DNA of 32,000 nucleotides. Source: Pseudodesulfovibrio mercurii. Its GTDB lineage: Bacteria; Desulfobacterota; Desulfovibrionia; Desulfovibrionales; Desulfovibrionaceae. Under the pieces are notes generated by a model. That model did not search any database. It was not told where the DNA came from and saw only the letters and a program-made list of their open reading frames with translations. The stretch is taken from contig NC_016803.1 of NCBI RefSeq assembly GCF_000189295.2, forward strand, positions 2,910,001 through 2,942,000. Reading direction: 5' to 3'. Every line of letters begins with the position of its first letter. Within the stretch, counting starts at the first letter, position 1. Made by a program: the position numbers and the translations under genes. Below are positions 1 through 32,000 of this stretch, in pieces.

Positions 1-306
1 GAAGCAGGCCGCCAGCTGGCCCAGGTCCGTGCCCGCGTTCATCAGCGTGGGGGAGTTGGGCAGGAAGCGGTAGGAGGTCATCAGGTCGTAGAAATCCCGG
101 GCCAGTTTGGCGGGTTTGACAGTGGACCGTTCGTACTTGGCCTCTTCGGCGGCGATGGCCGAGGCCACCCGCCAGAACAATTCCTTGACGGTCTCGTAGA
201 CCACCCCTTCCGTATCCTTGCGCTGGTACCGGCGCTGCAAAACTATCTTTGCGTTTTCATTGATGATCGGGTCCGGAAGATTGGCTGGCATTTTGAGTTC
301 TGGCAT
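1..306 (-). CDS. nrdJ: Class II (adenosylcobalamin-dependent) ribonucleotide reductase, first 102 codons; the gene runs off the left edge
   Basis: Not in the ORF track because it is truncated. Translating the minus strand from the ATG at 306..304 gives MPELKMPANLPDPIINENAKIVLQRRYQRKDTEGVVYETVKELFWRVASAIAAEEAKY...YRFLPNSPTLMNAGTDLGQLAACF. This contains the conserved class II RNR N-terminal blocks (NAxxVLxxRY, PNSPTLxNAG, LxACF). SD-like AAGGGTG lies upstream. Confidence 0.8.
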   Translation of the reverse strand, partial: MPELKMPANLPDPIINENAKIVLQRRYQRKDTEGVVYETVKELFWRVASAIAAEEAKYERSTVKPAKLARDFYDLMTSYRFLPNSPTLMNAGTDLGQLAACF

Positions 307-748
307 GAGGACACCCTTGTAACTGATTAAAATACTTAAAAATTATTGATAGATGCGCCGCCGAAAGCCTCTGGCGCTAGAGAATGTCTAGACTACAGAA
401 GGCGCCCTGAAAACGCCAGCCAAAATTCCGTTTGGCGGACAAAAAACCGGTAACCCGCATGGTCCGGGAGTTCCGGGCGGCAGGGGTCAGGTGAGAACCA
501 CTCCTGTTTCAAAAATGTCCTGAGAGAGGGGACGATTTTGTCGGTTGCCGGTCCGCTCCGGGTCCCTTTCCGGGGGCGCGGAACGGTCCGGCGGAGAGGG
601 GTGGAGGCGGGGTGGCCGAGGGGGCCGGAACGGGGGCGGCCAACTTTTTTGCCGGGAGGGGGAAAACGCGATTTACCTCCGATTTTTTTTAGTCTATTGG
701 CAAGCCAGCGGTCCCGTACATCAATCATCCAGTAAAGTGAGCTTTTCC

Positions 749-1921
749 ATGCGAATTTCCGAACGTCTGGCGAGGATCAAGCCGTCCGCCACCCTGGCGG
801 TGAACACCAAGGCCCAGGAGCTCCAGGCCCAGGGGCGCGAGATCGTCAGCCTGGCCGTGGGCCAGCCCGACTTCTGCACCCCGCTGAACGTCTGCGAGGC
901 GGCCAAGGCCGCCCTGGACGAGGGCTTCACCCGGTACACCGCCGTGCCCGGCATCCCCGAGCTGCGCGAGGCCGTGGCCGCCTACTACGGCCGGTTCTAC
1001 GGGGCCAAGGCCGCGGCGGCCAACGCCATCGTCAGCAACGGCGGCAAGCAGGTCCTGTACAACCTGATCATGGCCCTGGTGAACCCCGGCGACGAGGTGC
1101 TCATCCCGGCCCCGTACTGGGTCAGCTACCCGGCCATGGTCCAGCTGGCCGACGGCGTGTCCGTGTTCGTGCCGACCACGGCCGAGGACGGCTACCTGGT
1201 CACCCTGGAGGGGCTTGAGGCCGCCCGCACGGACAAGACCACGGTGCTCATCCTCAACTCGCCGTCCAACCCCACGGGCTGCTGCTACACCCAGGTCCAG
1301 CTGGAGGCCATCGCCGAGTGGGCCCGCAGGAACAACATCTTCGTCATCTCGGACGAGGTCTACGACCGGCTGGTCTACGCCCCGTTCGAGCCCGCCTCCC
1401 TGTCCAAGACCTGGGAGGCCCACCCCGAGACCATCGCCATCGTGGGCGCGCTGTCCAAGTCGTTCTGCATGACCGGCTGGCGCGTGGGCTACGCCCTGGC
1501 CCACGAGGACCTGGTCAAGGCCATGACCAAGATTCAGGGACAGTCCACCTCCAACATCAACTCCATCACCCAGCGCGCGGCCGTGGCCGCCCTGACCGGG
1601 CCGTGGGACGTGGTGGACGAGATGAAGCGGGCCTTTGTCCGCCGCCGCGACCTGGCTTACGAGATCATCACCGGCTGGGGCGCGCCCTGCCCCAAGCCCG
1701 ACGGCGCCTTCTACCTCTTCCCGGTGCTGGACCAGTTCTACACCGAGGACGCCCCGGACTCGGCGGCCATGTGCACCAAGATCCTCGAGGAGGCCGGCGT
1801 GGCCCTGGTGCCCGGCTCGGCCTTCGGCGACGACAAGTGCATCCGCTTCTCCTACGCCGTGGCCGACGAGGTCCTGAAGTCGGCCCTGGCCAAGGTGGGC
1901 TCGGTCCTGCTGCGCAAGTAG
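749..1921 (+). CDS. PLP-dependent class I aminotransferase (aspartate aminotransferase type)
   Basis: Track ORF is 545..1921. The likely start is ATG 749 (MRISERLARIKPSATLAVNTKAQELQAQGREIVSLAVGQPDF); the 68 upstream codons are G/R-rich low complexity. Motifs: GQPDF, NSPSNPTG, and the PLP-lysine block SKSFCMTGWRVGY. Confidence 0.9.
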   Translation: MRISERLARIKPSATLAVNTKAQELQAQGREIVSLAVGQPDFCTPLNVCEAAKAALDEGFTRYTAVPGIPELREAVAAYYGRFYGAKAAAANAIVSNGGKQVLYNLIMALVNPGDEVLIPAPYWVSYPAMVQLADGVSVFVPTTAEDGYLVTLEGLEAARTDKTTVLILNSPSNPTGCCYTQVQLEAIAEWARRNNIFVISDEVYDRLVYAPFEPASLSKTWEAHPETIAIVGALSKSFCMTGWRVGYALAHEDLVKAMTKIQGQSTSNINSITQRAAVAALTGPWDVVDEMKRAFVRRRDLAYEIITGWGAPCPKPDGAFYLFPVLDQFYTEDAPDSAAMCTKILEEAGVALVPGSAFGDDKCIRFSYAVADEVLKSALAKVGSVLLRK

Positions 1922-1946
1922 CCAGCCTCCTTACGGAAAGATATCG

Positions 1947-1975
1947 AAAGGCCGTCCTCATGGGCGGCCTTTTTC
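1947..1975 (+). terminator. Intrinsic terminator after the aminotransferase gene, possibly shared with the convergent activator gene
   Basis: Stem GGCCGTCC (1950-1957) pairs with GGGCGGCC (1962-1969) including one G-U pair; loop TCAT; followed by TTTTT (1970-1974). Confidence 0.6.
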
Positions 1976-2006
1976 GTGTGGGGGGAGGCGGGGCTGCGCC
2001 CCGGGC

Positions 2007-3437
2007 CTATACGTCCAGGCCCTCTTTCTTGTATTCGTTGAGCTTGTTGCGCAGGGTGCGCACGGAGATGCCGAGCAGTTCGGCCGCGCGGGTGCGGTTG
2101 CCGGTGGTCTCTTCGAGGCTCTTGAGGATGAGCCGCTTCTCCATCTCGTGCAGGGGCATGACCGACACGGCCTCGTCCGGGGTGGACGGGGGCGCGGCCT
2201 CGCAGGCCGCCTGCTGGTCCGCGTCGATGGCCGACAGGTCGTCCGGGGTCCACTGCTCGTCACCCATGAGGAAGTGGCGCGGCCGGATGGGTCCCGCGCC
2301 CGCCAGAAGCACGGCCCGCTCCATGAGGTTCTGCAGCTCGCGCACGTTGCCCGGCCAGTCGTAGTTCATCAGCCATTTCCTGGCCTCGTCGGTGAAGGCG
2401 AGGCCGGCCAGGCCGTAGGCCGCGGTGAACTTGTTGGTGAAGTATTCGGCCAGCAGGAGCACGTCCTCGCCCCGGTCCTTGAGGGCGGGCAGGGCCAGGG
2501 GGATGACGTTCAGCCGGTAGTAGAGGTCCTGGCGGAACTTGCCTTCCCGGACCGTGTCCTCGATGCGTCGGTTGGTGGTGGCCAGGACGCGTACGTCCAC
2601 CTTGACCGTGTCCACGCCGCCCACGCGGTCGAACTCCGATTCCTGGAGCACGCGCAGCAGCTTGGCCTGGAGGCCCAGGTCCATCTCGGTGATCTCGTCC
2701 AGGAGGATGGTCCCGCCGTCGGCCAGCTCGAACTTGCCGAGCTTGCGCTGGATGGCCCCGGTGAACGCGCCCTTTTCGTGGCCGAACAGCTCGCTTTCCA
2801 GCAGGTGCTCGGGCAGGGCCGCGCAGTTGATGGCCACGAACGGCTTGTCCGCGCGGTCGGAGTTGTGGTGCAGGTAGCGGGCGAACATCTCCTTGCCGGT
2901 GCCGGACTCGCCGGAGATGAGCACCGTGGCCTTGGACCCGGCCACCTGCTTGGCCAGGGCGAGCACGCGCAGGACCGCGGTGTGGCGGCCGATGATCTGG
3001 AACCGCCCCTTGGGCGAGCCGTTGCCGGACGGCCGGTGGTCGGCCTTGGGCGGGCAGGGCGCGGGTTCGGGTTCCGGCTCGGGCTCCTCGTCGGGCAGGA
3101 CGAGCCGGATCTTTTCCCAGACCAGGGGCTCTATCCAGTAGTCGCGCGCCCCGAGTTCGAGAAATTCCGTGGCCTGCTCGGCGCTGCCCGAGGCCGTGAA
3201 CACGACCACCGGGGGGAACCCCTCGATCTGGGAGGCCTTGCGCAGAAACGCCTTGGCGTCGAATCCCTGCAACTGCGGGCGGCAGAAGATCAGGCAGGGC
3301 CGGGACTTCTTGATGAAGCCCAGGGCCCCGTTCAGGTTGTCGGCCAGCCCCGCCTGCAGCCCGGCCTTCTGCAAGGTCGGGAAAATGGCGGTCACGGACT
3401 GCGGCTCCGCGATGAAGAGAACTGTTTTTGCCGACAT
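2007..3437 (-). CDS. Sigma-54-dependent transcriptional activator (bEBP): degenerate receiver, AAA+ domain, Fis-type HTH
   Basis: Track ORF is 2007..3602. The likely start is ATG 3437 (MSAKTVLFIAEP...). Walker A GESGTGKE, sigma-54 contact loop GAFTGA, Walker B ILLDEI, C-terminal HTH AAELLGISVRTLRNKLNEY. An EPEPEPEP linker joins the receiver to the AAA+ domain. Confidence 0.9.
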   Translation of the reverse strand: MSAKTVLFIAEPQSVTAIFPTLQKAGLQAGLADNLNGALGFIKKSRPCLIFCRPQLQGFDAKAFLRKASQIEGFPPVVVFTASGSAEQATEFLELGARDYWIEPLVWEKIRLVLPDEEPEPEPEPAPCPPKADHRPSGNGSPKGRFQIIGRHTAVLRVLALAKQVAGSKATVLISGESGTGKEMFARYLHHNSDRADKPFVAINCAALPEHLLESELFGHEKGAFTGAIQRKLGKFELADGGTILLDEITEMDLGLQAKLLRVLQESEFDRVGGVDTVKVDVRVLATTNRRIEDTVREGKFRQDLYYRLNVIPLALPALKDRGEDVLLLAEYFTNKFTAAYGLAGLAFTDEARKWLMNYDWPGNVRELQNLMERAVLLAGAGPIRPRHFLMGDEQWTPDDLSAIDADQQAACEAAPPSTPDEAVSVMPLHEMEKRLILKSLEETTGNRTRAAELLGISVRTLRNKLNEYKKEGLDV

Positions 3438-3592
3438 GGTCACTCCTATTATCGGCAAGTCGGAAAGTTTACAAGAGGTTCGCGCGGTTGGCCGAACCGC
3501 CGGACCTTCCCGGCCGCGTCCCCTCCCGCCTTGCCCTGGTCCGGCCCATCTGCTACTTCTCGGAAGCCCGAGCGCAAGCGAGAAAATAACCG

Positions 3593-5725
3593 ATGAGCAC
3601 ATCCATACCCGTCCTCTGCTACCACAACGTGTCCGACGTGAACGGCCACACGCCCGAGCGGTTCCGCGAACACCTGGACGCCATGCTCGACGCGGGCTGG
3701 CGGACCATCTCCGGCCGCGAGCTGCTGGCCGTGACGCGCGGAGACATGGCCGCGCCGAAGAAATCCCTGGTCCTGACCTTCGACGACGGCCACCTGTCCA
3801 ACTGGACCACCGTGGTCCCGGAGCTGGAGAAGCGCGGCATGACCGGGACCTTCTTCGCGCTCACGGACTTCACCGTGCCCGGCGAGGTGCGCACGGCCGA
3901 CACCGCGCCGGCCATGCTGCCCATGCCCCAGGCCTTCCGGGCCGCCCTCCTGGACGGCGATTTTTCCCAGTTCATCAACGAGGCCGAGTACCGGGCCATG
4001 CTCGACAAGGGCATGGAGGTCTTCGCCCACGGCTGCCACCACCAGGCCGCGTTCATCAACCTCGTGCCGCAGCCGCCCATGGGGGCGGCCGGGGCGCACT
4101 GGGGCGGCTGGTCCATCTATCCCGGCCACCACGACGGCTGGCCCCTGTTCAAGGCCGGGAGCGCCTACGTCTACGACGGGTTCTGGCCCGTGCTCGAAGG
4201 GTTGGGCGGGCCGCGCTTCGTCAAGCGGTCCGAGGCCGAGCGCCGGGCGTTCTGCCGCCGGGACTTCCGCCGGAGCCTGGAACGCATCCGCGCCCTGAAC
4301 GGCTGGGACGAGCAGCTCTTCTGCTGGCCGTGGGGCCAGTTCGACCCGGTGGCCGAGGCCGAGCTGAAGGAGGCCGGGTACGTCGGGGCCTTCACCCTGG
4401 AGCGCTGGGCCAACGCCCGGGGCACGGACCCGTTCCGTCTCAACCGGATCGGCGTGGGCGCCCCCAAGGACGGCCGCTGGATCCAGCACCGGCTGCGCAT
4501 GTACTCGGGCACCCTCTCCTCCCGCTTCTTCTTCAAGAAATACCGCAAGAAGCCGGAGGTGAACGCCGTCCTCTACGCCACGGACTCCGACAAGCTGTCC
4601 GGCGGCAGCCGCCAGATGATCAACAACGTCAAGGCCATGGCCGACATGGGCGTGAAGGTATACGCCCTGGTCGCCCCGGACTCGGCCCTCAACCAGGCCC
4701 TGGACGGCCTGGACGGAACCAATGTCGAAGTGGTCCGTTTCGACGGGTTCCGGGACTACGTGCGGGCCGGGAAGTTTCTCAAGGCCCTGGTCCGGGACCG
4801 GTCCATCGACGTGGTCCACACCTTCCACAACCGGGCCTACAAGATGGGCGTGCTGGCCCGGCTCCTGGGCGCGAAGTGCAAACTGTTCATCAACCGGGGG
4901 GTCATCTCCCGGCCCAACGCCGTGTTCTTCCTGTGGACCGCGCTCAGCGACGGGGTCATCGCCAACTCGGTCCGCTGCGCCGAGATACTGCGCAGGCACT
5001 GGGTGCGCGGGGGGCTCCTGAACGTGGTCTACAACGCCTATGCGGAACCGGACCACGGCGAGCCCAAGCCGCGCAAGAAGCGGGGCACGCGCTTCATCTA
5101 CGTGGGCAACGGCGCGCACATCAAGGGGTTCGACGTCTTTCTGAAGGCCGCCGACCGGCTCTGCCGGGACGGGGCGCGCGACCTGGAGTTCGTGGGCGTG
5201 GGCGTGGGCGACGGCGAACTCGGCCGGTTCGAGGACGTCCTCACCCCCCGGGTCCGCGAACGCTACCGCAACGCGGGCAAGCTCTCCCACGCCGAGGTCC
5301 TGGACGAGCTGCGTTTCGCCGACGTCCTGGTGGTCTCCTCGCGTCTGGAGAGCCTGCCCAACGTCCTGCTCGAAGGGTTCGACTTCGGCCTGCCCGCCGT
5401 GTGCACCAGCGTGGGCGGCATCCCCGAGGTGGTCCGCGACGGCGTGGACGGCTTCCTCTGCGCCTCCGAGGACGCGGACTGCCTGGCCGCGCGGATGCGC
5501 CGACTGGCCGAGGACCCGCTCAAGCGGTACGCCCTGGGGCTGGCGGGCCGCCGGGTGGTGCGCACCCTGTTCACGCCCGAGGCCAAGGGGCGCAACCTCA
5601 TGCGCGTGTACATGGGCGAGCGGCTGTACGAGCCCCTGCCCATCGAGGCCATGACCGTGGCCGAGCCCCCGGCCGAACCTGCCGCCGACATCGAGGAGCA
5701 TACCCATGGGCGCGCCCAAGGCTGA
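3593..5725 (+). CDS. Fusion protein: polysaccharide deacetylase (CE4/NodB-like) N-terminal half plus GT-B glycosyltransferase (GT4-like) C-terminal half
   Basis: 710-aa ORF. N-terminal part has VLCYHNVSD and LVLTFDDGH (the CE4 TFDDG motif). C-terminal part has SSRLESLPNVLLEGFDFGLPAVCTSVGGIPEVVRDGVDGFLC, a GT4-type E-x7-E region. Confidence 0.8.
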   Translation: MSTSIPVLCYHNVSDVNGHTPERFREHLDAMLDAGWRTISGRELLAVTRGDMAAPKKSLVLTFDDGHLSNWTTVVPELEKRGMTGTFFALTDFTVPGEVRTADTAPAMLPMPQAFRAALLDGDFSQFINEAEYRAMLDKGMEVFAHGCHHQAAFINLVPQPPMGAAGAHWGGWSIYPGHHDGWPLFKAGSAYVYDGFWPVLEGLGGPRFVKRSEAERRAFCRRDFRRSLERIRALNGWDEQLFCWPWGQFDPVAEAELKEAGYVGAFTLERWANARGTDPFRLNRIGVGAPKDGRWIQHRLRMYSGTLSSRFFFKKYRKKPEVNAVLYATDSDKLSGGSRQMINNVKAMADMGVKVYALVAPDSALNQALDGLDGTNVEVVRFDGFRDYVRAGKFLKALVRDRSIDVVHTFHNRAYKMGVLARLLGAKCKLFINRGVISRPNAVFFLWTALSDGVIANSVRCAEILRRHWVRGGLLNVVYNAYAEPDHGEPKPRKKRGTRFIYVGNGAHIKGFDVFLKAADRLCRDGARDLEFVGVGVGDGELGRFEDVLTPRVRERYRNAGKLSHAEVLDELRFADVLVVSSRLESLPNVLLEGFDFGLPAVCTSVGGIPEVVRDGVDGFLCASEDADCLAARMRRLAEDPLKRYALGLAGRRVVRTLFTPEAKGRNLMRVYMGERLYEPLPIEAMTVAEPPAEPAADIEEHTHGRAQG

Positions 5726-7268
5726 CGGCCGCGCCGCCTGGCGCGCCCTGCCCGACGATCTCAAGGGGCTGCTGCGCCTCGGGTTCACGGGCAAGGGCCA
5801 CCTGCTCGACGTGGCCGCCCACGGCCTGCGCTCGGGCCGGGCCGCCGCCCCCGTGGTCCGGGACGCCCTGCGCACCCTGGCCGCGAACCATCCCCTGGAC
5901 GGCGGGCTGGCCGCCGAGGTGCTCGACGCCGCCCCGGCCGCCGCGCTCCTCGACCCGGACGACGCGGCCCGGCTGCGCGTCCTGGCCGACCACTGGCGCG
6001 CCCCGGCCGACCCCGCGCCGCTCCGCGACCTGCTGGCCGCCCGCGACTTCGCCCGGACCCGTGCCTTCCTGGACCGGGCCGTGGCCCGTGAGCCCGCCAA
6101 CCTCTTCTGGCGCGAACAGGCGGTCGTCGCGGGCACGGTGGAGAACGAGCCGGACTTCGTCTTCCACATCCTGAACATGGACGCCCCCGACACGGTCCGT
6201 CCGCTCCTTGCCGCCGCCGAAAACCGCGCCCGGACCCTCTTTTCCCCGCCCGCGCCGCCCGCGCCCGAAGCGCTCCTGGACGCGGCCCGCACGGCCCCGT
6301 GGAACGTCGGCCTGGCCCTGCGCGCCCACGACGCCCTGACCGGGGTGTCCTCCCTGCGCGCGCCCCTGCCGGGCCGCACGGCCGTGCTGCTCTACTCCTG
6401 GAACAAGGCGGACGAACTGGACGCCACCCTGGGGACCCTGCTCACCGCCGATCTCGCGGACGCCTCGCTCTTCGTCCTGGACAACGGCTCCACGGACCGC
6501 ACCGCCGAGGTACTGGCCCGCCGGGCCGGGCAGTTCGCCGACCGGCTGGGCGCGGACCGCCTGACCACGGTCTCCCTGCCCGTGAACATCGGCGCGGCCG
6601 CCGCGCGCAACTGGCTGCTCCACCTGGACGCGGTCCGTGCGCACGACTTCGTCTGCTACCTGGACGACGACGTGGACCTGCCCGCCGACTGGCTGCAACG
6701 GCTCGGCGCGGCGGTCTCGCGCTACCCCGAAGCGGGCGTCTGGGGCTGCAAGGTGGTGGACCACGCCAACCCCCTGTGCATCCAGAGCGCGGACAGCCAC
6801 CTGTCCATGGACCCCGAGGCCCATGCCGACCTGACCCGCCTGGACCCCAACCCCTTCGGCCTGACCGGTCTGCACGCCCAGACCCTGGACACCGGCGACT
6901 TCGACTTCCTGCGCCCCTGCGCCTCGGTCACGGGCTGTTGCCACCTCTTCCGCACGGACGTGCTCCTGGACTCCGGCGACTTCGCCATCCACCTTTCCCC
7001 GTCCCAGTACGACGACATGGAGCACGACCTGCGCCTGTGCGAGGCGGGCCGCTTCCCGGTCTGCCAGGGACACCTCGCCGTGCGCCACAAGAAGCGGACC
7101 GGCGCGGCCTCCCTGATCTCCGCCCCGGAACTGGGCAACGCCCTGGGCAACAAGTACAAGATGCAGGTCATGCACGCCCGCGCCGACATCGCCGCCGCCC
7201 TCAAGGCCGAACAGGCCCTGCTCGAAAGCGACCTGCTCGGCAAGCTGGAATACCTCGACTCTCTGTAG
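5706..7268 (+). CDS. GT2-family glycosyltransferase with a roughly 210-aa Ala/Leu/Arg-rich helical N-terminal extension
   Basis: ATG 5706 overlaps the upstream stop (5723-5725) by 20 nt. GT-A signatures: VLLYSWNKADELDATLGTL, FVLDNGSTDRT, NIGAAAARN, and DxD in CYLDDDVDLP. The start is less certain than the stop. Confidence 0.7.
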   Translation: MGAPKADGRAAWRALPDDLKGLLRLGFTGKGHLLDVAAHGLRSGRAAAPVVRDALRTLAANHPLDGGLAAEVLDAAPAAALLDPDDAARLRVLADHWRAPADPAPLRDLLAARDFARTRAFLDRAVAREPANLFWREQAVVAGTVENEPDFVFHILNMDAPDTVRPLLAAAENRARTLFSPPAPPAPEALLDAARTAPWNVGLALRAHDALTGVSSLRAPLPGRTAVLLYSWNKADELDATLGTLLTADLADASLFVLDNGSTDRTAEVLARRAGQFADRLGADRLTTVSLPVNIGAAAARNWLLHLDAVRAHDFVCYLDDDVDLPADWLQRLGAAVSRYPEAGVWGCKVVDHANPLCIQSADSHLSMDPEAHADLTRLDPNPFGLTGLHAQTLDTGDFDFLRPCASVTGCCHLFRTDVLLDSGDFAIHLSPSQYDDMEHDLRLCEAGRFPVCQGHLAVRHKKRTGAASLISAPELGNALGNKYKMQVMHARADIAAALKAEQALLESDLLGKLEYLDSL

Positions 7269-7401
7269 GACGTCCTGGAAAATCAGGTTTTGAAGGCCGC
7301 TCAGCGGCGTTTGCCGGGTGACGTCGCCTCCGGCGGGCAGGGGTTCGCCCCCTTGCCTCCCGCGTATGCGCCTGGGGCGCGGAGGAGGGGGGGGCTTCGC
7401 G

Positions 7402-7446
7402 AAAAAAAACGGCGCGCCATGTCCGTGCATGGCGCGCCGTTTGTTC
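7402..7446. terminator. Bidirectional intrinsic terminator between convergent genes
   Basis: A perfect 13-bp stem, ACGGCGCGCCATG (7409-7421) with CATGGCGCGCCGT (7428-7440). It is flanked by A8 (7402-7409) on one side and TTTGTT on the other. Confidence 0.7.
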
Positions 7447-7466
7447 GCGTGTGGGGGGACCGATCC

Positions 7467-7796
7467 CTATTCGTAGAGCTTGTCGAGCTCCTCGTACACG
7501 TAGCGCATGTACATCATCTTGGGCGAACCGCCCATGGCCACGGCCAGGAGGCCGGCGTCGATGATCTCGTCCTTGGTGGCCCCGCAGGTCACCGCGTTCT
7601 GCACGTGGAGCGATATGCACATGTCGCACTGGGATAGGATGGAACAGGCGATCAGGATCAGGGACTGGTACTTGTCCTCGATGGCGCTGCCCTTCTTGAT
7701 GGCGGCGGTGAACCCCTGGTACGCCTTGAAGACGTTGCGGCGGTTCTTGTTCATCTGGCGAAAGAGTTCGGTCGCTTTTTCAGCGGGTTCCGGCAT
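7467..7796 (-). CDS. Carboxymuconolactone decarboxylase / AhpD-like family protein (109 aa)
   Basis: Track ORF is 7467..7973. The likely start is ATG 7796 (MPEPAEKATELF...), preceded by AAGGAGA with a 5-nt spacer. It carries the AhpD-type redox motif CDMCISLH (CxxC-x3-H). Confidence 0.85.
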   Translation of the reverse strand: MPEPAEKATELFRQMNKNRRNVFKAYQGFTAAIKKGSAIEDKYQSLILIACSILSQCDMCISLHVQNAVTCGATKDEIIDAGLLAVAMGGSPKMMYMRYVYEELDKLYE

Positions 7797-7820
7797 AGCG
7801 GTCTCCTTGGTGAGTAGAGT

Positions 7821-7849
7821 CCGGTCCAGGAGAACGTCTCCTGGACCGG
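7821..7849 (-). promoter_or_regulatory. Perfect 13-bp inverted repeat (hairpin or operator) in the leader of the AhpD-like gene
   Basis: CCGGTCCAGGAGA (7821-7833), ACG, TCTCCTGGACCGG (7837-7849). It sits 12 nt upstream of the true SD on the mRNA strand. Confidence 0.5.
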
Positions 7850-7967
7850 GCCTATGAGAGGGAGAGAGTCCCGATTGGGTTGCCCATTGGGTACATTCAA
7901 AAAATCGACCTGTAAAGTGGAAAAAAGAGGAAAAAATTTCTATTTTGAAGAATTTTGTTACGTTTTT

Positions 7968-8014
7968 TGCCAAATAAACAACCGATTCCGCTTCGTTGCG
8001 CGGAATCGGTTGTT
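7968..8014 (-). terminator. Intrinsic terminator of the ABC exporter gene
   Basis: A perfect 15-bp stem, AACAACCGATTCCGC (7977-7991) with GCGGAATCGGTTGTT (8000-8014). On the minus strand it is followed by TTTATTTGG. Confidence 0.75.
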
Positions 8015-8037
8015 TCGGCTTTCCCGTCGGAAAGGGG

Positions 8038-10566
8038 CTAGTCCTCCGTGCCGTGGATCAGGGTGTAGAGCGCGCCCTTTCGATCCAGGAGCGCCCGGTA
8101 TTCGCCCTGTTCCACGATGCGGCCCGCCTTGAGGACCACCACCTTGTCGTAATAGGGCAGCATGTCCAGCCGGTGGATGACCGCCAGGACCGTGGACTTG
8201 CCCTTCCAGTTGTTGGTCAGGATGTTCTGCACCCGGGCCTGGGACTTGTTGTCCAGGGCGGCGGTGGCCTCGTCCAGGATGAGCACGGGCGGGGCCTTGA
8301 GGAAGGTCCGGGCCAGGGCCACCTTCTGGCGCTGGCCGCCGGACAGCCGGTCGCCCATGGAGCCCACCTGGAAATTCAACCCCATCTCCACCACCGGCTC
8401 CAGGGCCCCCTGCATGATCAGGGCCTGCATGATCCGGTGGTTGATCTCCTCCTCGGCCCCCTGGGCGTCGGTGCGCACGCGGCCGAACAGGATGTTGTCC
8501 TGGATGTTCAGGGCGTCGATGTATTTGTCTTGGGCGAAGAAGGTGAACGCGCCGGGGTAGCGCTCCGTGGCCAGGTCCATGAAGTCCCGGCGGGAGTGGA
8601 CCACGCGGTTGGCGAACCCCTTGTCCAGGACCACCTGCTTGTGGATGCCCGGCGTGTAGCCCATGGCCAGCTTGAGGATCAGCGCCTTTTCCTGCTCGGA
8701 CAGCGGTTCGCCCGAATCCAGCCGGTTGGCCACCTTCTGGTAGTCGCCGTACTCGGCCTCGGTAATGGGGCTGCCCGCGAAGTCCTCGTGGGAGGGCTCC
8801 GGGCCGAGCTCGTCCGTGACCACCCTGGCCAGGGTCTCGCCGAGGACCGTCAGGTGGGCCATCAGCCCGTGGTCGTCGAGAAACTTCAGAAATTCCGGAT
8901 GGGCGTGCAGGTGCTCCTGGTCGAAGGGCTCGGCGTTGGACGCGCCGAAGGCGATGTTCTCGGCCACGGTCATGTAGCGCGAGTAGGAGTCCGTGTCGAA
9001 GAACTCGATGTGCTCGGCCACGTCCGCGTACATGCCCGCCTCACCCTCCTGGAACTCCTTGCGCGAGGCCAGGATGGCCTCCTTGAGGGCCGCGTTGTCC
9101 GCTTCGGGGTCCAGGCGGGAGCGCAGGGCGAAGGCCAGGACGTCGGTGAACAGCCCCACCTGCTGGGTGATCTTGATCAGGTCGTCCAGGCTGGGCTCGT
9201 CGCCGCCCGGACAGTGCCCGCCCTGCATGGCCAGGGAGCGGCAGGAGTAGAGCAGGTTCTCCTTGACCGTGCCGTCGAAGATGAACGGGTGCTGGGCGAC
9301 CATGCCGAGGTTGTAGGAGATGTCCTGCTTGGTCAGCTCCGAGACCTCGCGCCCGCCGAGCAGGACCGAGCCGCTGGTGTACTTGTAGAGCAGGGCCACG
9401 CACAGGGCCAGGGTGGACTTGCCCGAGCCCGAGAAGCCGACCAGGGCCACGTGTTCGCCGCCCTTGACCTTGAGGGAGACGTTGTCCAGCAGCCGGACGT
9501 TGCCGCCGACCACGAAGGACAGATTGCGGATCTCCACGTCGTTGTCCAGAAGGTAGGGGGCGCGTCCCTCGGTGACCTGCTTGAACTCCGGCGCGTGGTC
9601 GAAGGCGCGCATGATCTGCTGGTAGCGCACCGAACTGTCCTGGTAGACCTGCCAGAACTCCATCAGCTCCTTCCACGGGTCGTAGAGCTTCTCGTAGGCC
9701 GACAGGAAGGCCACGATGGCGCCCACGTCGAAGCGGCCCTGGATGGCGTACCAGCCGCCGATGAGGAAGAGCACGAACGGGCCCAGGCTCATGAAGAAAT
9801 TGTTCACGAACTTGATGGCGAACTTGATCCCGTTCTGCAGTACGGTGGCCTTGTAGAGCTTGTTCAGGACCTTGCTGAAGCGCTGCTTTTCCAGTGGGAT
9901 GGAGGCGTTGGAGTGGACCTCGTGCACCCCGGAGACGGCCTCGCCCACCAGGCCGGACAGGGCCTGGGTGTGCTTGATTCGGCGGCGGTTGGCCCGGCGG
10001 AAGTATTTCTGGACGCGCGGCAGGACGAAGAGCTCCACCGGGTAGATGGAGATGGAGATCAACCCGATGGTCGGGTTGAGGTTGATCATGTATGCGGCCA
10101 TGGCCAGGAAGGTCAGGATGTTCACCGCGGGCACGGCAACGGCCTGGCCGATGAAGGTGGCCACCGGGATGAACTCGGTGATCAGGTAGGAGATGACGTT
10201 GCCGGGCGAGGTGCGGCGGTAGAACTGCACTGGCAGGGACAGGAGGTGTTCGTAGAGCCGCTCGCGGATGGTCTTCAGGGCGCGCTCGCCGATCTGGACC
10301 TGCATCAGGTTGATGGCGAACTTGAGGATCGCGGCCAGGGTCACGGACCCGATGTACAGGGCGCAGTACCGCCACAGGGCCGAGACGTCCTTCATGCCGA
10401 TGGCCTGGTTGATGATCCGTTTCTGCATTTCCAGCGGGACCACGCGCATGGCCACGGTGACCACGATGATGCCCACCACGGCCAGTTGGAGCGGGACGCT
10501 CTTGTACAGGACCCAGGAATACAGGGAGGTTTTGGTGATTCGTTTCTGGTCGTTGGGGTGCGGCAT
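8038..10566 (-). CDS. ABC exporter (fused TMD-NBD half-transporter) with a greatly expanded nucleotide-binding domain
   Basis: Track ORF is 8038..10686. I prefer ATG 10566 (MPHPNDQKRITKTSLYSWVLYKS...), just before TM1; ATG 10632 is an alternative. Walker A GFSGSGKST, Q-loop MVAQHP, signature LSGGQRQK, Walker B VLILDEAT, H-loop AVIHRL. The Q-loop to signature distance is 316 aa, versus about 55-65 aa in typical NBDs. Confidence 0.85.
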   Translation of the reverse strand: MPHPNDQKRITKTSLYSWVLYKSVPLQLAVVGIIVVTVAMRVVPLEMQKRIINQAIGMKDVSALWRYCALYIGSVTLAAILKFAINLMQVQIGERALKTIRERLYEHLLSLPVQFYRRTSPGNVISYLITEFIPVATFIGQAVAVPAVNILTFLAMAAYMINLNPTIGLISISIYPVELFVLPRVQKYFRRANRRRIKHTQALSGLVGEAVSGVHEVHSNASIPLEKQRFSKVLNKLYKATVLQNGIKFAIKFVNNFFMSLGPFVLFLIGGWYAIQGRFDVGAIVAFLSAYEKLYDPWKELMEFWQVYQDSSVRYQQIMRAFDHAPEFKQVTEGRAPYLLDNDVEIRNLSFVVGGNVRLLDNVSLKVKGGEHVALVGFSGSGKSTLALCVALLYKYTSGSVLLGGREVSELTKQDISYNLGMVAQHPFIFDGTVKENLLYSCRSLAMQGGHCPGGDEPSLDDLIKITQQVGLFTDVLAFALRSRLDPEADNAALKEAILASRKEFQEGEAGMYADVAEHIEFFDTDSYSRYMTVAENIAFGASNAEPFDQEHLHAHPEFLKFLDDHGLMAHLTVLGETLARVVTDELGPEPSHEDFAGSPITEAEYGDYQKVANRLDSGEPLSEQEKALILKLAMGYTPGIHKQVVLDKGFANRVVHSRRDFMDLATERYPGAFTFFAQDKYIDALNIQDNILFGRVRTDAQGAEEEINHRIMQALIMQGALEPVVEMGLNFQVGSMGDRLSGGQRQKVALARTFLKAPPVLILDEATAALDNKSQARVQNILTNNWKGKSTVLAVIHRLDMLPYYDKVVVLKAGRIVEQGEYRALLDRKGALYTLIHGTED

Positions 10567-10729
10567 AAGCCATCCATTTTTCGGGTTCGGGACAGTTCGG
10601 GTATAAACGGTCCGGACTGGTTTTCCAAGCATTATAATGGAAATGGGGTGCGGGGCGGTGGACATTTGCCCCCCATCTGTGGTCAAACGTCATGTACGGC
10701 GCCGCGGCGGCAGGGCGTCCGGAAAACGT

Positions 10730-13324
10730 ATGAAGATATCCATCCGAGTCAAATTCTTCGTGGTCCTCCTGGCCTTCAGCCTGGGGCCCATCTTCGTCTC
10801 GCGCGGACTCATGAGCCGGGCCTCCAACAACGTCATCAAGGAGACCGGGGACCAGACCCGGCGCGAGCTGCTCGGCATCGTGTCCGACGAGTTCCGGTAT
10901 ACGGCCTCCTCCCTGCTCGATCTGCTCGAGCGCGGCTCCGAGGTCATGCGCCTGGCCACCCTGGGCGTGGCCCGCGTGGTGGACGGCGTCCTGGCCCTGC
11001 CTTCGCCAGAGGACGGGCCGGAGCCCTTCCTGGCCAACGACTTCGGCGATCCGGATCTGACCCCGCCCGACGCGGCCCGGCGTCAGGGGTACAGCCGCCG
11101 GACCATGGGCAACCGCCAGCAGCTGATCCAGGTCAGCTTCGACCATCCGACATTCCACCTGCCGCACATGCTCGACGAGCGGGCCGTGGAGCCCGAGATG
11201 CACCGCCTGCTCCTGGCCATGCCCGAGATCCGGGCCATCTTCCGAAACCTGCCCCAGGCCCCGTTCTGGATCAACGTGGCCATGGAGTCGGGCGTGATGA
11301 TGACCTATCCCGGCCACGGCAGGCTGCCCGCCATGTACGACGCCAGGACCCAGGACTGGTACGTCAAGGTCCGGGAGGCGAACGCCTTCCAGTGGTTCCA
11401 CAGCGTGGACCCGGCCACCCGGTACGTGGTCAACAAGGTGGTCTACCCCCTGCGCGACGCGTCCGGGCGCTTTCTCGGGGCCGTGTCCATCGACATCCCG
11501 ACCCACTCCATGATGGCGGACGAACAGCTCGAGGCCCGCTGGGGCGGCGAGGTGCGCACCTTCCTGGTGGAGCGCATCCCCGAGGGAAGCCCCACGGAAA
11601 AGGGGCTGCCCATCCTGGTCCAGCGGGAGCCCAACGAGCAGGGCCGTCACCACTGGATGAGCGCCGTGGAGCAGGAGTGGCTGACCTTCGACGAGCCCGT
11701 GGGCTACGAGGTCCTGCTCCACGCCATGGACACTCGCGACTCCGGCGTGGTGGACGTCTCCTACGAGGGCGAGCCGTCCCTGTGCGCCTTCGCCTCCACC
11801 GAGGTTGTCTCGCTGCTGGTCATCGCGCCCAAGACCGTGGCGGCCAAACTGCCCGACGAGGTGGCGGCCTCCCTCCAGAGCCTCTTCGCCGAGGTGCGCG
11901 CCATGTCCTCGGTGGTCTCCGGGGCCATGCTGATCATCACCGGGCTCATCGCCTGGTTCGGTTCGCGGGCCATCACCAAGCCCATCTACGCCATCGTCGA
12001 GGTGGCCAGGAAGCTGACCCGGGGCGACTTCGGCGCGCGCATCGAGCACCACACCGGGGACGAACGCGACGACCTGATCAATTCCATCAACGAAATGGGC
12101 CCGCAGCTCAAGGAGCTCATGCACCTCAACCGGGTCATGGAGGTGGCCCAGGAGGTCCAGCGGCTGCTCCTGCCCGGCGCGGAGCCCGAACTGGCCGGGT
12201 ACGACATCTCGGGCGGCATCCTCTACTGCGACAAGACCGGCGGCGACTACTACGACTTTCTCAAGGTCTGCCCGGCCGACCACGCCCCCTGCCTGGCCGT
12301 GGTCATCGGCGACGTGTCCGGCCACGGCGTGCCGTCGGCCCTGGTCATGGCCACGGCCAGGGGCCAGCTGCACACCCTGTCCGACATCGAGATGGCCCCG
12401 CACGAGCGCGTGGGGACCATCAACCGGGTGCTCAGCCGCGACCTGGACGGCACCGGACGGTTCCTGACCCTGTTCTATCTCCAGCTCACGGCGGACTCGA
12501 ACCAGGTGCAGTGGGTCCGGGCCGGGCACGATCCGGCCATCCGCTACAATCCGGCCACGGACGTCTTCGGCGAGCTGCACGGCGAGGGCATCCCGCTCGG
12601 CGTCATCGAGAACTACGCCTACGCGACCAGCGGGACCACCCTCGAAGGGGGCGAGGTCCTGGTCATGGCCACGGACGGGGTCTGGGAGGCCCGCAACGCG
12701 GACGGCGAGATGTTCGGCAAACAGAGAATGCTTGCCATCATCCGGGAGAGCGCCCATAAAAGTGCCGAGGGCATCCGCCTGGCCATGATGGCCGCGGTGG
12801 AGGCCTTTCAGGGCAACGGCCAGGAGGACGACATCGCCGTCGTCGTGGTCAAGAGGGAAGCGGACGGCAAGTCCATGGCGCGACATTCCATATCCTTCCG
12901 CATGACCAACAAGCAGAACTGCTTCAAGTGCTTCCAACCCAAGGTGGAGGCATTCGGCATCGAACACGGCCTGCACCCCAAGATCATTTTCCACCTGACC
13001 CTGGTCCTGGACGAGTTGATCACCAACATCATCTCCTACGGGTACGCCGACTTCGACGAGCATCCCATCGACGCGACCATCGTCCTGCAGGGCGAGGACC
13101 TGATCATACGGGTGGAGGACGACTCCGAGCCCTTCAACATCCTGGAGGCCCCGGAGCCCGAACTGGACGTGCCCCTGGAGGATCGCACCAAGCCCGTGGG
13201 CGGCCTGGGCATCCACCTGATCAAGAACATGGTGCACGGCATCCATTACAAGCGAGAAAACGGCAAGAACGTCCTGACCCTGCACAAGAACATCGGCAAG
13301 ACCCACTGCCCGGTGCAGGGCTAG
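10730..13324 (+). CDS. Membrane sensor: periplasmic Cache-like domain, HAMP, PP2C (SpoIIE/RsbU-type) phosphatase, RsbW/SpoIIAB-like HATPase kinase domain
   Basis: Track ORF is 10637..13324. The likely start is ATG 10730 (MKISIRVKFFVVLLAFSLGPIF, i.e. TM1). Second TM plus HAMP: MLIITGLIAWFGSRAITKPIYAIVEVARKLTRGDFGARI. PP2C blocks: GGDYYDF, VVIGDVSGHGVPSAL, VRAGHDP, VMATDGVWEA. C-terminal N-box LDELITNIISYG and G2-like GGLGIHLIKNMV. Confidence 0.85.
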   Translation: MKISIRVKFFVVLLAFSLGPIFVSRGLMSRASNNVIKETGDQTRRELLGIVSDEFRYTASSLLDLLERGSEVMRLATLGVARVVDGVLALPSPEDGPEPFLANDFGDPDLTPPDAARRQGYSRRTMGNRQQLIQVSFDHPTFHLPHMLDERAVEPEMHRLLLAMPEIRAIFRNLPQAPFWINVAMESGVMMTYPGHGRLPAMYDARTQDWYVKVREANAFQWFHSVDPATRYVVNKVVYPLRDASGRFLGAVSIDIPTHSMMADEQLEARWGGEVRTFLVERIPEGSPTEKGLPILVQREPNEQGRHHWMSAVEQEWLTFDEPVGYEVLLHAMDTRDSGVVDVSYEGEPSLCAFASTEVVSLLVIAPKTVAAKLPDEVAASLQSLFAEVRAMSSVVSGAMLIITGLIAWFGSRAITKPIYAIVEVARKLTRGDFGARIEHHTGDERDDLINSINEMGPQLKELMHLNRVMEVAQEVQRLLLPGAEPELAGYDISGGILYCDKTGGDYYDFLKVCPADHAPCLAVVIGDVSGHGVPSALVMATARGQLHTLSDIEMAPHERVGTINRVLSRDLDGTGRFLTLFYLQLTADSNQVQWVRAGHDPAIRYNPATDVFGELHGEGIPLGVIENYAYATSGTTLEGGEVLVMATDGVWEARNADGEMFGKQRMLAIIRESAHKSAEGIRLAMMAAVEAFQGNGQEDDIAVVVVKREADGKSMARHSISFRMTNKQNCFKCFQPKVEAFGIEHGLHPKIIFHLTLVLDELITNIISYGYADFDEHPIDATIVLQGEDLIIRVEDDSEPFNILEAPEPELDVPLEDRTKPVGGLGIHLIKNMVHGIHYKRENGKNVLTLHKNIGKTHCPVQG

Positions 13325-13343
13325 TCCCATACGGAGGGAGAGA

Positions 13344-13676
13344 ATGGCATTGAATCAGATCGAAGAGGGCGGGGTGGTCATCCTCGCCGTGGACGGCAAC
13401 CTCGACGGCGAGGGCACCCAGGCCCTGGAGGACAAGGTCCTGGCCCTGCTGGAAAACGGCACCACCAGGCTGTTGTTCGACTTCACCGGCCTGGACTACA
13501 TCAACAGCTCGGGATTGCGGGTCCTGGTCCTGGCCTACCAGCGGCTGAAGAAGAACTCCGGCACCGTGGCCATCTGCGGGGTCAAGGACTACATCCAGGA
13601 AGTGTTCGAGGTCTCGGGATACGACAAGATCTTTCCGCTTTACCCCACGCGGATCGATGCCTTGGGGGCGCTGTAG
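13344..13676 (+). CDS. STAS-domain anti-sigma-factor antagonist (RsbV/SpoIIAA type), 110 aa
   Basis: SD GGAGGGAG lies upstream. The phosphorylatable serine motif is DYINSSGLRVLV. The gene starts 19 nt after the sensor gene. Confidence 0.9.
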   Translation: MALNQIEEGGVVILAVDGNLDGEGTQALEDKVLALLENGTTRLLFDFTGLDYINSSGLRVLVLAYQRLKKNSGTVAICGVKDYIQEVFEVSGYDKIFPLYPTRIDALGAL

Positions 13677-13886
13677 GCGCCCCCTCCTCGTGGGCCGGGC
13701 GTGAGCCGTCTTGCGGATCGGGCCCGTGTTCCGGGCGCCTGCGGCTCCGCGCTGGACCGCGCCCGCGGCACGAGGCGCTGGGGAAGAGCCGCGCCCCTTG
13801 CCTTCGAGCCGGGTGCGGGGTTGCGCCCGCGCATCGCTTCGGGGCCTCCCGGCGGCCTTCTCCATGCTTGCGGAGACGGCAACCCG

Positions 13887-14348
13887 CTAAATCGTATGAA
13901 TGACATGCAACACGACCCCCCAGATCAGGAAGTCCGTCTCCTCGGATAGCAAAATCGCCACATACTCGGGATTCTCCGGGGCCAGCTCCAGGCCGAGCGG
14001 GGACTTCCTCAGCCGCTTGACCGTGAATTCCCCCTCCACCAGGGCGATGACCACGTTGCCGGGCCTCGGGTCCAGGGAGCGGTCCACCACCAGCAGGTCG
14101 CCGTGGTGGATTCCCGCCCCGATCATGGAATCCCCGGACACGCGCACGAAATAGGTCGCCTCGGGCCGCGTCACCAGGTGCTCGTTCAGGTCCAGCCGCT
14201 TCTCCAGATACTCCTCGGCGGGCGACGGAAACCCCGCCGGGACCGACTCCCCGGCCAGGGGCACGGCCAGCCGCGTCCCGAAACAGGGCCGGCATATGGC
14301 CCACGCCCGGCCGTCCGCGCCCACCGCGCCGTGCAGACAAAAAGCCAT
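13887..14348 (-). CDS. UmuD-like S24 self-cleaving peptidase (153 aa), without a LexA-type HTH domain
   Basis: Ala-Gly cleavage site followed by FPSP (VPAGFPSPAEEY), catalytic Ser in RVSGDSM, catalytic Lys in FTVKRL. ATG 14348 is preceded by GAGGTG with a 6-nt spacer. The track's GTG at 14357 lies inside that SD. Confidence 0.85.
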   Translation of the reverse strand: MAFCLHGAVGADGRAWAICRPCFGTRLAVPLAGESVPAGFPSPAEEYLEKRLDLNEHLVTRPEATYFVRVSGDSMIGAGIHHGDLLVVDRSLDPRPGNVVIALVEGEFTVKRLRKSPLGLELAPENPEYVAILLSEETDFLIWGVVLHVIHTI

Positions 14349-14362
14349 CGGGAACACCTCGT

Positions 14363-14376
14363 TGTCAATTTTGATA
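14363..14376. promoter_or_regulatory. Operator-like imperfect palindrome, TGTCAA-TT-TTGATA
   Basis: This is copy A of a 24-nt direct repeat (20/24 identical to 14403-14426). It covers the predicted transcription start region of the UmuD-like gene. Confidence 0.45.
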
Positions 14377-14380
14377 AAAC

Positions 14381-14409
14381 ATTTTCCGAGAAAATGGGGA
14401 AAATGTCAA
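14381..14409 (-). promoter_or_regulatory. Sigma-70-type promoter of the UmuD-like gene
   Basis: On the minus strand: TTGACA (14409-14404), a 17-nt spacer, then GAAAAT (14386-14381). This lies about 33 nt upstream of the ATG. Confidence 0.5.
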
Positions 14410-14417
14410 TCTTGACA
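14404..14417. promoter_or_regulatory. Operator-like perfect palindrome, TGTCAA-TC-TTGACA
   Basis: A perfect 6-2-6 palindrome, 41 bp from copy A. It overlaps the -35 hexamer of the UmuD-like promoter. Confidence 0.5.
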
Positions 14418-14581
14418 AAACAAATTGTGGTGCGGGCAGGGGGCGCTGGGGCGGGAAAAGCGTGGCGGGCCGGGGGTTGGCGGCTTGCAATTGTCGCCGA
14501 AATCATGCACGTTTTCTGGCGCTATACCACTACATGCGGTCCCTGGAAGGCCGATAGAATCGTTTCCACATCGGAGGAAAG

Positions 14582-15727
14582 ATGAAGCGACGTGAATTTC
14601 TGAGCAAGGCGGCCATTGCCGGACTTGCCGGCGGCACCGCCTTGCTGGCGGCCTGCAACGACGACACCAAGAAGGCCGCGGCGCCCCAGGGCGAGGCCAA
14701 CCAGGCCGCTGCCCCGGCCCAGGTCGGCAAGACCGTGCACTGGAAGATGGTCACCACCTGGCCGCCCAAGTTCCCGATCCTGCAGACCGGCGCCGACGAC
14801 CTGGCCCGGCGGGTCGAGACCATGAGCAACGGCCGCATGAAGATCGACGTCTACGCGGCCAACGAGTTGGTGCCCGGCCTGGGCGTGTTCGACGCCGTGT
14901 CCCAGGGCACGGCCGAGTGCGGTTCCGGCTCCCCCTACTACTGGGCGGGCAAGGACCCGGCGTGCCAGTGGTTTTCCGCCGTGCCCTTCGGCCTGAACGC
15001 CCAGGGTCTGAACGCCTGGTTCTACTCCGGCGGCGGCATGGACCTGTGGGACGAGGTCTACGGCCAGTTCAACCTGATCGGCCGCCCCATGGGCAACACC
15101 GGCGTGCAGATGGCGGGCTGGTTCAACCGCGAGATCAACTCCATCGACGATTTCAAGGGCCTCAAGATGCGCATCCCCGGCCTGGGCGGCAAGGTCATCG
15201 CCCGCGCGGGCGGCACCGTGGTTCTTCTGCCCGGCGGCGAGATCTTCACCTCGCTGGAACGCGGCGTCATCGACGCCACCGAGTGGGTCGGCCCCCTGCA
15301 CGACCTGCGCATGGGCTTCTACCAGGCCGCCAAGTACTACTACACCCCGGGCTGGCACGAGGGCGGCAGCTGCCTGGACGTCATGTTCAACAAGGACAAG
15401 TTCAACGCCCTGCCCTCGGACCTCAAGGCCATCTGCGAGGCCGCCGCGGCCCAGACCAACATGCAGGCCCTGTGCGACTTCGAGGCCCAGAACGGCGCGG
15501 CCCTCAAGGAACTCGTGGAAAAGCACCACGTCCAGGTCCGCAAGCTGTCCCCCCAGACCCTGGCCGACCTGCGCGTCCTGGCCCGCGAAGTGGTCGCCGA
15601 GGAGGCCACCAAGTCGCCCATGGCCACCAAGGTCGCGGCCGGCTTCAACAAGTTCCAGGAGCAGTGGGGTTCCTGGGCCGACGTCTCCTCGCGCACCTAC
15701 TTCGACACCATGTCCATCGGCGTGTAA
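14582..15727 (+). CDS. dctP: TRAP transporter solute-binding protein (DctP family), with Tat/lipoprotein-type signal
   Basis: SD GGAGGAAAG lies upstream. N-terminus MKRREFLSKAAIAGLAGGTALLAACNDD has a twin-Arg motif and a lipobox LLAAC. The mature part (WKMVTTWPPKFPILQTGADDLARRVETMSNGRMKIDVY) is typical of TRAP periplasmic receptors. Substrate unknown. Confidence 0.9.
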   Translation: MKRREFLSKAAIAGLAGGTALLAACNDDTKKAAAPQGEANQAAAPAQVGKTVHWKMVTTWPPKFPILQTGADDLARRVETMSNGRMKIDVYAANELVPGLGVFDAVSQGTAECGSGSPYYWAGKDPACQWFSAVPFGLNAQGLNAWFYSGGGMDLWDEVYGQFNLIGRPMGNTGVQMAGWFNREINSIDDFKGLKMRIPGLGGKVIARAGGTVVLLPGGEIFTSLERGVIDATEWVGPLHDLRMGFYQAAKYYYTPGWHEGGSCLDVMFNKDKFNALPSDLKAICEAAAAQTNMQALCDFEAQNGAALKELVEKHHVQVRKLSPQTLADLRVLAREVVAEEATKSPMATKVAAGFNKFQEQWGSWADVSSRTYFDTMSIGV

Positions 15728-15740
15728 GTCCGGCACATCG

Positions 15741-15790
15741 GCGCAAAAACGGCGCGGTCCCCCATTCGGGGGCCGCGCCTTTTTTTGCGC
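15741..15790 (+). terminator. Intrinsic terminator of dctP
   Basis: Stem GGCGCGGTCCCCC (15751-15763) with GGGGGCCGCGCC (15768-15779), containing a one-nt bulge; followed by T7 (15780-15786). An outer GCGCAAAAA / TTTTTGCGC pairing extends it. Confidence 0.8.
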
Positions 15791-15827
15791 CTCGTGCCGG
15801 AGTGGCGGCTTCGGATAGCGGCGGATC

Positions 15828-15927
15828 TGCACATTTTCCGAGGGGGGGCGCCGATCCTCACGTAGACGGCTACGCTGCGGTCGCCGCCCCCCTCGGAAAA
15901 TGCACATCTCCACCACTCTCCAAAGCC
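15828..15927. repeat. Structured palindromic repeat element, copy 1
   Basis: A perfect 16-bp stem, CATTTTCCGAGGGGGG (15832-15847) with CCCCCCTCGGAAAATG (15887-15902). The core TCCTCACGTAGACGGCTACGCTGCGG (15855-15880) sits in the loop, and the tail is CCACTCTCCAAAGCC (15913-15927). Confidence 0.7.
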
Positions 15928-16085
15928 TTGATGCGGCGTGGGGGGGGGCGTGCGGGCGCGGGAGGGCGGCGGCACGGCGCTGCGTTGGTGCCGCAGGGGC
16001 GGGGGGAGGTGGTCCGTTGCTGCGCAACGGAGGGTGGAAAGATGAACACCCGCCGTGGGGATGGCGAGGGCCGGAGAAATGAATG

Positions 16086-16125
16086 AGCCCCCGCCGTGGG
16101 TACGGCGGGGGCTCTTGTCTTTTTA
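16086..16125 (+). terminator. Plus-strand intrinsic terminator with no annotated gene upstream
   Basis: A perfect 11-bp stem, AGCCCCCGCCG (16086-16096) with CGGCGGGGGCT (16103-16113), followed by CTTGTCTTTTTA. The T-tract is on the plus strand only. Confidence 0.6.
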
Positions 16126-16151
16126 TGATCCGCTCTCCCGGCCTCGGAATA

Positions 16152-16250
16152 GGCTTGGGAGAGTGGGGCGGCTGTGCATTTTCTTCCGGTGGGCTTTCGC
16201 CGCGGCGTAGCCGTCTGCGTGAGGACGAAAGACCGCCGGAAAGAATGTGC
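16152..16250. repeat. Structured palindromic repeat element, copy 2 (inverted relative to copy 1)
   Basis: The reverse complement aligns with copy 1. Tail GGCTTGGGAGAGTGG matches in 14/15 positions and the core in 24/26. It has its own imperfect stem, CCGGTGGGCTTTCG (16186-16199) with CGAAAGACCGCCGG (16226-16239). Confidence 0.7.
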
Positions 16251-16273
16251 GGACGGGCAGCTCACGCAAGCCG

Positions 16274-17599
16274 CTAATCCCCAAAGACCACCGACGGTAG
16301 CCAGGTGGCCAGCGAGGGGAAGGCGATGACCAGCCCCATGCCGAAGAGCTGGAGCAGGACGAACGGGATGATGCCCTTGTAGATGTGGCTGGTGCGCACG
16401 TACGGCGGGGCCACGCCCTTGAGGAAGAAGAGCGAGAAGCCGAACGGCGGGGTCATGAACGATGTCTGCAGGTTGATGGCGAACAGGATGGCGAACCACA
16501 GTGGGTTGAAGCCGAAGTCATGCATGATCGGGGCCAGCACCGGGATGTGGATGAAGGTGATCTCGATGAAGTCCAGGAAGAACCCGATGACGAAGATGAT
16601 CGTCATGATGATGAACATGACCGTCCATTTGTCGAAGGCCAGGTGGGTGATGTACTGGCGGATGACGTGGTCGCCGCCCAGGCCCCGGAAGACCAGGCCG
16701 AAGGCGCCCGCGCCTACCAGGATGATGAAGACCATGGAGGTCAGCACCGTGGTGGTCATCATGGTCTCGTGCAGCCGCTTGAAGGTGAACCGGCCGTTGA
16801 CGATGGACAGGAGAACCGCGCCGGTCGCGCCCACGGCCGCCGCCTCGGTGGGCGAAGCCACGCCCGCGAAGATGGAGCCGAGCACGCAGGTCATGAGCAG
16901 CAGGGGCGGCAGCAGGGCTTTGACCACCCGTTTGCCCAGCCCGGCGGCCAGGATTTCGGCCCATTCCTCGTCCGGGATGGACGGGGCGCAGGTCTTGTGG
17001 AAGTGCGAGTAGATGATGATGTAGATGCAGTACAGGCCGACCAGGAGCATGCCGGGGATGACCGCGCCCATGAACAGGTCGCCCACGGACACGCCGATGA
17101 TGTCGCCGAGCAGCACGAGCACGATGGACGGCGGGATGATCTGCCCGAGCGTGCCCGAGGCCGAGATCACGCCCGTGGCCAGCTCGGTCTGGTAGCCGCG
17201 CCGGAGCATGGTCGGCAGGGAGATGAGGCCCATGGTCACCACGGTGGCCCCGACGATGCCCGTGGACGCGCCGAGCAGCATGCCCACGATGACCACGGAC
17301 ACGGCCAGGCCGCCGCACATGCGCCCGAAGAGCAGGGCCATGGTCTCGAGCAGATCCTCGGCCAGGCCTGATCGTTCGAGCATGACGCCCATGAAGATGA
17401 ACAGGGGCACGGCCAGCAGGGTCTGGTTGGTCATGGTCCCCCAGATGCGCATGGGCAGGAGGTTGAAGAAGTCCCAGCTCTCGAAGCCGATGAGGCCGAA
17501 GACCAGGGAGGTGCCGAGCAGGGTGAAGGCCACGGGAAAGCCGATCATCAGCAGGACGGTCAGCACCGCGAACATGATCAGGGGAAGCGCTTCCATCAT
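16274..17599 (-). CDS. dctM: TRAP transporter large permease (DctM family), 441 aa
   Basis: A polytopic membrane protein: MMEALPLIMFAVLTVLLMIGFPVAFTLLGTSL...MGVMLERSGLAEDLL. Its start ATG directly abuts the dctQ stop (TAGATGATG). Confidence 0.95.
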   Translation of the reverse strand: MMEALPLIMFAVLTVLLMIGFPVAFTLLGTSLVFGLIGFESWDFFNLLPMRIWGTMTNQTLLAVPLFIFMGVMLERSGLAEDLLETMALLFGRMCGGLAVSVVIVGMLLGASTGIVGATVVTMGLISLPTMLRRGYQTELATGVISASGTLGQIIPPSIVLVLLGDIIGVSVGDLFMGAVIPGMLLVGLYCIYIIIYSHFHKTCAPSIPDEEWAEILAAGLGKRVVKALLPPLLLMTCVLGSIFAGVASPTEAAAVGATGAVLLSIVNGRFTFKRLHETMMTTTVLTSMVFIILVGAGAFGLVFRGLGGDHVIRQYITHLAFDKWTVMFIIMTIIFVIGFFLDFIEITFIHIPVLAPIMHDFGFNPLWFAILFAINLQTSFMTPPFGFSLFFLKGVAPPYVRTSHIYKGIIPFVLLQLFGMGLVIAFPSLATWLPSVVFGD

Positions 17600-18166
17600 C
17601 TAGGCACCCTCCCCTTCGGGCGAAACCGGTTTCTCCGTGGTGCCTGGAGCGGGCTGGATGGGCTTGCCGATGATCTCCATGAAGGCCTTGATGCCCATGG
17701 ACACGCCCTGAAGGGCCACCAGGGCGAAGCCGATGAGGATGAAGGCCTTGAGCACGTAGCGGGCCGGGAGCCCGCCGGGGTCGCCCGATCCCTCGTGGAT
17801 GGCCAGGGACATGCTGAAGAACTTCCAGGAGGTGTCCAGCACCAGGTAGCAGCCGGGCAGCAGGAAGAAGAGCACGCCGAGAAAATTGATCCACGCCTTG
17901 GCCTTGCGGTTGAGGCGCTGGTAGAAGACGTCCACACGCACGTGTTCGTCCTTGAGCAGGGTATAGCCCGCGCCGAGCAGGAACATGACCCCGAACAGGT
18001 GCCATTCCAGTTCCTGGACCGCCACGAAGGTGGTATCGAACGCGTATCGCATGATCACGTCCCCGGTCACCACCACGACCATGAGCAGGGAGATGACCCC
18101 CGCCAGTTTGCCGACCCATTCGTTGAGCCGGTCGATGCAACGCACCAAGCCGAGCAGAATTGCCAT
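17600..18166 (-). CDS. dctQ: TRAP transporter small permease (DctQ family), 188 aa
   Basis: N-terminus MAILLGLVRCIDRLNEWVGKLAGVISLLMVVVV. Four hydrophobic segments. SD AAGGAAGGA upstream. Immediately followed by dctM. Confidence 0.9.
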   Translation of the reverse strand: MAILLGLVRCIDRLNEWVGKLAGVISLLMVVVVTGDVIMRYAFDTTFVAVQELEWHLFGVMFLLGAGYTLLKDEHVRVDVFYQRLNRKAKAWINFLGVLFFLLPGCYLVLDTSWKFFSMSLAIHEGSGDPGGLPARYVLKAFILIGFALVALQGVSMGIKAFMEIIGKPIQPAPGTTEKPVSPEGEGA

Positions 18167-18540
18167 CGGAATCCTTCCTTGAAAAGCGGCGACGATTCGC
18201 CAGATAACGAATTATATGAAAGCATTGCCAGGCCAAAGCCCGAAGGTTTCGGCCTCCATGCCCAAGGTCCCGGTGCAGGGAATGGTGCAACCTAGCAGAA
18301 GTGCCGTGGGTTGTAAAAACAATGCGGGGGAGCCCGGCGGCGCAAAGTGAGGCCCGCCGGGGCTTGCCGGGCGGTCCGGGCGGCCCCTGCCAGGCTTCGC
18401 GAGCGGGATTTCGGTCCCGGAGCGGTAAAATCAGGCCCGCGGACCGGGAAAAACCGGTCTTGAAACGGTTTTTCCATGAAAATCATGAAAAATGCCCTTC
18501 CGCATGTGCCTGTCCCCCCCGGAACGGGGGGACGGCCGAC

Positions 18541-18572
18541 AAAAAGCCCGGTCCGGCGGGTGCCGGACCGGG
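18541..18572 (-). terminator. Intrinsic terminator of cydAB
   Basis: A perfect 11-bp stem, CCCGGTCCGGC (18547-18557) with GCCGGACCGGG (18562-18572). On the minus strand it is followed by CTTTTT (complement of A5 at 18541-18545). Confidence 0.75.
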
Positions 18573-18599
18573 CGGTCGTTGCGGTGGGCGGGGTCGCCG

Positions 18600-19649
18600 C
18601 TAGTAGTGCAGGTCGTCCTCGGACATGGCCGTGGCGAAGTGCTTGTAGACCCAGGACTGGTAGCCGATGACCAGGGGCACGAAGATGAGGGCCACCACGA
18701 GCATGATCTCCAGGGTCAGGGGGCTCGACGCGGAGTTCATGATGGTCAGGCTGTTGGCCGGGTTGGGGTTGGACGGGATGATGGCCGGGAAGATGCCGAC
18801 CACGCCGAACAGGGCGGTGCCGCCGATGTACAGGCAGGAGGAGGCCCAGGCCATCCAGTACTTGCCCGCGCCGAGGTAGGTGCGCATGAGCACCAGTCCG
18901 GCCACGGGCAGGAGCAGGATGACGAACAGGAACGGGTAGACCATGTAGTTGGCGAACAACTGGGTGGACATGGCGGTGTATGCCAGGAAGAGCACGGTCA
19001 GGACGACCACGCCGGGCCACAGCTTGGTGGCCATGGTCTCGGCCCGCTGCTTGAGTTCGCCGGTGGTCCGGATGCACAGCCACAGGGCACCGTGCATCAT
19101 GAAGATGGTCACGAACAGAATGCCGCCCGCGATGCCGTAGGGGTTGAGCAGGCCGAGCAGCCCGGCCTGGGAGAAGCCGGTCTCGTCCAGGGGGATGCCC
19201 TGGAAGATGTTGCCGAAGGCCACGCCGAGCAGCAGGGCGGGCAGGAAGGAGCACAGCGCGTGGGCCGCGTCCCATATCTTCTTCCAGGTATCGCTCTCGA
19301 CCTTGGAGCGGAACTCGAAGGACACGCCGCGCACGATCAGGGTGAACAGGAGCAGCATGAGCGCCAGGTACAGGCCGCTGAACATCTGCGCGTAGGCGTA
19401 GGGGAAGGCGGCGAAGGTCACGCCGCCCGCCGCGATCAGCCAGACCTCGTTGCCGTCCCAAAAGGGACCGGTGGCGTTGAACATGGCCCGTTTTTCGGTT
19501 TCGGTCCGGGCCAGGAAGGGCAGCAGTGTGCCCACGCCCAGGTCAAAGCCGTCGAGGATGAAGTATACGGCCCAGAGCACGCCCCAGAGGACGAACCAGA
19601 TCATCGCCAGGTAATAGTGCAGCGAACCGGTTTCCATCAAAGTAGTCAT
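18600..19649 (-). CDS. cydB: Cytochrome bd oxidase subunit II
   Basis: The WFVLWGVLWAVYFILDGFDLGVGTLLPFLA block matches the conserved CydB N-terminus. 349 aa, directly downstream of cydA. Confidence 0.95.
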   Translation of the reverse strand: MTTLMETGSLHYYLAMIWFVLWGVLWAVYFILDGFDLGVGTLLPFLARTETEKRAMFNATGPFWDGNEVWLIAAGGVTFAAFPYAYAQMFSGLYLALMLLLFTLIVRGVSFEFRSKVESDTWKKIWDAAHALCSFLPALLLGVAFGNIFQGIPLDETGFSQAGLLGLLNPYGIAGGILFVTIFMMHGALWLCIRTTGELKQRAETMATKLWPGVVVLTVLFLAYTAMSTQLFANYMVYPFLFVILLLPVAGLVLMRTYLGAGKYWMAWASSCLYIGGTALFGVVGIFPAIIPSNPNPANSLTIMNSASSPLTLEIMLVVALIFVPLVIGYQSWVYKHFATAMSEDDLHY

Positions 19650-19673
19650 AGATTTTCTCCTTTATTCGCTGAA

Positions 19674-20987
19674 TTAGACCTGGATGGGCGTGTGGTCCTC
19701 GGGACCCTTCTTGGCCAGCTTGATCATCAGCCAGATGCCGACGGCACCGAGCAGGGCGTAGAGCAGGGTCATGAGCACGAGGGTGAAGCCCACTTCGGCG
19801 CCGCCCACCGGGGAGACCGCGTCCGAGGTGCGCATCAGCCCATACACGATCCACGGCTGGCGGCCCACCTCGGTGAGGGTCCAGCCCGCCCAGATGGCGA
19901 TGTAGGGCAGGGGGATACAGAACGGCAGCGCCTTGAGGAAGAGCGGGTAGTTGTCCACCTTCTTGCGAATCAGGAAGCCGAAGGCGGCCACCAGGATGAA
20001 CAGGGTGCCCAGGCCGACCATCAGCCGGAAGGAGAGGAAGGAGAGGACCACGGGCGGCCGGTCCTCCTTGGGGAAGTCGCTCAGGCCCTTCACTTCGGCG
20101 TTGAAGTCGTTGTAGGCCAGGAAGCTCAGCACGCCGGGCAGGGGCAGGGCCTGGAGCAGGTTGCCGTCATCGCCGGGGATGACCAGGAGATACATGGGCG
20201 CCTGGGTCTGGGTCTCCCAGTGCGACTCCATGGCCGCCAGTTTGGCGGGCTGGGTGTCGGACAGGTTGTTGCCGTGGATGTGGCCCTCGGCCGCGGTGAA
20301 CAGGGCGAAGACCAGGGCCACGGAGATACCCAGATTGAAGGATTTCTTGAAGAATTCCGTGTTGCTCTTGCGCAGCAGGTGCCACGCGGAGATGCCCACG
20401 ATGAAGAATCCGGCCAGGAGCAGGGAGGCCGGGACCACGTGGAAGAATTCGAGCCAGGCGTATTTGTTGGTGATGACCGCCCAGAAGTCGGTCAGCTCGG
20501 CCCGGCCGTTGCGCAGGACGTAGCCCACGGGATTCTGCATGAAGCCGTTGGCGATGAGAATCCAGATGGCCGACAGGTTGGAGGCGCCGGCCACCATCCA
20601 GGCCACGGTGGCGTGGGCCTTGGGCGAGAGCTTGTCCCAACCGAAGTGCCAGACGCCGATGAAGGTGGATTCAAGGAAGAAGGCCGCTGTGGCCTCGATG
20701 GCCAGGAGCGAGCCGAAGATGTCGCCCACGTACATGGAGTAGCGGGACCAGTTGGTGCCGAACTGGAATTCCAGGGTGATGCCGGTGACCACGCCCAGGG
20801 CGAAGTTCACCAGAAAAAGTTTCCCCCAGAACTTGGCCATCTTCCTGTACACCTCGTTGCCGGTGCGCACATAGGCCGTTTCCATGCAGGCGATGAGGAT
20901 CGACAACCCCAGCGTCAACGGCACGAAAATGAAGTGAAACATGGTGGCTGCGGCGAATTGCAGCCGGGAAAGCATCAGCACATCCAT
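19674..20987 (-). CDS. cydA: Cytochrome bd oxidase subunit I (short Q-loop type, 437 aa)
   Basis: MDVLMLSRLQFAAATMFHFIFVPLTLGLSILIA matches the conserved CydA N-terminus (SRLQFA..M.HF.FVPLTLG). SD AAGGGGG upstream. Confidence 0.95.
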   Translation of the reverse strand: MDVLMLSRLQFAAATMFHFIFVPLTLGLSILIACMETAYVRTGNEVYRKMAKFWGKLFLVNFALGVVTGITLEFQFGTNWSRYSMYVGDIFGSLLAIEATAAFFLESTFIGVWHFGWDKLSPKAHATVAWMVAGASNLSAIWILIANGFMQNPVGYVLRNGRAELTDFWAVITNKYAWLEFFHVVPASLLLAGFFIVGISAWHLLRKSNTEFFKKSFNLGISVALVFALFTAAEGHIHGNNLSDTQPAKLAAMESHWETQTQAPMYLLVIPGDDGNLLQALPLPGVLSFLAYNDFNAEVKGLSDFPKEDRPPVVLSFLSFRLMVGLGTLFILVAAFGFLIRKKVDNYPLFLKALPFCIPLPYIAIWAGWTLTEVGRQPWIVYGLMRTSDAVSPVGGAEVGFTLVLMTLLYALLGAVGIWLMIKLAKKGPEDHTPIQV

Positions 20988-21102
20988 ACAAACCCCCTTG
21001 TGGATATTGCTCTGATATACCTCAAACCGTTAAAAAATACCCAACGTTCAAAGCTGCATACATCCATCTTTTGAACAAATCAAGAATAATTATTGTTCCC
21101 AA

Positions 21103-22431
21103 TTAATCGTTTTTCATGGTCACGGGCTGGCCTGTGGATTCGAGCACGGCGCGCCAGTAGTTGGAGCAGGTGTTGATCCGTTTCTTGCCCCTGGTGACCA
21201 CGGCCATGGGGATGTGCACGTAGCGGCCGTTCCAGCGGGAGATGACCAGGCCGGTGCGGCCGGACATGCCCGCGTGGACCGCGTGGATGCCCAGGAACGA
21301 GCAGTAGATGCGGTCGTTGGCGTTGGCCGGGACCGAGCGGATGATGTAGCTCGGGTCGATGTACTTCAGGGTGGCCTCGATGCCCTGTTTCCCGAAGTGC
21401 TCGAGGATTTCCTTTTTGAGCAGGGCGGCGATGTCGCTGAGCTGCACGTTGCCCGAGGCGTCCGCCTTGCCCGAGGCGGCCAGCAGGTCCTGGCCCGCGC
21501 CCTCGGCGACCACGATGACCGCGTTGCCGCGCCGTTTCATGCGCTCGTCCAGGGCGGCCAGGAAACCCTTCTCGCCGTGGATGTCGAAGGGGTCCTCGGG
21601 GATGAGGCAGAAGTTGACCTCCTGGCAGGACAGGGCGCTCTGGGCCGCGATGAAGCCCGCGTCCCGGCCCATGACCTTGACCATGCCGATGCCCCAGGGC
21701 GCGCCCGTGGCCTCCACGTGGGCTCCCTTGATGGCCATGGCCGCGGTCTCCACCGAGGTGTCGAAGCCGAAGGAGGGCGAGACGTAATTGATGTCGTTGT
21801 CGATGGTCTTGGGCAGGCCGACCACGGAGATGGACAGGCCGCGCTTCTCGATCTCGGCCACCACGGTGGCGGCCGCGCGCATGGTCCCGTCGCCGCCGAT
21901 CATGAACAGGATGGAGACGTTCATGCGCTCCAGGGCGTCCACGATGACCTCCGGGTCCTGGGGCCCGCGCGAGGAGCCCAGCACCGTGCCGCCGAACTCG
22001 TGGATGCGCGAGACGAAGCTCGGGGTCAGCTCGACGACGTCGTAGCCCTGCTCGGGCACGAACCCGGCCAGGCCGTACTGGATGCCGAGCACGGACGGGA
22101 CCTTGTACTCGTGGCAGGCGGCCATGACGATGGCCCGGATGACGTCGTTCAGGCCGGGGCACAGCCCGCCGCAGGTGACCACCGCGCACTTGGTCTTGCT
22201 CGGGTCGTAGTAGATCTTGTCACGGGGACCGGCGGGCTCGAAATAGATGTGCTCGGGCTTCTTGCGGCTCTTGGGGTTGCCTTCCACGGTCCGGCGGGAG
22301 ATGTTCACCAGCACGGCGTCGTCCTCTTCGACGAACCGGCCGAACGCGATGGGATTGGCGATCTTGGCCGGACCGACCGTGGAAATCTCCGTGGATTTGG
22401 GCGTGGGGCTCTCGGAATTGCATGCTTTCAT
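21103..22431 (-). CDS. pfk: ATP-dependent 6-phosphofructokinase (long, roughly 440-aa PfkA-family form)
   Basis: Track ORF starts at TTG 22446. ATG 22431 (MKACNSES) has GGAGG 8 nt upstream. Motifs: TCGGLCPGLNDVIR, MIGGDGT (Gly at the position that separates ATP- from PPi-dependent enzymes), and PKTIDNDI. Confidence 0.9.
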   Translation of the reverse strand: MKACNSESPTPKSTEISTVGPAKIANPIAFGRFVEEDDAVLVNISRRTVEGNPKSRKKPEHIYFEPAGPRDKIYYDPSKTKCAVVTCGGLCPGLNDVIRAIVMAACHEYKVPSVLGIQYGLAGFVPEQGYDVVELTPSFVSRIHEFGGTVLGSSRGPQDPEVIVDALERMNVSILFMIGGDGTMRAAATVVAEIEKRGLSISVVGLPKTIDNDINYVSPSFGFDTSVETAAMAIKGAHVEATGAPWGIGMVKVMGRDAGFIAAQSALSCQEVNFCLIPEDPFDIHGEKGFLAALDERMKRRGNAVIVVAEGAGQDLLAASGKADASGNVQLSDIAALLKKEILEHFGKQGIEATLKYIDPSYIIRSVPANANDRIYCSFLGIHAVHAGMSGRTGLVISRWNGRYVHIPMAVVTRGKKRINTCSNYWRAVLESTGQPVTMKND

Positions 22432-22452
22432 GATCTCGACCTCCAAAATTCA

Positions 22453-22467
22453 GCAATGGTCCATTGC
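22453..22467. promoter_or_regulatory. Perfect 7-1-7 palindrome, GCAATGG-T-CCATTGC, in the pfk leader/promoter
   Basis: It lies between a minus-strand TATAAT (22481-22476) and the pfk SD. Confidence 0.3.
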
Positions 22468-22583
22468 CTAACCGTATTATAACGATTTTTTCCTGCGAGC
22501 AAACGGTATCTCCGTTTTTTCTCAATACGATAACACGAACTCACGCAACCGGCACCCGGTCCGGTCCGGGCTCCCGTCGGGCC

Positions 22584-22611
22584 TTGACCTTTGCCGCCGA
22601 ATTCCTATCTA
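22584..22611 (+). promoter_or_regulatory. Candidate promoter of htpX-htrA (sigma-70-like or heat-shock-like)
   Basis: TTGACC (22584-22589), a 16-nt spacer, then TATCTA (22606-22611). It can also be read as CTTGACC-N14-CCTATCTA, resembling the sigma-32 pattern CTTGAAA-N13/14-CCCCATNT. Confidence 0.4.
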
Positions 22612-22655
22612 CTGGGATCGAAAACAACGACGGATGTCGGAGGATTGCCATCACC

Positions 22656-23501
22656 ATGACCAGCCAGCTCAAAACCCTGCTCCTCCTCGGCCTGCTCACC
22701 GGCCTGCTCATGTCCCTGGGCGGCGCCATGGGCGGACGCGCGGGCCTGTTCCTGGCCTTCGGGTTCGCCATGCTCATGAACGTGGGCAGCTACTGGTACT
22801 CGGACAAGATCGTCCTGCGCATGTACAAGGCCCAGCCCCTGTCGCCGGGCGACGCCCCGCACATCCACCGGGTGGTCGGCGAGATGGCCCAGGCCGCGGG
22901 CATCCCCAAGCCGCGCATCGTGCTTATCCCCCAGGACGCGCCCAACGCCTTCGCCACGGGCCGCAACCCGCAGCACGCCGTGGTCGCGGTCACGCGCGGC
23001 ATCGTCAACATCCTGGACCCCGACGAACTGCGCGGAGTCCTCGCCCACGAGCTCGGCCACATCGTCAACCGCGACATCCTCATCCAGACCATCGCGGCCG
23101 TGCTGGCCGGGGCCATCGTGTTCATCGCCAACATGCTCCAGTTTACCGCCATCTTCGGCGGCTTCTCCCGCGACGACGAGGGCGGCAACCCCCTGGCCGC
23201 GCTGGCCATGGCCCTGCTCGCACCCATCGCCGCCACCCTGATCCAGATGGCCATCTCCCGGTCCCGCGAATACCTGGCCGACGCCACCGGCGCGCGCCTG
23301 TCCAACCCGAACGACCTGGCCGACGCCCTGTCCAAGCTCGACGCCGCCTCCCAGCGGATTCCGCTCCAGGGCAACCCGGTCACCGAAAACCTGTTCATCG
23401 TCAACCCGTTCAGCGGACGCAGGGCCGCGTCCCTGTTCGCCACCCACCCGCCCATCGAGGACCGCATCGCGCGCCTCCGGGCCATGGCCCAAGGCAGGTA
23501 G
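22656..23501 (+). CDS. htpX: Zinc metalloprotease HtpX (M48 family)
   Basis: Track ORF is 22464..23501. The likely start is ATG 22656 (MTSQLKTLLLLGLLTGLLMSLGG), with GGAGGA upstream. HEXXH motif AHELGHIVNRD. C-terminal FATHPPIEDRIARL. Confidence 0.9.
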   Translation: MTSQLKTLLLLGLLTGLLMSLGGAMGGRAGLFLAFGFAMLMNVGSYWYSDKIVLRMYKAQPLSPGDAPHIHRVVGEMAQAAGIPKPRIVLIPQDAPNAFATGRNPQHAVVAVTRGIVNILDPDELRGVLAHELGHIVNRDILIQTIAAVLAGAIVFIANMLQFTAIFGGFSRDDEGGNPLAALAMALLAPIAATLIQMAISRSREYLADATGARLSNPNDLADALSKLDAASQRIPLQGNPVTENLFIVNPFSGRRAASLFATHPPIEDRIARLRAMAQGR

Positions 23502-23502
23502 C

Positions 23503-24843
23503 ATGCGACCCGTTCCCCCCCTGCGTCTCTCCCTCTTCCTCCTCCTCTTCCTCGCGGCGGGCCTCGCCTACGCACCGGCCCGCGCCGCCGACCGCCGCAC
23601 CCCGGTGGTCCTGGCCGTGGAGGCGGTCAGCCCCTCGGTGGTCAACATCACCGTCACCTCCGAGGCCCGGCCCGGCACCGGCTCGCCCTTCGGCGATCCC
23701 TTGCTCGACCAGTTCTTCAAGGGGTTCTACGATCAGCGCCCCCGCCAGTCCCAGAGCCTCGGTTCGGGCGTGATCATCGACGGCAAGAAAGCCCTGGTCC
23801 TGACCAACGCCCACGTCATCGCCTCGGGCGGCGACATCGCCGTGCGCCTCAAGGACGGCCGCGAGTTCAAGGCCGACCTGGTCGGCTCGGACGCCGACTT
23901 CGACCTGGCCGTGCTCAAGCTCGAAAAGGCCGAGGACCTGCCCCAGGTGGCCATGGGCGACTCGGACGGCATCTTCATCGGCGAGACCGTCATCGCCATC
24001 GGCAACCCCTTCGGCTACTCCAACACCGTGACCACCGGCGTGGTCTCGGCCCTGAACCGGCCCATGAAGACCAACGGCGGGGCCTACGGCAGCTTCATCC
24101 AGACCGACGCGGCCATCAACCCCGGCAACTCCGGCGGTCCGCTCCTGAACATCAACGGCGAACTCATCGGCATCAACACCGCGATCCAGGCCCGGGCCGA
24201 GGGCATCGGCTTCGCCATCCCCATCAACAAGGCCAAGCACGTCATCGCCGAACTCCTCGACTCCGGCCACGTCGCGCCCATCTGGCTCGGCCTGTTCGGC
24301 CAGGACGTGGACCAGGCCGCGGCCCGCTACTTCGACCTCAAGAACCTCGACGGCATGCTCGTCACCGAGGTCTACCCCGGCACCCCGGCAGCCGACGCCC
24401 AGGTCAAGCCGGGCGACGTGGTCCTGTCCTTCAACGGCCGCACCCTGGCCGACAAGAGCGACTACCTGACCCGGTTGTTCAGCGTGACCAAGTCCGAATC
24501 CGTCAACCTCGTCACCCTGCGCGAAGGCCACACCATCCGGCTCCACCTCCGGCCCCAGGTCCTGGACAAGGCCATGGCGCTGAACCTCGTGCGCAGCCGC
24601 TGGGGCTTCGAGCTGGCCGACCGGCCCCAGGGACCGGGCGCGGAAGTGACCACCGTGGTCCCCGGCTCGGCCGCCGCCAAGCTCGGCCTCATGCAGGGCG
24701 ACATCATCCACCAGATCGGCAACCGCAGCCTGGCCTCGGGCATCGACCTGCTCAACGCCTTCCTGCGCAACCGCATGCAGAAAACGGTCATGATGCGCGT
24801 CCAGCGCGGGCGCAACCTCTACACCGTCCGAATGACCCTCTAG
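23503..24843 (+). CDS. htrA: Periplasmic serine endoprotease of the HtrA/DegP/DegQ family, with PDZ region
   Basis: Signal peptide MRPVPPLRLSLFLLLFLAAGLAYA. Catalytic triad blocks TNAHVI, DFDLAVLK and GNSGGPLLN. The start lies 1 nt after the htpX stop. Confidence 0.9.
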   Translation: MRPVPPLRLSLFLLLFLAAGLAYAPARAADRRTPVVLAVEAVSPSVVNITVTSEARPGTGSPFGDPLLDQFFKGFYDQRPRQSQSLGSGVIIDGKKALVLTNAHVIASGGDIAVRLKDGREFKADLVGSDADFDLAVLKLEKAEDLPQVAMGDSDGIFIGETVIAIGNPFGYSNTVTTGVVSALNRPMKTNGGAYGSFIQTDAAINPGNSGGPLLNINGELIGINTAIQARAEGIGFAIPINKAKHVIAELLDSGHVAPIWLGLFGQDVDQAAARYFDLKNLDGMLVTEVYPGTPAADAQVKPGDVVLSFNGRTLADKSDYLTRLFSVTKSESVNLVTLREGHTIRLHLRPQVLDKAMALNLVRSRWGFELADRPQGPGAEVTTVVPGSAAAKLGLMQGDIIHQIGNRSLASGIDLLNAFLRNRMQKTVMMRVQRGRNLYTVRMTL

Positions 24844-24929
24844 CAAGGAGCCTTCCCATTCCGGACCCTAGACGCTATTGGACCGACGCCTGCGCGGCCA
24901 AGACCTTCACCACCCCGTTCCGCCTGGAC

Positions 24930-25499
24930 GTGTTCACCGAACACGTGCCCGACCGCAACGCCCGCATCCTGGACTTCGGCTGCGGCTACGGCCGGATCAT
25001 GGCCGAACTGGCCAAGGCCGGATACGCCGACCTGACCGGCATCGATTTCTCCGAGCCGCTCATCCGGCGCGGCCTGGCCGAACACCCCGAACTCAACCTC
25101 CACGCCTACCCCGGCGGACCTCTGCCCTACGCAGACGACACCTTCGACGCCGCCCTCATGCTCGCCGTGTTCACCTGCATGACCGAGACCCGCGTCCAGG
25201 CCGAGGCCCTGCTCGAACTCAAACGCGTCCTCAAGCCCGGCGGCCTGCTCCACGTCAACGACTTCCTGCTCAACCGCGACCGCCGCAACCTCGACCGCTA
25301 CCAGCTCGGGCAACGGAAATACGGCCTCTACGGCGTCTTCGACGTGGACGACGGCGGCACCCTCCGGCACCACGACCGCAACCACATGGAAGCCCTCTTT
25401 TCCGGCTTCGAAACCCTCGTCTTCGAGGAAGTCGTCTACGAGACCATGCACGGCCACCAGTCGAACGGGTTTTATGCGGTCGTGAAAATGCCGGGGTAG
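24930..25499 (+). CDS. Class I SAM-dependent methyltransferase (minimal ORF from GTG; the true start is probably upstream, see findings)
   Basis: Motif I ILDFGCGYGR, post-I GIDFS, and LKPGGLL. With the GTG start, motif I would begin at residue 13, which is unusually close to the N-terminus. Confidence 0.8.
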   Translation: MFTEHVPDRNARILDFGCGYGRIMAELAKAGYADLTGIDFSEPLIRRGLAEHPELNLHAYPGGPLPYADDTFDAALMLAVFTCMTETRVQAEALLELKRVLKPGGLLHVNDFLLNRDRRNLDRYQLGQRKYGLYGVFDVDDGGTLRHHDRNHMEALFSGFETLVFEEVVYETMHGHQSNGFYAVVKMPG

Positions 25500-25511
25500 C
25501 GGCTTGGGGGG

Positions 25512-25526
25512 ATGCCTCCGGCGGCC
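25512..25526. repeat. REP-like motif ATGCCTCCGGCGGCC
   Basis: The GCCTCCGGCGG core recurs at 7326-7336, in inverted form at 26077-26089 and 26107-26119, and as a one-nt variant at 13844-13857. All copies are intergenic. Confidence 0.6.
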
Positions 25527-25710
25527 CCTACGGGGCGACCAGGGCGCTGCCCTATCGCTGCTGTCGACGGCTCTATGACCGAGCAAGCTCGGTCTAAGAC
25601 CCGACGCGGCCCCGCTTAAGGCCGAGGGCCTTGAGAATCCCATGTTCGCTGCGCTCAGGGGCGTGCGACGACGGAAGCCCCGCTCAGGGCGCCTTCCGCC
25701 GTGCCTGGGG

Positions 25711-25791
25711 GCGATTTCGGGCGGGGAAAACGGGTGGGCGAACGTGTGTCTTCGCGGAACAATTTCCGCCGTTTCCCCCGCCCAAAATCGC
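25711..25791. repeat. Long imperfect inverted repeat (about 23-bp arms) followed by a T-rich tail; possible distal terminator of the methyltransferase operon
   Basis: GCGATTTCGGGCGGGGAAAACGG (25711-25733) pairs with CCGTTTCCCCCGCCCAAAATCGC (25769-25791). It is followed by GGGGGTTTGTTT. Confidence 0.5.
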
Positions 25792-26048
25792 GGGGGTTTG
25801 TTTAAGAAGGGAACCGTTCGTTAAAAAGGACCGCTCTGCCGCCCTCTACCAACGCCGCAAAACCGGCTTGATGGGTTCCGCCTGAGCCCGCCAGCGGCGT
25901 TGGGCGGCGCGAACACTTCGGAACACTGCCAGGCCGCTCCCCGCCAATCCCTCCGCGAAGCAGCACGGTCTTCCCACCCCATCCAACCCGGCACATCCAC
26001 CCGCGTCCGCACGCTCCTGCCGCAGGCACACAAAAAGTTTGGGAGAGT

Positions 26049-26078
26049 CCAGAGAACCCTTTCCAAAGGGTTCTCTGG
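26049..26078. repeat. Perfect 14-bp-arm palindrome, CCAGAGAACCCTTT-CC-AAAGGGTTCTCTGG
   Basis: Read directly from the sequence. It is flanked on the left by TTTGGGAGAGT and on the right by GCCGCCGGAGGC motifs. Confidence 0.7.
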
Positions 26079-26119
26079 CCGCCGGAGGCGCCCGCCCGGC
26101 GAGGGCCCGCCGGAGGCAT
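26077..26119. repeat. Two inverted-orientation copies of the REP-like motif CCGCCGGAGGC
   Basis: GGCCGCCGGAGGC at 26077-26089 and CCGCCGGAGGCAT at 26107-26119. The second is the exact reverse complement of 25512-25524. Confidence 0.6.
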
Positions 26120-26154
26120 TCTCCGCTGGTTCGTCCTTGGCCCATCCGGCGAGC

Positions 26155-26192
26155 GCGAAAAAAGGGCTGCCCTTGTGAGGGCAGCCCTTTGG
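26155..26192 (-). terminator. Intrinsic terminator of ppiD
   Basis: A perfect 12-bp stem, AAAGGGCTGCCC (26161-26172) with GGGCAGCCCTTT (26179-26190). A T-run follows on the minus strand (complement of A6 at 26158-26163). Confidence 0.75.
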
Positions 26193-26214
26193 TGAGTCGG
26201 ATGGACCGGCCGCG

Positions 26215-28116
26215 TTATTTGAGGATGTCGGGCCGGGTGATGTCGATCTGGGCGTTTTTGCTCAGGTCGTCCATGAAGGCGGCCACGGCTTCGCGGCGGT
26301 AGTTTTGACCGGCCTGGGTGAGCCAGAACTGTTTCTGTTCCTCCCAGGTCTTTTCCGGGGCCGGGATGCGCTTGTTGAGCCGGGCCACGACGGCGCCGCC
26401 GCCGGGCATGGTGTAGACGAGCTTGAACCAGCCGTTGTCTTCGGCGTTGAAGGCGGCCTTGGTGAGCGGTTCGCTCTGGCCGAGTTCGGGGATATTGCCC
26501 TGGCGGTTGAACGGCCTGGAGGTCTTGATGCGCGCGGCGTACTGCTTGGCGGCGGCCTCGGCGTCGGGGCCGGTCAGGGCCGCATGGATCTTTTCGGCTT
26601 CCTGTCCGGCCAGTTCGGCGCCCTTCTGGTTTTCGAGGGTGTTGACGATGGTCTGGCGGACGAGGTTGAGGGCCATGATGGAGGGCGCGATGTCCTCGAC
26701 CTTTTCGACGAGCATGTAGCCGCCGTTGACGGCCACGGGGCTCTTGTAGGCCTGGCCGGGGGTGAGGCCGGACACGGCCTTGGCCGCGTCGGCGTTCATG
26801 CCGAAGGCCTGGCCCAGGAACTGGGCGGGCATGGGGTCGGTGGTCACGGTTTCGAGGCCGAGTTCGGAGGCGATGTCGGTCAGCGACATGCCGGACACGA
26901 GCCGGTCGGTGGCCTGGTCCAGGAGGTCGTTGGCCTGGTCGGAGGCCTTTTCCTCGGCCAGGCGGGCCTTGATCTCGTCCTTGGCCTCGTCAAAGGTCTT
27001 GGTGGTGCCTTCCTTCTTGTCCTCGACCATGATGATGTGCCAGCCGAACTGGGTCCGGACGGGTTCGGAAACCCCGCCCTTGTTCAGGGCGAAGGCGGCC
27101 TTTTCGAAGTCCGGGATCATGGCGCCCTTGCCGAACCAGCCCAGGTCGCCGCCGTTGGGGGCGCTGGGGCCGTCGGAATTTTTCTTGGCGAGTTCGGCGA
27201 AGTCCGCGCCCGCCTTGGCTTCCTGGTAGAGTTTGTCGATGCGCGCCTTGGCCTTTTCCTGGTCGGCCTGGGAGTCGGACTCCTTGACGGCCACGAGGAT
27301 GTGGCGGGCGTGGACCTGCGCGGGCTCTTCGAGGGAGTCCTTGTTGGCCGCGTAGTAGGCCTTGATCTCGTCGTCGGTGACGGTCTGGAACTTGGCCAGG
27401 CTGGCCGGGGTGAAGGCGAGGGTGCGCAGGGTCACCTGGGCCGGGATCTGGAAGCGGTCCTGGTTGGCCTGGTAGTAGGCCTCGATTTCGGTCTCGCCGA
27501 TCTTGATCTCGTTGCGGAAGTCGGTGGGCAGGACCTCGATGTAATCGATGGCGGCGGTTTCGCCGAGCCAGTCGAAGATCTGGCGGGCCTGGCTCTCGGA
27601 CAGGTCGGCGGGGACGCCCACGGCATCCTTGACCTTTTCCATGGTCAGGTCGCGGCGGTAGTTCTCCTCGAAGTCGCCGGGGGTCATGCGGATATCCCGC
27701 AGGGCGGTCTGGTAGCGCTGCTGGTCGAAGTTGCCGTTGGCGTCCTTGAAGGCGTCCACGGCGCCGATGCCTGCGGCCACTTCCTTGTCCGAGGCGCGGA
27801 TGCCGAGTTTGGCGGCCTCGCCCAGGAGGAGTTTCTGGCTGATCAGTTCACCCAGGACCATCTGCTTGAATTCGGGGGACCGGGTCTGCGCCGGGGGCAG
27901 GTCGGGGTTGGTCCGGCGGAGGTTTTCGGCCGCGCGCTGGTACATGGCCTCGTACTCGGCCCGGGTGATGGCCTGGCCGTTCACCGTGGCCACGGTCGGG
28001 TCGCCGGAGCTGTTCAGCCCGGACATGCCGAAGGCGAAGACAAAGACGATGATGATGATGGCGAAGAGGATCTTGACGATCCATCCGGACGCATTTTCGC
28101 GCATTACTTCTAACAT
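26215..28116 (-). CDS. ppiD: Membrane-anchored periplasmic chaperone / parvulin-type peptidyl-prolyl isomerase (PpiD-like), 633 aa
   Basis: N-terminal anchor IVKILFAIIIIVFVFAF. Parvulin domain HARHILV...GGDLGWFGKGAMIPDFEKAAFAL...GWHIIMVED. SD GGAG lies 6 nt before ATG 28116. Confidence 0.9.
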   Translation of the reverse strand: MLEVMRENASGWIVKILFAIIIIVFVFAFGMSGLNSSGDPTVATVNGQAITRAEYEAMYQRAAENLRRTNPDLPPAQTRSPEFKQMVLGELISQKLLLGEAAKLGIRASDKEVAAGIGAVDAFKDANGNFDQQRYQTALRDIRMTPGDFEENYRRDLTMEKVKDAVGVPADLSESQARQIFDWLGETAAIDYIEVLPTDFRNEIKIGETEIEAYYQANQDRFQIPAQVTLRTLAFTPASLAKFQTVTDDEIKAYYAANKDSLEEPAQVHARHILVAVKESDSQADQEKAKARIDKLYQEAKAGADFAELAKKNSDGPSAPNGGDLGWFGKGAMIPDFEKAAFALNKGGVSEPVRTQFGWHIIMVEDKKEGTTKTFDEAKDEIKARLAEEKASDQANDLLDQATDRLVSGMSLTDIASELGLETVTTDPMPAQFLGQAFGMNADAAKAVSGLTPGQAYKSPVAVNGGYMLVEKVEDIAPSIMALNLVRQTIVNTLENQKGAELAGQEAEKIHAALTGPDAEAAAKQYAARIKTSRPFNRQGNIPELGQSEPLTKAAFNAEDNGWFKLVYTMPGGGAVVARLNKRIPAPEKTWEEQKQFWLTQAGQNYRREAVAAFMDDLSKNAQIDITRPDILK

Positions 28117-28143
28117 TTTCGCTCCGATAGCTATGATGAACAG

Positions 28144-28170
28144 GGTGCCTCCCCGGTCGGGGGAGGCACC
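28144..28170 (-). other. Strong hairpin between the aconitase and ppiD genes, with no clear U-tract
   Basis: GGTGCCTCCCC (28144-28154) pairs with GGGGAGGCACC (28160-28170). It could be a processing/stability element or a weak terminator. Confidence 0.4.
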
Positions 28171-28182
28171 ATGGTGCCGGGC

Positions 28183-30105
28183 TTAGGATTTGCCTTCCCG
28201 AACGGCGTTCAGGAGGCCACCTGCCTGGATAATCTGTAGTTCCTTTTCGGTCAAATCATTTGTGACCGGGACGGTTACGCCGTTTCCGGCGACCATGTTC
28301 ACGGTCCCGCCGGGGGTGATCTCCGAGGCGGGGATGGTCAGGTCCGTGCCCTGTTCGAGCTTGTCGTAGTCGGCCGGATCGACCAGGAGCAGGGGCAGGA
28401 TGCCGAAGTTGATCAGGTTGGCCCGGTGGATGCGGGCTAAAGACTTGACCACCACGGCCTTGACGCCCAGGTGGCGCGGGCCGAGCGCCGCATGTTCGCG
28501 GCTGGAGCCCTGGCCGTAGTTCTCGCCGCCCAGGATGACGCCCTTGCCGTGCTCCTTCATGCGGGCGACGAACCCTTCGTCCACGCGGGAGAAGATGTAC
28601 TGGCTGATGGCCGGGATGTTGGAGCGCAGGGCGGTGATCTGCGCGCCCGCGGGCAGGATGTGGTCGGTGGTGATGTTGTCGCCGACCTTGAGCAGGACCT
28701 TGGCCTCAACGGTCTCGGGCAGGGGCTCGAAGTCCTCCAGGGCCACGATGTTGGGGCCGCGCAGGACCTCGACGGCGGAGCCGTCCTCGGGCGGGAAGAC
28801 GAACAGTTCGCGGATGGACGGCACGTCCTCGGGCAGGGTGACGCGCTCGGGCGCGGGACCCCAACCGGCCGGGTCGGTGAACTCGCCGTCCAGGGCCAGG
28901 CGCGCGGCGGTCTGGGCCGAGACCAGGAATATCTGGCCGTCCTGGGTGCCGGAGCGGCCCTCGAAGTTGCGGTTGAAGGTGCGCACGGACACGCCCGCCG
29001 AGATGGGCGAGCCGCCCATGCCGATGCACGGGCCGCAGGAACATTCGAGCAGGCGCGCGCCCGCGTCCAGCAGGGGTTCGATGAGCCCCTCGCGGGAGAG
29101 CATCTTGAGGACCTGCTTGGAGCCGGGGGAGATCATCAGGTCGGTCTCGGGCGGGGTGACGTGCCCGGCCAGGATCTGGGCGGTGTTCTTGAGGTCGGAG
29201 TAGGAGGAGTTGGTGCAGGAGCCGATGGCCACCTGGTCGATCTTCTTGCCTGCCAGGTCCTTGACCCTGCAGACCTGGTCCGGCATGTGCGGCTGGGCCA
29301 CCAGGGGCTCCAGGGCGGACAGGTCGATGGTGATGATCTCGTCGTACTCGGCGTCGGGGTCGGCGACCAGTTCGGTCCAGTCGTCGGCCCGGCCCATCTT
29401 GGTCAGGAAGTCGCGGGTGGTCTCGTCGGACGGGAAGATGGAGGTGGTCGCGCCCAGCTCCGCGCCCATGTTGGTGATGGTCGCGCGGTCCGGGACGGAC
29501 AGGGAGGCCACGCCGGGACCGGCGTACTCGAAGACCTTGCCCACGCCGCCCTTGACGGTCAGGCGGCGGAGCAGTTCGAGGATGACGTCCTTGCCCTGGG
29601 TCCAGCCGGTCAGCTCGCCGGTCAGTTCGACCTTGACGACCTTGGGCATGGGGATGAAGTACGGCTCGCCCGCCATGGCCAGGGCCACGGACAGGCCGCC
29701 CGCGCCCATGGCCATGGCGCCGATGCCGCCGGCCGTGGGGGTGTGGGAGTCCGAGCCGATGAGCGTGGCGCCGGGCTTGGCGAAGTTCTCCAGGTGCAGC
29801 TGGTGGCAGATGCCGGTGCCCGCGGGCGAGAAGACCGCGCCCGATTTGGCGGCCACGGTGCGCAGGAAGCGGTGGTCGTCGGGGTTGCGGAAGCCCATCT
29901 GCAGGGTGTTGTGGTCCACGTAGCTGACGGACAGGTCCGTGCGGACCCGGCCGATGCCGATGGCTTCGTACTGCAGCCAGGCCATGGTCCCGGTGGCGTC
30001 CTGGGTCAGGGTCTGGTCGATGCGCAGGCCGACCTCCCGTCCGGGGACCATTTCCCCGGAGACGAGGTGCTGCTCGATGATCTTGCGGGTGATGTTCTTG
30101 CCCAT
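28183..30105 (-). CDS. Aconitate hydratase (short, roughly 640-aa aconitase-family enzyme)
   Basis: MGKNITRKIIEQHLV...RIDQTLTQDATGT; IGSDSHT; Fe-S ligand blocks GSCTNSS and CGPCIGMG; swivel domain GENYGQGSSREHAA. SD AGGAGAG upstream. Confidence 0.9.
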   Translation of the reverse strand: MGKNITRKIIEQHLVSGEMVPGREVGLRIDQTLTQDATGTMAWLQYEAIGIGRVRTDLSVSYVDHNTLQMGFRNPDDHRFLRTVAAKSGAVFSPAGTGICHQLHLENFAKPGATLIGSDSHTPTAGGIGAMAMGAGGLSVALAMAGEPYFIPMPKVVKVELTGELTGWTQGKDVILELLRRLTVKGGVGKVFEYAGPGVASLSVPDRATITNMGAELGATTSIFPSDETTRDFLTKMGRADDWTELVADPDAEYDEIITIDLSALEPLVAQPHMPDQVCRVKDLAGKKIDQVAIGSCTNSSYSDLKNTAQILAGHVTPPETDLMISPGSKQVLKMLSREGLIEPLLDAGARLLECSCGPCIGMGGSPISAGVSVRTFNRNFEGRSGTQDGQIFLVSAQTAARLALDGEFTDPAGWGPAPERVTLPEDVPSIRELFVFPPEDGSAVEVLRGPNIVALEDFEPLPETVEAKVLLKVGDNITTDHILPAGAQITALRSNIPAISQYIFSRVDEGFVARMKEHGKGVILGGENYGQGSSREHAALGPRHLGVKAVVVKSLARIHRANLINFGILPLLLVDPADYDKLEQGTDLTIPASEITPGGTVNMVAGNGVTVPVTNDLTEKELQIIQAGGLLNAVREGKS

Positions 30106-30221
30106 GCTCTCTCCTAGAATACGTTGGGTCTCTCTCCAAGCCGTCCGGGCGCGCGGTCGCCGGGTCTCTCACCTCCCGGACGCCCCCGGTACGGGGTCAT
30201 CTGCTGCGATCGGCGCGGGGC

Positions 30222-30527
30222 TCAGAACAGGAAGCCGTTCTTGACGCCTTCCGAGGGTTCCATGTCCGTGATGCCGAGTTTGATGCGGTGAATCTTGTTG
30301 GTCCGGAACTGGATCTCCACGTCCAGGCGCAGCTTGTCCTGCTGGGCGCGGAAGATTTCCTCGTGGTGGTAGATGCCCGCCACGGGGTCCTCCGCGGCCA
30401 TGAGGTCGCGCACGGCCCGCTTGGTCTTTTCCAGTTCCAGGGTCAGCTGGGCAACCTCCGCCTCAAGGACGTCGATGTCGTCGCTCAGCCGTTTCTCACC
30501 GGATTTTGATTCGTCTGCGTGTGTCAT
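30222..30527 (-). CDS. Hypothetical 101-aa protein with a predicted coiled-coil N-terminal half
   Basis: ATG 30527 overlaps the upstream gene's end (30496) by 32 nt. DIDVLEAEVAQLTLELEKTKRAVRDL shows heptad-like character. I recognise no motif. The coding call rests on ORF length, position in the operon and non-repetitive composition. Confidence 0.5.
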   Translation of the reverse strand: MTHADESKSGEKRLSDDIDVLEAEVAQLTLELEKTKRAVRDLMAAEDPVAGIYHHEEIFRAQQDKLRLDVEIQFRTNKIHRIKLGITDMEPSEGVKNGFLF

Positions 30528-32000
30528 CTTTCTGCTCGCGTTCCGGTTTGGGTTTCATCTTGCCCGTGGGCAGGGAGTTGTAGAAGTTCCAGAATTCCGG
30601 CCAGGTGGCGGTCACCTCGCCGTGGTTTTCGAGGACGATGCCGGGCACGGCGAAGGCGGCCAGGGCGCAGCCCATGGACCAGAGCGGGTCCGGGCTGAAC
30701 CAGGTGCCCTCCCAGCCGGGACGGCCGGGCTTGAGGGCGATGACGTCGCCGTCGATCTCGTAGCTCGCGCCCATGCGGTCCAGGAGCTCCACGGCCACGT
30801 CGTTGTCCGCGCCGGAAAGGCGGGCGTCGCCCACCTTGAGGGCCAGAGCCAGGGCCATGGGCATGAGGTCCGGGGACGCGCCCAGGGGGATGTCGGCGGA
30901 GGCGGGCAGCTCGCCCTCCATGGTGGCCACGATGTTCTCGGTGGCCACGTCGATGCGCAGGCCCAGGGCCTTGAGCTGGTCGAGCACGCGGTCGGCCTGC
31001 TCGTTCCGGGGCCAGGCCCCCTCGACGTTGATCCGGCCGCCGCTCAGGGCGGGCAGGGCCAGGAGCATGGCGTTCAGGGGCACGGACAGGGGCAACTGCG
31101 GCTGGGCTTCGATGACCGGGACGCCGTCGGACACGGAGACCGAGTCCTTGGCGAGGTCGGCCTTGATGGAGCAGGCCTTGAGCACGGCCACGGATTCGGC
31201 CACGCGGTCGCGGGCCTCGCGGGTCAGCCCCTTGATGGTCAGCCCGCCGGGGAAGGACCATGCGGCCAGGGTCAGGGCGGCCGCGAAATCCGGGTCCACG
31301 TTGCCGGGCAGGGTCACGGACTCGTCCATGGCTCCGCCGCACTCCAGGCGCACGGGCAGGCCGGGGTTGTTCGGGTTCATGGGCACCAACCGCGCGCCGA
31401 GCGACGGCAGGACCTTGTTCAGGGAGGCCGCGTCGAGCAGCTGCAGGGAGGGCTTGCCCGTGAACTTGCACCGCCCGGCGTGGCCCAGGGCCAGGCAGAG
31501 CAGCATGTAGAAATTGAACTTGTCCTCGCCCACGAAGACCATCTTGCCCTCGAATTCCAGGGTCCGGCCGCCGTCGTTGCGGATGAAGTCGTCGTCCCAG
31601 TGGATGGGCGCGTCGACCTGCTTGAGGGCCTTGGCCAGGTCCTTGTTCGGGGCGTTCATGGTCACCGGGGACAGGGTCGCGGACGCGCCGGAGGAGGCGG
31701 CCATGGCCAGCAGCATCCGGGTGTAGCGGAAGGAGCGCGGGCCCTTGAGTCCGGCCGAGATGGGCTCCACGCGCGGGGCGAGCTTGTAACCCTCGCCCTC
31801 GAACTTCTTGCGGGCGTCGGCCAGGGAAAATTGGTTGAGCAGGGTGAAGAGCTGTTTGGTCAGCTTGGCGTCCAGGCCCAGGCGGCCAGCCGAGCGGTCG
31901 AAGGCCGCGCGCAGCAGCTTTTCGAGCTGGGGGTCCACCAGGGATTTCTGCCGGGACTTGCGCCAGGCCCCTTCCTTGCGGATGAGGAAGGCGCGCTTTT
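30496..32000 (-). CDS. Fusion of a chorismate-mutase-like (AroQ) segment and a degenerate EPSP-synthase/enolpyruvyl-transferase-like domain; the 5' end lies beyond the window
   Basis: The frame stays open from the listed GTG 31938 to position 32000 (KRAFLIRKEGAWRKSRQKSLVDPQLEKLLRAAFDRSAGRLGLDAKLTKQLFTLLNQFSL, resembling the C-terminal helices of AroQ chorismate mutases). Downstream blocks parallel EPSPS: ISAGLKGPRSFRYTRMLLAMAASSG (cf. LPGSKSxSNRALLLAAL), LALGHAGRCKF (cf. LGNAGTAMR), DPDFAAALTLAAW and SPDLMPMALALAL. Confidence 0.65.
   Translation of the reverse strand, partial: KRAFLIRKEGAWRKSRQKSLVDPQLEKLLRAAFDRSAGRLGLDAKLTKQLFTLLNQFSLADARKKFEGEGYKLAPRVEPISAGLKGPRSFRYTRMLLAMAASSGASATLSPVTMNAPNKDLAKALKQVDAPIHWDDDFIRNDGGRTLEFEGKMVFVGEDKFNFYMLLCLALGHAGRCKFTGKPSLQLLDAASLNKVLPSLGARLVPMNPNNPGLPVRLECGGAMDESVTLPGNVDPDFAAALTLAAWSFPGGLTIKGLTREARDRVAESVAVLKACSIKADLAKDSVSVSDGVPVIEAQPQLPLSVPLNAMLLALPALSGGRINVEGAWPRNEQADRVLDQLKALGLRIDVATENIVATMEGELPASADIPLGASPDLMPMALALALKVGDARLSGADNDVAVELLDRMGASYEIDGDVIALKPGRPGWEGTWFSPDPLWSMGCALAAFAVPGIVLENHGEVTATWPEFWNFYNSLPTGKMKPKPEREQKDDTRRRIKIR

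Follow-up and report, generated by a model that had tools for sequence, protein, structure and literature searches.

What does a partner switch control when no sigma factor is encoded beside it? This question is raised by a locus of Pseudodesulfovibrio mercurii, at which a membrane-bound phosphatase-kinase sensor and a single-domain STAS protein are encoded divergently from an ABC exporter. A sequence-only reading of the 32-kb stretch of DNA analysed here (the window) had proposed that the neighbouring exporter may be the output of the switch, and that an extended segment of its ATPase domain could serve as a docking surface.

The divergent locus and its gene products

Codon-position GC (GC3 of 0.91-0.93) and the ORFs support the exporter, sensor and STAS genes as three real genes (Table 1). 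Measurement agrees with the layout proposed earlier, in which the exporter is separated from the two plus-strand genes by a 163-bp gap and the sensor from the STAS gene by 19 nt. The block is also bounded as had been described, by a hairpin on one side and a convergent gene on the other. The predicted RNA fold of the hairpin has a free energy of -38.2 kcal/mol (z = -6.6), and none of 200 shuffled sequences was as stable. A simple terminator scan missed this hairpin because its U-tract is interrupted and imperfect. The position of the hairpin is the site of a cNMP-binding gene in related genomes.

Divergent regions homologous to that between the exporter and the sensor, 51-165 bp in length, were found at loci L081 and L164-L166. 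A candidate exporter promoter was recognised in this region. The CTTGGAA motif is invariant and the TATAnn spacing is retained in six Pseudodesulfovibrio intergenic regions; a consensus promoter scanner made no call at this position. The promoter assignment is putative.

Table 1. Features of the exporter/partner-switch locus and other window features referred to in the text. Positions are those of the window.
Feature	Position (nt)	Strand	Details
Sigma-54-dependent activator, not a sigma factor	2007-3602		
Terminator-like hairpin	7969-8019	-	Directly 3' of the exporter stop codon
ABC exporter	8038-10566	-	842 aa; ATG at 10566; ORF, codon-position GC and Pfam
NBD insert of the exporter	8377-9231	-	~aa 446-730 (at least 449-660); helical subdomain, between Q-loop and LSGGQ
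Divergent intergenic region, exporter/sensor	10567-10729	.	163 bp
Candidate sigma-70-type exporter promoter	10600-10628	-	-35 TTGGAA (10623-10628), 17-nt spacer, -10 TATACC (10600-10605)
Membrane sensor	10730-13324	+	864 aa; Pfam
Sensor HAMP domain	11963-12097	+	Pfam
Sensor PP2C/SpoIIE phosphatase domain	12293-12856	+	Pfam SpoIIE, 7.4e-49
Sensor RsbW-like HATPase_c_2 kinase domain	12947-13288	+	Pfam, 9.7e-18
Single-domain STAS protein	13344-13676	+	110 aa; Pfam STAS, 1.2e-20
Convergent UmuD-like S24 peptidase	13887-14357	-	Profile matches

The exporter product is 100% identical to NCBI protein P0001 of P. mercurii. It shows Pfam matches to ABC_membrane and to a split ABC_tran domain, in a half-transporter architecture, the 6-TM domain at the N-terminus and the ATPase domain (NBD) at the C-terminus. 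The NBD motifs are all canonical, comprising Walker A (GFSGSGKST), the Q-loop (Q425), LSGGQ, Walker B (ILDEAT) and the H-loop, and they are invariant across 99 homologues. The fusion of a 6-TM domain to this complete motif set places the protein among the exporter-type (ABCB/MsbA-like) half-transporters. The AF2 model has a pLDDT of 85.6, and its best Foldseek matches are PCAT1, TmrAB and MsbA (E ~1e-24). The scores against the equivalog models of MsbA (lipid A flippase) and HepA (heterocyst polysaccharide exporter) fall below the cut-offs (312 vs 602 for TIGR02203 and 256 vs 725 for NF045513), and in both cases the alignment is split by the insert. We read the protein as a homodimeric ABC pump of MsbA/HepA-like type, from a family marked by a big structured helical insertion in the NBD. 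A lipid-linked or glycan substrate is suggested by the nearest families and by the glycosyltransferase and lipid genes that neighbour the exporter in other lineages.

The first reading of the sequence had already noticed the long spacing from the Q-loop to LSGGQ. Solved exporters (PDB chains) match the protein only to residue ~448 and then again from ~730, and the CydD model alignment begins at residue 661; the NBD therefore has ~210-280 extra residues in this interval. The insert is made up of two additional copies of the Q-loop/'ENIxFG' element and helical bundles, with an internal repeat detected by hhalign (repeat 2 vs 3, 93% probability, E 3.4e-7). Modelled in isolation, it has a pLDDT of 89.6, and comparison of this fold with the PDB gave nothing significant (best E 0.15, TM <0.17). 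A profile of the insert, with the P. mercurii exporter sequence as its first row, retrieved 899 representative proteins at E ≤0.001, and the insert shares 33-54% identity among the aligned Desulfovibrionales-type homologues.

The domains claimed for the sensor (Cache-HAMP-PP2C-RsbW-like kinase) and for the STAS protein were recovered by Pfam, with a weak Cache match (dCache_1, E 8.8e-5, under the gathering score). The sensor is laid out as an N-terminal hydrophobic segment, a ~380-aa periplasmic region and a second hydrophobic segment, followed by HAMP, PP2C and kinase domains; the transmembrane segments were assigned by inspection. No Response_reg or PAS match was found by Pfam. The PP2C motifs GGDYYD, GDVSGHG, TDG and DD, including the metal-binding Asp, are seen in the translation, and the kinase has a conserved N-box and G2 box. 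Its G1 box departs from the usual form (EDDSEPF vs EDDGxPF in other lineages) but is conserved within the genus, and reads EDD[S/A]EPF across this lineage. The closest solved relative of the sensor is the fused PP2C-kinase Rv1364c, which is the best PDB sequence match (E 1.1e-6).

The STAS protein scores 80.5 bits against TIGR00377 (anti-sigma factor antagonist; cut-off 53.45) and 23 bits against the MlaB model NF033618 (cut-off 90), and the closest solved proteins are SpoIIAA-type antagonists. The motif DYINSSGL contains its predicted phospho-acceptor, Ser55 (codon 13506-13508); this serine is invariant in 12 orthologues and aligns, by motif inspection, with Ser58 of SpoIIAA. All three components of a partner switch are encoded at this locus, namely a phosphorylatable single-domain STAS protein, a HATPase_c_2 serine kinase and a PP2C/SpoIIE phosphatase. 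They are typed as an anti-sigma-antagonist system, and the matches to the RsbW and SpoIIAB models are weak. No sigma-70-family, sigma or anti-sigma gene was found among the ORFs of the 32-kb window, consistent with the earlier statement that a sigma factor is absent.

Conservation of the exporter and its signalling partners

Synteny with STAS and PP2C-kinase genes, for exporters with a long Q-loop-to-LSGGQ spacing, had been set beforehand as a check on the proposed output, and its outcome is positive. Among the Desulfovibrionales/Syntrophobacterales genomes, a STAS gene is found no more than 3 kb from the long-insert exporter at 25 of 31 loci, mostly with the kinase too (29/35 when the window and loci L164, L165 and L166 are added), although these loci are not independent because the delta-vs-alpha contrast may be one ancestral event. 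STAS is near the exporter in 3/3 further Pseudodesulfovibrio genomes examined, and two more delta-type loci, on truncated contigs, still show the kinase. The exporter/STAS/kinase block occurs in at least seven gene orders with unrelated flanks. In Desulfocurvibacter africanus, the ABC, cNMP, F19, kinase and STAS genes form, in this order, a tight operon with genes overlapping or <50 nt apart, and operonic overlap of module and exporter genes is found in several genomes. In Pseudodesulfovibrio, just the block of STAS-(kinase)-PP2C and ABC is retained, and the flanks are wholly different. PP2C and kinase are fused in some genomes and split in others, even among close relatives. The input domains of the phosphatase vary (dCache-HAMP, MASE10 or cNMP-binding) and the STAS protein, kinase and exporter are constant, which is the pattern to be expected if the output lies on the exporter side. 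A signal-peptide protein to which no function is assigned (F19) is encoded inside the operon at many loci. In the loci compared, no conserved candidate output was found besides the exporter and the cNMP-binding protein. In the reverse test, 17 of the 80 nearest metagenome STAS homologues adjoin a long-insert exporter. For the 18 of these metagenome loci that extend at least 4 kb to either side, the neighbour is the exporter in three, another cNMP-domain transporter in three and neither in 12.

Across the family, a single-domain cNMP-binding protein is encoded directly downstream of the exporter in 81/83 loci, or is fused to its C-terminus. The cNMP-binding gene is absent from the window, L164-L166 and L084. 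P. tunisiensis retains it, in the order ABC > cNMP > CMD, and its absence from P. mercurii is a lineage-specific loss. Class III cyclases adjoin the exporter at 10 loci, and paired PilZ proteins are encoded upstream of it at two. The phosphate-binding cassette of the cNMP-binding protein is canonical at 47 loci, every one of which is without STAS/kinase, and degenerate at 21 loci with STAS/kinase and two without; a canonical cassette together with STAS or kinase was found at no locus. Signalling partners nearly always accompany these exporters. We define here this long-insert, cNMP-partnered ABC exporter family, which is previously undescribed, and the P. mercurii exporter carries the insert that characterises it.

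The same survey bears on the docking surface proposed in the sequence-only reading. The insert is also present at 51 alpha/betaproteobacterial loci without STAS or kinase, and the near-universal partner is the cNMP-binding protein. Nine long members from the 150 best representatives were scanned; each has a cNMP-binding domain, and none is an exporter-STAS fusion. A dedicated STAS docking role for the insert is therefore not supported. The other part of the proposal, the exporter as output of the switch, is favoured by the linkage and by the sigma factor survey below.

Possible targets of the switch

The exporter, sensor and STAS genes probably form one dedicated signalling-transport unit. No sigma-70-family gene occurs at any of the 87 exporter-bearing loci (the window and 86 genome loci). 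Since no sigma factor is found near this conserved pairing of exporter and module, the switch probably controls the pump and not gene expression. Control of the exporter by the partner-switching module at the post-translational level is, in our estimate, evenly poised between true and false. In the Desulfovibrionales/Syntrophobacterales, the module would be the accompanying regulator of the exporter, here in the form of a sensor-kinase fusion and a STAS protein. We infer that a periplasmic ligand alters the balance of phosphatase and kinase activities at Ser55 of STAS, the predicted site of phosphorylation. Unphosphorylated STAS, or the kinase domain that it frees in a true partner switch, would physically bind the exporter at its cytoplasmic ATPase region; the cNMP-binding adaptor may be bound instead in related genomes. 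Binding would alter the ATPase activity and transport of the exporter, so that control would be directed from the switch to the pump, and rephosphorylation of STAS by the kinase would reset the switch. Counting against this reading are the atypical G1 box of the kinase, the mixed outcome of the reverse test, the presence of the insert at STAS-free loci and the lack of exporter-STAS fusions among the nine proteins scanned.

The module may instead be a transcriptional partner switch, either classical or HsbA/CrsR-like, whose kinase domain or STAS protein targets a sigma or anti-sigma factor from another part of the genome, such as a FliA/FlgM-type pair, with the exporter co-regulated or a member of the regulon. 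The STAS, kinase and PP2C domains are typical of the anti-sigma-antagonist type by the model matches given above, and unlinked RpoS or FlgM is the target of fused PP2C-kinase proteins such as CrsR and HsbR. An ECF sigma gene adjoins the STAS homologue at two metagenome loci (L111 and L112). A flgM gene lies ~2 kb away at one related locus (L082), but this neighbour is not conserved, and the sigma-70-family count at exporter-bearing loci is zero. The linkage to the exporter outlasts at least seven rearrangements and complete flank turnover, which is difficult to account for unless module and exporter are directly connected in function, and we regard a transcriptional output as unlikely. The exporter could also stand upstream of the module, if the exported compound were sensed by the Cache domain (autocrine or feedback) or the transport state were read, and the phospho-STAS output acted on another target, e.g., a second-messenger enzyme as in SiaABCD and HsbA-HsbD. 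The ligand-binding region of the sensor is periplasmic and the exporter delivers to the same compartment; the F19 signal-peptide protein and the second-messenger surroundings of the family (cyclases, PilZ and cNMP-binding domains) also fit this arrangement. However, the loci hold no conserved candidate for such an output beyond the exporter and the cNMP-binding protein. Nor can feedback through the periplasm hold generally, since the input of some linked phosphatases is cytoplasmic or embedded in the membrane (cNMP-binding-PP2C and MASE10). An upstream exporter is accordingly a decidedly improbable explanation.

Finally, the exporter and the module might have no functional link and be neighbours by descent in one clade. 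The linked loci are all of Desulfobacterota type, a single ancestral juxtaposition could account for much of the count, and STAS homologues of similar identity are present in unrelated contexts. Such synteny inertia has very little probability, as proximity persists through repeated changes of order, strand and fusion state, the flanks are unrelated even inside one genus, and the genes overlap in operons in several genomes.

Post-translational control of the exporter by the switch may be part of a wider pattern, which we put forward tentatively, as possible rather than probable. The triplicated Q-loop/helical-subdomain insert and the C-terminal cNMP adaptor would be the regulatory platform of a signal-gated exporter family, and evolution would have swapped the input. 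The input would be a cyclic nucleotide in the Alpha- and Betaproteobacteria, with canonical cassettes and adjoining cyclases, and phospho-STAS in the Desulfobacterota, with a degenerate cassette or, as here, no adaptor.

Comparison with known systems and significance

The P. mercurii module has the same three activities as RsbU/RsbV/RsbW and SpoIIE/SpoIIAA/SpoIIAB of Bacillus, i.e., a PP2C/SpoIIE phosphatase, a HATPase_c_2 serine kinase and a STAS protein with a phospho-serine. Unlike in the Bacillus systems, no sigma-70-family gene is encoded in the window or at the homologous exporter loci, a single membrane protein with a periplasmic input combines phosphatase and kinase, and the conserved neighbour is a transporter. 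The fusion of PP2C to an RsbW-like kinase, next to a STAS protein on which it acts and without an adjacent sigma gene as output, is shared with HsbR/HsbA (Pseudomonas), CrsR/CrsA (Shewanella), SypE/SypA (Vibrio fischeri) and Rv1364c (M. tuberculosis). These proteins have cytoplasmic receiver or PAS inputs, whereas the P. mercurii sensor is membrane-bound by two segments, with a Cache-like region in the periplasm followed by HAMP, and none of these known proteins is described with linkage to an ABC exporter. Sigma-less partner switches with non-transcriptional targets include SypA and BtrV (PMC8256260). Unphosphorylated SypA, whose target is not identified, functions in polysaccharide/biofilm control (PMC8256260).

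MlaF, the ABC ATPase of the Mla system, is regulated by the single-domain STAS protein MlaB, which binds it at the helical subdomain (PMC7367683). Thr52 of MlaB, the equivalent of the phospho-site, is at the MlaF interface, and T52E weakens binding (PMC7367683). Phosphoregulation of MlaB-MlaF has been proposed, with the kinase not known (PMC7367683). The insert of the P. mercurii exporter sits in the equivalent helical subdomain, and a kinase/phosphatase pair is encoded alongside STAS. In contrast to MlaB-MlaF, the STAS protein is of the anti-sigma-antagonist type, its binding to the exporter is putative, and the ATPase shares a polypeptide with an exporter-type membrane domain and does not belong to an MlaE system. 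In Anabaena, the STAS-glycosyltransferase All4160, the HenR phosphatase and the Alr3423 kinase form a partner-switching-like system with direct, sigma-independent control of envelope/polysaccharide (PMC13555669). STAS is fused to the target enzyme in All4160, whereas it is free in P. mercurii and the candidate target is a transporter. The NHLP bacteriocin exporters (TIGR03797; associated TIGR03896) are likewise exporter-type ABC proteins with a cNMP-binding partner or fusion. However, scores against TIGR03797 and TIGR03896 are far under the cut-offs, NHLP exporters are without the helical-subdomain insert, and the P. mercurii window has lost the cNMP-binding gene.

Few systems are known in which accessory proteins control ABC transporters post-translationally, and the MlaFB structure raised the question of whether STAS-ABC regulation is phospho-controlled. 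Sigma-less partner switches are widespread and their targets, as for SypA, are mostly not known. The conserved, compact pairing of a complete partner switch with one exporter offers both fields a system that can be tested directly, in a sulfate reducer amenable to experiment. The exporter also belongs to a newly defined family of hundreds of sequence clusters, whose confidently modelled insert is without a significant match among solved structures. If the input-swap reading is true, gating of an ABC exporter by a bona fide phospho-STAS partner switch would have its first example in P. mercurii, which would supply the kinase/phosphatase logic that was merely hypothesised for MlaB-MlaF.

The partner-switching module and its boundaries

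The exporter gene encodes a protein 100% identical to NCBI protein P0001 of Pseudodesulfovibrio mercurii. Together with a Cache-HAMP sensor carrying a PP2C phosphatase and an RsbW-like kinase, and with a single-domain STAS protein, it had been read from the sequence alone as a bounded block of three genes. The ORF listing, codon-position GC (GC3 of 0.91-0.93 for the three genes) and Pfam searches confirmed the coordinates and domains, as well as the 163-bp divergent gap between exporter and sensor and the 19-nt gap between sensor and STAS. The claimed boundaries also hold, with a real hairpin on one side and a convergent S24 peptidase gene on the other, and no sigma or anti-sigma factor was found among the ORFs of the 32 kb, as had been stated.

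Features of the window discussed in the text (positions relative to the window)
Feature	Position	Strand	Remarks
Sigma-54-dependent activator	2007-3602	-	
GT4 and polysaccharide-deacetylase fusion	3593-5725	+	
GT2 gene	5706-7268	+	
CMD/AhpD-like gene	7467-7796		
Hairpin 3' of the exporter stop codon	7969-8019		RNA fold -38.2 kcal/mol, z = -6.6
ABC exporter	8038-10566	-	842 aa; Pfam ABC_membrane and split ABC_tran
Sensor	10730-13324	+	864 aa; Pfam dCache_1 weak (E 8.8e-5, below gathering score), HAMP, SpoIIE/PP2C (7.4e-49), HATPase_c_2 (9.7e-18)
STAS protein	13344-13676	+	110 aa; Pfam STAS 1.2e-20
UmuD-like S24 peptidase, convergent with the module	13887-14357	-	

PP2C metal-binding motifs of the sensor are intact, and the N-box and G2 box of the kinase are conserved. 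The G1 ATP-lid motif of the kinase (12947-13288) reads EDDSEPF, versus EDDGxPF in other lineages; Ser or Ala at this position is shared by Pseudodesulfovibrio and Salidesulfovibrio, and the variant is therefore regarded as under selection. Ser55 of the STAS protein is invariant in orthologues and is the predicted phospho-acceptor, aligning by inspection with the phosphorylated Ser58 of SpoIIAA.

A consensus scan for promoters in the 163-bp divergent region gave none. Alignment alone shows an element, TTGGAA-17 nt-TATAnn, that is kept across Pseudodesulfovibrio upstream of the exporter, and a sigma-54 promoter sought by eye in the divergent region was ruled out by unfit spacing. The sigma-54-dependent activator gene adjoins the GT4-deacetylase fusion and the GT2 gene (2007-7268), these two being convergent with the exporter operon. 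The S24 gene is solitary in the window and is not followed by a umuC/IMS polymerase gene; an IMS-family polymerase gene follows the S24 gene in L166, a P. piezophilus-like locus.

The exporter and its ATPase insert

The catalytic motifs of the exporter are all canonical and are invariant in 99 homologues. Solved exporters can be aligned with it up to residue ~448 and again from ~730, and the CydD model resumes at 661, so that the helical subdomain of the ATPase carries an insert of 210-280 extra residues, in agreement with the roughly 250 given in the sequence-only reading. AlphaFold2 gave a pLDDT of 85.6 for the whole exporter and 89.6 for the insert modelled alone, which is mostly helical. 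With the whole model, Foldseek retrieved only ordinary exporters of ~570 residues (PCAT1, TmrAB, MsbA; E about 1e-24). The insert alone had no significant match among solved PDB structures (best E 0.15, TM < 0.17), and the attempt to assign it a known regulatory fold thus failed.

The insert itself shows three copies of the strand, 'ENIxFG' and helix element that follows the Q-loop, and profile-profile comparison shows it to be a product of internal duplication. The copies lie at 8377-9231 on the minus strand (exporter residues 415-745) and read FIFDGTVKENLLY, YMTVAENIAFG and LNIQDNILFG; repeats 2 and 3 match each other in that comparison with 93% probability (E 3.4e-7). The invariant Q-loop glutamine (Q425) is retained by the first copy only. 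A profile of the insert retrieved 899 representative proteins at E up to 0.001 among 1.84 billion, and full-length members of the family, 830-1150 residues long, carry the insert at a constant position. The best-scoring curated families for the exporter are MsbA and HepA, both far below cut-offs. An NCBIfam search with the exporter, the cNMP-binding protein, the glycosyltransferases and F19 (a recurrent ORF cluster described below) gave nothing above any cut-off, and no curated NCBIfam model covers the exporter family. In full-text literature searches, neither this family nor any coupling of a partner switch to an ABC exporter turned up.

Some alphaproteobacterial exporters (loci L041, L045, L047, L058, L061 and L070) have degenerate ATPase motifs, for example GPGGAGNEA or GPSGGGKGE as Walker A, ARLSxxQRQK as signature, and LNDA or LNEA as Walker B; those of delta-type exporters (Desulfovibrionales, Syntrophobacterales and related MAGs), including the one in the window, are canonical. 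Judged from these motifs, the alpha-type exporters may be poor ATPases or may work otherwise. Glycosyltransferase genes were considered as evidence for the substrate and rejected, since the GT4-deacetylase fusion of the window shares only 23-41% identity over partial length with alpha-type GT4 proteins and none of these genes is conserved by the exporter in other Pseudodesulfovibrio loci.

Conservation of the linkage and possible exchange of inputs

One genome per species was scanned with an insert-only alignment. Of the 80 loci retrieved, 51 are alpha- or betaproteobacterial and the other 29 belong to Desulfovibrionales, Syntrophobacterales or related MAGs. ORFs were called and clustered, and the cluster HMMs were run over all six frames. 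Of 31 delta-type loci, three of them added by exact look-up, 25 have a STAS gene no more than 3 kb from the exporter, which bears out the proposed conservation of gene neighbourhood, and an RsbW-like kinase stands beside the STAS gene in most of these 25. Of the six exceptions, two are contigs cut short, on which the kinase gene is still present. Neither STAS nor kinase was found in any of the 51 alpha/beta loci. The same block is present in three further Pseudodesulfovibrio genomes.

Gene order varies. Co-directional arrangements run exporter, cNMP-binding gene, F19, kinase, STAS, or the same without F19; others have STAS-kinase divergent from the exporter, or STAS split from an exporter-cNMP-kinase unit. 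One or two Cache-HAMP-PP2C genes may be present, with phosphatase and kinase split or fused. Exporter, cNMP-binding protein, F19, kinase and STAS are encoded in D. africanus by five genes that overlap or lie <50 nt apart. Inputs to the phosphatase of exporter-linked modules are dCache-HAMP, MASE10(-HAMP) (L011, L118) or cNMP-binding domains, while STAS, kinase and exporter are constant. The phosphatase at L009 6242-7486, adjoining a STAS-kinase pair and the exporter, joins an N-terminal cNMP-binding domain to PP2C.

F19, found in 19 loci (e.g. L001, L005, L008, L017, L022) and not in the window, is a protein of ~206 aa whose N-terminus resembles a signal peptide and which matches no Pfam or NCBIfam model (L083 11013-11633). 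In many delta-type operons it lies between the cNMP-binding gene and the kinase, and it could be a periplasmic accessory or substrate-related protein. A four-gene block for a cytochrome c, a molybdopterin oxidoreductase, a 4Fe-4S protein and an NrfD-like protein (clusters F27, F23, F24, F25) adjoins the exporter operon in several Desulfovibrionaceae (L001, L005, L008, L015, L017, L022, L083) and is missing from the window. We take this block to resemble QrcABCD; a literature search on guessed D. vulgaris locus tags next to qrc returned no papers.

In 81 of 83 loci the next gene after the exporter encodes a single cNMP-binding domain, and it often overlaps the last exporter codons. In several loci this domain forms the C-terminal part of the exporter itself, as it does in all nine long proteins scanned among the 150 best insert-family representatives; none of the nine carries STAS. 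The window lacks this gene, and its lineage has lost it. The loss is shared by P. hydrargyri, P. sediminis, L084 and a contig resembling P. piezophilus; in P. tunisiensis and Salidesulfovibrio the gene still stands between exporter and CMD gene. In the window the hairpin occupies the position of the lost gene, and the stretch between exporter and CMD/AhpD-like gene (7797-8037), compared with L081 10501-10992 and L082 10498-11019, consists of this strong hairpin and an AT-rich stretch.

The state of the phosphate-binding cassette in the cNMP-binding protein goes with the presence of the module. All 47 loci with the canonical form (GE...R[TS]A) lack both STAS and kinase; of the loci with a degenerate form (G[GAS]...[KR]LF), 21 have STAS or kinase and 2 have neither. 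Among the loci compared, the canonical form never occurs together with STAS or kinase. A class III cyclase adjoins the exporter-cNMP pair in 10 alpha/beta loci. In two Deltaproteobacteria MAG loci, L024 (176-574 and a neighbouring ORF) and L025 (cluster F33), a tandem pair of PilZ-domain genes precedes the exporter, and L025 has neither STAS nor kinase; the PilZ domains suggest c-di-GMP as a third kind of input to the exporter.

The linkage was also examined from the other side, by scanning metagenome contigs with an alignment of exporter-linked STAS orthologues. Of the 80 nearest STAS homologues, 17 adjoin a long-insert exporter, and several cut contigs carry cNMP-binding gene, kinase and STAS at their edge. 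Of the 18 loci that extend at least 4 kb each way, three have the exporter, three another transporter with a cNMP domain and 12 neither. The association is not exclusive. The other neighbours include K+-channel-type proteins with Ion_trans, a TVGYGD filter and a C-terminal cNMP-binding domain, beside a PP2C-kinase fusion and STAS (L119 8293-9729, L130 8334-9713, L144 8299-9729), and, in two loci, an MFS-HEAT-cNMP protein followed by kinase, STAS and GAF-PP2C (L089 1605-4652, L123 2-1309). This recurrence of the STAS/kinase/PP2C subfamily beside cNMP-domain membrane transport proteins hints that the adaptor, where present, may be a contact point.

Proposed control of the exporter and alternative explanations

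We consider it an even call that the module controls the exporter, with a periplasmic cue setting the state of Ser55, and STAS or the freed kinase domain acting on the ATPase region. A cue received through the Cache-like domain and HAMP would shift the balance of PP2C and kinase, and this balance would determine Ser55 phosphorylation. Unphosphorylated STAS, or the kinase domain freed by it, would then bind the exporter at its cytoplasmic ATPase region and alter its activity. All4160 exemplifies a sigma-less partner switch with a non-transcriptional target, and such switches with non-transcriptional or unknown targets are established for SypA and BtrV (PMC8256260). MlaFB, in which STAS is bound to the helical subdomain of an ABC ATPase, is a direct precedent; in its structure the STAS residue equivalent to the phospho-site lies at the interface with that subdomain (PMC7367683). 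Of the sequence-only interpretation, functional coupling of module and exporter is well supported by comparative genomics, and the insert as a docking surface for STAS is unsupported: the insert is also present in the 51 alpha/beta loci without STAS, and as a family trait that occurs with or without STAS it cannot be read as a STAS-specific dock.

That the module acts on a distant sigma or anti-sigma factor is unlikely. A jackhmmer search seeded with three sigma-70-family sequences gave hits only in three metagenome STAS loci, all without the exporter; neither the window nor any of the 86 other exporter-bearing genome loci yielded a gene of this family. The sole conserved candidate targets of the module are the exporter and its adaptor. 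That the exporter acts upstream, supplying the sensed compound, with the output of the module elsewhere, is rated slightly lower still; a periplasmic sensor domain suits this order of events, but the input domains vary beside a constant exporter and are not always periplasmic. Merely inherited adjacency is very improbable. The contrast between delta-type and alpha/beta loci may rest on a single ancestral event, which would favour it, but in Pseudodesulfovibrio the flanks differ wholly between genomes and only the block of STAS, (kinase), PP2C and exporter is retained, and such retention marks the association as functional and selected.

Judged from the other transporters beside close STAS/kinase/PP2C homologues, partner switches may generally target transporters bearing a cNMP-binding domain. 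The findings are most simply explained if exporters of this family are under signal control in general and Desulfobacterota swapped a cyclic-nucleotide input for a partner switch.

What the first reader, a model, noticed from the sequence alone, without database searches (positions are those of the whole stretch)
8317..9306. ABC ATPase domain with a triplicated Q-loop/helical-subdomain segment
Seen: Walker A (GFSGSGKST) and the Q-loop (MVAQHPFIF) are followed by 316 aa before the signature LSGGQ. The intervening sequence contains three successive copies of the segment that normally occurs once between the Q-loop and the signature. Copy 1 is VAQHPFIFDGTVKENLLYS...LDDLIKITQQVGLFTDVL. Copy 2 is IEFFDTDSYSRYMTVAENIAFGASN...HPEFLKFLDDHGLMAHL. 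Copy 3 is FTFFAQDKYIDALNIQDNILFGRVRTD...INHRIMQALIMQGALEPVVEMGLNFQVGSMGDRLSGGQ. Only copies 1 and 3 keep the Gln. Established: the helical subdomain and Q-loop couple ATP hydrolysis to the TMD coupling helices, and the normal Q-loop-to-signature spacing is roughly 55-65 aa. Inference: two extra degenerate helical subdomains could be a regulatory or protein-docking module, or could alter TMD coupling.
Basis: seen in the sequence. Interest (0 to 1): 0.65.

Follow-up and report, generated by a model that had tools for sequence, protein, structure and literature searches.

The report
ABC exporter with triplicated helical-subdomain segment
This membrane pump's ATP-binding domain carries two extra, degenerate copies of its own Q-loop/helical segment, forming a 230-residue helical appendage. 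The appendage defines a large, undescribed transporter family whose genes sit next to signalling proteins, so it is probably a docking site for regulators.

Summary
ORF 8038..10686 (-), probable start at 10566, is an MsbA-like ABC half-transporter with canonical ATPase motifs. The Q-loop Gln465 and LSGGQ781 lie 316 aa apart.

Three homologous units fill the gap: U1 449-522, U2 531-618 and U3 688-771. Each runs helix, strand, Q-loop-like loop, xN(I/L)xFG helix, then two helices. Family profiles align at E 1.4e-21 (U2-U3), 6.7e-10 (U1-U3) and 1.2e-8 (U1-U2). Shuffled controls score 11±2 against 46-109. A 70-aa helical elaboration sits between U2 and U3.

AlphaFold2 models the NBD at pLDDT 89 (insert above 90 in most 10-residue blocks). 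It contains a complete canonical NBD. The excised insert matches no PDB fold, Pfam family or PDB sequence.

The architecture defines a family of at least 860 50%-identity clusters in at least 560 species genomes. I found no literature on it.

Neighbourhoods point to regulation:
- a cNMP-binding gene follows the ABC gene in 75/80 alpha/betaproteobacterial loci, and is sometimes fused;
- in the canonical-motif clade the order is ABC, cNMP, RsbW-like kinase, STAS, with SpoIIE nearby;
- in the window a Cache-HAMP-SpoIIE-HATPase_c_2 gene and a STAS gene lie divergent to the ABC gene.

Best explanation (inferred): the insert is a docking platform for these regulators, by analogy with STAS protein MlaB on MlaF's helical subdomain. 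The substrate is possibly a glycoconjugate.

The parts
8038..10566 (-). ABC half-transporter gene (TMD + NBD with insert). The mechanical ORF runs to 10686; the probable start is Met41 at 10566, giving 842 aa.
   Evidence: Pfam ABC_membrane 69-330 and ABC_tran. MsbA-like NCBIfam hits are all below cut-off. Homologue P0007 starts at the equivalent Met. DNA similarity to L002 ends at 10567.
9697..10482 (-). Transmembrane domain, residues 69-330 (type IV exporter fold)
   Evidence: PF00664 E 5.5e-28. Aligns with MsbA, Sav1866 and ABCB1 TMDs.
9412..9438 (-). Walker A, GFSGSGKST (residues 417-425)
9121..9342 (-). Repeat unit 1 (residues 449-522). It contains the functional Q-loop (Gln465 at 9292-9294) and the ENLLYS helix.
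   Evidence: hhalign U1-U3 E 6.7e-10 and U1-U2 1.2e-8. It aligns to canonical ABC models up to about residue 485-510. Gln465 is conserved in the canonical-motif clade.
8833..9096 (-). Repeat unit 2 (residues 531-618): degenerate copy with IEFFD strand, ENIAFG helix and 'GL' helix; no Gln
   Evidence: hhalign U2-U3 E 1.4e-21 over 84 columns; controls
8626..8832 (-). Helical elaboration (residues 619-687) with no counterpart in units 1 and 3. It contains the family-invariant His682 and the SPI motif.
   Evidence: Not aligned in any unit-to-unit comparison. Invariant columns. Helical and at high pLDDT.
8374..8625 (-). Repeat unit 3 (residues 688-771): FTFFAQ strand and DNILFG helix, continuing into the canonical helical subdomain
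   Evidence: NCBIfam models align their Q-loop region from residue 701-727 onward. The DNILFG-to-LSGGQ spacing of 47 aa is canonical by my own knowledge of ABC domains (positions; not checked against a reference set). hhalign.
8548..9237 (-). The insert relative to a canonical NBD (residues 484-713): an all-alpha domain
   Evidence: AF2 of this segment alone gives pLDDT 83.8, helices only. No PDB fold match, best E 0.76. No Pfam or PDB sequence match.
8332..8346 (-). ABC signature LSGGQ (residues 781-785)
8263..8280 (-). Walker B and catalytic Glu, ILDEAT (residues 803-808). The H-loop His838 is at 8173-8175.
7467..7973 (-). CMD (AhpD-like) family gene, 64 nt downstream of the ABC gene on the same strand
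   Evidence: PF02627. Conserved downstream of the ABC gene in L002, L082 and L083.
10637..13324 (+). Divergently transcribed sensor: Cache-like, HAMP, SpoIIE (PP2C phosphatase) and HATPase_c_2 (RsbW-like kinase) in one protein. The likely start is near 10730.
   Evidence: Pfam. Conserved divergent to the ABC gene in L002, L082 and L083.
13344..13676 (+). STAS anti-sigma-factor antagonist (110 aa) with the DYINSSGL serine motif
   Evidence: PF01740 E 1.2e-20. Sequence. Orthologue in L002 and in L082 and L083.
3593..7268 (+). Polysaccharide deacetylase-GT4 fusion (3593-5725) and GT2 (5706-7268). Possible substrate-synthesis genes; the link is weak.
   Evidence: Pfam. A GT2 orthologue lies upstream of the ABC gene in L091 and L109. 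GT genes lie divergent to the ABC gene in about 50 of 80 alpha/beta loci. Absent from L002.

Best explanation
The gene encodes a type IV (MsbA-like) ABC export half-transporter, presumably acting as a homodimer, with fully canonical ATP-site motifs.

Its NBD has been enlarged by two tandem partial duplications. The duplicated stretch runs from the helix before the Q-loop strand through the first helices of the helical subdomain.
- Unit 1 keeps the working Q-loop.
- Unit 3 leads into the working X-loop and signature.
- The tail of unit 1, all of unit 2 and a 70-aa elaboration form a rigid, all-helical appendage of about 230 aa on the helical-subdomain side of the NBD.

Most likely this appendage is a docking platform. 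Cytoplasmic signalling proteins encoded next door would switch ATPase and transport on or off through it. In this genome those proteins are the STAS antagonist and the SpoIIE-phosphatase/RsbW-like-kinase sensor, that is, a partner-switching module. In most other members it is a cNMP-binding protein.

The substrate may be a glycoconjugate, since glycosyltransferase genes recur nearby.

Shown here: the repeat, the fold confidence, the size of the family and the gene associations. Inferred: homodimer assembly, the docking, the regulation and the substrate.
For: Repeat: profile-profile E 1.4e-21, 6.7e-10 and 1.2e-8, with shuffled controls at 11±2.

Canonical NBD intact: Foldseek against the TAP1 NBD gives TM 0.83-0.85 normalised to the target. 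All motifs are present.

Insert ordered: pLDDT is above 90 in most 10-residue blocks of the insert in the NBD model.

Conservation: 860 50%-identity clusters at E<=0.001 and 572 at 1e-10. At least 560 species genomes. The triple motif sits at fixed spacing in all members inspected.

Regulator linkage:
- cNMP-binding gene directly downstream in 75/80 alpha/beta loci;
- C-terminal cNMP or cNMP-GGDEF fusions in P0138, P0152 and P0199;
- in the canonical-motif clade, cNMP 24/28, RsbW-like 19/28 and STAS 20/28 downstream, with SpoIIE upstream where flanks exist;
- in the window clade, SpoIIE-HATPase_c_2 plus STAS is adjacent in the window and in all 3 complete related loci, although the genes are arranged differently (fused and divergent).

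Precedent: the STAS protein MlaB binds the helical subdomain of the ABC ATPase MlaF, and a phosphomimetic at the conserved STAS Thr weakens binding (PMC7367683).

Glycosyltransferase genes.
Against: No interaction was tested or modelled.

The window clade lacks the cNMP-binding partner that is near-universal elsewhere. The platform would therefore have to serve different partners in different clades.

Synteny within the Pseudodesulfovibrio-like group (73-78% identity) could be simple inheritance.

Foldseek did not recognise the excised insert as helical-subdomain-like.

The glycosyltransferase link in the window is weak. The GT genes are absent from the closest relative L002.
Confidence: 0.45

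Rival explanations
1. The insert acts in cis with no protein partner. It changes NBD-TMD coupling or NBD dimerisation, for example as an autoinhibitory or clamp domain that restrains rotation of the helical subdomain.
For: The duplicated element includes the xN(I/L)xFG helix. By established knowledge of type IV exporters (not tested here), that helix lines the coupling-helix groove in canonical exporters. The insert is rigid and packed onto the NBD at high pLDDT. In the excised insert the copy-2 strands are lost, which suggests intimate packing with the rest of the NBD.
Against: It does not explain the near-universal adjacent or fused signalling genes. It also does not exclude partner docking.
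Confidence: 0.2
2. The insert is a cytoplasmic substrate- or cargo-recognition domain, analogous to the carbohydrate-binding module of Wzt or the peptidase domain of PCATs. It would recruit a glycoconjugate or peptide made by neighbouring enzymes.
For: Glycosyltransferase genes recur next to family members: about 50 of 80 alpha/beta loci, the GT2 in the window, L091 and L109, and PqqD-like genes near some canonical-clade loci. His682 and Arg residues in the insert are invariant.
Against: The neighbouring biosynthetic genes differ between clades, while the insert is conserved. The insert has no similarity to any known binding module. The signalling partners are the more constant neighbours.
Confidence: 0.12
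3. The repeat is a chance recurrence of a short motif, or an assembly or annotation artefact, and the insert is an unrelated or neutral sequence.
For: Single-sequence self-BLAST is weak (E 0.001-0.2). Foldseek and Pfam do not see ABC-like elements in the excised insert.
Against: Profile alignments of 68-84 columns sit far above the shuffled controls. The same collinear architecture occurs in hundreds of independent genomes and metagenomes. Positions are strongly conserved and the model is confident.
Confidence: 0.02

Closest known systems
MsbA / ABCB-type (type IV) ABC export half-transporters
   Same: N-terminal six-helix ABC_membrane domain followed by one NBD. Walker A, Q-loop, LSGGQ, Walker B-Glu and H-loop are all canonical. 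The best sequence and fold matches are MsbA, Sav1866, TAP1 and ABCB1.
   Different: Q-loop-to-signature spacing is 316 aa here, against roughly 55-65 aa by my own knowledge of ABC domains (not checked against a reference set). All NCBIfam equivalog scores are far below cut-off (MsbA 312 versus 602). No solved structure carries the insert.
MlaFEDB: STAS protein MlaB bound to the helical subdomain of the ABC ATPase MlaF
   Same: An ABC ATPase whose helical subdomain is the docking site of a STAS-domain regulator. The STAS protein carries the conserved phosphorylatable Ser/Thr (PMC7367683). Here a STAS gene with its kinase and phosphatase lies next to an ABC gene whose helical-subdomain elements are multiplied.
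   Different: MlaF has a single, normal helical subdomain and belongs to an importer-like (type VII) system with a separate TMD. For MlaB no kinase or phosphatase is known. Binding in the present system is only inferred.
Partner-switching modules (RsbU/RsbV/RsbW, SpoIIE/SpoIIAA/SpoIIAB)
   Same: A PP2C SpoIIE phosphatase domain, an HATPase_c_2 kinase domain and a STAS antagonist with the Ser motif are all present.
   Different: In the window clade the phosphatase and kinase are fused in one sensor protein. No sigma-factor gene was seen among the window ORFs that were scanned against Pfam, but this was not searched exhaustively. The proposed output is a transporter.
Soluble ABC proteins with insertions in or near the helical subdomain (ABCF 'arm', eEF3 chromodomain, UvrA insertion domains, Rad50/SMC coiled coils)
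   Same: Extra modules inserted between the Walker A/Q-loop region and the signature, and used to dock macromolecules. This rests on my own knowledge, not on a test here.
   Different: Those inserts are unrelated folds, not internal copies of the Q-loop/helical segment, and the proteins are not transporters. PADLOC shows only generic ABC similarity.
Regulatory domains of ABC importer ATPases (MalK, MetN, ModC C-terminal domains)
   Same: An accessory domain on the NBD that transmits a cytoplasmic signal to the ATPase. These are named as examples of regulated ABC transporters in PMC7367683.
   Different: Those domains are C-terminal beta-rich domains, not an insertion inside the helical subdomain.

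Membership tests
ABC transporter ATPase (PF00005) fused to a type IV exporter TMD (PF00664) | Pfam ABC_tran and ABC_membrane both above gathering score, TMD N-terminal to NBD | tested here: met
   ABC_tran 99.6 bits (cut-off 25) in two stretches. ABC_membrane 98.8 bits (cut-off 28), residues 69-330.
ABC transporter ATPase (PF00005) fused to a type IV exporter TMD (PF00664) | Canonical Walker A, Q-loop Gln, LSGGQ, Walker B Asp-Glu and H-loop His | tested here: met
   GFSGSGKST 417-425, Q465, LSGGQ 781-785, ILDEAT 803-808, H838
ABC transporter ATPase (PF00005) fused to a type IV exporter TMD (PF00664) | Complete canonical NBD fold | tested here: met
   AF2 model against TAP1 NBD crystal structures: TM 0.83-0.85 normalised to the target
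MsbA lipid A flippase (TIGR02203 / NF008381 equivalogs) | Score above the NCBIfam equivalog cut-off | tested here: not met
   312 bits versus cut-off 602, and 215 versus 867. No other NCBIfam equivalog is reached either.
The insert-bearing ABC exporter family (defined here, unnamed) | Three xN(I/L)xFG units, collinear, at fixed spacing between the Q-loop strand and the signature | tested here: met
   ENLLYS 476, ENIAFG 575, DNILFG 729. Collinear alignment with distant members.
The insert-bearing ABC exporter family (defined here, unnamed) | Adjacent or fused cNMP-binding protein | tested here: not met
   Present in 75/80 alpha/beta and 24/28 canonical-clade loci. Absent from L002, L082 and L083. 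In the window, Pfam scans of the flanking genes and larger ORFs show no cNMP_binding domain, and the gene downstream of the ABC gene is a CMD-family gene. Small window ORFs were not scanned for this domain.
Partner-switching module (RsbU/V/W type) as neighbour | PP2C (SpoIIE) phosphatase, HATPase_c_2 kinase and a STAS antagonist with a conserved Ser | tested here: met
   SpoIIE E 7.4e-49 and HATPase_c_2 9.7e-18 in 10637-13324. STAS 1.2e-20 at 13344-13676 with the motif DYINSSGL.
Partner-switching module (RsbU/V/W type) as neighbour | The kinase/anti-sigma or the STAS protein binds a defined output protein (here proposed: the ABC insert) | not testable with these tools
   No complex prediction or coordinates are available. 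This rests on gene neighbourhood and the MlaB-MlaF precedent.
Anti-phage defence ABC/SMC-like ATPases | Match to a PADLOC system model beyond the generic ABC core | tested here: not met
   Only the generic ABC region matches mad3 and mad8. The insert, the sensor, STAS and CMD have no hit.

The most novel reading that the evidence does not exclude
The triplicated helical-subdomain appendage is the output receiver of cytoplasmic signalling. A phospho-switchable STAS protein (or its RsbW-like kinase), and in other clades a cNMP-binding protein, dock on the pseudo-helical-subdomain copies and gate a glycoconjugate exporter. This would be, as far as my literature searches show, the first ABC exporter shown to be the direct target of a partner-switching cascade or cyclic-nucleotide sensor. 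It would also be a new way of building a regulatory domain, by recycling the NBD's own coupling element.
Probability: 0.3. Interest if true: 0.8.

Novelty: new variant of a known kind. Interest (0 to 1): 0.62.

Why it matters
Post-translational regulation of ABC exporters is poorly understood, and few regulator docking sites on NBDs are known. This is a large, widespread and so far undescribed exporter family. Its NBD carries an ordered domain with no Pfam entry or known fold match, made from copies of its own Q-loop/helical segment. It is genetically wired to cNMP sensors and to partner-switching proteins.

If the docking model is right, it links two major bacterial signalling modes directly to membrane export, possibly of surface glycans. 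It would also give partner-switching systems a non-sigma output that can be tested with purified components.

The mostly degenerate ATP sites of the alpha/betaproteobacterial clade also raise the question of how, or whether, those members hydrolyse ATP.

Tried and rejected
1. Single-sequence self-BLAST of the three segments was only marginal. Family profiles were needed.

2. I considered that the 'ILxARxxF' helix ending units 1 and 2 is a degenerate signature helix. hhalign gave P 0.33-0.34 against the signature region, so this is not supported. The two tail helices do match each other (P 1.6e-7).

3. Foldseek of the excised insert against the PDB found no match (best E 0.76, TM below 0.25). 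It is therefore neither a known domain nor recognisably a helical subdomain when taken alone.

4. Pfam and PDB sequence/profile searches with the insert found nothing.

5. MsbA, HepA, type I secretion and other NCBIfam equivalogs all fell below cut-off.

6. PADLOC gave only generic ABC similarity, so this is not a defence system.

7. The search for related loci with alignment A2 failed for lack of a conserved stretch. It worked with A4.

8. Single-linkage clustering of neighbouring stop-to-stop ORFs was confounded by high-GC spurious ORFs and hid the glycosyltransferase association. Targeted phmmer recovered it.

9. Four literature searches for the family, the insertion or the ABC/cNMP/partner-switch linkage found nothing relevant.

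10. The 454-aa 'stand-alone' homologue P0053 turned out to be a frameshifted gene call of a full-length transporter.
Full report
**What is at the locus**

The finding lies in the minus-strand ORF 8038..10686 (882 aa). The probable start is Met41 at 10566. Homologue P0007 begins at the equivalent MPHPN. DNA similarity to the nearest genome, Pseudodesulfovibrio sp. MAG6 (locus L002), stops at 10567.

Pfam finds ABC_membrane at residues 69-330. It finds ABC_tran split into two stretches, the first covering 400-510 and profile positions 1-92 of 137. NCBIfam's best models are MsbA, HepA and type I secretion or bacteriocin exporters. All fall far below their cut-offs and all are split in two.

PDB chains such as ABCB1, MsbA, Sav1866 and TM287/288 align up to residue 480-488 and again from about 770. 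Some NCBIfam models instead restart at 699-727, which places their Q-loop region on 'copy 3'.

All ATP-site motifs are canonical:
- Walker A, residues 417-425
- Q-loop Gln465
- LSGGQ, residues 781-785
- ILDEAT, residues 803-808
- H-loop His838

Coordinates, motifs and the 316-aa Q-loop-to-signature distance are exact. BLAST of the window's three segments against each other is marginal, at E 0.001 to 0.2. The decisive evidence comes from relatives.

An insert-only search found 9 close relatives. A profile search found more than 535 proteins. An exhaustive HMMER scan of 1.84 billion cluster representatives gave 860 hits at E<=0.001, 572 at 1e-10 and 181 at 1e-30. Full-length members are 830-1200 aa and carry the insert at about 500-750.

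Every member inspected has three xN(I/L)xFG motifs at fixed spacing. The copy 2 to copy 3 distance is about 154-158 aa.

I cut the family alignment into three segments and compared them with hhalign.
- With alignment A3: S2-S3 E 1.8e-11, S1-S3 1.1e-9, S1-S2 3.7e-6. A separate match joins the helices that end segments 1 and 2.
- With an independent MAFFT alignment of 128 full-length sequences, and unit borders moved to include the preceding helix: U2(531-618)-U3(688-771) E 1.4e-21 over 84 columns, U1(449-522)-U3 6.7e-10 over 68, U1-U2 1.2e-8 over 70.
- Column-shuffled and reversed controls scored 8-19, against 38-109 for the real pairs.

The triplication is therefore real and extends well beyond the short motif. 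Each unit is about 75-90 aa. It runs: helix ending in (A/S)Rxx(F/L), short strand, Q-loop-like loop, xN(I/L)xFG helix, helix, 'GL' helix.

Residues 619-687 between U2 and U3 are a helical elaboration with no counterpart. They include the invariant His682.

Gln719 of copy 3 is not conserved even in 70-78% identical relatives. Gln465 is conserved throughout the canonical-motif clade. Unit 1 therefore supplies the working Q-loop, and unit 3 leads into the working X-loop and signature.

**Structure**

AlphaFold2 on residues 380-882 with 125 aligned sequences gave mean pLDDT 89.4 and pTM 0.86. The insert is above 90 in most 10-residue blocks. The same secondary-structure pattern recurs in units 2 and 3: a 3-residue strand, a loop, a short helix, a 3-residue strand, then two helices.

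Foldseek against the PDB shows that a complete canonical NBD is contained in the model. TM normalised to the TAP1 NBD is 0.83-0.85, and about 0.43 normalised to the query.

The insert alone (484-713) folds as an all-helical domain at pLDDT 83.8. It has no PDB fold match; the best is E 0.76 with TM below 0.25. Its profile matches no PDB sequence and no Pfam family. So it is neither disordered nor a known unrelated domain.

The strands of unit 2 disappear in the excised model. This suggests, as an inference, that they pair with elements outside the excised segment, possibly the unit 3 strands. The tools do not return coordinates. I therefore could not determine where the appendage sits relative to the coupling helices or the dimer interface.

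**Family and taxonomy**

These are overwhelmingly Alphaproteobacteria, including Rhodospirillales, Geminicoccaceae, Kiloniellales, Thalassobaculum litoreum DSM 18839 and Pelagibius. There are also Betaproteobacteria, including Burkholderiales, Casimicrobiaceae and Rhodoferax. One close hit at 74% identity is Pseudodesulfovibrio sp. MAG6.

The proteobacterial clade has systematically altered ATP-site motifs:
- Walker A GxxxSGK(E/D)
- Walker B Asp replaced by Asn or Ser
- signature LSxxQ
- Q-loop Gln and H-loop His often lost

A second, diverse clade keeps GFSGSGKST, LSGGQ and DEAT. It includes the window protein and is found mostly in metagenomes. Both clades have all three units, so the duplications predate their split.

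Databases name these proteins only generically as ABC proteins. Four literature searches found nothing on the family.

**Genomic context**

- *Alpha/betaproteobacterial loci.* A cNMP-binding-domain gene follows the ABC gene directly on the same strand in 75 of 80 loci (Pfam confirmation). In some proteins it is fused to the C-terminus, alone (P0138) or with a GGDEF domain (P0152, P0199). Three glycosyltransferase genes lie divergently upstream in about 50 of 80 loci. An adenylate/guanylate cyclase gene is nearby in 23 of 80.
- *Canonical-motif metagenomic loci.* The order is ABC, cNMP-binding protein (24/28), HATPase_c_2 RsbW-like kinase (19/28), then STAS antagonist (20/28). A membrane SpoIIE phosphatase lies upstream where the flank exists. 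Many loci are truncated, so these counts are lower bounds.
- *The window and its close relatives L002, L082 and L083.* There is no cNMP gene. The ABC gene is divergent from a single Cache-HAMP-SpoIIE-HATPase_c_2 protein (10637/10730-13324), which is followed by a STAS gene (13344-13676, motif DYINSSGL). A CMD-family gene follows the ABC gene.

The association of this transporter with partner-switching components thus survives gene fusion and rearrangement between clades that share only about 35% identity. This argues for functional coupling rather than inherited synteny.

**How it most likely works**

*Shown:* a canonical ATPase core; an ordered appendage made of two extra Q-loop/helical-segment units plus an elaboration; strong conservation; signalling-gene neighbours.

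*Established elsewhere:* the helical subdomain rotates against the catalytic core on nucleotide binding and on contact with the TMD coupling helices. In MlaFB the STAS protein MlaB binds the helical subdomain of the NBD, about 30 Å from the ATP site. A phosphomimetic at the conserved STAS Thr weakens that binding (PMC7367683).

*Inferred:* the appendage is a docking platform. Through it, the STAS protein (phosphorylated by the RsbW-like domain and dephosphorylated by SpoIIE), the kinase domain itself, or in other clades the cNMP-binding protein, would control helical-subdomain movement and hence ATPase and transport. I put this at about 0.45.

The rivals are a purely cis coupling or autoinhibitory role (0.2), a cargo-recognition role (0.12) and chance or artefact (0.02).

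A glycoconjugate substrate is suggested by recurrent glycosyltransferase neighbours. In the window these are the deacetylase-GT4 and GT2 genes at 3593-7268. A GT2 orthologue lies next to the ABC gene in L091 and L109. The link is weak for the window, because the GT genes are absent from L002.

**Comparison and novelty**

The protein is a member of the ABC type IV exporter superfamily; its domains, motifs and fold were tested and met. It is not MsbA or any other named equivalog, since all cut-offs were missed.

It resembles MlaFB only in the proposed logic of a STAS protein acting on a helical subdomain. It resembles soluble ABC proteins (ABCF arm, eEF3, UvrA) only in having an insertion in this part of the NBD. 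I know of no described ABC protein whose insertion is made of copies of its own Q-loop/helical segment, and none surfaced in the PDB or in the literature searches.

I rate it a new variant of a known kind, and the window protein one member of a large undescribed family.

**Verdict**

Interest is 0.62.

Noticed in passing
window 13344-13676 (+) and 10637-13324 (+): A complete partner-switching set lies next to the ABC gene. One protein combines a Cache-like domain, HAMP, a SpoIIE phosphatase and an RsbW-like HATPase_c_2 kinase. It is followed 20 nt later by a STAS antagonist. No sigma-factor gene was seen among the window ORFs scanned against Pfam.
   Followed up: yes
loci L003-L081 (e.g. L017, Thalassobaculum litoreum): The alpha/betaproteobacterial clade has systematically degenerate ATP-site motifs in what look like homodimeric half-transporters: Walker A GK(E/D), Walker B Asp replaced by Asn or Ser, signature LSxxQ, and Q-loop Gln often lost. 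How, or whether, these hydrolyse ATP is unclear.
   Followed up: partly
loci L003-L081, upstream of the ABC gene; L001 474-4672: Three glycosyltransferase genes (two GT4, one with a His_Phos_1 domain, and one Glyco_tran_28_C-like) lie divergent to the ABC-cNMP pair in about 50 of 80 loci. An adenylate/guanylate cyclase gene is nearby in 23 of 80.
   Followed up: partly
window 1922-7466: A block of about 5.5 kb lies between the aminotransferase and CMD genes. It holds a sigma-54 activator (2007-3602, -), a polysaccharide deacetylase-GT4 fusion and a GT2. Those two flanking genes are adjacent in Pseudodesulfovibrio sp. MAG6 (L002). Part of the block (5001-7000) is 73-74% GC, against about 65% for the ABC gene. 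It may be an acquired island.
   Followed up: partly
L091 1641-3371 and L109 3-1724: Orthologues of the window's unusual 520-aa GT2 protein (E 1e-47 to 1e-49) lie upstream of insert-bearing ABC genes in two high-GC metagenomic loci from a different subclade.
   Followed up: no
L085, L096, L097, L101, L104 downstream of STAS: A convergent trio of genes recurs after the STAS gene in several canonical-clade loci: a PqqD-like protein plus proteins of about 300 aa and about 210 aa with no Pfam match. QueA lies upstream in L096 and L097. This may be lineage synteny or a linked peptide pathway.
   Followed up: partly
P0152, P0199, L072: Some family members are fused at the C-terminus to a cNMP-binding domain followed by a GGDEF domain, which links the transporter to c-di-GMP signalling as well.
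   Followed up: partly
L001 6722-9365: The 454-aa 'stand-alone' homologue P0053 is an artefact. A frameshift in the metagenome contig splits a full-length transporter of about 880 aa.
   Followed up: yes
window 13887-14357 (-): A UmuD/LexA-like S24 peptidase gene lies just beyond the STAS gene.
   Followed up: no
L085 6965-7492, L104 6965-7489: The cNMP-binding-domain proteins of the canonical-motif clade lack the usual R(T/S)A phosphate-binding-cassette residues (for example GEFLGG...MRRLFS). The alphaproteobacterial ones keep them (GEIAIL...PRTAT). The former may not bind cyclic nucleotides.
   Followed up: no
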